Part shown: piece after piece, positions 1-8,976 of the stretch
Position numbering within the stretch: the first letter of the stretch is position 1
How the letters are laid out: the number at the start of each line of letters is the position of its first letter
Origin: a virus
Taxonomy: Duplodnaviria; Heunggongvirae; Uroviricota; Caudoviricetes
Virus record (IMG/VR): IMGVR_UViG_2778261459_000009
Coordinates: 1-8,976 of that record
Reading direction: 5' to 3' (one strand)
DNA length: 8,976 nt
Position numbers and translations under genes: made by a program
Notes under the pieces: generated by a model
What the model saw: the letters and a program-made list of their open reading frames with translations, nothing else
Told to the model about the DNA's origin: nothing
Databases searched by the model: none

Positions 1-294
1 TCAGAACTCCATCTGGATTTGTTCAGAACGCTCGGTTGCCGCCGGGCGTTTTTTATTGGTGAGAATCGCAGCAACTTGTCGCGCCAATCGAGCCATGTCG
101 TCGTCAACGACCCCCCATTCAAGAACAGCAAGCAGCATTGAGAACTTTGGAATCCAGTCCCTCTTCCACCTGCTGATCTGCGACTTATCAACGCCCACAG
201 CTTCCGCTGTCTTCTCAGTTCCAAGCATTGCGATTTTGTTAAGCAACGCACTCTCGATTCGTAGAGCCTCGTTGCGTTTGTTTGCACGAACCAT
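1..294 (-). CDS. cII: Transcriptional activator CII (97 aa), lambda-type
   Basis: The - strand ORF from the Met at 294-292 reads MVRANKRNEALRIESALLNKIAMLGTEKTAEAVGVDKSQISRWKRDWIPKF...ERSEQIQMEF, which matches lambda CII as I recall it. The stop is the complement of 1-3. The upstream sequence on the - strand is TAAGGAAATACTTACAT before the ATG. The longer track ORF (start 354) is an in-frame upstream extension with no ribosome-binding site. Confidence 0.93.
   Translation of the reverse strand: MVRANKRNEALRIESALLNKIAMLGTEKTAEAVGVDKSQISRWKRDWIPKFSMLLAVLEWGVVDDDMARLARQVAAILTNKKRPAATERSEQIQMEF
29..56 (+). terminator. Intrinsic terminator-like hairpin plus T-tract on the strand antisense to the cII 3' end; consistent with the 3' end of an OOP-like antisense RNA whose 5' end would lie left of the window
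   Basis: Stem about 29-35 (cgctcgg) pairing with 42-48 (ccgggcg), including one G-U pair, then tttttta at 49-55. The position opposite the cII C-terminus matches my recollection of where lambda oop terminates. Confidence 0.5.
272..285 (+). promoter_or_regulatory. CII-binding direct repeat TTGC-N6-TTGC, the -35 region of a pRE-like promoter directing transcription on the + strand toward cro and cI
   Basis: ttgcgtttgtttgc, with TTGC at 272-275 and 282-285, lies inside the 5' end of cII on the opposite strand, as in the lambda pRE arrangement. Confidence 0.55.
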
Positions 295-328
295 ATGTAA
301 GTATTTCCTTAGATAACAATTGATTGAA

Positions 329-350
329 TGTATGCAAATAAATGCATACA
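329..350 (-). other. Perfect 8-bp inverted repeat (tgtatgca / tgcataca) with a 6-nt spacer in the cro-cII intergenic leader, in the tR1 / cII-leader position
   Basis: The arms are 329-336 and 343-350 with aataaa between them. It sits between nutR and the cII ribosome-binding site. Confidence 0.4.
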
Positions 351-373
351 CCATAGGTGTGGTTTAATTTGAT

Positions 374-405
374 GCCCTTTTTCAGGGCTGGGATGTGTAA
401 GAGCG
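374..405 (-). promoter_or_regulatory. nutR N-utilisation site: boxB hairpin plus boxA
   Basis: On the - strand, boxA CGCTCTTAC is the complement of 397-405, and boxB GCCCTGAAAAAGGGC is the complement of 374-388, a 5-bp stem with a GAAAA-containing loop. It lies just downstream of cro, as in lambda. Confidence 0.75.
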
Positions 406-413
406 GGAATGTC

Positions 414-1770
<1,357 letters not shown>

Positions 1771-1820
1771 TCCCCACCTCAATCTCGATAACCAAAAAAC
1801 AAACTATTTTCCGTTTAAAA

Positions 1821-1834
1821 ACAATGGAGTTTGT
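1821..1834. promoter_or_regulatory. Operator OL3 (434-type 14-bp site)
   Basis: ACAATGGAGTTTGT, ACAA-N6-TTGT. Confidence 0.65.
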
Positions 1835-1851
1835 TTTTCATACCCCTTTTT

Positions 1852-1865
1852 ACAATATTTCTTGT
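1852..1865. promoter_or_regulatory. Operator OL2 (434-type 14-bp site)
   Basis: ACAATATTTCTTGT. Confidence 0.7.
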
Positions 1866-1894
1866 TTACAACATACAATCTTTCTTGTAATTTT
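1865..1894 (+). promoter_or_regulatory. Putative pL promoter (-35 TTTACA about 1865-1870, -10 TAATTT about 1889-1894)
   Basis: The hexamers are about 18 bp apart, overlap OL1 and OL2, and lie upstream of nutL and N on the same strand. The assignment is by eye only. Confidence 0.35.
1875..1888. promoter_or_regulatory. Operator OL1 (434-type 14-bp site), overlapping the putative pL
   Basis: ACAATCTTTCTTGT. It is the site closest to N. Confidence 0.7.
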
Positions 1895-1933
1895 AAGCCA
1901 TCAGCAGGACGCACTGACCACCATTGAAGGTGA

Positions 1934-1964
1934 TGCTCTTAAAAATTAAGCCCTGAAGAAGGGC
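1934..1964 (+). promoter_or_regulatory. nutL: boxA-like element plus boxB hairpin
   Basis: tgctcttaa at 1934-1942 is boxA-like. GCCCTGAAGAAGGGC at 1950-1964 is the lambda nutL boxB (5-bp stem, GAAGA loop). It lies about 160 bp upstream of N. Confidence 0.8.
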
Positions 1965-2122
1965 AGCATTCAAAGCAGAAGGCTTTGGGGTGTGTGATAC
2001 GAAACGAAGCATTGGCCGGAAGTGCGAATCCGGATTAGCTGCAAATGAGCCAATCGTGGGGTGTTTTCGTTCAGGACTACGACTCACACACACCACCAAA
2101 GCTAACTGACAAGAGAATCCAG

Positions 2123-2446
2123 ATGGATGCACAAACACGCCGCCGCGAACGTCGCGCAGAGAAACAGGCTCAATGGAAAGCAGCAAATCCCCTGTTGGTT
2201 GGGGTAAGCGCAAAACCAGTTAACCGCCCTATTCTCTCGCTGAATCGCAAACCGAAATCACGAGTAGAAAGCGCACTGAATCCGATAGACCTTACGGTGC
2301 TGGCTGAATACCACGAACAGATTGAAAGCAACCTGCAACGTATTGAGCGCAAGAATCATCGAGTTTGGTATAGCAAGCCAAGTGAGTTCGGTATAACTTG
2401 TCAAGGAAGACAAAAGGTTAAAGGGAAATCCATTCCATTGGCATGA
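2123..2446 (+). CDS. N: Antitermination protein N (107 aa), lambda-type, with arginine-rich boxB-binding motif
   Basis: MDAQTRRRERRAEKQAQWKAANPLLVGVSAKPVNRPILSLNRKPKSRVESALNPIDLTVLAEYH... closely matches lambda N as I recall it. The track ORF start at 2045 is an upstream in-frame extension. Confidence 0.92.
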   Translation: MDAQTRRRERRAEKQAQWKAANPLLVGVSAKPVNRPILSLNRKPKSRVESALNPIDLTVLAEYHEQIESNLQRIERKNHRVWYSKPSEFGITCQGRQKVKGKSIPLA

Positions 2447-2454
2447 GGTACGTA

Positions 2455-3324
2455 ATGAAGAAAATTGATTACAAGTCCATACCAAAACCAATAGACTCAG
2501 CATCAGAGCGAAAAAAACACAAAAAAGAGGCTGAAAAATTAGCAAATTATATCAGTTTTATTAGAAACAATGCTCACGGCGATGGCGACAGGAAGTTGCT
2601 TTCAGATGCCCGGACCCAAGCGTTCAGTATACTTCGTAAGCAGATGCAATATCGTCTTCATCCTGGCTACATAATTGAAATTCGCCCGACTGAAAGACAA
2701 TTGTTCTTATTAAACTCTGTCTTTGACTTTGTAAACGTAGTTGGAGATCTTATCGACAGGTCTGTAGATAAGGCTCCTGATACAAATAGTTTTCTTCTAA
2801 CAAATAAAGAATACTTATATGGTAAATTTGGTATAAACGGATGGCAAAAATATGTACGATTCTTACGTGCATTCGTTGATGCGTATAAAAATTCCGACAT
2901 GATTTATACATATTTGCCTGGTGGTGATAATTGTACGCTTTCGGCAGACAATAGAATATTCATACCTATACTTGGTCTTGGGCTGATTAATGCAGTAAAT
3001 GAAAGAGATGTTATAATTGTTAAGCAGTGGCGAAAGCATGAGGGATATAGATATCTGCCATGCTTTGATATATTAAAAATACAGAATAAATTCTATGTAA
3101 AAATTAAATATAAAGAAGATGTTTTCTTCCTCAGAAAAAACAAAGATCTTTTACAAGAACTTTCTGGGACAATAGATGTCATCGTAGGTTCTAGGTTTAT
3201 AAAAGAACTGAAAGAAAGCAGGTCTTTCTCTCGTGTAGAGATAAGCGAGTCAGAGTTATGGGGTATATCAAATAATCCTGTAAACCACGCTCACCAACGA
3301 AATCCAAACAAAAAGTGGTCATAA
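2455..3324 (+). CDS. AT-rich cargo gene of unknown function (289 aa) immediately downstream of N, in the position of lambda sieB/ral; candidate superinfection-exclusion or defence protein
   Basis: A 293-codon ORF begins at 2443; the likely start is the ATG at 2455, with a GAGG ribosome-binding site at 2446-2449. The base composition is visibly lower in GC than the flanking N and cIII regions, with long runs of AAA/ATA codons. I see no transmembrane segment and no motif I can name. A hairpin terminator follows directly. Confidence 0.75.
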   Translation: MKKIDYKSIPKPIDSASERKKHKKEAEKLANYISFIRNNAHGDGDRKLLSDARTQAFSILRKQMQYRLHPGYIIEIRPTERQLFLLNSVFDFVNVVGDLIDRSVDKAPDTNSFLLTNKEYLYGKFGINGWQKYVRFLRAFVDAYKNSDMIYTYLPGGDNCTLSADNRIFIPILGLGLINAVNERDVIIVKQWRKHEGYRYLPCFDILKIQNKFYVKIKYKEDVFFLRKNKDLLQELSGTIDVIVGSRFIKELKESRSFSRVEISESELWGISNNPVNHAHQRNPNKKWS

Positions 3325-3349
3325 CCCGCTCAGGCGGGTTTCATTTTCA
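3323..3349 (+). terminator. Rho-independent terminator after the AT-rich gene
   Basis: Stem aacccgc (3323-3329) and gcgggtt (3334-3340) with loop tcag, followed by the T-rich run tcattttc. Confidence 0.6.
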
Positions 3350-3466
3350 CGCAAACAACAGAATAAACACTGCACTGTGTATTCATTCCAACGAGTGAAT
3401 ACACGGAGCAATGTCGCTCGTAACTAAACAGGAGCCGACTTGTTCTGATTATTGGAAATCTTCTTT

Positions 3467-3491
3467 GCCCTCCAGTGTGAGGGCCTTTTTA
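3467..3491 (+). terminator. Second terminator-like hairpin upstream of cIII (tL-like)
   Basis: Stem gccctc (3467-3472) and gagggc (3479-3484) with loop cagtgt, followed by cttttta. Confidence 0.5.
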
Positions 3492-3556
3492 TATGCATAC
3501 CAATAACGCTTCATTCGAGGCGTTTTCGTTATGCAATCAAATATAAGGAGTTACCC

Positions 3557-3691
3557 ATGATGCACTTTCAGCTCGCGGGTAGCGGCGTCATGTCCGCTTT
3601 CTACCCGCACGAATCTGAATTATCACGCCGAGTTAAACAATTAATCAGAGCAGCAAAGAAACAACTGGAGGCGTTATGCGCAATGAAATAG
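3557..3691 (+). CDS. cIII: CIII-like protein (44 aa), a putative FtsH-inhibiting lysogeny regulator
   Basis: MMHFQLAGSGVMSAFYPHESELSRRVKQLIRAAKKQLEALCAMK shares the AGxxVxxxPxESxLxRxxxxL pattern of the lambda CIII central amphipathic helix. An AAGGAG ribosome-binding site lies 6 nt upstream of the ATG at 3557. It is in the expected position downstream of N. The track ORF start at 3452 has no ribosome-binding site. Confidence 0.75.
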   Translation: MMHFQLAGSGVMSAFYPHESELSRRVKQLIRAAKKQLEALCAMK

Positions 3692-3828
3692 CAATCAATC
3701 ACCAGATGCTTCGTGCTGCACAGAACAAAGCAGTAATAGCCAGATTTATTGGTGATTCAAAAATGTGGCTTGAAGCAAATAAAGCGATGAAATCAGCTAT
3801 CAACCTTCCGTGGTATCGCAGGAAATGA
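3676..3828 (+). CDS. kil: Kil-like small protein (50 aa), a possible host cell-division inhibitor; not present in the supplied ORF track
   Basis: ATG at 3676 with a GGAGG ribosome-binding site 5 nt upstream, overlapping the cIII 3' end. The translation is MRNEIAINHQMLRAAQNKAVIARFIGDSKMWLEANKAMKSAINLPWYRRK. The FIGD-KM--EA core resembles my recollection of lambda Kil, and the gene follows cIII as kil does in lambda. Confidence 0.5.
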   Translation: MRNEIAINHQMLRAAQNKAVIARFIGDSKMWLEANKAMKSAINLPWYRRK

Positions 3829-3909
3829 GTTTTACAGACAACTGGTCAGACGAAGAATTCATTCGTCAGATGAACAAAATGCTCAATCAGCACAAAGAAC
3901 AGGAGAAAG

Positions 3910-4221
3910 ATGATGATTCTGACTCTGAATGATAAGCGTGAAATATCGCAAATAATCGCAAGTTTTACTGATGAAGATTACGAACGAATCAACAGTGAAG
4001 TTGATCGCCTCTGCAAACGTTGCGACCCAATAAGCGAAATGCTTCGCTCATATAAACCAGATGAACATACTAAGGATGCTATCGACTGGCTGGAAGATGA
4101 TGACTGTAACTATCAGGAAAAAGCCGCTGAATGGTTCTGGGATGCAATAACCGAAAGAGTTAAGGCTGAATATGCCTTCGCAATATTTAAACGCAGACAC
4201 ATTTTTGGAGAAGCTGCATGA
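3910..4221 (+). CDS. Acidic hypothetical protein (103 aa) with a CxxC pair, immediately upstream of recT
   Basis: An AGGAG ribosome-binding site lies 4-7 nt before the ATG at 3910/3913. The stop overlaps the recT start (ATGA at 4218-4221). The protein has about 24 Asp/Glu against about 15 Lys/Arg, and includes CKRC. Confidence 0.65.
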   Translation: MMILTLNDKREISQIIASFTDEDYERINSEVDRLCKRCDPISEMLRSYKPDEHTKDAIDWLEDDDCNYQEKAAEWFWDAITERVKAEYAFAIFKRRHIFGEAA

Positions 4222-5120
4222 GCAATATCGTTGAATTCGTTAAACAGCAAGAGCAGTTATTCTGCGGAGCATTGACTGAACAGACGGTGACATGGGCTAA
4301 GGAAAGCCAGTTTGCAATTCAGTATTTCCAGAAAAACGATTACCTGGCTAAAACAGCACTGGCAAATCCAACCAGCGCACAGAACGCCATCATCAATGTT
4401 GCGGCGATCGGCATCACCTTAAACCCGGCCAGCAAACTGGCTTATCTGGTTCCTCGCGACGGCATGGTGTGCCTTGATATCAGTTACATGGGATTACTTC
4501 ACCTTGCACAGTCGACAGGATCAATTAAGTGGGGGCAATGCAAACTGGTGTACTCAAACGACACCTATGAATCAAACGGCCTTGATTCAGCACCAACCCA
4601 CAAATACAACGCATTTGGTGAGCGAGGCTCTATTGTTGGTGGTTATTGTACGGTTAAAACAGCAGATGGTGACTACCTCACTGAAGAAATGAGTCTGGCA
4701 GAAATTAAAGCTGTGGAAGCAACGAGCAAGGCAAAGAATGGACCGTGGAAGACATTCTGGGAAGAGATGGCGCGTAAAACAATAGTTAAACGCGCCAGCA
4801 AATACTGGCCTAAAGCCCAGCGACTGGATAATGCCATTCACCTGCTTAACGAAGATGAAGGTATGCATCAGGAACCAGTTATGCCGCACAAATCAGAGGA
4901 AGATATCCGCGAAGATGAACGGAAACGCCAGCAGGAAATTATGGAAAAAGCACAACTTCTTTGTGATGAAATGGTTCAGGCAGAAAACATGGATGATTTG
5001 AAGCGATATTTTGCAGAAGCATATCGCCTGACATCTGGAATGAAATTGCAGCAGAACGTACAAGCCATTTACATAGAATGCAAAGCGAAACTGGAGGTTG
5101 CCAGTGAGCAAACTGTATGA
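4218..5120 (+). CDS. recT: RecT/Red-beta family single-strand annealing protein (300 aa)
   Basis: NGPWKTFWEEMARKTIVKRASKYWP closely parallels the NGPWVTHWEEMAKKTAIRRLFKYLP segment of E. coli Rac RecT as I recall it. The overall length and layout fit the RecT family. Confidence 0.85.
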   Translation: MSNIVEFVKQQEQLFCGALTEQTVTWAKESQFAIQYFQKNDYLAKTALANPTSAQNAIINVAAIGITLNPASKLAYLVPRDGMVCLDISYMGLLHLAQSTGSIKWGQCKLVYSNDTYESNGLDSAPTHKYNAFGERGSIVGGYCTVKTADGDYLTEEMSLAEIKAVEATSKAKNGPWKTFWEEMARKTIVKRASKYWPKAQRLDNAIHLLNEDEGMHQEPVMPHKSEEDIREDERKRQQEIMEKAQLLCDEMVQAENMDDLKRYFAEAYRLTSGMKLQQNVQAIYIECKAKLEVASEQTV

Positions 5121-5586
5121 AATTGCCAATGAATACGCAAAATTGATGGATTCAGATTTAGAACCAGAGATGATTGCTGACACAATAGAAGGCATGGAAG
5201 GAGAATTTACCGATAAAATAGAGCAACTTCTTTCCGTCATTAAAAATGAATCTGGTTATGCTGAACGCCTCAAGGAAGAGGCAAAGTCACTGAATGAGCG
5301 AGCCGCAGTAATTCAAAATAAGATTGACAGCATCAAATCATATATAGCGTCATCGCTTGAAATGGTTGGCAAGAAAAATATTCGAGCAGGTATTCACCAG
5401 GTAACAATCCGCAAACCGTCAGAAACTGTAGAAATCATCGACTCAAGCGCCCTTCCTCCTGAATACGTTGAGTTTGAAACGACAATTAAAGCCGACAAAC
5501 TGGCAATCAAACACCAACTAAAAGCAGGAATAAATATCCCCGGCGCTCAACTCAAAGTTGGGAAACCTTCACTTCTTATCAAATAA
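5104..5586 (+). CDS. Gam-like / Siphovirus Gp157-family protein (about 160 aa), a putative host-nuclease inhibitor partner of RecT
   Basis: Likely GTG start at 5104 with a GGAGG ribosome-binding site at 5093-5097; the track gives a TTG at 5098. It has a coiled-coil-like N-terminus and a C-terminal part that resembles Mu-Gam/Gp157-type proteins found next to annealing proteins. The family assignment is from memory and is tentative. Confidence 0.55.
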   Translation: MSKLYEIANEYAKLMDSDLEPEMIADTIEGMEGEFTDKIEQLLSVIKNESGYAERLKEEAKSLNERAAVIQNKIDSIKSYIASSLEMVGKKNIRAGIHQVTIRKPSETVEIIDSSALPPEYVEFETTIKADKLAIKHQLKAGINIPGAQLKVGKPSLLIK

Positions 5587-5597
5587 CGGTATCGCCT

Positions 5598-5912
5598 ATG
5601 AAAAAGACTCCATGGGAGAAATGGGAAGTCGATTTCTTGCGCGAAGTAGCGGCGACAATGCCAGTTGAAGTTATCGCTGAAAAACTGGAAAGGACTGAAA
5701 AAGCAGTAATGGCGAAAGCAACAAGGATTGGAGCTGACATTGTTAGCCGACTTCGTGGAAGACGCTGGACAAGAGCCGAAGTATCACTTTTCGGTAAGTT
5801 CTCCGCAGAAGAAATAGCAATTGCAACCTGCCGCTCAATTTATTCAGTAAGAGCTATGCGATACAAGCTAAAAAAACTCGATGAAGAAAGAGCAGGCATA
5901 CGAATAAATTAA
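5598..5912 (+). CDS. Hypothetical protein (104 aa) with two tandem roughly 35-aa helix-turn-helix-like repeats
   Basis: The internal repeat is [37 protein letters not shown] against [37 protein letters not shown], with a shared W..EV..L......EEIA..L.R(T/S)..AV.A pattern. Confidence 0.6.
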
Positions 5913-5928
5913 CAAAGAGGAATTTACC

Positions 5929-6093
5929 ATGAGAGGACTTGCATACAATCCCGGCATTCTTCCGGCAGAAATGATTATTCGCCAACGCGTAAAGCCAATG
6001 CCATCGAGAGAGGAATTGCTTAAGAGAAATTCTTTTCCGTCAGTGAATCAAAACAAATATCTGAATGCGATGTGGCGGAGTGGGAAGAAATGA
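5929..6093 (+). CDS. Small hypothetical protein (54 aa), not in the supplied track; translationally coupled to the next gene
   Basis: ATG at 5929 with an AAAGAGG ribosome-binding site 7 nt upstream. The stop TGA at 6091-6093 overlaps the ATG at 6090-6092 of the downstream gene (ATGA). Confidence 0.45.
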
Positions 6094-6524
6094 AACAAAT
6101 GTCACTAATTGAGATGGATGGATTTCTGAAAGGTAGATGCATCCCACGAGATTTAAAGGTTAACGAAACAAACGCTGAATATCTGGTGCGTAAATTTGCT
6201 GAAGCGGAGGCCAAGTGCGCGGCGCTGGCAGCGGAGAATGCGGCAATGCATGAAACTATTGAAGCCGTTCGGAGTGTTGCGGATAACTCCAGTGGAATTG
6301 CCGGATGGCATTTGAATGGCGATATCGCTACATGGGAAGAGATTCTTCCTGAAATTAACGATATCGAAACCACAGCCACCGACGCTTTCCTGGCTGAAGT
6401 ACGGGCGAAGGGCGTGGAGATGGCTATGGAGCATATGCAGTCGAGCGGTTCGTTTTCATTTGGAGATTGCTACATATCACTTAACGAGTTCGCCGCCCAG
6501 CTTCGCAAAGGAGACAACCAGTGA
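6090..6524 (+). CDS. Hypothetical protein (144 aa)
   Basis: [15 protein letters not shown]..., with an Ala/Glu-rich helical centre. The track start at 6072 is a GTG; the ATG at 6090 is the better start because of the coupling overlap. Confidence 0.65.
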
Positions 6525-6745
6525 GCGGAAAAAGAATGACTAACAGAGAGCTTGTCGATGCCGCGATTAAGCTTGCTGGTGATTTTTATTCAATGATGGG
6601 GTACACGCATCGCCCAGGCTTCAAATATTGGGAGTCTCCTCACCCGCAAGAGCAACAGGTATTTCAAATGGCCTGCCGTGCTTTTGAGGTTATTCGCGGT
6701 TCTGATGTGATGGACGCCGTTGCCGACTTGGAGGATGAAGAGTGA
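6521..6745 (+). CDS. Hypothetical small protein (74 aa), GTG start
   Basis: The GTG at 6521 overlaps the upstream stop (GTGA). An AGGAG ribosome-binding site at 6509-6513 lies 7 nt upstream. Confidence 0.6.
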   Translation: MSGKRMTNRELVDAAIKLAGDFYSMMGYTHRPGFKYWESPHPQEQQVFQMACRAFEVIRGSDVMDAVADLEDEE

Positions 6746-7311
6746 ACAAGATTGACTATCAGGCACTGCATGAAAAGGCAGAGAAAGCAACGTGGGGAGA
6801 CTGGGACTCATATAAACCACACCGTGGCGCACGTGGTTATGAGGTCCGACTAAGTAGTCAGGCCATTGCGCAACACGTTCTGAAAAACAACGCTGAATTT
6901 ATTGCTGCCTTTAATCCAAAGGTTGCTTTGGCACTACTGGATGAACGGGAAAGAAACCAGCAATACATCAAACGCCGCGACCAGGAGAACGAGGAAATTG
7001 CGCTAACGGTAGGGAAGCTGCGTGTTGAGCTGGAAGCCGCAGAGGAGCGCATTGCAGAACTGGAAAGCAACGAAGTCCGTGAAGTCGGAAATCAGTTTCT
7101 TGTTGTTCGCCATCCTGGGAAAACTCCTGTCATCAAGCACTGCACTGGTGACCTGGAAGAGTTTCTGCGGAAGTTAATCGAACAAGACCCGTTAGTAACT
7201 ATCGACATCATTACGCATCGCTATTACGGGATTGGCGGTCAATGGGTTCAGGATGCAGTTGAGTATCTGCATATGATGTCTGACGCTGGCATTCGCATCA
7301 AAGGAGATTGA
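6742..7311 (+). CDS. Ea22-like (ead/Ea22 family) early-region accessory protein (189 aa), GTG start
   Basis: The GTG at 6742 overlaps the upstream stop (GTGA). A GGAGGA ribosome-binding site lies 6 nt upstream. The N-terminus IDYQALHEKAEKATWGDW and the central coiled coil resemble prophage Ea22-like proteins as I recall them; this assignment is tentative. Confidence 0.55.
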   Translation: MNKIDYQALHEKAEKATWGDWDSYKPHRGARGYEVRLSSQAIAQHVLKNNAEFIAAFNPKVALALLDERERNQQYIKRRDQENEEIALTVGKLRVELEAAEERIAELESNEVREVGNQFLVVRHPGKTPVIKHCTGDLEEFLRKLIEQDPLVTIDIITHRYYGIGGQWVQDAVEYLHMMSDAGIRIKGD

Positions 7312-7312
7312 T

Positions 7313-7798
7313 ATGACCACTTTCACCGACAAAGAAATGATTAAAGAAATCAAAGAACGCATAGGCAGCCTGGACGCTCGAGACAATATTGAGCGCCGTG
7401 CTTATGAAATTGCTCTGGCATCGCTGGAAGCAGAGCCGGTGGCGTGGAGGGTAACATTCACGCAAATTGACCGTGAATATAACACGTTCACTGGTATGTA
7501 TTCTGACAAAGCAGAAGTCGAACGGTGGGTGCGGCTGCATAAAGCATGTAATTTTCGGGCAGATATAACACCGCTTTACACCGCCCAGCCAGTTCCGGTA
7601 ACTCCGGATGGTTGGATTCCGGTAAGCGAAAGGATGCCGGAACCTTATGAATACGTTCTTGTAACTGATGGTTTTGATGGCTGTGAGGTTATGCGTGTTA
7701 ATACAGATGGCTACTGGGGGCCAGCAAAGAGTTTATATCCAGGTAGTATTACCCACTGGATGCCACTGCCAGCAGCACCGCAGCAGGAGGTGAAGTGA
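7313..7798 (+). CDS. DUF551-domain protein (161 aa)
   Basis: The C-terminal region DGWIPVSERMPEPYEYVLVTDG...GYWGP...ITHWMPLPAAP matches the W..V.E.LP...VLV....W....THWMPLP signature of DUF551. An AAGGAG ribosome-binding site lies 6 nt upstream of the ATG at 7313. Confidence 0.75.
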   Translation: MTTFTDKEMIKEIKERIGSLDARDNIERRAYEIALASLEAEPVAWRVTFTQIDREYNTFTGMYSDKAEVERWVRLHKACNFRADITPLYTAQPVPVTPDGWIPVSERMPEPYEYVLVTDGFDGCEVMRVNTDGYWGPAKSLYPGSITHWMPLPAAPQQEVK

Positions 7799-7986
7799 GT
7801 ATGAGTGCATCACTTATAACCGCCTTCAATCAAAGTGCAAATCCAAGCAATGAGCAGGTTGTTGTGTTCGGCTGGATTGCTGAGTATTTCGAAAGCATTT
7901 TCGACGATGAATCCGCTAGGTATTGCAGGAATATTTCTGAATCACTCAAAAATCAGGTTTCTGCTCAACAGGTGGTGAAGTCGTGA
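7795..7986 (+). CDS. Hypothetical small protein (about 61-63 aa)
   Basis: The GTG at 7795 overlaps the upstream stop, with AGGAGG just upstream. An alternative ATG lies at 7801. Confidence 0.5.
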   Translation: MSMSASLITAFNQSANPSNEQVVVFGWIAEYFESIFDDESARYCRNISESLKNQVSAQQVVKS

Positions 7987-8201
7987 GCAAGCACATCATC
8001 AAATATGACTATCGAGAGGGAGTTAAACTCCCTAAGCACGAGATTGAGACATGGTGCGGTCATCGGCCAGGGTCATTCGAATGGCTTTTTCAGGATGCTC
8101 AGCATGCGCTATTGAGCATTGATCAGGGAACGCTGCTTGTTCCTTGCAAGAATTGTCTGGCAGCAATCATCAAAACGGCGCAGGAGGTTAACCGTGGCTA
8201 A
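7983..8201 (+). CDS. Hypothetical small protein (72 aa) with a C-x-H ... C-x2-C arrangement, a possible zinc-binding fold
   Basis: The GTG at 7983 overlaps the upstream stop (GTGA). The translation contains ETWCGHRPG and VPCKNCL. Confidence 0.55.
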   Translation: MSKHIIKYDYREGVKLPKHEIETWCGHRPGSFEWLFQDAQHALLSIDQGTLLVPCKNCLAAIIKTAQEVNRG

Positions 8202-8478
8202 CCTGCAACTTGCCGTCAACGGTGAATACTTCGATGCCATGATTAGCGGAGAGAAAACGGAAGAGTATCGCCTGTGTAATGACTACTGGAATAAGCGAAT
8301 TATGTTCCGTGAGTATGACCGCCTGATTATCACAAAGGGATATCCGAAGCGCGACGATTCCAGCCGCAGAATTGATGTTCCGTATGACGGATATGAAATC
8401 AAGACAATCACACATCCGCACTTCGGTGATAAACCGGTAAAGGTGTTCGCGATAAAGGTGAATATAGGCAATGAATAA
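8194..8478 (+). CDS. ASCH-like (DUF3850-type) domain protein (about 94 aa)
   Basis: GTG at 8194 with an AGGAGG ribosome-binding site 6 nt upstream. The N-terminus ANLQLAVNGEYFDAMISGEKTEEYRLCND parallels the ...EYF.A..SG.KT.E.R.ND pattern of phage ASCH/DUF3850 proteins. The track ORF start at 8119 is an upstream extension through the preceding gene. Confidence 0.6.
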   Translation: MANLQLAVNGEYFDAMISGEKTEEYRLCNDYWNKRIMFREYDRLIITKGYPKRDDSSRRIDVPYDGYEIKTITHPHFGDKPVKVFAIKVNIGNE

Positions 8479-8550
8479 CAATCCTCGCACTCGCGGGGAT
8501 TTCTTTTATCTGAACTCGCTACGGCGGGTTTTATTTTATGGAGATGATAA

Positions 8551-8718
8551 ATGCACTTCCGAGTCACAGGTGAATGGAATGGAGAGCCATTCAACAGAGT
8601 TATCGAAGCAGAGAACATCAATGACTGCTATGACCACTGGATGCTATGGGCGCAGATAGCACATGCAGACATAACCAATATTCGAATTGAAGAACTGAAA
8701 GAACACCAAGCCGCCTGA
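8551..8718 (+). CDS. Small hypothetical protein (55 aa), not in the supplied track
   Basis: ATG at 8551 with a GGAG ribosome-binding site 7 nt upstream. The translation is MHFRVTGEWNGEPFNRVIEAENINDCYDHWMLWAQIAHADITNIRIEELKEHQAA. The stop sits inside the terminator hairpin that follows. I prefer this to the overlapping track ORF 8471-8659, whose translation is low-complexity. Confidence 0.45.
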   Translation: MHFRVTGEWNGEPFNRVIEAENINDCYDHWMLWAQIAHADITNIRIEELKEHQAA

Positions 8719-8731
8719 TGGCGGTTTTTTA
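8710..8731 (+). terminator. Rho-independent terminator closing the early-left gene chain
   Basis: Stem gccgcc (8710-8715) and ggcgg (8720-8724) with loop tgat, followed by tttttt at 8725-8730. Confidence 0.65.
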
Positions 8732-8775
8732 TTACCTGATTTGCAGGTTCGATTCCCTATTCGGAGATAGCACTC

Positions 8776-8976
8776 ATGCAACACGAACTACAGCCTGATT
8801 CACTGGTTGATTTGAAATTCATCATGGCCGATACTGGCTTCGGTAAAACCTTCATCTACGACCGGATTAAGTCCGGCGACCTGCCAAAAGCCAAAGTTAT
8901 CCACGGGCGAGCAAGATGGTTATATCGTGACCATTGTGAATTCAAAAATAAGCTCTTAAGCCGCGCCAATGGGTAA
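8776..8976 (+). CDS. xis: AlpA/Xis-family excisionase-like DNA-binding protein (66 aa)
   Basis: DLKFIMADTGFGKTFIYDRIKSGDLPKAKVIHGRARWLYRDHCEFKNKL has the winged-helix pattern of AlpA-type prophage excisionases. The stop codon is the last three bases of the window, which is where an integrase gene would be expected to follow. Confidence 0.7.
   Translation: MQHELQPDSLVDLKFIMADTGFGKTFIYDRIKSGDLPKAKVIHGRARWLYRDHCEFKNKLLSRANG

What the first reader, a model, noticed from the sequence alone, without database searches (positions are those of the whole stretch)
2455..3324. AT-rich 289-aa cargo gene in the sieB/ral slot after N, a candidate undescribed exclusion or defence protein
The gene is wedged between N and cIII, where lambda carries sieB and ral and where lambdoid phages typically carry lysogen-expressed exclusion or anti-defence genes. 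Its composition is strikingly AT-rich against roughly balanced neighbours, which suggests recent horizontal acquisition. It has its own ribosome-binding site and a hairpin terminator directly after it. I cannot place the protein in any family from the sequence: it has no transmembrane segment, so it is not SieB-like, and no nuclease or NTPase motif I can identify by eye.
Basis: partly seen in the sequence, partly recalled or inferred. Interest (0 to 1): 0.8.

Follow-up and report, generated by a model that had tools for sequence, protein, structure and literature searches.

The report
Phage protein with Nun arrest tail
This early gene of a phage-434-like prophage joins a domain predicted to fold like the front (nucleic-acid-recognising) half of TnpB/Cas12 to the exact peptide that phage HK022's Nun protein uses to jam RNA polymerase, so it is probably a differently targeted transcription-arrest or phage-exclusion factor, and its function has never been tested.

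Summary
There is a 289-aa ORF at 2455-3324 with an RBS and a following hairpin. It is 35% GC against 45% for the rest, has no TM segment, and sits in the variable N-cIII slot.

The last 14 residues (VNHAHQRNPNKKWS) are identical to the C-terminus of HK022 Nun, the peptide that enters the RNA polymerase cleft and blocks translocation. This tail is invariant in homologs down to 38-42% identity, and its codon changes are mostly synonymous.

The gene is the same as phage 434's CPT_434_48, labelled "Nun C-terminal peptide-containing protein", with no function tested. λ imm434 lacks it.

The gene always lies directly after N. In put-type phages it lies exactly where HK022 keeps nun.

A distant chromosomal branch (Burkholderia and others) shares the core but ends in GGLPSLGKRR.

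Best reading: a Nun-type arrest factor with a new, non-ARM targeting module. AT-richness is a family trait and does not show recent acquisition. It is a new variant of a known kind.

The parts
1934..1964 (+). nutL of the host prophage: boxA-like (T)GCTCTTA and lambda-type boxB GCCCTGAAGAAGGGC (1950-1964). This is context.
   Evidence: Read directly from the sequence. The phage 434 record annotates nutL at the equivalent place. A boxB(lambda)-directed Nun would therefore attack this phage itself.
2123..2446 (+). Lambda-type antiterminator N, the gene immediately upstream and in the same pL transcription unit.
   Evidence: Translation. PF11438 N36, E 1.8e-26. The homologs in L003, L006 and L031 are also preceded by lambda-type N.
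2445..2449 (+). Shine-Dalgarno GAGGT. It overlaps the N stop codon (TGA, 2444-2446) and lies 5 nt before the ATG at 2455.
   Evidence: Sequence. N and the gene are also tightly spaced in the relatives: a 1-nt gap in L003 and L031, 8 nt in L006.
2455..3324 (+). The gene. It encodes 289 aa (33.8 kDa, pI 9.6) and is the same gene as phage 434 CPT_434_48 (97% aa identity).
   Evidence: phrog_12139 matches over the full length, E 5e-204.
2455..2664 (+). aa 1-70: an N-terminal extension specific to the lambdoid branch. It is predicted as two long helices (16-38 and 43-65), the first one basic.
   Evidence: AF2 model, pLDDT 75-95. The region is absent from the distant branch.
2668..3120 (+). aa 72-222: the core shared by the whole superfamily. 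It is predicted to fold like the TnpB/Cas12 WED-REC lobe: beta1, then four helices, then a beta-barrel with one flanking helix. No RuvC follows.
3121..3279 (+). aa 223-275: a low-confidence, probably flexible linker. It contains the superfamily-conserved segment KELKESRSFSRVEIS (about aa 250-265).
   Evidence: pLDDT below 50. The segment is conserved in alignment A3.
3280..3321 (+). aa 276-289, VNHAHQRNPNKKWS: the Nun-type RNA-polymerase arrest peptide at the extreme C-terminus.
   Evidence: 14/14 identical to HK022 Nun 96-109. Matches PDB 6alg_N and phrog_5632. V, N, H, A, H, R, K, K and W are invariant down to 38-42% identity. Codon changes are mostly synonymous. Residue roles are taken from PMC5386594.
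3323..3347 (+). Terminator-like hairpin (CCCGC-TCAG-GCGGG) plus UUUCAUUUU directly after the stop codon. Its sequence is identical to the one after HK022 nun.
   Evidence: A hairpin of the same type follows the homologs in L003, L004 and L006.
3467..3494 (+). A second terminator-like hairpin plus U-run. It corresponds to the terminator annotated in the phage 434 record.

Best explanation
The gene encodes a Nun-type transcription-elongation arrest factor with a different targeting module. The proposal has four parts; what is shown and what is inferred are marked.

1. Architecture (shown by sequence and prediction). A folded N-terminal body (aa 1-222) has a core built like the WED+REC lobe of TnpB/Cas12. 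In TnpB that lobe grips the TAM DNA duplex and the guide-target heteroduplex. A flexible linker of about 55 aa follows, and the protein ends in the Nun C-terminal peptide.

2. Tail action (inferred from HK022 Nun). The tail threads into the active-site cleft of an E. coli elongation complex. There N277, H278 and H280 would contact the RNA, template DNA and beta' rudder. R282 would pair with the C-terminal carboxylate. K286, K287 and W288 would sit in the pocket beside the hybrid. This locks RNAP to its nucleic acids and stops translocation.

3. Targeting (inferred from the fold). The body takes the place of Nun's boxB-binding ARM. It raises the local concentration of the tail on transcription complexes that carry its ligand, which is most likely a DNA or RNA feature and is still unknown. 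The host phage uses lambda-type N/boxB, or put RNA in some relatives, so the target is not lambda boxB.

4. Role (inferred). The most likely biological role is interference with the transcription of competing phages, that is, exclusion, as for nun. The gene is transcribed with N from pL before the first terminator. It may also be reached by read-through from pRM-cI-hex in the lysogen.
For: Tail:
- It is 14/14 identical to Nun 96-109 (PDB 6alg_N; phrog_5632 E 4e-5).
- It sits at the extreme C-terminus, as in Nun.
- V276, N277, H278, A279, H280, R282, K286, K287 and W288 are invariant across homologs of 68, 49, 42 and 38% identity.
- Tail codons show 8 synonymous and 0 non-synonymous differences (L003 vs L004) and 8 and 3 (window vs L004).
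- According to Kang et al. 2017 (PMC5386594), Nun 87-109 holds all known arrest determinants, removing the last 13 aa abolishes RNAP binding, and the tail acts on any TEC at high concentration while the ARM only localises it.

Body:
- AF2 with a 38-sequence MSA gives pLDDT 80-95 for aa 1-222 and below 50 for aa 223-289.
- Foldseek against PDB and against BFVD rank the same family first.
- The topology matches the published TnpB WED/REC description.
- hhalign picks the positionally correct beta1/helix-1 motif.

Position:
- The gene follows N directly in the window, in phage 434, and in L003, L006 and L031.
- In L004 and L032 it sits at pL-putL-[gene], exactly where HK022 has nun.
- PA28 carries an intact nun after a non-lambda N.
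- The hairpin and the ~70 nt beyond it are identical to those after HK022 nun.
Against: - No experiment exists for this protein; function is inferred from a 14-residue peptide and a predicted fold.
- Nun H93 and R94, which contact upstream DNA (R94A weakens binding), are not conserved; the window has N273 and N274 there.
- The TnpB link rests on an AF2 model. Sequence-level support is not significant (hhalign probability 1.6%; no Pfam hit). Foldseek E-values are weak (0.06 and 2e-3).
- The ligand of the body is unknown.
- Expression in the lysogen is unproven. Tight coupling to N suggests an immediate-early lytic role, which fits host- or self-directed control as well as exclusion.
- The distant branch shares the body but has a different tail, so the body has a function that does not depend on the Nun peptide.
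Confidence: 0.5

Rival explanations
1. Same biochemistry but a different purpose. The protein is an immediate-early regulator made together with N. It arrests host RNAP, or the phage's own unmodified transcription complexes, giving host shut-off or timing of early transcription. N- or put-modified complexes would be spared. It would not be a lysogen-expressed exclusion factor.
For: The gene lies in the pL unit and is translationally close to N (SD overlaps the N stop; a 1-nt gap in L003 and L031). No + strand terminator-like site lies between pL and the gene's end. Every carrier has an antitermination device, N or putL, upstream. Nun arrests any TEC at high concentration, with Kd about 300 nM.
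Against: nun occupies the same pL-proximal position and is nevertheless an exclusion factor expressed from the repressed prophage (title of King et al. 2000, cited). A large conserved targeting body argues for specificity rather than global arrest. Global arrest would be costly for a temperate phage.
Confidence: 0.25
2. The Nun peptide is a passenger kept by recombination at a mosaic junction (tail plus terminator module). The protein works only through its TnpB-like body, for example as a DNA-binding repressor, anti-defence protein or Sie-like factor, without touching RNAP.
For: The window's DNA from the tail codons through about 75 nt past the stop is nearly identical to HK022, as expected for a recombination joint. 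The distant branch functions with another tail.
Against: The tail is retained in homologs whose DNA is saturated with synonymous changes and whose preceding linker is not conserved. That pattern indicates protein-level selection and is not expected from hitch-hiking alone. The tail always ends the protein, as the R102-carboxylate ring of Nun requires.
Confidence: 0.15
3. The gene is a decaying remnant of a TnpB/IS element or a spurious ORF with no function.
For: It has a TnpB-like fold without the nuclease half. It is AT-rich. Truncated versions exist in databases (P0002, P0009, P0010).
Against: Intact 288-290-aa ORFs persist from 97% down to 38% identity, with many invariant residues. Synteny is fixed. 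The gene is present in phage 434 and in 93 complete E. coli genomes at 95-100% identity. No IS hallmarks flank it.
Confidence: 0.03

Closest known systems
HK022 Nun transcription termination/arrest factor (P18683; PDB 6ALG; phrog_5632)
   Same: The C-terminal 14 residues are identical and include every residue shown to matter (N97, H98, H100, R102, K106, K107, W108, and S109 as the C-terminus). The tail is at the extreme C-terminus after a flexible linker. The gene is pL-proximal and is followed by the same hairpin and downstream DNA. In put-type phages the two genes occupy the identical site.
   Different: This protein is 289 aa against 110 aa. It has no arginine-rich motif and no similarity to the Nun body, and H93/R94 are not conserved. 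It is carried by phages that themselves use lambda-type N/boxB, so it cannot share Nun's target. Its body belongs to a superfamily that also exists outside phages.
TnpB / Cas12 RNA-guided nucleases (IS200/IS605 OrfB), specifically their REC lobe (WED+REC)
   Different: There is no RuvC domain, no TNB/zinc finger and no catalytic triad. There is no detectable profile similarity, no evidence of a guide RNA and no association with a transposon.
Nuclease-dead TnpB/Cas12 derivatives that control transcription (TldR, Cas12m, dCas12f-sigmaE; PMC12259091, PMC10442227)
   Same: The idea is the same: a TnpB-derived nucleic-acid-recognition scaffold repurposed to act on transcription.
   Different: Those proteins keep a full-length protein with an inactivated RuvC and an RNA guide, and they act as roadblocks or recruit sigma. 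Here only the REC lobe remains, fused to an RNAP-inserting peptide. This resemblance comes from the abstracts listed and from memory; it was not tested.
Phage 434 CPT_434_48 (UMO75312.1), 'Nun C-terminal peptide-containing protein'
   Same: It is the same gene: 98.2% nt and 97% aa identity, in the same position after N.
   Different: In 434 the gene is followed by ea10 before cIII; in the window cIII follows directly. The label records only BLASTP similarity to Nun. The genome announcement does not mention the gene.
Lambda SieB / Ral (occupants of the same slot in lambda)
   Same: Same N-cIII accessory slot.
   Different: No sequence, fold or TM similarity.

Membership tests
HK022 Nun family | C-terminal RNAP-arrest peptide carrying N97, H98, H100, R102, K106, K107 and W108 | tested here: met
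   14/14 identity. These residues are invariant in the family. Residue roles are from PMC5386594.
HK022 Nun family | The peptide lies at the extreme C-terminus (free carboxylate pairs with R102) | tested here: met
   The stop codon follows S289 directly. The homologs end in ...KKWS or ...KKW.
HK022 Nun family | N-terminal arginine-rich motif that binds lambda boxB RNA | tested here: not met
   There is no alignment to the Nun ARM and no PF11438 hit. The basic helix at aa 16-37 is not conserved as an ARM in the homologs.
HK022 Nun family | Upstream-DNA contacts H93/R94 | tested here: not met
   The window has N273/N274, and these positions vary among the homologs.
HK022 Nun family | pL-proximal gene position, before the first early-left terminator | tested here: met
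HK022 Nun family | Arrests RNAP translocation and excludes a heterologous phage | not testable with these tools
   Needs biochemistry and plating assays.
TnpB/Cas12 (IS200/IS605 OrfB) | REC lobe: WED OB-barrel with a four-helix REC domain inserted between beta1 and beta2 | tested here: met
TnpB/Cas12 (IS200/IS605 OrfB) | RuvC nuclease domain with a D-E-D triad, plus a TNB zinc finger | tested here: not met
   After aa 222 only about 65 low-confidence residues remain. No acidic or Cys4 motifs are conserved there.
TnpB/Cas12 (IS200/IS605 OrfB) | Detectable sequence-profile membership | tested here: not met
   Pfam finds nothing for all 25 members. hhalign probability is 1.6%. No TnpB is found in PDB sequence searches.
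TnpB/Cas12 (IS200/IS605 OrfB) | Cognate guide (omega/cr) RNA encoded next to the gene | tested here: inconclusive
   Rfam finds nothing in the window or in L003, L004 and L006. Only terminator-type hairpins lie downstream. No dedicated search was possible.
Lambda SieB | Inner-membrane protein with TM segments | tested here: not met
   Maximum KD19 is 1.38. No family hit.
Known anti-phage defence systems (PADLOC-DB 2.0) | Match to any model | tested here: not met
   0 families at E up to 10.

The most novel reading that the evidence does not exclude
The protein would be a new class of sequence-programmed RNA-polymerase jammer. A TnpB-derived REC lobe, stripped of its nuclease, would read a short DNA motif in the way TnpB reads a TAM, or an RNA or R-loop feature, possibly with a small RNA. 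It would then deliver the Nun peptide into elongation complexes passing that site.

The whole superfamily, including the chromosomal GGLPSLGKRR branch, would consist of REC-lobe adaptors carrying interchangeable peptides that plug into a target machine.

HK022 Nun itself would have arisen from this locus. A deletion would have fused the ARM-bearing 5' part of a lambda-type N gene to the 3' tail of this gene. That would explain three things: Nun reads lambda boxB, Nun 25-74 aligns with N 4-54, and nun shares its tail, terminator and downstream DNA with this gene.
Probability: 0.2. Interest if true: 0.9.

Novelty: new variant of a known kind. Interest (0 to 1): 0.75.

Why it matters
Nun is the textbook case of a prophage killing a rival by jamming RNA polymerase, and until now it has looked like a one-off tied to lambda boxB.

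This gene shows that the arrest peptide is a portable module. It is attached here to a quite different and much larger recognition domain. It is conserved across diverged lambdoid phages of E. coli and Morganella, and it can replace nun at the same genomic site.

If the prediction holds, it gives three things:
1. A second, differently targeted Nun-type factor in the classical phage 434. It went unstudied because lambda imm434 lacks it.
2. The first example, to my knowledge, of a TnpB/Cas12 REC lobe used without its nuclease.
3. A testable route for the origin of Nun.

It also suggests a design principle: a recognition domain plus a 14-aa RNAP-arrest peptide, usable for programmable transcription blocks.

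Tried and rejected
- Pfam, NCBIfam and PADLOC on the protein gave nothing. Pfam on 25 superfamily members gave only scattered noise. Pfam on 10 distant members gave nothing.
- Rfam on the window and three homolog loci gave nothing.
- The first AF2 run on a 5-sequence MSA was too poor to use (pLDDT 52). It was replaced by a run on a 38-sequence MSA.
- The afdb50 fold library was unavailable.
- PDB profile and sequence searches found only the Nun tail.
- I considered whether the basic helix at aa 16-37 is an N-like ARM matched to the cognate N. I rejected this. The aromatic and Arg pattern is not conserved among the homologs. All cognate N proteins are lambda-type anyway. BLASTP shows no ARM alignment.
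- I considered whether the tail is a recent recombination scar. I rejected this because of its conservation in diverged homologs and the excess of synonymous changes.
- I considered whether AT-richness marks recent transfer. I rejected this because the bias is a family-wide trait.
- Promoter-like sites inside or near the gene do not exceed the shuffled expectation (5 found against 4.7 expected), so no claim of an own promoter is made.
- The L004 leader RNA fold was not significant by energy (z -0.29). Its identification as putL rests on about 95% identity to HK022 and on its position.
P0075 was not on record.
- King et al. 2000, on the nun promoters, is not held.
- No paper mentions the GGLPSLGKRR motif, and none links TnpB with Nun.

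Full report
**The observation**

The window is the early-left region of a lambdoid prophage with phage-434 immunity, read rightwards on the + strand. The gene order is:
- cII and cro on the minus strand
- cI(434) at 737-1369
- hex at 1366-1770
- oL/pL
- a lambda-type nutL, with boxB GCCCTGAAGAAGGGC at 1950-1964
- lambda-type N at 2123-2446
- the gene in question at 2455-3324
- cIII at 3557-3691
- recombination genes further on

The ORF is real and encodes 289 aa from the ATG at 2455. GAGGT lies 5 nt upstream and overlaps the N stop codon. The gene is 35.1% GC (GC3 30%), against 45.3% for the rest of the window. No non-overlapping 870-nt window falls below 41.5%. A hairpin with a U-run follows the stop codon directly. 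There is no TM segment.

PHROGs gave a full-length hit to an unannotated family (phrog_12139). It also gave a short hit of residues 270-289 to the C-terminus of 'Nun-like transcription termination factor'.

I translated nun from the HK022 genome. It ends ...VVNHAHQRNPNKKWS. The window protein ends ...PVNHAHQRNPNKKWS. The last 14 residues are identical (BLASTP E 4e-8; PDB 6alg_N).

The cryo-EM study of Nun on an E. coli elongation complex (PMC5386594) reports the following:
- Only residues 87-109 are ordered, and they carry all known arrest determinants.
- N97, H98 and H100 contact RNA, template DNA and the beta' rudder.
- R102 pairs with the C-terminal carboxylate.
- K106, K107 and W108 fill a pocket next to the hybrid.
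- A Nun lacking its last 13 residues neither binds RNAP nor arrests it.
- At high concentration the tail arrests any complex, and the N-terminal ARM only localises Nun to lambda boxB transcripts.

Every one of these residues is present here, at the extreme C-terminus.

**The tail is under selection**

The family is tiny. There are five 90% clusters among 5.8 billion proteins and a few more among 1.84 billion representatives. It nevertheless includes members at 68, 49, 42 and 38% identity; the 38% member is from Morganella morganii.

In all of them V276, N277, H278, A279, H280, R282, K286, K287 and W288 are invariant, while the linker just upstream is not conserved.

At the codon level the tails differ mainly by synonymous changes: 8 synonymous and 0 non-synonymous between L003 and L004, 8 and 3 between the window and L004, and 4 and 0 between the window and HK022 nun. 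This is protein-level purifying selection.

**Known occurrence**

The gene is 98% identical to phage 434 gene CPT_434_48, which the depositors named 'Nun C-terminal peptide-containing protein'. The genome announcement says nothing more about it. No paper in the searchable library discusses it.

It is present in 93 of 5,426 complete E. coli genomes, always on the chromosome and always annotated as hypothetical. The classical hybrid lambda imm434 lacks it and has lambda's sieB, ral and ea10 instead. That plausibly explains why it was never studied.

**The body**

A profile search found about 20 remote relatives that match only residues ~73-226. A second search enlarged this distant branch to 35 clusters. 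They come from Burkholderia pseudomallei, B. glumae, Paraburkholderia, Janthinobacterium and metagenomes. None has a name or a Pfam domain. They occur as solitary chromosomal genes among housekeeping genes.

The alignment defines a superfamily with these elements:
- core motifs L-P---Q---L--LF-GP, FLL-NK, CSIS--N--Y-PI--LGL and RY---F-L-K
- a variable basic linker
- a conserved S-x-(S/Y)-SRV(D/E) segment
- a short C-terminal peptide

The distant branch ends in (P/A)V-x-GGLPSLGKRR. The lambdoid branch ends, in the same register, in (P/A)V-NHAH-R---KKW(S). The lambdoid branch also has about 70 extra N-terminal residues.

With the 38-sequence alignment, AlphaFold gave a confident model for residues 1-222 (pLDDT 80-95, pTM 0.72) and low confidence for 223-289.

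Fold searches gave the following:
- Foldseek against PDB was weak but ranked the same family first (Cas12k, CasLambda, Cas12p, LaTranC; E about 0.06).
- Foldseek against BFVD ranked giant-virus TnpB/Fanzor 'transposases' first (probability 0.77-0.92).

The predicted element order is beta 72-77, then four helices 80-145, then strands 152-217 with one flanking helix 183-196. This matches the published TnpB REC lobe: WED beta1, a four-helix REC domain inserted before beta2, and a seven-stranded OB-like barrel with one flanking helix (PMC10097598).

In TnpB that lobe binds the TAM duplex in the WED-REC cleft and part of the heteroduplex. Nothing corresponding to RuvC or TNB follows in this protein.

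Sequence-level support is weak. That is the correct register, but it is not significant on its own.

I therefore treat 'TnpB-like REC-lobe fold' as a well-supported prediction. I do not treat it as family membership.

**Genomic position**

In every diverged relative the gene keeps one place.
- In L003, L006 and L031 it follows a lambda-type N within 1-8 nt.
- In L004 and L032 there is no N. The leader between cI and the gene is homologous to HK022's cI-nun intergenic region. It includes the operator/pL region and a ~75-nt block about 95% identical to the sequence just downstream of HK022 pL, where putL lies. In those phages the gene sits exactly where HK022 has nun.
- Stx phage PA28 carries an intact 110-aa nun directly after a non-lambda-type N.
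- In the window, the DNA from the tail codons through the hairpin and ~70 nt beyond matches HK022 downstream of nun apart from four synonymous changes in the tail codons, up to the point where IS903 is inserted in HK022.

The gene and nun are thus positional alternatives within the same module: pL, an antitermination device, a Nun-tail gene, then a terminator.

Phages that use lambda-type boxB carry the long form, which has no ARM. This makes sense, because a lambda-boxB-directed Nun would attack its own nutL.

**Composition and slot**

The post-N slot is indeed variable among E. coli prophages with the same flanks. It holds Ral, SieB, DUF7446 or hypothetical proteins.

Low GC is a property of the whole family. 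Gene versus flanks is 0.40 vs 0.51, 0.38 vs 0.51, 0.33 vs 0.47, 0.565 vs 0.675 in B. pseudomallei, and 0.39 vs 0.50. For nun it is 0.38 vs 0.46. Low GC therefore does not date the acquisition.

**Mechanism**

Shown:
- the architecture (folded body, flexible linker, Nun peptide at the C-terminus)
- selection on the peptide
- the fixed pL-proximal position before the first terminator-like sites (3323-3347 and 3467-3494)

Inferred from Nun: the tail inserts into the elongation complex and blocks translocation.

Inferred from the fold: the body provides targeting by binding a nucleic-acid feature in place of ARM-boxB.

Unknown: the ligand, the target phage or host genes, and whether the repressed prophage expresses the gene. 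On the last point, no + strand terminator-like site lies between hex and the gene, so read-through from pRM is possible. nun is known to be expressed constitutively from the prophage, according to the title of King et al. 2000; that paper is not held.

I put 0.5 on a Nun-type, differently targeted arrest factor used mainly against competitors. I put 0.25 on the same biochemistry used for host or self control early in infection. I put 0.15 on the tail being a passenger, and about 0.03 on a non-functional remnant.

**Origin of Nun (speculative)**

Nun 23-101 aligns collinearly with lambda-type N 1-79 (26% identity, E 2e-4). Profile against profile, Nun 25-74 aligns with N 4-54 (30% identity, E 4.6e-4, probability 33%). 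Nun's tail and the DNA downstream of it match this gene.

The order N-gene-terminator means that a single deletion could fuse a lambda-boxB-reading ARM to the arrest peptide. The tail's in-register position within a wider superfamily suggests that the peptide evolved in this family first. The opposite direction, in which this gene captured Nun's tail by recombination, is not excluded.

**Verdict**

It is a new variant of a known kind: a Nun-type factor with an unprecedented TnpB-like recognition body. The function is untested and the experiments to test it are clear.

Noticed in passing
L010 (phage PA28, NC_041935) 2255-2587: RefSeq annotates only a 45-aa 'Nun-like' stub. An intact 110-aa nun ORF, 93% identical to HK022 Nun, is present. 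It overlaps the 3' end of a non-lambda-type N gene.
   Followed up: yes
window 3371-3410: A perfect 14-bp hairpin (dG -22.8 kcal/mol, z -6.6) with no U-run lies between the two terminator-like hairpins. HK022's IS903 is inserted inside this element. The surrounding block (~3353-3494) occurs in about 2,277 of 5,426 E. coli genomes, whatever the slot cargo. Its function is unknown.
   Followed up: partly
window 3323-3347 and 3467-3494: Two terminator-like hairpins follow the gene. The first is weakened by one stem mismatch in phage 434. The second is the one annotated as a terminator in the 434 record.
   Followed up: partly
L033 (lambda imm434, OM418626) 34087-35360 in the record: The classical lambda imm434 hybrid has sieB, ral and ea10 after N and lacks the 289-aa gene, so imm434 genetics never sampled it.
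   Followed up: yes
window 1366-1770: This is hex, the 434 heterologous-exclusion and repressor-protection gene, co-transcribed with cI from pRM (PMC3564112). It is a second accessory or exclusion function in the same window. L031 has an unrelated 111-aa membrane ORF in that position.
   Followed up: partly
L002 (HK022) 2255-2584 vs window 2123-2443: Nun's body is collinear with lambda-type N beyond the ARM (BLASTP 26% over 80 aa, E 2e-4; hhalign E 4.6e-4, probability 33%). This hints that Nun is an N-derived body joined to this family's tail.
   Followed up: partly
P0011-P0031, P0057-P0085; L007/L008 (B. pseudomallei) 4801-5667, L009 8001-8738: A distant chromosomal branch of the superfamily ends in a strongly conserved peptide (P/A)V-x-GGLPSLGKRR, in register with the Nun tail. 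These are solitary genes among housekeeping genes and are also 10 GC points below their flanks. No literature hit was found for the motif.
   Followed up: partly
P0009 (96 aa): A natural variant consists of an unrelated 23-aa N-terminus fused to the last 73 residues of the family, including the tail. It is a truncation or fusion that keeps the arrest peptide.
   Followed up: no
L004 2802-3110, L032 2166-2473: These are HK022-type pL-putL leaders, with a 23-nt insertion between pL and the put-like block, in phages that carry the 290-aa homolog instead of nun.
   Followed up: partly
window 4218-5120 and downstream: The recombination module is RecT-type (300 aa), unlike the bet/exo module of phage 434. 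The window is therefore a 434-immunity mosaic and is not phage 434 itself.
   Followed up: no

What the first reader, a model, noticed from the sequence alone, without database searches (positions are those of the whole stretch)
3676..3828. Plausible small genes missing from the ORF track: kil-like (3676-3828), a 54-aa ORF (5929-6093) and a 55-aa ORF (8551-8718)
Each of the three has a ribosome-binding site at proper spacing and fits the operon architecture. The first overlaps the cIII 3' end and has a Kil-like FIGD-KM--EA core. The second has an ATGA overlap with the next gene. The third ends inside a hairpin terminator. All are below typical ORF-calling length thresholds.
Basis: partly seen in the sequence, partly recalled or inferred. 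Interest (0 to 1): 0.4.

Follow-up and report, generated by a model that had tools for sequence, protein, structure and literature searches.

The report
Three known small lambdoid phage genes
The three short reading frames are real, conserved genes of lambda-like phages (the cell-division inhibitor Kil, a DUF2737 protein and lambda Orf55), but all three have been named and annotated in public records for decades, so the finding is correct and ordinary.

Summary
The window is the leftward early (pL) operon of a mosaic lambdoid prophage. It combines a phage 434-type immunity region with an HK022/HK97/Sf6-type cIII-kil pair, a RecT module and a TorI-type excisionase.

- **ORF 3676-3828:** 100% identical to the 50-aa Kil of HK022, HK97 and Sf6. 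It hits Pfam Lambda_Kil (E 1.7e-20), and NCBI's annotation pipeline (PGAP) names it "host cell division inhibitory peptide Kil".
- **ORF 5929-6093:** 100% identical to HK620 hkaI and hits Pfam DUF2737 (E 2.6e-31).
- **ORF 8551-8718:** the homologue of lambda/434 ORF55 (96% identity, PHROG family phrog_676). Its stop codon lies in the loop of a rho-independent terminator, as already annotated in phage HK140.

In 119 loci chosen by a neighbouring DNA anchor, the proposed frame has the lowest pN/pS of all six frames: 0.03, 0.29 and 0.27 respectively. Intact homologues occur in other genera.

Function is inferred. Kil most likely blocks FtsZ-ring assembly, as lambda Kil does. Orf55 has a confident beta-beta-alpha-beta fold that only weakly resembles T7 Gp2. 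DUF2737 has no supportable mechanism.

Verdict: observation confirmed, interpretation supported, already known, low interest.

The parts
1950..1964 (+). nutL boxB (GCCCTGAAGAAGGGC). This is context: it makes downstream pL transcription N-antiterminated.
   Evidence: Read directly from the sequence. The position matches the nutL stem-loop annotated in phage 434.
2123..2446 (+). Antiterminator N (context)
   Evidence: Matches the 324-nt N CDS of phage 434 within the 98% identical block.
3323..3340 (+). Terminator-like hairpin upstream of cIII/kil. Two more follow at 3467-3484 and 3505-3524.
   Evidence: Terminator scan. Folds at -11.8 kcal/mol, z -4.86.
3557..3691 (+). cIII (44 aa, HK022/P22 type)
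   Evidence: Pfam cIII PF08134 E 2e-30 and phrog_550. Same length as the HK022 'cIII gene product (AA 1-44)'.
3667..3671 (+). Shine-Dalgarno GGAGG for kil, located inside cIII
   Evidence: Sequence. An RBS is annotated at the same relative place in X16093.
3676..3828 (+). kil: 50-aa Kil peptide with a predicted helix, G26-D27 turn, helix core
   Evidence: Pfam Lambda_Kil 72.6 bits against a cut-off of 27.6; phrog_2055 E 1.2e-35. 100% identical to Kil of HK022, HK97, Sf6 and CUS-3. PGAP annotates it as kil. All 66 DNA alleles are intact, with pN/pS 0.03.
3825..3932 (+). Candidate fourth small gene (35 aa), whose start overlaps the kil stop in the sequence ATGA. Its C-terminus is chimeric.
   Evidence: N-terminus matches phrog_17766 (E 5e-16) and phrog_2123. 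The first 16-17 aa are conserved across the cIII-anchored loci, and homology breaks at 3874. PGAP does not annotate it in L001.
5915..5921 (+). Shine-Dalgarno AAGAGGA for the DUF2737 gene
   Evidence: Sequence.
5929..6093 (+). DUF2737 family gene (54 aa), equivalent to HK620 hkaI and the HK97 gp38 homologue
   Evidence: Pfam PF10930 107.7 bits against a cut-off of 25; phrog_1117 E 4e-38. 100% identical to HK620 hkaI. pN/pS 0.29, the lowest of six frames. Homologues occur in P22-like phages and virulent Jersey-type phages.
6090..6524 (+). Next gene, with its start overlapping the DUF2737 stop in ATGA (phrog_614, function unknown)
   Evidence: The same 4-nt overlap is annotated.
8480..8501 (+). 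Terminator hairpin at the position of 434 't-L4'. A second hairpin lies at 8512-8531.
   Evidence: Terminator scan. Folds at -13.1 and -11.0 kcal/mol, z -4.7 and -5.0. t-L4 is annotated upstream of ORF55 in M60848.
8540..8543 (+). Shine-Dalgarno GGAG for orf55
   Evidence: Sequence. An RBS is annotated at the same place in phage 434.
8551..8718 (+). orf55 (55 aa), the homologue of lambda orf55/lambdap35 and 434 ORF55
   Evidence: phrog_676 E 9.4e-40. 96.4% identical to lambda and 434. pN/pS 0.27. AlphaFold2 model with pLDDT 90.6 and a beta-beta-alpha-beta fold.
8708..8733 (+). Rho-independent terminator (stem 8708-8727 plus U tract) with the orf55 stop codon in its loop
   Evidence: Annotated as a rho-independent terminator over the same 3' end in HK140. 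It forms a mosaic boundary at 8733.

Best explanation
These are three ordinary accessory genes of the N-antiterminated pL (early-left) operon of a mosaic lambdoid prophage. All three would be transcribed on induction or infection, once N at nutL lets RNA polymerase read through the tL-type terminators.

1. **kil (3676-3828).** It encodes a 50-aa helix-turn-helix peptide of the Lambda_Kil family. Its start lies inside the 3' end of cIII. By homology to lambda Kil it most likely disrupts FtsZ-ring assembly in a ZipA-dependent way, giving transient filamentation of the host during lytic growth. This step is inferred.

2. **DUF2737 gene (5929-6093).** It encodes a small basic protein. Its stop overlaps the start of the next gene by 4 nt, so the two are probably translationally coupled. 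It is a conserved phage accessory protein of unknown biochemical activity. My best guess is that it binds and modulates a host factor, but I hold that guess with low confidence.

3. **orf55 (8551-8718).** This is the lambda Orf55 homologue, the last gene of the exo-xis region. It sits between a tL4-like terminator pair and a terminator that contains its own stop codon. It folds as a compact beta-beta-alpha-beta domain. It probably acts by binding a host protein, possibly RNA polymerase as published modelling of lambda Orf55 proposes, and it lies in the lambda region linked to inhibition of host replication initiation. The target is speculative.

Shown here: gene reality, family membership, operon context and purifying selection. 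Inferred: all biochemical functions.
For: **Family matches.**
- Pfam: Lambda_Kil E 1.7e-20 and DUF2737 E 2.6e-31.
- PHROGs: phrog_2055 'Kil protein for bacterial septation inhibition' 1.2e-35, phrog_1117 4.1e-38, phrog_676 9.4e-40.

**Identity to named genes.**
- HK022 kil (AA 1-50), with its RBS annotated.
- HK620 hkaI.
- 434 ORF55 and lambda lambdap35.
- RefSeq annotates all three as CDS in E. coli FDN-24, including the gene name kil.

**Selection.** In 119 IMG/VR loci selected by a 20-nt DNA anchor in cIII, so not selected on these proteins, the proposed frame has the lowest pN/pS of six frames:
- kil 0.029, with 66/66 alleles intact.
- DUF2737 0.29, with 33/36 intact.
- orf55 0.27, with 27/29 intact.
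- Every high-frequency kil polymorphism (carried by 25-52 of the 115 loci) is synonymous; the only recurrent amino-acid changes are rarer.

**Breadth.** Intact homologues of similar length occur in Cronobacter, Serratia, Salmonella, Morganella and a phage named for Pseudomonas.

**Operon context.** A 434-type pL/nutL/N block lies upstream, with hairpin terminators at 3323, 3467, 3505, 8480, 8512 and 8708.

**Kil mechanism.** Lambda Kil blocks cytokinesis through ZipA-dependent inhibition of FtsZ assembly (PMC3961180). Activity needs the helix, G-D turn, helix core (PMC11762379). That core aligns at 53% identity with residues 10-39 here.

**Orf55.** The AlphaFold2 model has pLDDT 90.6. The best Foldseek hit in PDB is T7 Gp2 bound to E. 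coli RNA polymerase: 4lk0_M, probability 0.99, TM 0.58-0.61. This reproduces the published modelling of lambda Orf55 (PMC8614690). Lambda orf55 is listed among the genes implicated in blocking host replication initiation (PMC9239242).
Against: **Function of this Kil type is untested.** I found no experiment on the 50-aa HK022-type Kil. Its C-terminal third (KSAINLPWYRRK) is unrelated to that of lambda Kil. It lacks the RSK/RSSK motif that PMC11762379 finds in nearly all lambda Kil homologues and suspects to be functionally important.

**The Orf55-Gp2 link is weak.**
- No Foldseek hit reaches E <= 0.001.
- No sequence-level link exists.

**DUF2737 gave no usable model.** pLDDT was 62 and pTM 0.21, and there is no PDB relative, so its mechanism is a guess.

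**Limits of the pN/pS figures.** They come from closely related, non-independent alleles, many of them singletons that may be sequencing errors.

**Part of the orf55 conservation may be non-coding.** Its last 47 nt plus the terminator persist in some loci without a start codon. Conservation there may reflect the terminator or a recombination joint.

**No expression data were examined.** No transcript or peptide data exist for this prophage.
Confidence: 0.9

Rival explanations
1. One or more of the three ORFs is a chance open frame, or is conserved only because of overlapping non-coding signals. For orf55 those signals would be the terminator and a mosaic recombination joint. For the 5' end of kil it would be the cIII 3' end. 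On this reading no functional peptide is made.
For: The window holds 104 ORFs of at least 30 aa. The last 47 nt of orf55 plus its terminator survive in about 10 loci where no start codon precedes them. DUF2737 folds poorly in AlphaFold2. No expression data were examined for this prophage.
Against: Profile E-values run from 1e-20 to 1e-40. The proposed frame has the lowest pN/pS of the six frames for each ORF. Synonymous polymorphisms occur throughout kil, including codon 7 upstream of the internal Met. Amino-acid-level conservation extends to different genera and to virulent phages with unrelated flanks. The orf55 fold is confident at pLDDT 90.6.
Confidence: 0.03
2. The 50-aa HK022-type Kil is a true homologue of lambda Kil but acts on a different or additional target. 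It might be ZipA-independent, or it might hit elongation as Rac KilR does, because its C-terminal segment is unrelated to that of lambda Kil.
For: Only residues 10-39 align with lambda Kil. The C-terminus lacks RSK/RSSK and ends in LPWYRRK (PMC11762379 links that motif to full activity). Other prophage 'Kil' proteins have dual targets (KilR, PMC12482147).
Against: The experimentally essential part of lambda Kil is the helix-turn-helix core, which is conserved here, including the G-D turn (PMC11762379). A short HK629 Kil' lacking most of the C-terminus still disrupts Z rings with ZipA dependence (PMC11762379). The C-terminus here is still basic (RRK).
Confidence: 0.15
3. Orf55 is a T7 Gp2-like inhibitor that binds the beta-prime jaw of host RNA polymerase and damps sigma-70 transcription early in lytic growth.
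For: The best Foldseek PDB hits are Gp2 in the E. coli holoenzyme (4lk0_M, 4llg) and the RNA-polymerase-binding YkzG/epsilon subunit. The same proposal has been published for lambda Orf55, with R45 matching one of the two key Gp2 arginines (PMC8614690). The window protein keeps N43 and R45.
Confidence: 0.15

Closest known systems
Kil of phages HK022 / HK97 / Sf6 (gene 31) / CUS-3 (PHROG phrog_2055; RefSeq WP_001243355.1 'host cell division inhibitory peptide Kil')
   Same: 100% amino-acid identity over all 50 residues. Same 16-nt overlap with a 44-aa cIII and the same RBS.
   Different: Nothing in the gene itself. Only the surrounding mosaic differs: a 434-type immunity region upstream and a RecT rather than an Erf module downstream.
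Bacteriophage lambda / 434 Kil (47 aa; Pfam PF06301; FtsZ inhibitor requiring ZipA)
   Same: Same family: 72.6 bits against a gathering score of 27.6. Same place in the pL operon, overlapping the cIII 3' end. 53% identity over the helix, GD turn, helix core (FIGDxKM..EA).
   Different: A 7-residue N-terminal extension. An unrelated C-terminal third that lacks the RSK/RSSK motif. The activity of this type has not been tested directly, as far as I could find.
HK620 hkaI / HK97 gp38 homologue (Pfam DUF2737, PHROG phrog_1117)
   Same: 100% identity to hkaI. Same 4-nt overlap with the downstream gene. Same location between the recombination genes and the ea genes.
   Different: The neighbouring genes differ: here a D5-like regulator fragment lies upstream and a phrog_614 protein downstream. 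The 'tL3' terminator that the HK620 record places inside hkaI is not a significant hairpin here.
Lambda orf55 (lambdap35) / phage 434 ORF55 (PHROG phrog_676)
   Same: 96.4% identity. Last gene before the excisionase. Preceded by a tL4-type terminator and ending in a rho-independent terminator. Predicted beta-beta-alpha-beta fold matching the published model (PMC8614690).
   Different: It is followed here by a TorI-type (KplE1/HK620-like) excisionase rather than lambda Xis. 434 has an extra ORF114 in between.
T7 Gp2 (inhibitor of host RNA polymerase)
   Same: Similar size and beta-beta-alpha-beta topology. It is the best Foldseek PDB hit for the Orf55 model.
   Different: No detectable sequence relationship. 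The structural scores are weak and not specific. Only one of the two critical arginines is kept (PMC8614690).

Membership tests
Lambda_Kil (Pfam PF06301) | Profile HMM score above the curated gathering threshold | tested here: met
   72.6 bits against a cut-off of 27.6, E 1.7e-20, covering the whole 31-position model. Also phrog_2055 at 1.2e-35.
Lambda_Kil (Pfam PF06301) | Helix, Gly-Asp turn, helix core (lambda residues 4-38; F-I-G-D-x-K-M motif) that is essential for activity | tested here: met
   Residues 10-39 align with lambda/434 Kil residues 3-32 at 16/30 identities, with FIGD conserved (G26-D27). The requirement for the core comes from PMC11762379. I did not model this peptide's structure.
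Lambda_Kil (Pfam PF06301) | Position in the pL operon immediately after, and overlapping, the 3' end of cIII | tested here: met
   cIII 3557-3691 (Pfam cIII, E 2e-30) and kil 3676-3828 give a 16-nt overlap. The arrangement is the same in HK022 and 434.
Lambda_Kil (Pfam PF06301) | C-terminal RSK/RSSK motif, reported in nearly all lambda Kil homologues | tested here: not met
   The C-terminus is ...AINLPWYRRK. It is basic but has no RSK or RSSK (motif from PMC11762379). This motif is not a formal family criterion.
Lambda_Kil (Pfam PF06301) | Expression causes filamentation through ZipA-dependent disruption of FtsZ rings | not testable with these tools
   Requires expression in E. coli. Known for lambda and HK629 Kil (PMC3961180, PMC11762379).
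DUF2737 (Pfam PF10930) | Profile HMM score above the gathering threshold over the full model | tested here: met
   107.7 bits against a cut-off of 25, covering model positions 1-52 of 53. 139 database relatives all carry PF10930.
DUF2737 (Pfam PF10930) | Conserved C-terminal motif [11 protein letters not shown]...NKYLN.MW shared with virulent Jersey-type phages | tested here: met
   Alignment A2/A4 has invariant L31 K32 R33 F36 N40 Y44 L45. The SETP7 homologue reads ...[23 protein letters not shown]....
Lambda Orf55 (PHROG phrog_676) | Full-length profile match and high identity to lambda/434 ORF55 | tested here: met
   E 9.4e-40 over positions 1-55 of 55. 96.4% identity to lambda and 434.
Lambda Orf55 (PHROG phrog_676) | Last gene of the exo-xis region, just upstream of the excisionase and flanked by terminators | tested here: met
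   Hairpins at 8480-8501 and 8512-8531, orf55 at 8551-8718, hairpin at 8708-8727, then the TorI-type excisionase at 8776.
Lambda Orf55 (PHROG phrog_676) | Three-strand, one-helix alpha/beta fold as in the published model | tested here: met
   AlphaFold2 pLDDT 90.6, with strands E2-9, E12-19 and E41-49 and helix H23-37. This agrees with PMC8614690.
T7 Gp2-type RNA polymerase inhibitors | Sequence-level relationship to Gp2 | tested here: not met
   No Pfam hit at E <= 1. A profile search of PDB sequences does not find Gp2 at E <= 10.
T7 Gp2-type RNA polymerase inhibitors | Specific structural similarity to Gp2 | tested here: inconclusive
T7 Gp2-type RNA polymerase inhibitors | Binding to the RNA polymerase beta-prime jaw and inhibition of transcription | not testable with these tools
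   Needs biochemistry.

The most novel reading that the evidence does not exclude
The most novel reading not excluded is that Orf55 (8551-8718) is a Gp2-like small protein that binds host RNA polymerase. [quoted passage not shown] A secondary possibility is that the HK022-type Kil, with its different C-terminus, inhibits division by a ZipA-independent route. Neither idea originates with this window, since the Orf55 proposal is already published as a model. This window adds only a 96% identical copy.
Probability: 0.15. Interest if true: 0.4.

Novelty: already known. Interest (0 to 1): 0.08.

Why it matters
The finding matters mainly as an annotation check. It shows that a 60-aa ORF threshold hides real, conserved phage genes, and that this window carries a full set of pL accessory genes. 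Kil-type peptides are of some applied interest as natural FtsZ inhibitors. The HK022-type Kil, DUF2737 and Orf55 all still lack direct functional data, so they remain reasonable targets for small-protein studies. Nothing here changes what is known about them.

Tried and rejected
- **NCBIfam:** no hit for any of the three peptides at E <= 1, even though PGAP names kil. PGAP presumably names it by another rule type.
- **Rfam:** no match in the whole window at E <= 1, so no known RNA family explains the conservation.
- **First allele sets:** protein-based searches of IMG/VR returned only the 80 best hits each, at 96-100% amino-acid identity. These were therefore selected for protein conservation. 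I discarded them as a selection test and replaced them with 119 loci anchored on a 20-nt DNA word in cIII.
- **DUF2737 structure:** pLDDT 62 and pTM 0.21, too poor for a fold search, so none was run.
- **PDB sequence searches:** nothing meaningful for any of the three.
- **HK620 'tL3' inside hkaI:** the equivalent window stretch 6010-6045 folds no better than shuffles (z +0.33).
- **Source of the window:** no phage record and no complete E. coli genome covers 80% or more of the window in one piece. The window is a new combination of common modules.
- **Lambda ribosome-profiling paper (PMC3718152):** not held in the library, so I could not check translation of lambda orf55 or kil there.

Full report
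**What the window is.**
- Reading the sequence and listing ORFs shows a lambdoid early region with the leftward pL operon on the + strand.
- Bases 1 to about 3400 are 98% identical to phage 434. By the 434 annotation they hold cII and cro on the minus strand, then the 434 repressor, hex, oL/pL, nutL (boxB at 1950-1964), N (2123-2446) and a 289-aa protein with a Nun-like C-terminal peptide.
- From about 3400 onward the sequence matches HK022, HK97, Sf6 and HK620-type phages. The order is cIII, kil, a RecT/Gp157 recombination module, a string of small 'ea'-type genes, orf55, and a TorI-type excisionase at 8776-8976.
- No phage record or complete E. coli genome covers 80% of the window in one piece. 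It is therefore a new combination of common modules.

**Checking the observation: ORF 3676-3828 (50 aa).**
- GGAGG at 3667-3671 lies 4 nt before the ATG.
- The ORF overlaps the last 16 nt of cIII (3557-3691; Pfam cIII, E 2e-30).
- Its core, FIGDSKMWLEA, matches FIGDEKMFREA of lambda/434 Kil.

**Checking the observation: ORF 5929-6093 (54 aa).**
- AAGAGGA lies upstream, with 8 nt from the GAGG core to the start.
- Its TGA stop overlaps the ATG at 6090 of the next gene.

**Checking the observation: ORF 8551-8718 (55 aa).**
- GGAG lies 7 nt upstream.
- Its UGA stop is part of the loop of an 8-bp hairpin (8708-8727) followed by a U run. The hairpin folds at -13 kcal/mol, z -3.75, and none of 200 shuffles folds as well.

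All three ORFs are below the 60-aa default of the ORF lister. That is presumably why an ORF track omitted them.

**What the ORFs are.**
- *ORF 3676-3828* hits Pfam Lambda_Kil at 72.6 bits (cut-off 27.6) and PHROG phrog_2055, 'Kil protein for bacterial septation inhibition', at 1.2e-35.
  - It is 100% identical to the Kil of HK022, HK97, Sf6 (gene 31), CUS-3 and others.
  - The HK022 record X16093 already annotates 'kil gene product (AA 1-50)' with its ribosome-binding site and the same overlap with a 44-aa cIII.
  - RefSeq E. coli genomes carry it as gene kil, 'host cell division inhibitory peptide Kil'.
- *ORF 5929-6093* hits Pfam DUF2737 at 107.7 bits (cut-off 25) and phrog_1117.
  - It is 100% identical to hkaI of HK620.
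  - It is annotated 'DUF2737 family protein' throughout NCBI.
- *ORF 8551-8718* has no Pfam family but matches phrog_676 at 9.4e-40.
  - It is 96.4% identical to ORF55 of phage 434 (M60848) and to lambda lambdap35/orf55.

**Frame conservation.**
- My first sets of relatives came from protein-based searches that keep only the best 80 hits. They were therefore biased towards identical proteins, and I did not rely on them.
- Instead I collected 119 IMG/VR loci through a 20-nt DNA word at the start of cIII. I then extracted whatever lay at the three positions.

| ORF | Unique DNA alleles | Intact alleles | pN/pS against the window |
|---|---|---|---|
| kil | 66 | 66 | 0.029 |
| DUF2737 | 36 | 33 | 0.29 |
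| orf55 | 29 | 27 | 0.27 |

- In each case the proposed frame gives the lowest value of all six frames. The next lowest is the antisense frame that shares third codon positions, as expected.
- Every kil polymorphism carried by 25-52 of the 115 loci is synonymous. One lies in codon 7, upstream of the internal Met-11, which supports the start at 3676. The recurrent amino-acid changes are rarer: L44I in 11 loci, A37E in 6 and A6V in 3.
- These alleles are closely related and not independent, and many singletons may be sequencing errors. The numbers are indicative rather than formal tests.
- Independent support comes from distant homologues that keep an intact ORF of similar size:
  - kil in Cronobacter phage ENT47670 (51 aa, unannotated in its RefSeq record) and Serratia phage Eta;
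  - DUF2737 in a P22-like phage and in the virulent Jerseyvirus SETP7, which again has the 4-nt overlap with the next gene;
  - orf55 in Morganella phage IME1369_01 and in a phage named for Pseudomonas.

**How Kil most likely works.**
- The operon context is shown directly. All three genes lie downstream of pL, nutL and N, and behind hairpin terminators at 3323, 3467, 3505, 8480 and 8512. Their expression should therefore be delayed-early and dependent on N.
- The Kil mechanism is inferred from lambda. Lambda Kil blocks cytokinesis through ZipA-dependent inhibition of FtsZ assembly (PMC3961180). Its activity needs the helix, G19-D20 turn, helix core (PMC11762379).
- The window peptide conserves that core at 53% identity, with the turn at G26-D27.
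- It has 7 extra N-terminal residues and an unrelated C-terminal third ending in LPWYRRK. [quoted passage not shown] I found no direct test of this Kil type.

**How Orf55 most likely works.**
- AlphaFold2 with a 16-sequence alignment gives a confident beta-beta-alpha-beta model, pLDDT 90.6.
- Foldseek's best PDB hits are T7 Gp2 bound to E. coli RNA polymerase, the RNA-polymerase epsilon subunit YkzG, and phage p56. These are the same three reported for lambda Orf55 in PMC8614690.
- Lambda orf55 is also listed among the exo-xis genes implicated in inhibiting host replication initiation (PMC9239242).
- I therefore treat 'small host-protein binder, possibly of RNA polymerase' as a low-confidence guess.

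**DUF2737.** The model was poor, with pLDDT 62, and nothing in PDB resembles it by sequence. I can offer only a generic guess: a basic accessory peptide that is probably translationally coupled to the next gene.

**Comparison with known systems and verdict.**
- Each ORF is a member of a described family, and two of the three are identical to genes named between 1989 and 2001.
The novelty class is 'already known' and the interest is low.
- The open points are functional, not genomic: the target of the HK022-type Kil, and any activity of DUF2737 and Orf55.

**Seen in passing.**
- A fourth small ORF (3825-3932, 35 aa) starts in an ATGA overlap with the kil stop. Its first 16-17 residues are conserved across the cIII-anchored loci, with two alternative C-termini. 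Homology breaks at 3874, inside the ORF. PGAP does not annotate it.
- orf55 behaves as a mosaic cassette, with recurrent homology breaks at 8553, 8672 and 8733.
- The window has a run of nine G at 706-714, where phage 434 has five. The run lies between the pRM -10 element and its start site.

Noticed in passing
window 3825-3932 (+): A 35-aa ORF starts in an ATGA overlap with the kil stop. Its first 16-17 residues (MSFTDNWSDEEFIRQMK) are conserved in the cIII-anchored loci. After that there are two alternative C-termini: the 35-aa form seen here next to RecT modules, and a 52/56-aa form next to Erf modules (phrog_2123/phrog_17766). The homology break at 3874 lies inside the ORF. PGAP does not annotate it in E. 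coli FDN-24.
   Followed up: partly
window 706-714: A run of nine G where phage 434 has five and E. coli G749 has GGAGG. It lies between the annotated pRM -10 element and the pRM start site, upstream of the repressor gene. It could be a real promoter-spacing variant or a homopolymer sequencing error.
   Followed up: no
window 2455-3324 (+): A 289-aa gene directly after N, whose last 20 residues match the Nun-like transcription-termination peptide (phrog_5632, E 4e-5). The 434 record calls its homologue 'Nun C-terminal peptide-containing protein'.
   Followed up: no
window 8472-8733: orf55 behaves as a mosaic cassette. Homology with other prophages repeatedly breaks at about 8472-8476, 8553 (its start codon), 8672 and 8733 (the end of its terminator). 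About ten loci keep only the last 47 nt plus the terminator, with no start codon.
   Followed up: partly
window 8480-8531: Two tandem terminator-like hairpins (8480-8501 and 8512-8531, z -4.7 and -5.0) sit just upstream of orf55, at the position annotated 't-L4' in phage 434. orf55 is thus bracketed by terminators.
   Followed up: partly
window 8776-8976 (+) and beyond the window end: The last gene is a TorI-type excisionase (PGAP 'response regulator inhibitor TorI' in E. coli G749). In related prophages the integrase lies on the opposite strand, convergent with the pL operon, unlike lambda.
   Followed up: no
L367 (Cronobacter phage ENT47670, NC_019927.1) 501-656: An intact 51-aa kil homologue (63% identical) lies upstream of the same hypothetical-protein and RecT pair, but it is not annotated in the RefSeq record. 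This is a real case of a small gene missed by annotation.
   Followed up: partly
window 6010-6045 (inside the DUF2737 gene): The HK620 record places a terminator 'tL3' inside hkaI. The equivalent stretch here folds no better than shuffled sequence (z +0.33), so that annotation is not supported by structure.
   Followed up: yes

What the first reader, a model, noticed from the sequence alone, without database searches (positions are those of the whole stretch)
4218..5586. RecT-family annealing protein paired with a Gam/Gp157-like protein but with no exonuclease gene in the operon
Annealing proteins usually sit beside their cognate 5'-3' exonuclease (RecE or lambda Exo). Between kil and xis I see no ORF large enough or with exonuclease-like motifs. 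Instead, recT is preceded by an acidic 103-aa protein and followed by a Gam/Gp157-like protein. The module may rely on host nucleases, or one of the small flanking proteins may be an unrecognised partner.
Basis: inference. Interest (0 to 1): 0.4.

Follow-up and report, generated by a model that had tools for sequence, protein, structure and literature searches.

The report
Exonuclease-free RecT recombination module, already catalogued
This prophage carries a RecT DNA-annealing gene flanked by two small DNA-end or RecBCD-blocking proteins and no exonuclease, which is a common and already described layout in lambda-like phages, not an anomaly.

Summary
RecT (4218-5120) and a Sipho_Gp157 protein (true start 5104, ends 5586) sit in the PL operon of an imm434 lambdoid prophage. 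No ORF from kil to xis matches a nuclease family in Pfam, PHROGs or NCBIfam (PADLOC was run on seven of them); a RecE-like nuclease in the same slot of phage SEN22 was detected readily.

The layout is not unusual. The same module occurs in plaque-forming phages (HK140, mEpX1, Kapi1, Gally) and in 266 of 5,426 complete E. coli genomes. Zheng et al. 2025 list HK140 as "SAP-4 + MuGam, no nuclease", and 84 of 246 lambdoid Rec modules lack a nuclease.

My additions are inferences:
- Gp157 is a remote Mu-Gam relative. It occupies the slot that Exo holds in related modules.
- The last ~55 residues of RecT were present in 22/22 annealases followed by Gp157, one with an Erf core, and in 0/5 followed by Exo. 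This suggests a Gp157-docking tail.

The source of the single-stranded DNA remains unknown. Verdict: ordinary and already known.

The parts
3676..3828 (+). kil; left neighbour of the recombination module (context)
   Evidence: PF06301 Lambda_Kil E=1.7e-20 and phrog_2055 E=1.2e-35.
3825..3932 (+). 35-aa acidic ORF with an Arf-like N-terminus. The likely start is ATG 3825, which overlaps the kil stop (ATGA). Megablast matches to Erf/Abc2-type phages end in or near this ORF.
   Evidence: phrog_17766 E=7.6e-16 and phrog_2123 'recombinase' E=5.3e-10. Similarity to P22 Arf is weak (E=0.007 over 12 aa). Sequence read; pI 4.27. Left limit of the HK97/HK022 matches inferred, exact breakpoint not read.
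3913..4221 (+). orf102 (phrog_3486): acidic, all-helical protein. It is a candidate divergent lambda-Gam-type RecBCD inhibitor and is translationally coupled to recT.
4218..4862 (+). RecT annealing core (aa 1-215)
   Evidence: PF03837 covers aa 31-214. This core is 54-82% identical to the RecT cores of TL-2011c, Vibrio 1.236.O, Aeromonas 51 and PY100, which are each followed by an exonuclease.
4950..5120 (+). RecT C-terminal tail (aa 245-300, with stop codon): predicted docking domain for Gp157
   Evidence: Present in 22/22 SSAPs followed by Gp157 and in 0/5 followed by Exo. It is 57% identical to the tail of the Erf-core SSAP of Pantoea phage PdC23.
5104..5586 (+). Gp157 (Sipho_Gp157 / phrog_253): remote Mu-Gam relative and putative dsDNA-end-binding partner of RecT. 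It overlaps recT by 17 nt.
   Evidence: PF05565 E=1.1e-37. AF2 model shows a long helix plus a small beta domain. hhalign against Mu Gam gives E=4.9e-4 and is collinear; controls give E>=0.037. 29/108 family members hit PF07352, best 5.3e-6. No near-invariant Asp, Glu or His in the deep alignment.
5598..5912 (+). orf104: basic protein (pI 10.0) with two HTH-like repeats, related to phage Mu gp9, which sits next to gam in Mu
   Evidence: phrog_11492 E=4.6e-23 and phrog_323 E=2.8e-20. BLASTP against Mu gp9 gives E=5e-5 with an internal repeat. Mu gp9 belongs to phrog_323 and is adjacent to gam. Not similar to P22 Abc1.
5929..6093 (+). DUF2737 ORF; right neighbour of the module, where similarity to P22/HK97-type phages resumes
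   Evidence: PF10930 E=2.6e-31. 75% identical to P22 orf56. Matches to HK97/HK022 cover only the two flanks of 3800-6100.

Best explanation
This is the recombination (Rec) module of a lambdoid prophage, of the known nuclease-free class. It is transcribed from PL under N antitermination as a tightly coupled block: arf-like ORF, orf102, recT, gp157, orf104.

Shown here:
- RecT is a bona fide RecT-family annealase.
- No nuclease is encoded between kil and xis.
- The block is conserved across Enterobacterales and in viable phages.

Inferred:
1. orf102 is a divergent lambda-Gam-like protein that blocks host RecBCD.
2. Gp157 is a Mu-Gam/Ku-like protein that binds double-strand ends. It occupies the place that Exo holds in Red-type modules.
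3. The last ~55 residues of RecT are a docking tail for Gp157, by analogy with the Red-beta C-terminal domain that binds lambda Exo. Gp157 would then bring RecT to protected ends.
4. The single-stranded DNA that RecT anneals comes from host functions (for example RecJ/RecQ-type resection) or from replication intermediates, not from a phage exonuclease.

The module would support circularisation, concatemer formation and repair of phage DNA while keeping RecBCD off the ends.
For: - Family assignments.
- No nuclease hit in Pfam, PHROGs or NCBIfam for any ORF, nor in PADLOC for those scanned, with a positive control in SEN22.
- Same module in plaque-forming phages and in 266 of 5,426 complete E. 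coli genomes. The part of HK140 inspected (18.0-40.7 kb, which holds all its non-structural genes) has no 5'-3' exonuclease annotated.
- Literature: HK140 listed as SAP-4 + MuGam with no nuclease, and 84/246 modules without a nuclease (PMC12315714). In Firmicutes, sipho_gp157 and Mu gam are interchangeable next to erf and sak4 (PMC8093625).
- Gp157 to Mu Gam link.
- orf102 to Gam link.
- Tail/partner co-variation, 22/22 against 0/5, including an Erf-core SSAP.
- The Red-beta CTD binds Exo and SSB (PMC11611040).
- Gene overlaps and ribosome-binding sites read directly.
Against: - No biochemical data exist for any of these proteins.
- The window's Gp157 does not itself hit PF07352.
- The tail/Gp157 association could partly reflect physical linkage of adjacent DNA rather than a protein contact. 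The tail could instead bind host SSB.
- If both Gam-like proteins block end processing, the source of the ssDNA is unexplained.
- The search for exonucleases in related loci used only three query proteins with phmmer.
Confidence: 0.75

Rival explanations
1. Degenerate module: an exonuclease gene that once followed recT was deleted, leaving a crippled remnant in a decaying prophage.
For: Prophage early regions do decay. Pseudogenes occur in the related G749 prophage, and an IS3 insertion replaces recT in Pseudenterobacter (L025).
Against: All five ORFs here are intact and translationally coupled. The identical architecture is found in plaque-forming phages HK140, mEpX1, Kapi1, Gally, Louie and Dewey and in about 30 loci from some 20 species. 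The annealase tail is specific to Gp157-type modules rather than a truncated Exo-type tail.
Confidence: 0.03
2. Cryptic nuclease: one of the small proteins (orf102, Gp157, orf104 or another PL ORF) is an unrecognised exonuclease that partners RecT.
For: Gp157 sits exactly where Exo sits in related modules, and the annealase tail co-varies with it. Several downstream ORFs have no known function.
Against: orf102 is all-helical. Gp157 is a long helix plus a small beta domain, with no near-invariant Asp, Glu or His among 108 diverse members. orf104 is a basic HTH-repeat protein. There are no nuclease profile hits in any library searched, while a real nuclease in this slot was detected easily.
Confidence: 0.05
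3. P22-style hijack: the module does not block RecBCD but reprograms it, as P22 Abc2 does. Host RecBCD would then be the resecting enzyme that feeds RecT, and orf102 and/or Gp157 would be modulators rather than inhibitors.
For: P22 Erf works with Abc2-modified RecBCD, and Zheng et al. place anti-RecBCD + SAP modules in the P22 functional class. A P22 Abc1 homologue follows Gp157 in two Enterobacter loci. This would explain where the ssDNA comes from.
Against: No Abc2 homologue is present. The orf102 slot alternates with lambda Gam and GamL, which block RecBCD outright. Mu Gam-type proteins block end access.
Confidence: 0.12
4. Gp157 is not an end-binding Gam analogue. It is a different kind of annealase accessory factor, such as a mediator or loader acting on SSB-coated ssDNA, or a replication or anti-defence protein. 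The Mu Gam similarity would then be coiled-coil noise.
For: Structure searches returned only coiled-coil matches. The Pfam family was originally named for a phage-resistance phenotype. In Firmicutes its slot is also filled by DUF1351 and DUF2483, both of unknown function.
Against: The hhalign match lies in the non-coiled C-terminal half and is collinear. It beats reversed and shuffled controls. 29/108 members hit PF07352, down to 5e-6. PHROGs and Zheng et al. reach the same assignment independently. A homologue of Mu gp9, the neighbour of gam in Mu, sits next to it.
Confidence: 0.15

Closest known systems
HK140-type Rec module of lambdoid phages (SAP type 4 + MuGam, no nuclease, no SSB; Zheng, Casjens, Davidson, Amundsen & Smith, Genome Res 2025)
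   Same: It has the same genes in the same order (102-aa ORF, RecT, Gp157, 104-aa ORF, DUF2737). DNA identity across 3800-6100 is about 93% to HK140, mEpX1, Kapi1 and Gally, and about 98% to EC.P3 and E212 over the 77-86% of that stretch they cover. The EC.P3 RecT is 99% identical in protein.
   Different: Nothing of substance differs. Here the module sits in an imm434 background. The published description does not count the 102-aa ORF as a module member. I propose that it is a Gam-type inhibitor.
Phage HK639 / Klebsiella phage KO-TP1 module (GamL + RecT + MuGam)
   Same: The RecT has the same C-terminal tail and is followed by Gp157. A ~95-aa gene lies immediately upstream of recT.
   Different: The upstream gene is GamL rather than a phrog_3486 protein. 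The two are not alignable by BLASTP and only weakly by hhalign.
Lambda Red (gam-bet-exo) and the TL-2011c / phi80-type modules (GamL-RecT-Exo-SSB)
   Same: The position after kil in the PL operon is the same, and so is the order: small anti-RecBCD gene, then annealase, then partner gene. The RecT core of TL-2011c is 72% identical over aa 1-215.
   Different: The partner after the annealase is a 5'-3' exonuclease there and Gp157 here. The annealase C-terminal tails are unrelated.
P22 arf-erf-abc1-abc2
   Same: It is a nuclease-free annealase module flanked by kil and orf56/DUF2737, with small accessory genes on both sides.
   Different: The annealase is Erf, not RecT. The RecBCD modifier is Abc2, which is absent here. 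orf104 is not Abc1.
Firmicutes phage modules with sipho_gp157 or Mu gam next to erf-ssb or sak4 (PMC8093625)
   Same: A Gp157-family gene is adjacent to an annealase, without an exonuclease.
   Different: Gp157 lies upstream of the annealase there, usually with an SSB gene. The annealase families differ.

Membership tests
RecT family (Pfam PF03837 / TIGR00616) | Profile match above the curated cut-off across the annealing core | tested here: met
   PF03837 scores 115.7 bits against a cut-off of 24, covering aa 31-214. TIGR00616 scores 76.7 against 52.65. Listeria RecT 7UB2 matches at E=6.8e-5.
RecT family (Pfam PF03837 / TIGR00616) | Orthology with Rac prophage RecT (NCBIfam equivalog NF007351) | tested here: not met
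   90.8 bits against a cut-off of 296. It is a RecT-family member but not the Rac RecT orthologue.
RecT family (Pfam PF03837 / TIGR00616) | ssDNA annealing activity | not testable with these tools
   Requires biochemistry or a recombineering assay.
Two-component exonuclease-annealase recombinase (lambda Red, RecET) | A 5'-3' dsDNA exonuclease (YqaJ/lambda Exo or RecE PD-(D/E)xK) encoded next to the annealase | tested here: not met
   No nuclease family hit for any ORF between kil and xis in Pfam, PHROGs or NCBIfam, nor in PADLOC for those scanned. No lambda Exo, TL-2011c Exo or RecE homologue in about 30 related loci. Positive control: SEN22 DUF3799 at E=3e-27.
Nuclease-free Rec module class (anti-RecBCD + SAP, P22 functional type of Zheng et al. 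2025) | Annealase present; anti-RecBCD-type gene present; no nuclease; no SSB | tested here: met
   RecT is present. Gp157 is phrog_253, the gene classed as MuGam in HK140. There is no nuclease and no SSB family hit in the window. Anti-RecBCD activity itself is inferred, not shown.
Sipho_Gp157 (PF05565) | Full-length profile match above the cut-off | tested here: met
   130 bits against a cut-off of 28.6, covering aa 3-160 of 160 and profile positions 1-162 of 162. The family has 12,816 clusters at 50% identity.
Mu Gam / Ku-like end-binding proteins (PF07352) | Sequence-profile membership | tested here: inconclusive
   The window protein has no PF07352 hit at E<=1. However, 29/108 diverse Gp157 members do, with a best E of 5.3e-6. 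hhalign between the families gives E=4.9e-4, collinear (82-153 against 81-159), while controls give E>=0.037.
Mu Gam / Ku-like end-binding proteins (PF07352) | Ku-like fold and dimeric dsDNA-end binding | tested here: inconclusive
Lambda Gam family (for orf102) | Sequence-profile membership (Pfam Gam) | tested here: not met
   orf102 has no Pfam family at E<=0.1, and BLASTP against GamL finds nothing. hhalign against Gam+GamL gives E=6.8e-5 over 71 collinear columns, with controls at E>=0.019. This indicates remote similarity only.
Lambda Gam family (for orf102) | GamS-like helical fold | tested here: inconclusive
Lambda Gam family (for orf102) | Genomic slot immediately upstream of the annealase; inhibition of RecBCD | tested here: inconclusive
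   The slot criterion is met. In RecT-Gp157 loci this position holds orf102, a 98-aa lambda-type Gam (4 loci) or GamL (7 loci). RecBCD inhibition cannot be tested here.

The most novel reading that the evidence does not exclude
Gp157 may be a dedicated, non-nucleolytic partner that replaces the exonuclease in a two-component recombinase. In this reading, a Ku/Mu-Gam-like end binder is recognised by a portable C-terminal tail that can be grafted onto RecT, Erf or other annealase cores. It loads the annealase at protected DNA ends. A previously unrecognised third lineage of lambda-Gam-like inhibitors (phrog_3486) would shut off RecBCD at the same time. Gp157-type modules would then be a distinct mechanistic class of phage recombination system, spread over more than 12,000 protein clusters, rather than an annealase plus an unrelated anti-nuclease.
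Probability: 0.35. Interest if true: 0.5.

Novelty: already known. Interest (0 to 1): 0.2.

Why it matters
As posed, the finding matters little. A RecT without a phage exonuclease is a catalogued and frequent layout in lambdoid phages.

Two by-products may be useful:
- The tail/partner co-variation gives a concrete, testable prediction of a RecT-Gp157 complex. It also gives a rule for picking matched annealase-partner pairs when mining recombineering systems.
- If the phrog_3486 proteins are Gam-type RecBCD inhibitors, some modules now scored as lacking an anti-RecBCD function (for example SEN22) would need re-annotation. These proteins would also become candidates for triggering or evading defences that sense RecBCD inhibition or end-binding proteins, such as Gabija (PMC12407980).

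Tried and rejected
- The label 'Abc1' given to the 104-aa ORF in phage Gally was checked and rejected. There is no BLASTP similarity to P22 Abc1. A true Abc1 homologue does fill that slot in two Enterobacter loci.
- orf102 was compared with P22 Abc2 and with GamL by BLASTP. Nothing was found.
- The 35-aa ORF against P22 Arf gave only a 12-residue match.
- No Chi site is present in the window, but only 0.2 are expected by chance, so this is uninformative.
- The promoter and terminator scan of 3300-6200 found no more promoter-like sites than expected by chance and no terminator-like site on the + strand downstream of 3525.
- The supplementary tables of Zheng et al. are not held, so I could not check how they scored the 102-aa ORF.
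- PADLOC found no defence-system hit for any ORF scanned.

Full report
**What the window is.** The 8,976 bases are the immunity region and early-left (PL) operon of a lambdoid or P22-like E. coli prophage with phage 434 immunity. The gene order is as follows:
- cII (1-354, - strand) and cro (414-668, - strand)
- a LexA-type cI (737-1369)
- N (2045-2446)
- a low-GC 293-aa ORF (2443-3324)
- cIII (3452-3691) and kil (3676-3828)
- the block under study (3825-5912)
- DUF2737 (5929-6093), Ead/Ea22, DUF551, an ASCH protein, and a TorI-type excisionase (8776 onward)

**Checking the observation.**
- RecT (4218-5120) matches PF03837 at E=2.6e-33, phrog_148 at E=2e-91, TIGR00616 above its cut-off, and the Listeria RecT structure 7UB2.
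- The next gene is a full-length Sipho_Gp157 protein: PF05565 at E=1.1e-37 and phrog_253 'Mu Gam-like end protection'.
- Its real start is GTG 5104, behind GGAGG. This gives 160 aa like every full-length homologue, and it overlaps recT by 17 nt.
- The ORF in front of recT (3913-4221) is acidic (pI 4.65), and its stop overlaps the recT start.
- None of the + strand ORFs from kil to xis hits a nuclease family in Pfam, PHROGs or NCBIfam; PADLOC, run on seven of them plus two upstream ORFs, found no defence-system hit.
- The method does see nucleases in this slot. In phage SEN22, between homologues of the same flanking ORFs, a RecE-like protein gives DUF3799 PD-(D/E)xK at E=3e-27.

**Is it unusual? 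No.**
- The 3800-6100 stretch is 92-94% identical to plaque-forming phages Kapi1, 683R2, Gally, mEpX1, HK140 and Louie. It is about 98% identical to EC.P3 and E212 over the 77-86% of it that they cover, and the EC.P3 RecT is 99% identical in protein.
- The four-gene core is present at 80% coverage or more in 266 of 5,426 complete E. coli genomes.
- The part of HK140 that I inspected (18.0-40.7 kb, which holds all its non-structural genes) has no 5'-3' exonuclease annotated. It has NinB/Orf and RusA.
[quoted passage not shown] - The same paper reports that 84 of the 246 modules lack a nuclease, and that the 'anti-RecBCD + SAP only' class has 46 members with P22 as prototype.
- For Firmicutes phages, PMC8093625 reports sipho_gp157 and Mu gam as interchangeable neighbours of erf-ssb and sak4.

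The architecture is therefore already described.

**What Gp157 is.**
- The family is very large: 12,816 clusters at 50% identity with E<=0.001.
- An AF2 model (pLDDT 79) shows a short helix, a 68-residue helix, and a small, less confident beta domain.
- At sequence level, a deep Gp157 alignment aligns collinearly with Mu Gam in the C-terminal half: 82-153 against 81-159, hhalign E=4.9e-4. A reversed and 40 column-shuffled controls gave E>=0.037.
- 29 of 108 diverse family members individually hit Pfam Phage_Mu_Gam, with a best E of 5.3e-6. The window protein itself does not.
- No Asp, Glu or His is near-invariant in the deep alignment, which argues against a metal-dependent nuclease.
- The 104-aa basic ORF after Gp157 belongs to the same PHROG as Mu gp9, the gene adjacent to gam in Mu.

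I conclude that Gp157 is a remote relative of Mu Gam. This conclusion has moderate support.

**Gp157 sits in the Exo slot, and the annealase tail tracks it.**
- RecT cores 54-82% identical to this one over aa 1-215 occur in TL-2011c, Vibrio phage 1.236.O, Aeromonas phage 51 and Yersinia phage PY100. In all four the next gene is an exonuclease, in PY100 after an HNH insertion.
- Those proteins lack the last ~55 residues found here.
- That tail is 57% identical to the tail of an Erf-core annealase in Pantoea phage PdC23. The PdC23 gene is also followed by Gp157 (63% identical) and preceded by a phrog_3486 member.
- Across phages and 20 species-representative genomes, 22 of 22 annealases followed by Gp157 carry the tail (E<=5e-11). 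None of 5 followed by Exo does.
- The Red-beta C-terminal domain is known to bind lambda Exo and host SSB (PMC11611040).

By analogy I infer that this tail docks Gp157. Linkage of adjacent DNA, or binding to host SSB, remain alternative readings.

**What the acidic 102-aa protein is.**
- It belongs to phrog_3486 (unknown function). It is conserved directly upstream of the annealase in E. coli, Serratia, Enterobacter and Pantoea.
- In other RecT-Gp157 loci the same slot holds a 98-aa lambda-type Gam (4 loci) or GamL (7 loci). This led me to predict a Gam-like role.
- The AF2 model is all-helical.
- hhalign of 13 family members against Gam+GamL gives E=6.8e-5 over 71 collinear columns, with controls at E>=0.019.
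- It is not a Pfam Gam member.

I rate it a probable divergent Gam-type RecBCD inhibitor, at roughly 0.65. It is not a nuclease.

**Mechanism and what remains open.** The best reading is a nuclease-free Rec module with four parts:
- a Gam-like inhibitor (orf102);
- the RecT annealase;
- a Mu-Gam-like end binder (Gp157) that docks the annealase tail;
- a small Mu gp9-like DNA-binding protein (orf104).

The origin of the single-stranded DNA is not shown by anything here. Host resection (RecJ/RecQ type), replication intermediates, or a P22-style use of RecBCD are the candidates.

Rivals considered:
- A decayed module is contradicted by viable phages and by conservation.
- A cryptic nuclease is contradicted by folds, conservation patterns and profile searches.
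- A RecBCD hijack is possible but there is no Abc2.
- Gp157 could be a non-Gam accessory factor; this is not excluded.

**Verdict.** The feature is ordinary and already catalogued. The tail/partner rule and the Gam-like reading of phrog_3486 are modest new hypotheses worth a bench test.

Noticed in passing
window 2443-3324 (+): A 293-aa basic ORF (phrog_12139, unknown function) lies between N and cIII in a low-GC stretch (0.33-0.41). Its last 27 residues match the RNA-polymerase-arresting C-terminus of HK022 Nun (PDB 6alg_N residues 83-109, E=0.001; phrog_5632). It has no Pfam, NCBIfam or PADLOC hit. Phage 434 records annotate it as 'Nun C-terminal peptide-containing protein'.
   Followed up: partly
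L032 1495-2841 (Izhakiella australiensis contig): A 448-aa protein directly upstream of Gp157 carries the same C-terminal tail (aa 397-448, E=2e-14). It has only a 40-residue piece of the RecT core and no Pfam family. It may be a third annealase type or a fusion bearing the Gp157-specific tail.
   Followed up: partly
L011 5482-6325 (phage Mu) and window 5104-5912: Mu gp9 (phrog_323, 'D5-like regulator') sits immediately upstream of Mu gam. Its homologue here (orf104) sits immediately downstream of Gp157. A gp9-like/Gam-like gene pair therefore recurs in unrelated phages, and its function is unknown.
   Followed up: partly
L008 6487-6780 and L028 5487-5795 (Enterobacter prophages); L001 5783-6097 (phage Gally): In two Enterobacter loci the slot after Gp157 holds a true P22 Abc1 homologue (E about 1e-26 to 1e-28) instead of the orf104 type. 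Phage Gally labels its orf104-type gene 'Abc1', which sequence comparison does not support.
   Followed up: yes
L038 1586-3598 (Salmonella phage SEN22): Homologues of orf102 and orf104 (~89% identical in DNA over the matching flanks) flank a different core: a RecE-like DUF3799 nuclease plus a 189-aa ORF, with no annealase. The flanking genes thus travel with more than one kind of recombination core. If orf102 is Gam-like, SEN22 is not 'anti-RecBCD-less' as currently classified.
   Followed up: partly
L009 3647-4111 (PdC23), L041 3413-3901 (PY100), phage Louie: HNH endonuclease genes are inserted exactly between the annealase gene and its partner gene (Gp157 or Exo) in several phages. This suggests a recurrent homing site at that junction.
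   Followed up: no
L025 3738-4942 (Pseudenterobacter timonensis): An IS3-family transposase pair lies where recT should be, upstream of an extended Gp157 ORF. This is a decayed copy of the module.
   Followed up: yes
window 1294-1770 (+): A 158-aa ORF just downstream of cI (phrog_2651, unknown function) has an internal start followed by a signal-peptide or lipobox-like stretch ([20 protein letters not shown]). It is probably a secreted or lipoprotein moron expressed from the prophage, in the position where lambda has rexAB.
   Followed up: no
window 7983-8478 (+): A DUF4752-type ORF (7983-8201) overlaps the listed start of an ASCH-domain ORF (8119-8478). RefSeq annotation of a related prophage starts the ASCH gene later. 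Neither ORF matches a nuclease family here.
   Followed up: no

What the first reader, a model, noticed from the sequence alone, without database searches (positions are those of the whole stretch)
3910..4221. Acidic 103-aa protein with a CxxC pair, translationally coupled to recT
Small, strongly acidic early-operon proteins in phages are often DNA mimics or inhibitors of host nucleases or restriction systems. This one overlaps the recT start, so its expression is tied to the recombination module. Its function is unknown from the sequence.
Basis: inference. Interest (0 to 1): 0.4.

Follow-up and report, generated by a model that had tools for sequence, protein, structure and literature searches.

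The report
Hidden Gam-like nuclease inhibitor before recT
The small acidic gene just upstream of recT is real, and it looks like a very diverged, so far unannotated relative of phage lambda's Gam protein, which shuts off the host DNA-end-degrading enzyme RecBCD; this is a useful annotation, not a new kind of biology.

Summary
The ORF at 3910-4221 (+) is a real gene. It encodes 103 aa, or 102 aa from the second ATG at 3913, which the family favours. It is acidic (pI 4.65, net charge -9) and its stop overlaps the recT start (ATGA at 4218-4221). The CxxC is incidental: only 3 of 58 family clusters have it, and many members have no cysteine.

The window is the early-left (pL) operon of a lambdoid/P22-like prophage: N, cIII, kil, a 35-aa ORF, this gene, recT, Gp157, an Abc1-like gene. 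The gene belongs to a small Enterobacterales phage family (phrog_3486, function unknown; no Pfam or NCBIfam match).

Three independent lines tie it to lambda Gam:
- **Position.** It sits in the gam slot. In phage Dewey the same kil...recT flanks hold a lambda-type gam instead.
- **Sequence.** A weak but non-random match covers a shared DDDxx(F/Y)QE(K/R)AAE motif at the same helix break.

In every locus where the downstream gene could be identified, the family heads a recombination module, of at least five different kinds.

Most likely function: a Gam-type DNA-mimic inhibitor of RecBCD (confidence about 0.6). This is untested biochemically.

The parts
3910..4221 (+). The gene in question: 103-aa (102 aa from ATG 3913) acidic all-helical protein, phrog_3486, proposed divergent Gam-fold host-nuclease inhibitor
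3901..3905 (+). AGGAG Shine-Dalgarno for the gene, 4 nt before ATG 3910 and 7 nt before ATG 3913
   Evidence: Read from the sequence
4012..4023 (+).
   Evidence: Only 3 of 58 family clusters have CxxC; many have no Cys
4069..4137 (+). Residues 54-76 (TKDAIDWLEDDDCNYQEKAAEWF): the stretch that aligns with lambda-type Gam residues 58-80 (SKKAISKAFDDDVEFQEKAAEFI), spanning the helix 4 / helix 5 junction
   Evidence: BLASTP 12/23 identical, E 8e-5 for the single comparison; hhalign P 4.5e-4 to 1.5e-3; 0 of 300 column-shuffled controls reach the score; the helix break falls at the same aligned position in both AF2 models
4207..4221 (+). GGAG (4207-4210) plus the ATGA stop/start overlap (4218-4221): translational coupling to recT, embedded in the conserved but disordered G-E-A-A tail
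   Evidence: Sequence; GAGG/GGAG 5-8 nt before the next start in all 10 loci compared; tail pLDDT about 50
3825..3932 (+). 35-aa ORF, ATGA-coupled to the kil stop and overlapping the gene's start by 23 nt; N-terminal homologue of HK446 gp33 (phrog_2123); forms one mosaic cassette with the gene
   Evidence: phrog_17766 and phrog_2123 matches; alignment with HK446 gp33; cassette boundaries 3825-4221 against SEN22; counterpart in ENT47670
3676..3828 (+). kil (left flank of the gam slot)
   Evidence: Pfam Lambda_Kil, E 1.7e-20
4218..5120 (+). recT, single-strand annealing protein (right flank of the slot)
   Evidence: Pfam RecT, E 2.6e-33; phrog_148
5098..5586 (+). Sipho_Gp157 / 'Mu Gam-like end protection' protein, classed as the MuGam type of anti-RecBCD protein by Zheng et al. 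2025
   Evidence: Pfam PF05565, E 1.1e-37; phrog_253; PMC12315714
5598..5912 (+). 104-aa basic protein; its counterpart in phage Gally is annotated as P22 Abc1-like (PHROG: D5-like regulator); last gene of the module
   Evidence: phrog_11492 and phrog_323; Gally annotation

Best explanation
The gene encodes a highly diverged member of the lambda Gam fold class, occupying the gam position at the head of the phage recombination module. It is transcribed from pL after N antitermination. It is translated in a coupled chain: kil, the 35-aa ORF, this gene, recT, Gp157. By analogy with Gam, the roughly 100-aa acidic helical protein would dimerise, mimic DNA, and occupy the DNA-end binding site of host RecBCD (possibly SbcCD as well). 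Linear phage DNA ends would then be spared and left to the phage's own annealing and exonuclease proteins. Shown here: the gene is real, its anatomy and coupling, the slot equivalence with gam, the fold match, the shared motif, the matching size and charge, and the constant linkage to recombination modules. Inferred, not shown: dimerisation, DNA mimicry, and binding or inhibition of RecBCD.
Confidence: 0.6

Rival explanations
1. It is a recombination accessory or mediator protein that acts with the phage annealing protein or nuclease, as P22 Arf does or as T4 UvsY does, for example by loading them on DNA. It would not be a host-nuclease inhibitor.
For: It is always immediately upstream of, and translationally coupled to, the first recombination gene. 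T4 UvsY chains appear among the Foldseek hits.
Against: The UvsY hits are not significant (E above 4, TM about 0.25). Identical or 95%-identical proteins sit before non-homologous partners: RecT, a RecE-like nuclease, phrog_21613. That is hard to reconcile with a specific protein-protein partnership. Lambda and Dewey gam are packed just as tightly against the annealing gene. The best structural and sequence matches are to Gam.
Confidence: 0.15
2. It has a Gam-like acidic helical fold but is aimed at a different host target: SbcCD only, a restriction enzyme, or a nuclease-based anti-phage system.
For: Sequence divergence from Gam is extreme. The N-terminal helix differs in the model. The module often already has a Gp157/MuGam-type protein. 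The 2026 OLD preprint describes lambdoid recombination loci as hotspots for anti-immunity genes (10.64898/2026.07.10.737580).
Confidence: 0.15
3. It is a zinc-binding or redox protein that works through the CxxC pair.
For: C35-x-x-C38 is present in the window copy.
Against: CxxC occurs in only 3 of 58 clusters. Whole subfamilies have no cysteine. There is no second Cys or His pair to complete a metal site.
Confidence: 0.01

Closest known systems
Bacteriophage lambda Gam (GamS; Pfam PF06064; PDB 2UUZ, 2UV1, 5MBV), a DNA-mimic inhibitor of RecBCD
   Different: Does not match the Pfam Gam model. About 16% identity over the structural alignment. The N-terminal helix is split at residues 18-20 in the model. 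The C-terminal helix is about 10 residues longer. The C-terminal tail carries the ribosome-binding site of the next gene. Dimerisation and RecBCD binding are untested.
phi80/Lula GamL (PHI80_39; annotated in the GenBank record as a host RecBCD/SbcCD inhibitor, toxic without Mog)
   Same: 93 aa, acidic, first gene of a recT-exo module. Itself a sequence type that barely matches Pfam Gam (E 0.085). Zheng et al. 2025 predict a Gam-like fold for it. It is therefore a precedent for Gam-fold proteins that sequence searches miss.
   Different: No convincing sequence similarity to this family (hhalign P 0.018-0.047). GamL keeps the MNAY...DRIE N-terminus of GamS, which this family lacks. No Mog/Agt-like gene was identified next to this gene.
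P22 Abc2 (binds RecC and modifies RecBCD)
   Same: Anti-RecBCD function encoded inside P22-like recombination modules; the window has other P22-like features, including a C2-type repressor and an Abc1-like gene.
   Different: No sequence similarity. Abc2 lies downstream of the annealing gene, not upstream. Its mechanism differs: it hijacks RecBCD instead of blocking the DNA site (PMC9836394 abstract; PMC12315714).
Mu Gam / Sipho_Gp157 end-protection proteins
   Same: Proposed to shield DNA ends from RecBCD; one is encoded two genes downstream (5098-5586).
   Different: An unrelated protein with a different mechanism: Mu Gam binds DNA ends and is Ku-like (PMC12407980), it does not bind the enzyme. 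It co-occurs with this family instead of replacing it.
HK446/HK75 gp33 and P22 Arf (small proteins between kil and the annealing gene)
   Same: Neighbouring slot. The 35-aa ORF at 3825-3932, not the gene itself, shares its N-terminus with gp33. gp33 triggers P2 OLD and was proposed as a RecBCD manipulator.
   Different: A different gene from the one under study, with no similarity to it.

Membership tests
Lambda Gam family (Pfam PF06064, Host-nuclease inhibitor protein Gam) | Match to the family HMM above the gathering score (25 bits) | tested here: not met
   None of 58 family members hits PF06064 even at E 10. The window protein has no Pfam hit at E 0.1. With filters off and a home-made Gam HMM, scores are only 9-16 bits.
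Lambda Gam family (Pfam PF06064, Host-nuclease inhibitor protein Gam) | Gam fold: N-terminal helix followed by three helices in the same order | tested here: met
Lambda Gam family (Pfam PF06064, Host-nuclease inhibitor protein Gam) | Detectable sequence relationship to Gam | tested here: inconclusive
   The signal is local: hhalign P 4.5e-4 to 1.5e-3, probability 17-33%. It exceeds 300 of 300 shuffled controls. BLASTP E 8e-5 for one comparison. Real but short; it suggests homology without proving it.
Lambda Gam family (Pfam PF06064, Host-nuclease inhibitor protein Gam) | About 100-aa acidic protein encoded as first gene of the pL recombination module, downstream of cIII and kil | tested here: met
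   Cassette swap with gam in Dewey. Heads a recombination module in every locus where the downstream gene could be identified.
Lambda Gam family (Pfam PF06064, Host-nuclease inhibitor protein Gam) | Homodimer that binds the DNA site of RecBCD and inhibits its activities | not testable with these tools
   No multimer prediction or biochemistry is available here. The mechanism of Gam is taken from PMC5218532.
phi80 GamL sequence type | Sequence similarity to PHI80_39 | tested here: not met
   hhalign probability 1%, P 0.047; P 0.018 with the extended family. tblastn finds no cross-hits.
P22 Abc2 | Sequence similarity to Abc2 | tested here: not met
   tblastn with HK446 Abc2 finds nothing in the window or in any locus that carries the family.
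CxxC zinc-binding or thiol-redox proteins | Conserved cysteine pairs | tested here: not met
   One CxxC only, present in 3 of 58 clusters; many members have no Cys.
Ocr / ArdA-type DNA-mimic anti-restriction proteins | Fold similarity | tested here: not met

The most novel reading that the evidence does not exclude
The family keeps a Gam-like fold but has been retargeted. It would not block RecBCD. It would neutralise another DNA-end-processing or immune nuclease (SbcCD, or an OLD/Gabija-class system), or act with the neighbouring gp33-like peptide as a two-part manipulator of host end-processing. That would explain why it so often co-exists with a Gp157/MuGam-type end protector.
Probability: 0.15. 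Interest if true: 0.6.

Novelty: new member of a known kind. Interest (0 to 1): 0.4.

Why it matters
If the prediction holds, several things follow:
- A gene labelled 'hypothetical protein' in about 5% of complete E. coli genomes, and in phages of at least seven enterobacterial genera, gains a function.
- Some lambdoid recombination modules that appear to lack any RecBCD inhibitor would turn out to have one. Zheng et al. 2025 counted 43 of 246 such modules.
- Gam-fold inhibitors would be shown to diverge beyond the reach of Pfam, as phi80 GamL already suggests.

There are practical uses too. It would be an extra RecBCD inhibitor naturally paired with RecT for recombineering. It would also be a candidate trigger for defence systems that sense RecBCD inhibition, such as retron Ec48 and P2 OLD.

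It does not reveal a new mechanism.

Tried and rejected
- **Sequence searches without a named hit.** Pfam and NCBIfam gave no family. PHROGs gave only a family of unknown function. phmmer against PDB sequences gave only noise.
- **Foldseek.** Against PDB and BFVD nothing was significant. The only notable hit was an unnamed 107-aa viral protein at E 0.025, probably a distant family member.
- **AFDB50.** This fold library was not available.
- **phi80 GamL as the closest relative.** Rejected: hhalign P 0.018-0.047.
- **CxxC as a metal site.** Rejected on conservation.
- **UvsY-like mediator.** Only non-significant Foldseek hits.
- **Literature.** No paper mentions phrog_3486, and none found assigns a function to the HK140, mEpX1 or Kapi1 homologue. 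Zheng et al. 2025 list HK140's module as SAP-4 + MuGam and do not call this gene. Their supplementary tables are not held, so I could not check whether the gene is listed there.
- **Chi sites.** None in the window, but 9 kb is too short for this to mean anything.
- **Exhaustive HMMER search.** Only 54 hits. A few are long repetitive proteins, which I took as spurious.

Full report
**1. What is in the window**

The 8,976-bp window is the immunity region and early-left (pL) operon of a lambdoid/P22-like temperate phage or prophage. cII and cro lie on the minus strand (1-294 and 414-629). The rest is on the plus strand:
- a cI/C2-type repressor (737-1369);
- N (2045-2446);
- a 293-aa protein of unknown function;
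- cIII (ends 3691);
- kil (3676-3828);
- a 35-aa ORF (3825-3932);
- the gene in question (3910-4221);
- recT (4218-5120);
- a Sipho_Gp157 protein (5098-5586);
- a 104-aa protein (5598-5912); its counterpart in phage Gally is annotated Abc1-like.

The closest sequenced phages are Kapi1, HK140, mEpX1, Gally, EC.P3 and E212, at 91-98% DNA identity over 3600-5600.

**2. Checking the observation**

The ORF, its acidity, the CxxC and the overlap with recT are all as described.
- **ORF.** It runs from ATG 3910 to TGA 4219-4221. There is a second ATG at 3913. Almost all homologues begin M-[RNIK]-L-T, so 3913 (102 aa) is the likelier start.
- **Acidity.** pI is 4.65 and net charge -9. Acidity is conserved across the family.
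- **Coupling.** The recT ATG (4218-4220) overlaps the stop, and a GGAG lies 7 nt upstream at 4207-4210.
- **The conserved tail.** Across ten loci from six genera, the last codons of the gene always contain GAGG or GGAG 5-8 nt before the next gene's start. This explains why the C-terminal E-(A/V)-A tail is conserved although it is disordered in the model (pLDDT about 50). The conservation is at the RNA level, for coupling.
- **CxxC.** It is not conserved: 3 of 58 clusters have it, and whole subfamilies have no cysteine. I treat it as incidental.

**3. The family**

The protein matches phrog_3486 (function unknown) over its full length at E 3.7e-59. It has no Pfam, NCBIfam or PDB-sequence match.
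- Word-indexed searches found about 50 full-length clusters, all of 100-105 aa. Every cluster that carries an organism name is from Enterobacterales.
- An exhaustive HMMER scan of 1.84 billion cluster representatives found only 54 hits.
- Among sequenced phages it occurs in Escherichia, Salmonella, Cronobacter, Erwinia and Pantoea phages.
- The cassette 3825-4221 is present in 265 of 5,426 complete E. coli genomes, and the records listed annotate the gene as 'hypothetical protein'.

**4. Genomic context**

In every locus where the downstream gene could be identified, the gene is the first gene of a recombination module, and the next gene's start overlaps or directly abuts its stop. The modules themselves differ.

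| Downstream module | Where seen |
|---|---|
| RecT + Gp157 | window, Gally, PA-1, two metagenome contigs |
| RecT + YqaJ exonuclease | ENT47670, Midgardsormr38, three other loci |
| RecE-like DUF3799 nuclease + a phrog_11517 protein | SEN22 |
| RecE-like nuclease + RecT | phiEt88 |
| phrog_21613 protein + YqaJ | three contigs |
| RecT or DUF3799, contig then ends | remotest members |

One further locus (L017) was too short to identify the downstream gene.

The identical protein P0078 is found before two different modules. The SEN22 protein, 95% identical to the window's, sits before a module with no RecT at all.

DNA comparison shows that 3825-4221 (the 35-aa ORF plus the gene) is a discrete mosaic cassette. 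SEN22 shares exactly that interval at 96.5% identity, and its flanks are not similar to the window's.

**5. The gam slot**

Phage Dewey shares the window's cIII-kil (93%) and recT-Gp157-downstream (91%) sequences. Between them, in place of window 3832-4215, it carries an 80-aa ORF and a lambda-type gam (PF06064, E 1.5e-50). Lambda itself has kil-gam-bet-exo (established knowledge), and phi80 has gamL-recT-exo. The gene therefore occupies the position that other lambdoid phages give to their RecBCD inhibitor.

In the window and the 14 further family-carrying loci scanned, no lambda Gam, GamL or Abc2 was found by tblastn. The three loci with those genes lack the family. Only about half of the family's loci have a Gp157.

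**6. Structure**

AlphaFold2 with a 58-sequence alignment gave a confident all-helical model: pLDDT 90.8, pTM 0.77, helices at 6-17, 21-35, 40-47, 54-64 and 66-102.
- **Foldseek.** It was not significant against PDB or BFVD, though four GamS entries recur in the PDB list with TM 0.31-0.54.
- **Gam model for comparison.** An AF2 model of a lambda-type GamS (P0125) has helices at 2-37, 41-54, 59-68 and 70-96. The order and spacing are the same.
- **Differences.** The family's first helix is interrupted at residues 18-20, and its last helix is about 10 residues longer.

**7. Sequence link to Gam**

The signal is weak but consistent.
- hhalign of the family profile against a 120-sequence Gam alignment aligns residues 43-77 with Gam 41-80 (P 4.5e-4). 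With an 88-sequence extended family, P is 1.5e-3.
- None of 300 column-shuffled Gam alignments reached the observed score: 22.3 against 11.1 +/- 2.1, maximum 19.3.
- BLASTP of the window protein against Gam P0136 gives 12/23 identities, E 8e-5 for that single comparison: TKDAIDWLEDDDCNYQEKAAEWF against SKKAISKAFDDDVEFQEKAAEFI.
- A Gam HMM aligns nearly end to end with the remotest family member, P0122. That member also sits directly before a recT.
- The aligned motif spans the same helix break in both models: residue 65 here, residue 69 in Gam.
- By contrast, similarity to phi80 GamL is not convincing (P 0.018-0.047). GamL itself only reaches E 0.085 against Pfam Gam, which shows how fast these proteins diverge.

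**8. Interpretation**

Three lines of evidence that do not depend on each other converge on Gam: the slot, the best structural match, and the local sequence match at the structurally equivalent place. Size and charge also match.

I conclude, at about 0.8, that the protein has the Gam fold and is probably a remote homologue. I conclude, at about 0.6, that it does Gam's job: it binds host RecBCD (perhaps SbcCD too) as an acidic DNA mimic, so that phage DNA ends are left to the phage's own recombination proteins. The Gam mechanism itself comes from PMC5218532.

Partner independence (section 4) argues against a cofactor specific to RecT. Points against the main reading:
- failure of the Pfam membership test;
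- the broken N-terminal helix, which is the part that enters RecB in Gam;
- the presence in this window of Gp157, which Zheng et al. class as a MuGam-type anti-RecBCD protein (PMC12315714). Dewey, however, carries lambda Gam together with Gp157.

**9. Comparison with what is known, and novelty**

Zheng et al. 2025 surveyed 325 lambdoid genomes and recognised four anti-RecBCD types: Gam, GamL, Abc2 and MuGam. They describe HK140, which carries a 99%-identical copy of this gene, as having only MuGam. I found no paper that assigns a function to this family.

So this is best filed as a new, unannotated member of a known kind, a third sequence type of Gam-fold protein. It is not a new mechanism. 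Interest is moderate. It improves annotation, may fill the 'missing inhibitor' in some recombination modules, and offers a testable candidate for recombineering and for triggering RecBCD-guarding defence systems.

**10.

The interpretation (DNA mimic or host-nuclease inhibitor tied to the recombination module) is supported by the evidence available, with two qualifications: the CxxC is irrelevant, and the function remains a prediction.

Noticed in passing
window 3825-3932 (+): A 35-aa ORF, ATGA-coupled to the kil stop and overlapping the start of the studied gene by 23 nt. Its first 21 residues are 76% identical to HK446 gp33 (phrog_2123, 56 aa). A 2026 preprint (10.64898/2026.07.10.737580) reports gp33 as a trigger of P2 OLD and a candidate RecBCD manipulator. 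The ORF moves with the studied gene as one cassette (SEN22). ENT47670 has a 33-aa counterpart in the same place.
   Followed up: partly
protein P0025 (E. coli, 69 aa); corresponds to window 3825-3914 joined to 4105-4221: A natural in-frame fusion of the 35-aa ORF (residues 1-30) to residues 66-103 of the studied protein. It is apparently a deletion between two short GATGATGA repeats, and it removes the first four helices.
   Followed up: no
window 2443-3324 (+): A 293-aa basic protein (phrog_12139, unknown function) directly after N. Its last 20 residues (...HQRNPNKKWS) match the C-terminus of Nun-like transcription-termination factors (phrog_5632, E 4e-5). It may be a Nun-type arrest tail on a much larger protein.
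   Followed up: no
window 1294-1770 (+): An ORF overlapping the end of the repressor gene (phrog_2651, unknown function). An internal Met is followed by a signal-peptide-like segment ([20 protein letters not shown]). It sits in the slot where lambdoid prophages carry exclusion or lysogenic-conversion genes.
   Followed up: no
window 4195-4221 and the equivalent 3' ends in L001-L015: The conserved but disordered C-terminal E-(A/V)-A tail of the family coincides with a GAGG/GGAG Shine-Dalgarno and the start codon of the next gene. The conservation is probably at the RNA level and not for protein function.
   Followed up: yes
window 5098-5586 (+) and 5598-5912 (+): The module has no recognisable exonuclease. 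RecT is followed by a Sipho_Gp157 protein ('Mu Gam-like end protection') and a 104-aa basic protein (its Gally counterpart is annotated Abc1-like; PHROG calls it a D5-like regulator). The same gap is noted for HK140 in PMC12315714.
   Followed up: partly
L001 5130-5699 (SEN22) and L011 4300-4803: Two proteins of unknown function (phrog_11517, 189 aa; phrog_21613, 167 aa; weakly related to each other, E 0.0017). They sit where an annealing protein is expected, next to a RecE-like or YqaJ nuclease. They may be an unrecognised single-strand annealing protein type.
   Followed up: no

Follow-up and report, generated by a model that had tools for sequence, protein, structure and literature searches.

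INTRODUCTION

The described systems closest to the locus studied here are the Abc1 protein of phage P22 and the D5 protein of phage T5. [quoted passage not shown] For T5 D5, DNA binding with an effect on replication or transcription is known from its GenBank record, which calls it a DNA-binding protein needed for both replication and late transcription, and from the title of a paper (McCorquodale 1979) cited in PMC12630848. In phage Gally, a gene has been named abc1 (PMC9928086), and a recT-gam-abc1 deletion of this phage still gives virions and lysogens (PMC9928086).

In this study we analyzed a stretch of 8,976 nucleotides of caudoviral DNA (IMG/VR record IMGVR_UViG_2778261459_000009, in the following called the window) that encodes a 104-aa protein identical to the Gally product. 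Identical proteins are annotated in phages Gally, mEpX1, HK140 and Louie, under different names: in Gally as 'Anti-RecBCD protein 1, similar to P22 gp35 Abc1', and in the RefSeq phage records of mEpX1 and HK140 as 'transcriptional regulator, D5-like'. The gene is intact in 299 of 5426 complete E. coli genomes (∼5.5%), where PGAP labels its product 'hypothetical protein'. A tblastn search of 50,697 phage records returned only relatives of at least 91% identity. The protein is already catalogued and named (abc1 / D5-like), and it is biochemically uncharacterised.

RESULTS

The gene and its operon

The window corresponds to the leftward early (pL) region of a lambdoid prophage. Its immunity is that of phage 434: bases 1-3400 match the immunity region of this phage (cII, cro, cI, N) at 98.3% identity. 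Genes of the pL operon abut or overlap all along the window. The open reading frame (ORF) of the 104-aa protein opens with the first start codon that follows a stop, and the product has a computed pI of 10.0 and a mass of 12.1 kDa. Its start lies 11 nt behind the gp157 stop and its end 16 nt before the start of the DUF2737 gene (Table 1). Beyond DUF2737 follow an EaE-like phrog_614 gene, an Ead/Ea22-like gene, a DUF551 gene and others, up to an excisionase-like ORF (8776-8976) at the right end of the window.

Table 1. Coordinates of the gene, its repeat units and its neighbors in the window, and recombination genes preceding its homologues
Feature	Position	Strand	Remarks
phrog_3486 gene	3910-4221	+	upstream of recT
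RecT-family single-strand annealing protein gene (recT)	4218-5120	+	Pfam RecT 2.6e-33
Sipho_Gp157 / 'Mu Gam-like end protection' gene	5098-5586	+	Pfam PF05565 1.1e-37; phrog_253 3.5e-54
CDS of the 104-aa protein	5598-5912	+	stop codon 5910-5912; from the ORF list
Repeat 1, residues 6-45	5613-5732	+	helices 8-17, 23-30, 34-43 (AF2)
Basic inter-repeat linker, residues 46-56	5733-5765	+	non-helical in AF2; pLDDT 71-78
Repeat 2, residues 57-98	5766-5891	+	helices 59-66, 70-77, 81-98 (AF2)
DUF2737 gene (HK97 gp38-like)	5929-6093	+	directly 3' of the 104-aa CDS; Pfam DUF2737 2.6e-31
Homologue P0030			after lambda-type Gam / phrog_21613 / YqaJ exonuclease
Homologues P0044, P0086, P0125			after DUF3799 or exonuclease VIII-like + phrog_11517
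Homologue P0164			after Sak4-type AAA_24 + 104-aa gene
Homologue P0138 and the window			after RecT + Gp157
P22 Abc1			after Erf

Some further features of the window were noted. In the ORF with the TTG start at 5098, which overlaps the end of recT, the whole Pfam Sipho_Gp157 model (positions 1-162 of 162) is matched from residue 5 onward. Phage records give a shorter Gp157 product of 146 aa, equal to a start at window position 5146; since the Pfam model fits the ORF from TTG 5098, the start in the phage records may lie too far downstream. Three terminator-like hairpins with T-runs are clustered at 8480-8531 and 8708-8727, just upstream of the excisionase-like ORF, and the remaining operon is free of terminator-like hairpins on the + strand. 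Just after N, an ORF of 293 aa (2443-3324), which belongs to phrog_12139 and has no Pfam match, coincides with a low-GC island at 2401-3324 (GC 0.32-0.38, against ∼0.45 elsewhere in the window). In this stretch the matching phage 434 record lists a 'Nun C-terminal peptide-containing protein'; the ORF of the window has ...NPNKKWS as its last residues and could be a moron or exclusion gene. Finally, an ORF at 1294-1770, directly downstream of cI and overlapping its end, has a signal-peptide-like N-terminus and no Pfam match (phrog_2651) and sits where the immunity region has its rex/sie-type slot.

Two helix-turn-helix units in one small protein

The AF2 model of the protein (pLDDT 82.9) consists of two three-helix bundles, and its pTM of 0.47 is in keeping with a flexible link between two domains. 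The two halves of the chain differ in charge: residues 1-50, with repeat 1, have a pI of 6.2, residues 51-104, with linker and repeat 2, one of 10.9, and the linker is arginine-rich. Since the C-terminal half is strongly basic, repeat 2 is the likelier DNA-contacting module. The N-terminal half is the more conserved one; repeat 1 contains most of the positions found invariant in an alignment of 20 sequences (W6, E10, F13, I26, K29, L30 and R32). Its signature I26-A-E-K-L-E-R-T33 falls in the most conserved peptide of the family, I[AS]EKLER[ST].

Pfam gave the protein no match at the gathering threshold, its one hit being HTH_12 with 20.7 bits against a cutoff of 21.4; PF00249 found no match even at E<=10, and NCBIfam returned noise only. 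Among the 20 family members, Pfam at E<=0.01 gives only Sigma70_r4_2 and HTH_12. Sigma70_r4_2 appears below threshold in nine of these 20, with at best 25.1 bits against a cutoff of 25.7. When the family profile was compared with PDB sequences, weak matches to the HTH of NarL/RcsB were obtained (E 0.009-0.5), and matches to neuraminidase were spurious. Relatives with many repeats do pass Pfam Myb_DNA-binding (2e-41), Myb_DNA-bind_6 and Sigma70_r4_2. The Myb/SANT threshold (PF00249 / PF13921) is passed by the distant multi-repeat relatives P0053, P0059 and P0075, and P0085 also passes Pfam GcrA. The protein itself has the architecture that characterizes Myb/SANT repeats, a tandem of three-helix bundles of ∼50 aa in which helices 2 and 3 make up an HTH. 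The units are HTHs of a Myb/GcrA/sigma-region-4-like type, and the protein, with two of them, represents a minimal version. This assignment of fold and family we consider very probable.

As to the multi-repeat relatives, in P0053 (807 aa) nine near-identical 'PWTQEEDxFLKQNY...EIAEHLGRSEKAC' units are fused to an SF2 helicase (ResIII/Helicase_C), and P0059, P0075 and P0085 consist of nothing but arrays of this HTH unit. Proteins with 4-10 tandem units form a large, mostly unannotated prokaryotic or viral Myb-like repeat class.

The repeat is visible at the level of the family

A preliminary description of this DNA had seen a clear duplication of about 35 aa, with a shared W/E/IA..R motif, and had read it as two HTH-like modules in one polypeptide. 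The motif is indeed found in both halves, with small deviations: copy 1 reads W6...E10 V11..L14...V23 E V I26 A27..L30.R32 T33..A36 V37 and copy 2 reads W57...E61 V62.L64...A70 E E I73 A74..T77.R79 S80..S83 V84. The unit is longer than was thought, about 40-51 aa, as the copies have a period of 51 aa (W6 to W57); they are ∼25% identical and differ by a 4-residue indel. The self-alignment proposed as a check was not significant, its best local score of 21 being matched by 329 of 500 shuffles, and no repeat was found in the DNA of the gene. Because the single sequence gave no significant self-alignment, we turned to family profiles.

Profiles of the N-terminal and C-terminal halves, built from an alignment of 20 homologue sequences (A2), were compared by hhalign. 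They matched over 37 columns in the expected register with a score of 30.6 (P=7e-7, probability 92%), whereas column-shuffled controls had a mean of 8.9 +/- 2.0 and a maximum of 16.5, so that none of 200 reached the observed value. A third copy of the unit is present in relatives of 144-154 aa, in which repeats 2 and 3 match each other with P=9e-18 (hhalign). In a first database search, close homologues came from E. coli, Salmonella and Citrobacter, together with proteins of 151-153 aa that carry the third copy. An exhaustive HMM search of 1.84 billion representatives returned 3282 proteins at E<=1e-3, many of which have 300-900 aa and 4-10 matched stretches; homologues of as little as 33% identity retain the length and the motifs of the protein. 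Family profiles, the two-bundle model and multi-copy relatives agree, and they confirm that the duplication is real, although it was 'clear' only at the level of the family and cannot be demonstrated from the single sequence. The proposal of two HTH-like modules in one polypeptide is borne out by the AF2 bundles, the profiles and the relatives.

A fixed place behind exchangeable recombination genes

Linkage was counted over 80 IMG/VR viral contigs carrying near-identical copies of the protein (at least 99% identical, and 100% in 77 of the 80). The gp157 gene lies directly upstream in 80 of 80, and recT is present in all 79 that have enough flank. The downstream genes are mosaic over the same 80 contigs: EaE-like was found in 37 (∼48% identity), Ead in 42, orf74 in two and orf63 in none, and DUF2737 follows immediately in 43 of 79 loci. 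Because RecT/Gp157 is retained while downstream genes vary over these contigs, the linkage is to the recombination module. In 36 of 79 IMG/VR loci (L013-L092), DNA is inserted between the gene and DUF2737. Louie and HK140 carry a 'replication initiation protein' at this site, Louie also an HNH endonuclease, and the 3' end of the gene is a mosaic junction.

Divergent homologues (33-57% identity) lie directly downstream of recombination genes of differing kinds, five unrelated cassette types in all when the window and P22 are counted (Table 1); as an exception, P0098 has no recombination gene upstream. Positions 3910-6524 of the window, locus L006 (3306-5841) and locus L009 share one scaffold of phrog_3486, a recombinase pair, the Abc1-like gene, DUF2737 and phrog_614, within which the pair is swapped between RecT+Gp157 and DUF3799/exoVIII+phrog_11517. 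The protein goes with more than one kind of recombinase, and the genes downstream of it are not the ones with which its linkage is conserved. The conserved position may also reflect a lambdoid scaffold around a swappable recombinase pair, with no shared function behind it.

Two observations on these neighborhoods may be added. The unannotated phrog_11517 and phrog_21613 proteins are probably the annealing-protein partners of the exonucleases. A Dam-type N6-adenine methylase (PF05869) stands directly downstream of P0030 (L005 5456-6007) and P0098 (L093 4288-4815), followed in L093 by a C5 DNA methylase; a methylase beside homologues of the protein is of interest because GcrA, the best structural match, reads methylated DNA.

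Is the protein a regulator?

The preliminary description had further suggested that the protein regulates the downstream accessory genes. This finds no support, since there is no flanking promoter or operator and the downstream gene set is not conserved; thus only the structural half of that description, the two HTH modules, can be kept. In a promoter scan of 4200-8976 there were two sites against 7.3 expected in shuffles. No promoter-like site was seen near the gene or downstream of it (5207-8976), the nearest one being at 5177-5206 inside gp157. Operator-like inverted repeats or DNA repeats flanking the gene were not found, and neither were Chi sites in the window.

A broader version of this idea is that the protein is a sequence-specific transcription factor acting on the downstream ea genes or on promoters of the host, of a satellite or of a competitor phage. 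Several points speak for it: the HTH fold is of a DNA-binding type, PHROGs uses the label 'transcriptional regulator, D5-like', late transcription is affected by T5 D5, a perturbing effect of the P22 Abc1 HTH on transcription of the P4 satellite was put forward as a speculation by Silas et al., and NCBI calls Abc1 homologues sigma-70 family proteins. Against a local regulator stand the missing intergenic space, promoter-like site and inverted repeat nearby or downstream, together with the variation of downstream genes among phages that carry the identical protein. The sigma-factor version has against it that only a region-4-like module, with sub-threshold matches, is present and regions 2 and 3 are not. 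Taken together we hold a transcription factor of any of these kinds to be rather unlikely, and regulation of host or satellite promoters in trans to be a possible form of it. Membership of the sigma-70 family of sigma factors was rejected, as regions 2 and 3 are absent and the region-4-like module is reflected only in sub-threshold Sigma70_r4_2 matches of relatives.

Relationship to D5 and Abc1

The protein matches phrog_11492 with E=4.6e-23 (residues 4-93) and phrog_323, the 'transcriptional regulator, D5-like' family, with 2.8e-20 (residues 2-99 on profile positions 145-269). T5 D5 matches phrog_323 with 1.2e-71 over profile positions 3-270, and P22 Abc1 with 1.3e-23 over positions 93-190. 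BLASTP of the protein against P22 Abc1 gave no match. The A1 family HMM aligns residues 64-93 of the protein with residues 64-93 of Abc1 (P∼5e-5, 30 residues). In comparisons of profiles, our family aligned with residues 141-228 of T5 D5, which hold the last two units of D5 (probability 82%, P=1e-5), and by hhalign with the Abc1 family over 76 colinear columns that cover both modules (probability 88.9%, P=2.4e-6), links of moderate strength (82-89%) that may partly reflect generic HTH similarity and registers slipping in a repeat family.

A search for Abc1 homologues showed a narrow Salmonella family, in which all full-length matches are at least 70% identical. Besides these there was one 61-aa fragment (E 4.8e-6), and the search supplied no bridging sequences. 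In the AF2 model of an Abc1 homologue the second module is identical to ours (H54-65, 70-77, 81-93), and the first consists of one long helix and one further helix (pLDDT 55-82). The top-50 BFVD neighbor lists of the two models have 20 entries in common, mostly uncharacterised phage proteins of 100-120 aa. A distant relationship between our protein and Abc1 is probable.

DISCUSSION

Which function could such a protein have? The reading we prefer, and to which we give about an even chance, is that of a DNA-binding accessory protein with a link to the recombination module and two HTH units of the D5/Abc1 kind. The protein would be made early, from a gene that follows directly on the recombination cassette in the pL operon. 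It may bind duplex DNA in a bipartite manner, as the HTH pairs of c-Myb R2R3 and Tc3 do. Basic repeat 2 and the arginine-rich linker would supply most of the DNA contacts, and repeat 1, with its IAEKLER surface, might contact an adjacent groove or dock a partner protein. By analogy to Abc1 it could be a non-essential helper of phage DNA transactions, serving recombination-dependent growth or helping to cope with RecBCD, other host nucleases or defences, and would neither act on one specific recombinase nor switch the neighboring accessory genes. Such a helper role fits the viability of the Gally recT-gam-abc1 deletion, and because this deletion is viable any role of the protein must be dispensable. 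The parts of this reading differ in strength: DNA binding is rather probable, while a role linked to recombination or directed against nucleases is tentative and somewhat doubtful. One point against it is that repeat 1 is not basic.

A wider hypothesis, which we consider unlikely, is that Abc1/D5-like two-HTH proteins are recombinase-independent accessories at the distal edge of any cassette, be it RecT/Gp157, RecE-like/phrog_11517, Gam/YqaJ, Sak4 or Erf/Abc2. What they act on would be shared, a target in the host or a DNA structure (RecBCD-processed ends or a defence sensor, for instance), with repeat 2 on DNA and repeat 1 on a host protein. If true, this would give P22 Abc1 a mechanism.

SANT-type modules of the Myb-like fold bind proteins, not DNA. 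Hence one may ask whether the protein is a SANT-like adaptor with little or no DNA binding, which would use the invariant IAEKLER surface of repeat 1 to dock on RecBCD, in the way of an Abc2-type helper, or on RNA polymerase, as GcrA does. Within the family, conservation is highest in repeat 1, whose charge is close to neutral, and the retention of the family when the recombinase cassette changes points to a host or generic target. However, the overall pI is 10 with repeat 2 and the linker strongly basic, the archetype of the family, D5, binds DNA, AP-MS of Abc1 gave no clear partner and the sigma-binding C-terminal domain of GcrA is absent; a pure adaptor therefore seems quite improbable to us. 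The last alternative, a chance similarity in a single-domain helical protein or an ORF that is not a gene, could appeal to a self-alignment no better than shuffles and to a Pfam result limited to sub-threshold HTH_12, but it is refuted, and its probability practically negligible, given the strong repeat statistics of the family, the varying copy number of the unit among relatives, the two bundles of the model, and the conservation of length and motifs down to 33% identity in a gene intact in so many E. coli genomes.

The gain of our analysis is first of all one of annotation: a 'hypothetical protein' in ∼5.5% of complete E. coli genomes can be described as a Myb-like HTH protein with two repeats that belongs to the D5/Abc1 family. 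What P22 Abc1 does has been unsolved since 1987, and the family described here offers more tractable material for the function of the Abc1 class. It is well conserved and far more diverse than Abc1, has a sharp IAEKLER signature and keeps a fixed position beside interchangeable cassettes. The interest is modest, lying in the recombinase-independent conservation of position together with a diverse family, and the result will not surprise a phage biologist.

How does the locus compare with the known systems? Myb/SANT repeats such as c-Myb R2R3, CEF1/Cdc5 and SNAPC4 have tryptophans at the second and third Myb positions where our protein has I/L, and the known cases of these repeats and of the bipartite HTH of Tc3 are eukaryotic and functionally unconnected to the phage context. 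GcrA of Caulobacter (PDB 5yiu) has one HTH unit, whereas our protein has two; GcrA also has a C-terminal sigma70-binding domain and reads methylated DNA, while our protein has neither this domain nor a Pfam GcrA (PF07750) match and the window has no methylase gene. Membership of GcrA was rejected on the missing domain and Pfam match.

T5 D5 is built from the same type of repeat, with at least three units such as 'FTPDEETDFV...IEAIAAHFGRNIKQIRGKALSL', and is an early protein, as is the product of our pL gene. It differs in its length of 255 aa with more repeats, against 104 aa with two, in coming from the replication cluster of a virulent phage, where our gene stands beside the recombination genes of a temperate one, and in being reported as required, whereas our protein is dispensable, along with recT and gam, for virion production of Gally. 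P22 Abc1, like our protein, is a small basic protein of ∼100 aa with two HTH-like modules that belongs to PHROG 323, and in both phages the gene lies in the pL operon just distal to the recombinase gene, the order being erf-abc1-abc2-orf56-eaE in P22 and recT-gp157-(104-aa gene)-DUF2737-EaE-like in the window. The first module of Abc1 is without the W/E/IAEKLER signature, and the partners in P22 are Erf and Abc2, whereas in the window they are RecT and Gp157, with no Abc2.

Follow-up and report, generated by a model that had tools for sequence, protein, structure and literature searches.

Recurring linkers at the gene junctions of a lambdoid early-left operon: probable translational-coupling signals that may double as patches of homology

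The junctions between the small genes of a lambdoid early-left operon are probably (we put it at about 0.7) translational-coupling signals which double as short patches of homology for recombination. We studied them in a stretch of 8,976 nucleotides, called the window below, from a virus of the Caudoviricetes (IMG/VR record IMGVR_UViG_2778261459_000009, positions 1 to 8,976). We propose that they work in the following way: at each junction a strong Shine-Dalgarno (SD) sequence within the final codons of the preceding gene, together with an overlap of stop and start (ATGA, GTGA or 8 nt), would let the ribosomes which end one gene re-initiate on the next, while the linkers would offer short homology to phage annealing recombinases (here RecT) or to host homologous recombination. 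A cassette swapped, inserted or deleted at the linkers would then leave both reading frames and the coupling intact. We are led to the role as homology patches because a gene-sized indel lies precisely between two linker copies (loci L002 and L004) and because the sequence on the left of the CAGGAGGT core goes with the upstream gene, and the sequence on its right with the downstream gene.

The operon, its genes and their junctions

On its plus strand, the window carries a lambdoid prophage's early-left (pL) operon, which is N-antiterminated and includes a cI-like repressor, N, RecT, Gp157, DUF2737, Ead/Ea22, DUF551, an ASCH-type gene and Xis/TorI. The RecT-family single-strand annealing recombinase (4218-5120; Pfam PF03837, 2.6e-33) is encoded in the same operon and is a candidate enzyme for exchange at short homology. 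Positions 6090-8478 hold a promoter-less series of small accessory ("ea/exo-xis") genes: the consensus scan found no promoter-like site in 5900-8976 (4.4 expected) and no terminator-like hairpin between the packed genes, the first one standing at 8480 and two of them (8480-8531) closing the tightly packed run, so that, as judged from consensus patterns, the genes would share a single transcript. In related loci an ordinary phage integrase lies beyond xis. No Rfam family reached its gathering score anywhere in the window, PADLOC gave zero matches on the other unannotated ORFs, and the small genes at 6521, 7795, 7983 and 8194 had no Pfam match, their matches being PHROGs of unknown function only. 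By megablast, 6000-8976 was covered to at most 52% by the best phage record and to at most 55% by complete E. coli genomes, and its exact gene combination was absent from these matches.

All the genes described here lie on the plus strand. The first one with a GTG start (6521-6745, 74 aa, phrog_4132) has GTG at the aligned position in 29 related loci and ATG in 22; the SD of the alternative ATG at 6536 is weaker (-5.4 vs -8.7 kcal/mol). The Ead/Ea22-like gene (6742-7311, 189 aa; Pfam PF13935, 6.5e-28) also starts at GTG, as do its relatives in 126 loci (ATG in 41), and is itself an internal mosaic, with intragenic similarity breakpoints at about 6804, about 6929 and about 7021-7070. Then comes the DUF551 gene (7313-7798, 161 aa; Pfam PF04448, 1.6e-12), which begins 1 nt past the preceding TGA at an ATG found in 33 of its 35 homologues and breaks the GTG chain: a sequence-only reading of this DNA had counted five consecutive GTG genes, and they are not consecutive. 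For the gene at 7983-8201 (72 aa, phrog_4090), GTG is the earliest possible start of the ORF, there is no in-frame ATG, and the relatives have 15 GTG and 1 ATG at the aligned position. The ASCH-domain-type gene (8194-8478, 94 aa, phrog_625) has GTG as its start, with GTG in 82 related loci, ATG in 20 and TTG in 5. The aligned starts of the relatives thus support the GTG starts at 6521, 6742, 7983 and 8194.

The start of the remaining gene (7795-7986, phrog_23654) is ambiguous, the protein having 63 aa if it begins at GTG 7795 and 61 aa if it begins at ATG 7801. This GTG is just 4 nt from the GGAGG core, and ATG 7801 corresponds to the canonical ATG of linker A (see below), displaced by a 3-nt insertion. 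Phage annotators and PGAP chose ATG 7801 (a 186-nt CDS in loci L001, L003 and L004), and the PHROG profile starts there too. From these comparisons we favour ATG 7801. The GTG codons had been said to overlap or abut the upstream stops, and all five overlap them, the one at 7795 being a doubtful start; the possibility, raised at the same time, that translation begins at internal ATGs applies to 7795 only.

At 6521, 6742, 7795 and 7983, the GTG and the upstream TGA overlap within a 4-nt GTGA, while the GTG at 8194 is overlapped over 8 nt by the upstream gene, whose TAA is at 8199-8201. Further junctions are an ATGA overlap at 6090 and the 1-nt gap at 7313. The spacers between the GGAG(G) core and the GTG measure 7, 7, 4, 7 and 6 nt for 6521, 6742, 7795, 7983 and 8194, in agreement with the 4-7 nt given before for an AGGAGG-like site. 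The duplexes of the five SD sequences with the anti-SD are predicted at -8.7 to -16.2 kcal/mol, and every one of these SD sequences sits inside the last codons of the upstream gene. This anatomy matches that of translational coupling, and it is from the anatomy that we infer the coupling.

Some of the junctions also resemble each other in sequence. The 16-mer CAGCAGGAGGTGAAGT (7781-7796) is repeated with 2 mismatches at 7966-7981, a kind of pair which appeared in 0 of 200 shuffles, and CAGGAGGT occurs at 7784 and 8181 (2 copies vs 0.15 expected). The sequence-only reading had noticed a junction repeat of about 19 bp, its core at a third junction and the similar ends of the upstream proteins (..PQQEVK, ..AQQVVKS and ..AQEVNRG); we recover all of this, except that the second copy of the repeat lies at 7966-7987 and not at 7967-7986. 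The generic pattern GGAGG-N7-GTGA, with 1 mismatch allowed, occurs 4 times in the window vs 1.3 expected, a mild enrichment only. The case depends on the specific linkers and not on a generic spacing between SD and GTGA.

Linkers A and B in related phages

Linker A is a block of about 32 nt, cCAGCAGCACCG-CAGCAGGAGGTGAAGT-GATG, which codes for ..AAPQQEVK followed by the stop. In its canonical form the start is an ATG 7 nt from GGAGG, and the codon just before this ATG is an in-frame GTG. The junctions J3 (7769-7803), J4 (7966-7987) and J5 (8173-8196) are diverged copies of it. J3 reads ccagcagcaccg-CAGCAGGAGGTGAAGT-GAGTATG, where 3 nt have been inserted by comparison with the canonical ..GTGATG; in it lie the perfect 9-nt SD AGGAGGTGA, a complement of the 3' end of the 16S RNA, together with GTG 7795, TGA 7796-7798 and ATG 7801, and its left half is formed by the final 9 codons of the DUF551 gene. 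The RNA of the J3 region does not fold more than its shuffles do (z = -0.21), and we rejected on this ground a structured RNA element or an attC-like site. In J4, CAACAGGTGGTGAAGT-CGTGAG, a GTG replaces the canonical ATG and the stop has moved by one codon; the homologous junction of locus L107 is a canonical linker A, with ATG at the position of the GTG. J5, gcgCAGGAGGTTAACC-GTG, extends to 8201 with its 8-nt overlap and belongs to a sub-type, CAGGAGGTTAACC-[G/A/T]TG, which follows at least 8 different upstream sequences in loci picked by their ASCH gene and not by the motif. The copies of the window are minority variants, in which point changes or the 3-nt insertion leave GTG as the start, and this accounts for the local run of GTG starts.

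In viral contigs, linker A stands between 24 upstream and 30 downstream protein families, in 53 combinations (n = 74 junction-type matches), the families being clusters of the adjacent 50-60 residues, C-terminal for the upstream and N-terminal for the downstream proteins. We used protein clusters since an earlier single-linkage clustering of the 300-nt flanks over-merged the nucleotide sequences. At positions -12 to -1 and +16 to +19, which the search did not fix, the information content is about 0.5-1.6 bits, and it falls to about 0.1 bit outside about -12 to +20. The conserved block reaches at least 12 nt 5' of the SD (GCAGCACCG) and is the same across 24 otherwise unrelated upstream families. 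The third codon positions of the left half carry about 0.5-1.4 bits, slightly less than the first and second ones. We found linker A in 186 cultured phage records, among them 933W, phi80, the mEp phages, epsilon34 and ST104, the annotated features beneath the matches being EaA, DUF551 and Ead/Ea22; its tail is borne by many unrelated folds, including an HNH-endonuclease-like ORF.

Linker B is cgcAAAGGAGGCAACCA GTGAGC. Its copy in the window, J1 (6504-6526, cgcAAAGGAGaCAACCA-GTGA-gc), contains the SD, the upstream stop (6522-6524) and the GTG at which gene 6521 begins. The block of about 20 nt is found after at least 7 different upstream sequences and before homologues either of gene 6521 or of Ead/Ea22; it also stands between hkaH and hkaG in phage HK620, whose annotation has the GTG as the start. 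Both linkers are spread in lambdoid and P22-like phages of Escherichia, Salmonella, Klebsiella and Enterobacter, and both join many unrelated gene pairs. J2 (6730-6745, GGAGGATGAAGA-GTGA) is made of an SD, the stop of gene 6521 and the GTG which opens the Ead/Ea22-like gene. In relatives, at least 6 different downstream genes come after the 3' end of the gene 6521 homologue with J2, and each of them begins at the GTG of GTGA. We did not retain J2 as a specific linker beyond the gene 6521 homologue: its exact 16-mer also matches many unrelated phages, where it is a chance combination of an SD and an acidic tail.

Possible exchange at the junctions and other explanations

In the prophage of E. 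coli LWY24 (L002), what is missing between two linker copies is exactly gene 7795. Its junction is a hybrid of the left part of J3 and the right part of J4, and L004, in which the extra gene is present, matches its flanks at 96% identity. In this one clean case an indel the size of a gene has a linker copy at each of its limits, and it may have come about by deletion or by insertion. In loci which were not selected by the motif, the 8 nt on the right of the core vary with the downstream family (AMI 0.73) and not with the upstream one (0.13), and those on the left vary with the upstream family (0.39, vs 0.21 for the downstream one); the switch falls at the CAGGAGGT core. Distinct similarity end-points lie at most 20 nt from a gene boundary in 37% of cases vs 15.5% expected (about 2.4-fold, p ~1e-7, with counts which are not phylogenetically independent). 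About 60% of the end-points are intragenic, inside g6072 and Ead/Ea22. At the ASCH gene (8194), 35 of the 82 main left ends (43%) stop at the start codon with another type of junction and do not share the linker; this means that the exchanges there did not use the linker A sub-type. The suggestion that the junctions serve as recombination joints is thus upheld in part: the motif is conserved at the module boundaries of related phages (the 53 combinations), where its absence would have spoken against the idea, and the indel of gene 7795 is exact, but most breakpoints fall inside genes.

According to a rival explanation, which we hold to be rather unlikely, the junctions are translation signals and nothing else: illegitimate joints would form at random sites, those at gene ends would be selected (the Hendrix model), and the linkers would not target recombination. 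It would account for the intragenic majority of breakpoints and for the unrelated junction types beside many ASCH genes, and reviews state that boundary sequences are missing from most mosaic joints. Moreover, among the elements which all variants share, the 9-nt AGGAGGTGA is the best conserved, and selection for translation alone could retain an SD core of 8-11 nt, which is all that the variants have in common. It does not predict the conservation of GCAGCACCG, which has no ribosome-binding role, and convergence does not explain it either, since the same block is found in 24 unrelated upstream families. Nor does it predict that the limits of the L002/L004 indel are exactly the two repeats, or that, on the two sides of the core, each half goes with the gene next to it. 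Could the encoded tail, ..AAPQQEVK, be what is kept, with no role of the DNA or RNA? The somewhat lower conservation of third codon positions in the left half points that way, but the tails vary while the nucleotide core CAGG[A/T]GGT stays, and the tail is carried by many unrelated folds; we find this scarcely credible.

It is also very unlikely that the genes begin at internal ATGs and that the GTG overlaps are incidental. This would suit gene 7795, given the start chosen in all its annotated relatives; it is contradicted by gene 7983, which has no in-frame ATG, by the variation between GTG, ATG and TTG at the aligned positions of 6521, 6742 and 8194, and by the weaker SD of ATG 6536. As for a mere resemblance by chance of a few purine-rich junctions, its probability is practically nil: SD-like strings are indeed common, as the mild enrichment of GGAGG-N7-GTGA recalls, but the shuffles, the information content of linker A and the 186 phage records refute it, the same 32-nt block being found in dozens of independent loci. 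We keep coupling signals which double as homology patches as the preferred explanation.

Known systems and significance

Conserved boundary sequences have been proposed to target homologous recombination in lambdoid phages (the Susskind-Botstein/Clark model, in the passages which cite it in PMC3233612, PMC3029335 and PMC2327257). That model (Susskind & Botstein 1978; Clark et al. 2001, HK620) likewise deals with short conserved sequences between unrelated neighbours, in the same phage group and genome region, and HK620 itself carries linker B; linkers A and B do not differ from it in kind. A literature search for linker sequences in connection with HK620 gave no match. Translational coupling through ATGA or GTGA in bacterial and phage operons shows the same 4- and 8-nt overlaps, an SD 6-7 nt upstream and no internal promoters. 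What differs is the local excess of GTG over ATG in the window, because these are variants of one linker with a canonical GTGATG.

Rad52-like annealases (Red-beta, RecT, Erf) are regarded as drivers of mosaicism, and the operon of the window encodes such an enzyme, RecT. Activity of Red and RecET on short or diverged homology has been described, and traces of homologous recombination have been reported at the borders of about half of the lambdoid mosaics (PMC2327257, PMC3945230: Martinsohn 2008; De Paepe 2014). The linkers, as putative substrates, give about 16-32 nt of near-identity amid otherwise unrelated DNA; the annealase studies used other substrates, with diverged homology of hundreds of bases, or with 5-13 bp of microhomology at very low frequency.

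Integron cassettes (attC and IntI) are alike in that small, promoter-less, exchangeable genes are separated by a recurring short element. They differ in that imperfect inverted repeats and hairpins are absent from the linker, which overlaps coding sequence, and in that any exchange would be homologous and not site-specific. No IntI-type integrase was found among the ORFs of the window (19 were scanned with Pfam), recT being the only recombination gene found, and we discarded an integron cassette array for lack of both IntI and an attC-type hairpin. One may still imagine an integrase-free functional analogue of an integron: a few linkers of about 20-32 nt, each with a near-perfect SD, a stop and a start, would be under second-order selection because the phage's own annealase (RecT, Erf or Red-beta) could use them to add or remove accessory genes without loss of frame or coupling, and the mosaic Ea proteins would obey this logic internally, through the in-frame segments RAAMLQG and GNSPVIPDGW. 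We consider this conjecture improbable.

Annotators can rely on the GTG starts at 6521, 6742, 7983 and 8194, and ATG 7801 is the better choice for gene 7795. In engineering, linker A might serve as a joint for recombineering or operon assembly, being a compact "coupling cassette" of natural origin. The finding itself is an ordinary one, already known in kind, and the results on the junction linkers leave the current understanding unchanged. They provide a concrete and quantifiable case for the debate between recombination targeted to boundaries and random illegitimate joints filtered by selection, as both patterns of mosaicism are visible side by side in this one region.

Junctions and start codons in the early-left operon

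The window's plus strand is the early-left (pL) operon of a lambdoid prophage. The minus strand encodes CII (1-354) and a Cro-like HTH protein (414-668); the plus strand carries an S24/HTH repressor (737-1369), N (about 2123-2446, with an N36 peptide motif), RecT (4218-5120), Gp157 (5098-5586) and then a run of small accessory genes. These are DUF2737 (5929-6093), a phrog_614 gene, g6521 (phrog_4132), the Ead/Ea22-like g6742 (6742-7311), DUF551 (7313-7798), g7795 (phrog_23654), g7983 (phrog_4090) and the ASCH-type g8194 (8194-8478, phrog_625), and they are followed by a 55-aa ORF and Xis/TorI (8776 to the end). The same layout is found in annotated relatives, namely phage HF4s and three E. coli prophages. 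Between 5900 and 8976 there is no sigma-70-like promoter match, against 4.4 expected, and the only terminator-like hairpins lie at 8480-8531 and 8708-8727. Hence, we concluded that the genes of the GTG chain are on one polycistronic message. These hairpins, which come after the ASCH-type gene and after the 55-aa ORF respectively, are 5' of xis, and transcription would pass them only with N antitermination.

Two other plus-strand ORFs deserve mention. The first (1366-1770, 134 aa) follows the repressor gene, in the position of rexAB in lambda; it has a hydrophobic, lipoprotein-like N-terminus, matches phrog_2651 (no assigned function) and may function in lysogenic conversion or exclusion. The second (2443-3324, 293 aa), directly 3' of N with an ATGA overlap, is low in G+C (about 33-41%) and matches phrog_12139 over its full length, with no Pfam or PADLOC match. 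At its C-terminal end, 20 residues (..NHAHQRNPNKKWS) match the C-terminus of the PHROG "Nun-like transcription termination factor", and the ORF may serve in exclusion or be a moron.

The sequence-only reading had described five consecutive genes whose GTG start overlaps or abuts the upstream stop, just 3' of a ribosome-binding site. This arrangement is seen at all five starts (6521, 6742, 7795, 7983 and 8194): the overlap with the upstream gene is GTGA at the first four and 8 nt long at GTG 8194, and a Shine-Dalgarno (SD) sequence precedes every one of them, with predicted 16S 3'-end duplexes of -8.7 to -16.2 kcal/mol and spacers from the GGAG(G) core to the start of 7, 7, 4, 7 and 6 nt. The genes are not consecutive, however, as the DUF551 gene, which interrupts the chain, starts with an ATG (7313).

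In comparative analysis, a true start is classically recognised by different start codons replacing one another at a fixed position. We compared each protein with all fetched loci by alignment and noted which codon occupies its start position: GTG and ATG were found 29 and 22 times for g6521, 126 and 41 times for g6742, 15 times and once for g7983 (whose ORF has no in-frame ATG in the window), and 82 and 20 times for g8194, where TTG also occurs 5 times. Four of the five GTG starts are thus supported. For g7795, an ATG lies in frame at 7801, two codons 3' of the GTG; ten of ten homologues carry both codons, and in all annotated relatives, as in the PHROG profile, the start is the equivalent of ATG 7801. 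Since GTG 7795 is just 4 nt from GGAGG, ATG 7801 is the better call. Likewise, for the phrog_614 gene, which is listed with GTG 6072 as its start, ATG 6090 is most likely the true one; it overlaps the stop of DUF2737 (6091-6093) as ATGA; hkaH of HK620 and PGAP annotate the homologous start at this position.

Two linker families

The 16-mer at 7781-7796 is repeated with two mismatches at 7966-7981, and such a pair appeared in 0 of 200 shuffles; the second motif spans 7966-7987. The core proposed for a third junction is also there, CAGGAGGT being present at both 7784 and 8181. We scanned viral contigs with the query CARCAGGWGGTGAAGT and obtained 120 loci, in which about 74 matches lie at genuine gene junctions in temperate phages of enterobacteria. 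Their common longer block, linker A, reads cCAGCAGCACCG-CAGCAGGAGGTGAAGT-GATG; it encodes ..AAPQQEVK*, with a one-base TGA/ATG overlap and an in-frame GTG immediately before the ATG. When the 50 residues adjoining it on each side are clustered, linker A joins 24 upstream and 30 downstream families of unrelated genes in 53 combinations. With one representative per combination, positions -12 to -1 and +16 to +19, which the search left unfixed, hold about 0.5-1.6 bits, and conservation drops sharply at the edges, to about 0.1 bit everywhere beyond. With a 32-nt query, the block came up in 186 records of cultured phages from Escherichia, Salmonella, Klebsiella and Enterobacter (933W, phi80, mEp phages, epsilon34 and ST104 among them), under genes for EaA, DUF551 and Ead/Ea22.

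The junction before g7795 (7769-7803) is linker A with a 3-nt insertion (GTG-AGT-ATG). The one before g7983 (7966-7987) is a variant with three changes: the SD is weakened, the TGA is lost and the canonical ATG has become GTG. The one before g8194 (8173-8196) is the sub-type CAGGAGGTTAACC-GTG. The commonest form among linker-A junctions is the canonical ..GTGATG (41 of 76). The local run of GTG starts therefore reflects minority variants of one shared linker. Copies devoid of a stop occur in three loci (L059, L063 and L083), where the upstream DUF551-type ORF extends 27 codons in frame (..QQEVK-ALEHGMRRY..); they may represent fused genes that arose naturally, or junctions that have degenerated.

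The junction before g6521 (6504-6526) belongs to a second family, linker B, cgcAAAGGAG[G/A]CAACCA-GTGAGC, which follows at least seven different upstream sequences and precedes homologues of g6521 or of Ead/Ea22. The hkaH/hkaG junction of HK620 carries it, and its GTG start was already annotated in the 2001 record. The junction before g6742 (6730-6745) keeps company with the 3' end of the g6521 homologue and is followed by at least six different genes.

Proposed exchange at the linkers

The region 6000-8976 is extremely mosaic; its best coverage is at most 52% by a phage record and at most 55% by a complete E. coli genome. The sequence-only reading had also suggested that the linkers could be recombination joints, and its junctions, checked in relatives, agree with this in part. 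In 160 loci chosen by their flanking genes, independently of the motif, 37 of 100 distinct end-points of similarity to the window are no more than 20 nt from a gene boundary, versus 15.5% expected (binomial p ~1e-7, the counts being phylogenetically non-independent). About 60% of these end-points, subject to the same non-independence, are intragenic, chiefly in the phrog_614 and Ead/Ea22 genes. The main left ends of the ASCH gene lie at 8173-8180 (47), so that the linker is shared there, and at 8193-8195 (35), where the junction is of a different, linker-less type. The mosaic EaA/Ead-type proteins upstream of linker A (e.g. in L041, L071, L117 and L057) have the short internal motifs RAAMLQG.. 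and GNSPVIPDGW..SERMP in common, set between domains that otherwise differ; these motifs look like in-frame domain joints, which fits the intragenic breakpoints.

Among 71 distinct CAGGAGGT junctions in motif-unselected loci, the 8 nt right of the core have an adjusted mutual information of 0.73 with the downstream family and 0.13 with the upstream one, while the 9 nt left of it have 0.39 with the upstream family versus 0.21 with the downstream one. This means that linkage switches inside the core. Moreover, in E. coli LWY24 nothing separates DUF551 from the g7983 homologue but a hybrid junction, made up of the left part of the g7795 junction and the right part of the g7983 junction. The DNA on either side is 96% identical to that in strain YPE10, where an extra gene lies between two linker copies. 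This repeat-bounded indel looks like the footprint expected of recombination between repeats, in either direction.

The main rival explanation is that these sequences are translation signals only, the joints being illegitimate and then filtered by selection. It accounts for the intragenic breakpoints and for the junctions without a linker, but leaves unexplained both the hybrid junction and the 12 nt of non-SD sequence common to 24 unrelated upstream families. That the sequence is kept for the peptide tail it encodes is unlikely, because the tails differ among variants while the nucleotide core is conserved. An Rfam scan of the whole window and a fold of the g7795 junction region found no RNA family or structure.

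In the most likely reading, an SD inside one gene and an overlapping stop and start would couple translation along the message, and the linkers would double as short patches of homology through which RecT-type annealases or host homologous recombination could swap cassettes, leaving frames and coupling intact. The second of these roles is plausible given that Red recombines diverged DNA, that RecET is able to use 5-13 bp and that traces of flanking homology are seen in about half of lambdoid mosaics (PMC2327257, PMC3945230). A nuclease could stimulate local exchange: an HNH-endonuclease-like ORF (..HIDGDKSNP..NLEWVT..) with the linker-A tail ..LPLPAAPQQEVK occurs in locus L076 (around 2047, minus strand of the locus), and HNH endonuclease genes are annotated within this region in some E. 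coli prophages too. We rejected an integron-like system, as neither the window's ORFs nor Pfam scans of 19 of them yielded an integron-type integrase, and there is no attC-like structure.

The linkers correspond to a model of modular phage evolution, that of the "short conserved boundary sequence", plus ordinary translational coupling; PMC3233612, PMC3029335 and PMC2327257 credit this model to Susskind & Botstein 1978 and to Clark et al. 2001. Neither this kind of feature nor its presence in this phage group is new, and even one of the two linkers is already documented, in HK620. The observation itself holds up, and the sequence-only idea of linkers that couple genes and may serve as joints is a reasonable one that the results support in good part, but the concept was known before.

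Follow-up and report, generated by a model that had tools for sequence, protein, structure and literature searches.

Characterised ASCH proteins include YqfB (an ac4C amidohydrolase), ZmASCH (a single-stranded RNA nuclease) and TRIP4-ASCH (DNA binding), and the domain is defined by an octapeptide of the pattern G-x-K-x-x-E-x-R. The ZmASCH protein of Zymomonas mobilis (PDB 5guq/5gus) is a single-stranded RNA-specific ribonuclease of about 145 aa with extra elements, and its deposited structures carry mutations at Y47 and S128. Stand-alone ASCH proteins of prokaryotes include PDB 3iuw (Enterococcus faecalis), PH0355 (2z0t) and PF0470 (1xne). In YqfB, the N4-acetylcytidine amidohydrolase of E. 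coli (PDB 9kyf/9kyh), the catalytic triad is Lys21-Thr24-Glu74 plus Arg26, with Thr24 acting as the nucleophile, and the published description speaks of "the domain's conservative octapeptide" (PMC9599836). ASCH genes have already been annotated in phages, namely HK022_34, VT2-Sakai H0074, HF4s_0022 ("putative RNA-binding protein") and AG11_49; a literature search on the roles of phage ASCH proteins returned annotation-level mentions only.

The stretch of DNA analysed here (8,976 nucleotides from a virus of the Caudoviricetes; hereafter, the window) encodes a 94-aa ASCH-like protein directly downstream of a 72-aa protein with a Cys/His motif. Dissimilar from the stand-alone prokaryotic ASCH proteins, the 94-aa protein is phage-borne, is too divergent for Pfam and possesses GYPxRDD and THPHFG motifs of its own; compared with ZmASCH, it is shorter and has no position 128. 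The annotated phage ASCH genes are of the same length as the gene in the window and are 86-97% identical to it in lambdoid and Stx phages, and about 72% identical in Jersey-like phages; in the lambdoid phages the same gene occupies the same position before tL4/xis, but with another upstream neighbour. The 72-aa protein belongs to PHROG 4090 (SETP3 ORF48, mEp043 gp32), a family without an assigned function, Pfam model or structure, and the zinc-type signature described below is absent from the annotations of this family that were examined.

Genes of the early-left operon

The window contains, on the + strand, the early-left (pL) operon of a lambda-like prophage (Table 1). A Gp157-family protein is also encoded in this operon, and downstream of the DUF551 gene come three small ORFs, then a 55-aa ORF and, at the right end, an excisionase-like gene (xis). 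The immunity region shares 98% identity with that of phage 434. At most 48% of the window is covered by any one phage record, as is typical of a mosaic. Searches of the whole window against Rfam gave no matches.

Table 1. Positions in the window of the genes and signals discussed in the text.
Feature	Position	Strand	Evidence
LexA/S24-type (S24/HTH), 434-type repressor	737-1369	+	
N antiterminator with N36 peptide	2045-2446	+	
RecT	4218-5120	+	
Ea22-like protein	6742-7311	+	
DUF551 (EaA C-terminal-like) gene	7313-7798	+	PF04448, E 1.6e-12
63-aa ORF (phrog_23654), directly 5' of the 72-aa gene	7795-7986	+	
72-aa protein gene (phrog_4090)	7983-8201	+	
94-aa stand-alone ASCH/PUA-like domain protein gene (phrog_625)	8194-8478	+	
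Cassette junction GCAGGAGGTTAACCGTGGCTAA: ribosome-binding site, ASCH start, 72-aa stop	8180-8201	+	
Intrinsic-terminator-like hairpin and T-rich tail, directly 3' of the ASCH stop	8480-8510	+	terminator scan

The two ORFs described in the first-pass annotation, as well as the Cys/His motifs it had read in the first of them, were confirmed in place on the + strand. The 72-aa ORF starts with a GTG at 7983 that overlaps the TGA stop (7984-7986) of the 63-aa ORF in the sequence GTGA, and ends with a TAA at 8199-8201. The ASCH ORF was listed by the ORF program from a TTG at 8119; the start assigned here is instead the GTG at 8194, which gives a protein of 94 aa ending at the TAA at 8476-8478. An AGGAGG (8182-8187) lies 6 nt 5' of this GTG, and the start overlaps the stop of the 72-aa gene (GTGGCTAA). 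The same 94-aa start is annotated by RefSeq in E. coli NT1F10 and by GenBank in HK022 and HF4s. Start/stop overlaps also recur elsewhere in the operon (7795/7798 and 7983/7986).

Nucleotide differences were counted at the first, second and third codon positions, and amounted for the 72-aa gene to 15/12/39 against XY1 and 26/21/47 against SETP3, and for the ASCH gene to 24/12/55 against phage AG11 and 28/25/66 against Vibrio phage PV94. The excess at third positions of the + frame in both comparisons indicates that the two are real genes under purifying selection. Furthermore, the 72-aa protein matches phrog_4090 over its full length (E 1e-41), and the 94-aa protein matches phrog_625 (E 1e-50). 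Opposite the ASCH gene, a 100-aa ORF on the minus strand (8188-8490) gives a full-length match to phrog_20945 (E 3e-63). This ORF was rejected as a gene: it is the third positions of the + frame that carry the substitutions, and in distant homologues the reading frame is shorter or interrupted (longest stretch 58-86 codons, compared with 100 in the window). From these sequence patterns, phrog_20945 looks like a family of mis-called shadow ORFs.

The hairpin downstream of the ASCH stop (8480-8501, followed by the T-rich tail) aligns with the feature annotated as "tL4 terminator" in the HK022 record X51962.1, and the ASCH gene is the last gene before this counterpart of tL4. A second terminator-like hairpin was seen at 8512-8531 (+), and another 3' of the 55-aa ORF at 8708-8727 (+).

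Two further ORFs of the operon were observed. An AT-rich (GC 0.32-0.38) ORF of 293 aa at 2443-3324 (+), directly after N, matches phrog_12139, with no match in Pfam or PADLOC; the family of Nun-like transcription termination factors is matched by its 20 C-terminal residues, and a "Nun C-terminal peptide-containing protein" is annotated here in records of phage 434. A 158-aa ORF at 1294-1770 (+), which begins within the 3' end of the repressor gene, matches phrog_2651 and encodes a hydrophobic, signal-like segment. Lambdoid prophages often carry exclusion genes expressed in the lysogen at this position.

Adjacency of the 72-aa and ASCH genes

The occurrence of the two genes was surveyed in 5,426 complete E. 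coli genomes. A combined query matched 1,736 genomes, and this number is an upper bound for the ASCH gene (about 1,700 genomes), because nearly all of them match through ASCH only. The 72-aa gene was found in 39 genomes, and the two genes lie side by side in 14; in these 14 the combination is at least tolerated and inherited. Next to the 72-aa gene on its 3' side is a DUF4752 gene in mEp043, FORC_041 and VG48B2, and other small genes in strain 602687, while in Citrobacter and other metagenomic prophages the 72-aa gene belongs to another operon, the nin region, with a DUF551 gene on one side and ninB on the other. In SETP3, XY1, Vibrio phage NF and IME10, as well as at 17 loci from Enterobacter, Citrobacter and metagenomes, the 2-3 kb around the 72-aa homologue are free of ASCH homologues.

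The ASCH gene likewise has many other neighbours. Its 5' neighbours in E. coli are DUF551, DUF4752, DUF550, pyrophosphohydrolase-domain or hypothetical genes, and it is found without the 72-aa gene in HK022 (behind a DUF551 gene), AG11, Vibrio phage PV94 and a Ralstonia phage (behind an ORF without Cys). In PV94, the ASCH gene is preceded by a small unrelated gene that follows a replication gene; this 70-aa gene was considered as a counterpart of the 72-aa gene and was rejected, as it lacks the Cys/His motif. In HF4s, a frameshift splits the 72-aa gene into two pieces (locus L001, 3230-3435), each annotated as a short "putative phage protein", and a DUF4752-like gene separates the split gene from the ASCH gene.

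Jersey-like lytic Salmonella phages have one slot after a divergent early promoter, in the order small ORF, X, DUF551. The X position is occupied by the 72-aa gene in SETP3 (locus L003, 2956-3222) and by the ASCH gene in AG11 (locus L014, 3001-3276), and in this slot the two genes are alternatives, not partners. Adjacency across divergent genomes, by which a conserved two-gene module would be recognised, was thus not seen, with no co-occurrence at the divergent loci examined. The 63-aa ORF was rejected as a conserved partner of the 72-aa protein: of the prophages with the 72-aa gene, mEp043, HF4s and NT1F10 have this ORF and FORC_041 and VG48B2 lack it, and the upstream position in XY1, SETP3 and Vibrio phage NF encodes unrelated proteins.

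The junction between the two genes was compared with that of HK022. The 22 bases that contain the ribosome-binding site, the ASCH start and the upstream stop are identical in the window and in HK022 (locus L002, 2502-2523), where they end an unrelated DUF551 gene, and both upstream proteins share the last six codons (...QEVNRG, followed by the stop). In mEp043, where a DUF4752 gene comes next, the 72-aa protein ends in ...TAQVVK and the stop. The matches to the ASCH gene in E. coli begin at positions 191-213 of the query, corresponding to 8173-8195 of the window. The shared junction and these match starts indicate that the ribosome-binding site and the overlap constitute the 5' boundary of the ASCH cassette, and that this segment is carried along in recombination, so that the C-terminus of the upstream gene is rewritten. 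The two genes in the window may well be translationally coupled, as their overlap suggests; however, overlaps are the rule along the operon, and the overlap therefore says nothing specific about this pair. As read from the sequence, it is recombination at a gene boundary that brought the 72-aa and ASCH genes together in the window.

The proposal that the two proteins form a functional unit is not supported by these comparisons, given that the pair is confined to 14 of the 5,426 E. coli genomes, that each gene has many other neighbours and that the junction belongs to the ASCH cassette. Altogether, the two genes are probably separate accessory cassettes of the lambda-like pL operon, encoding an ASCH fold and a putative zinc mini-protein, and not a working pair. 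Both ORFs would be dispensable cassettes of the mosaic "ea" region, joined by recombination at a gene boundary, and both would be expressed early from pL by antitermination; the overlap and strong ribosome-binding site would ensure translation of the ASCH gene behind whatever gene recombination places 5' of it.

If the 72-aa protein does have a functional partner, the DUF551 domain, rather than ASCH, could be considered. A natural fusion joins the zinc domain to DUF551 in a 174-aa protein (P0195), although this is one fusion among the ten longer members that were scanned with Pfam, out of the best 150 representatives. A DUF551 gene lies directly upstream of the 72-aa family gene in FORC_041 and at the Citrobacter and metagenome loci, and two genes 5' of it in the window, NT1F10, mEp043 and HF4s, and a DUF551 fragment lies 3' of it in SETP3; however, DUF551 genes abound across these accessory regions and are no less frequent beside the ASCH gene, and the 72-aa gene occurs with no DUF551 nearby in VG48B2, in Vibrio phage NF and at loci L016-L020. 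A true partnership with DUF551 is consequently unlikely. The recurrence of DUF551 beside the 72-aa family (loci L010 and L021-L030) may reflect a true partner or merely the commonest cassette.

Fold and conserved residues of the 94-aa protein

The separate-cassette account treats the 94-aa protein as an ASCH-fold protein in its own right. NCBI names its homologues "ASCH domain-containing protein"; however, the gathering thresholds of Pfam ASCH (PF04266) and DUF3850 (PF12961) are not reached by the 94-aa protein, and NCBIfam gave no match. The score against Pfam ASCH is 13.6 bits compared with a cut-off of 21.2 (E 0.12) and covers residues 7-28 only. Among 52 homologues, 13 match ASCH weakly (best E 0.0078) and four match DUF3850 (best E 0.022). 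Sequence searches of the PDB with the protein and with its profile returned nothing meaningful. An AlphaFold2 model built from an alignment of the 52 homologues, down to 46% identity, has a pLDDT of 86.4 and consists of a PUA-like beta-barrel with flanking helices that superposes on solved ASCH domains; its best structural matches are uncharacterised ASCH proteins (3iuw and PH0355) and not YqfB.

The Pfam-matched residues include the octapeptide G19-E-K21-T-E-E24-Y-R26, which follows the ASCH pattern. In the 52 homologues K21 and R26 are invariant and G19 and E24 are at least 90% conserved; other conserved polar residues are R35, Y50, D55, R59, T73, H74 and H76, and the GYPxRDD and THPHFG motifs are conserved in the family as well. 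The NCBI naming, the octapeptide and the AlphaFold2 model identify the 94-aa protein as ASCH, and at the level of the predicted fold its assignment as a minimal stand-alone ASCH/PUA-like beta-barrel is supported. The ASCH-like domain called in the first-pass annotation is accordingly borne out at fold level by structure prediction, though it lies below the Pfam threshold. The pattern of conserved polar residues suggests a ligand pocket or active site. K21, E24, R26, R35, Y50, D55, R59, T73, H74 and H76 may line the usual ASCH cleft, and by analogy with characterised ASCH proteins the ligand of the 94-aa protein, and possibly its substrate for hydrolysis, would be single-stranded nucleic acid, a modified base or a nucleoside.

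If the 94-aa protein were a YqfB/EOLA1-type enzyme, its substrate would be a modified cytidine (ac4C) or a related modified nucleoside, which would lose an N-acyl group, and its activity would feed salvage or alter host RNA. The octapeptide of the 94-aa protein is in register with G19-R-K21-T-I-T24-I-R26 of YqfB when the profile is aligned by hhalign to the YqfB sequence, and K21 and R26 are shared; however, the octapeptide alone was aligned, at an insignificant probability of 0.2, and the closest structures are 3iuw and PH0355. By the published triad, moreover, the 94-aa protein is rejected as a YqfB-type N4-acylcytidine amidohydrolase, since the position of the nucleophile Thr24 is occupied by Glu24, a residue that is near-invariant in the family. 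This type of activity is therefore quite improbable for the 94-aa protein.

The zinc-type signature of the 72-aa family

The 72-aa protein matches no family in Pfam or NCBIfam and no similar solved structure was found for the family. Its phage homologues are 54-94% identical to it, and a profile search of 1.84 billion cluster representatives retrieved 468 clusters at E <= 0.001; the family occurs in early regions of both temperate and lytic phages, whose hosts include Enterobacteria and Vibrio. Conservation was assessed in an alignment of 141 of the 468 cluster representatives. The window protein contains W-C25-G-H27 (C-x-H) and P-C55-K-N-C58 (C-x2-C), from which a zinc-binding module had been proposed. 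C25, C55 and C58 are present in 141 of 141 representatives and H41 in 140 of 141, while at position 4 there are 107 His and 29 Cys among the 141, a swap of the kind expected at a metal ligand. W24, G26, W34, F36 and D38 are also conserved. H27, by comparison, is unconserved and is replaced by R, A, K or E in homologues.

The resulting signature is [H/C]-x(~20)-W-C-G-x7-W-x-F-x-D-x2-H-x13-C-x2-C. Four invariant Cys/His ligands, with interchange of Cys and His allowed, are the mark of a generic structural zinc mini-domain, and the family displays this arrangement. These patterns suggest that the 72-aa protein is a small domain held by one Zn2+ on four of [H/C]4, C25, H41, C55 and C58. The earlier proposal of a zinc module thus holds for the conserved Cys/His constellation, which is kept in homologues with the sole loss of H27, but not for its C-x-H element, and the ligand set differs from the one first put forward. 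With low confidence, this zinc-stabilised mini-domain may act alone by binding a host or phage macromolecule.

Nucleic-acid binding is plausible for both proteins, and the first-pass annotation had suggested that the Cys/His and ASCH proteins might form a two-component nucleic-acid-targeting unit with an anti-defence or regulatory role, the genes being translationally coupled; in such a unit the coupling would keep the stoichiometry. The stop/start overlap with a strong ribosome-binding site between the genes is in keeping with such a unit, but the same ribosome-binding site and overlap stand behind the DUF551 gene in HK022, and gene overlaps are general in the operon. Similarly, the same arrangement has been inherited in 14 E. 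coli genomes, but these represent 14 of the approximately 1,700 ASCH-bearing and 14 of the 39 genomes that carry the 72-aa gene, and the pair is missing from every more distant locus examined. PADLOC defence models matched neither of the two proteins nor their neighbours, and a literature search for an anti-defence or regulatory role of either protein found nothing. Taken together, these data make the two-component unit very unlikely.

It is likewise very unlikely that a known zinc module has a degenerate relative in the 72-aa protein. Two modules were considered. The cytidine-deaminase signature H-A-E...P-C-x2-C is resembled by H41-A-x...P54-C55-x2-C58, and sub-threshold matches exist (10 of 119 members hit four deaminase families of Pfam, and the profile hits APOBEC3G), but the catalytic Glu is absent and the five-stranded deaminase fold is unmatched. 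The zinc-binding domain of the ClpX-type C4 treble-clef finger (PF06689) shows equal spacing where it aligns over H-x13-C-x2-C (E about 0.4), but its two C-x2-C knuckles and treble-clef fold are not found in the 72-aa protein. The Pfam scan of the 119 family members gave noise only (E6, deaminase families and the ClpX finger). The resemblance to deaminases was judged to be motif convergence.

The ASCH gene is an already-annotated and very common prophage gene, and the 72-aa family, although catalogued, is the more interesting of the two. Tentatively, the 72-aa protein could represent an undescribed zinc-binding fold and inhibit or modulate a host factor on its own and, separately, the phage ASCH protein could be a modified-nucleoside enzyme with Glu24. 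The main use of the analysis is that a wrong inference is prevented: genes that overlap and adjoin each other in the mosaic accessory regions of lambda-like phages are not thereby marked as a functional pair, and here the coupling signal demonstrably travels with the downstream ASCH cassette. Furthermore, a prophage gene carried by about one in three complete E. coli genomes encodes an ASCH-fold protein missed by Pfam. Finally, a widespread family of small phage proteins carries a clear, previously unannotated zinc-type signature, and this 72-aa family would be a sensible choice for structure determination and phage early-gene screens.
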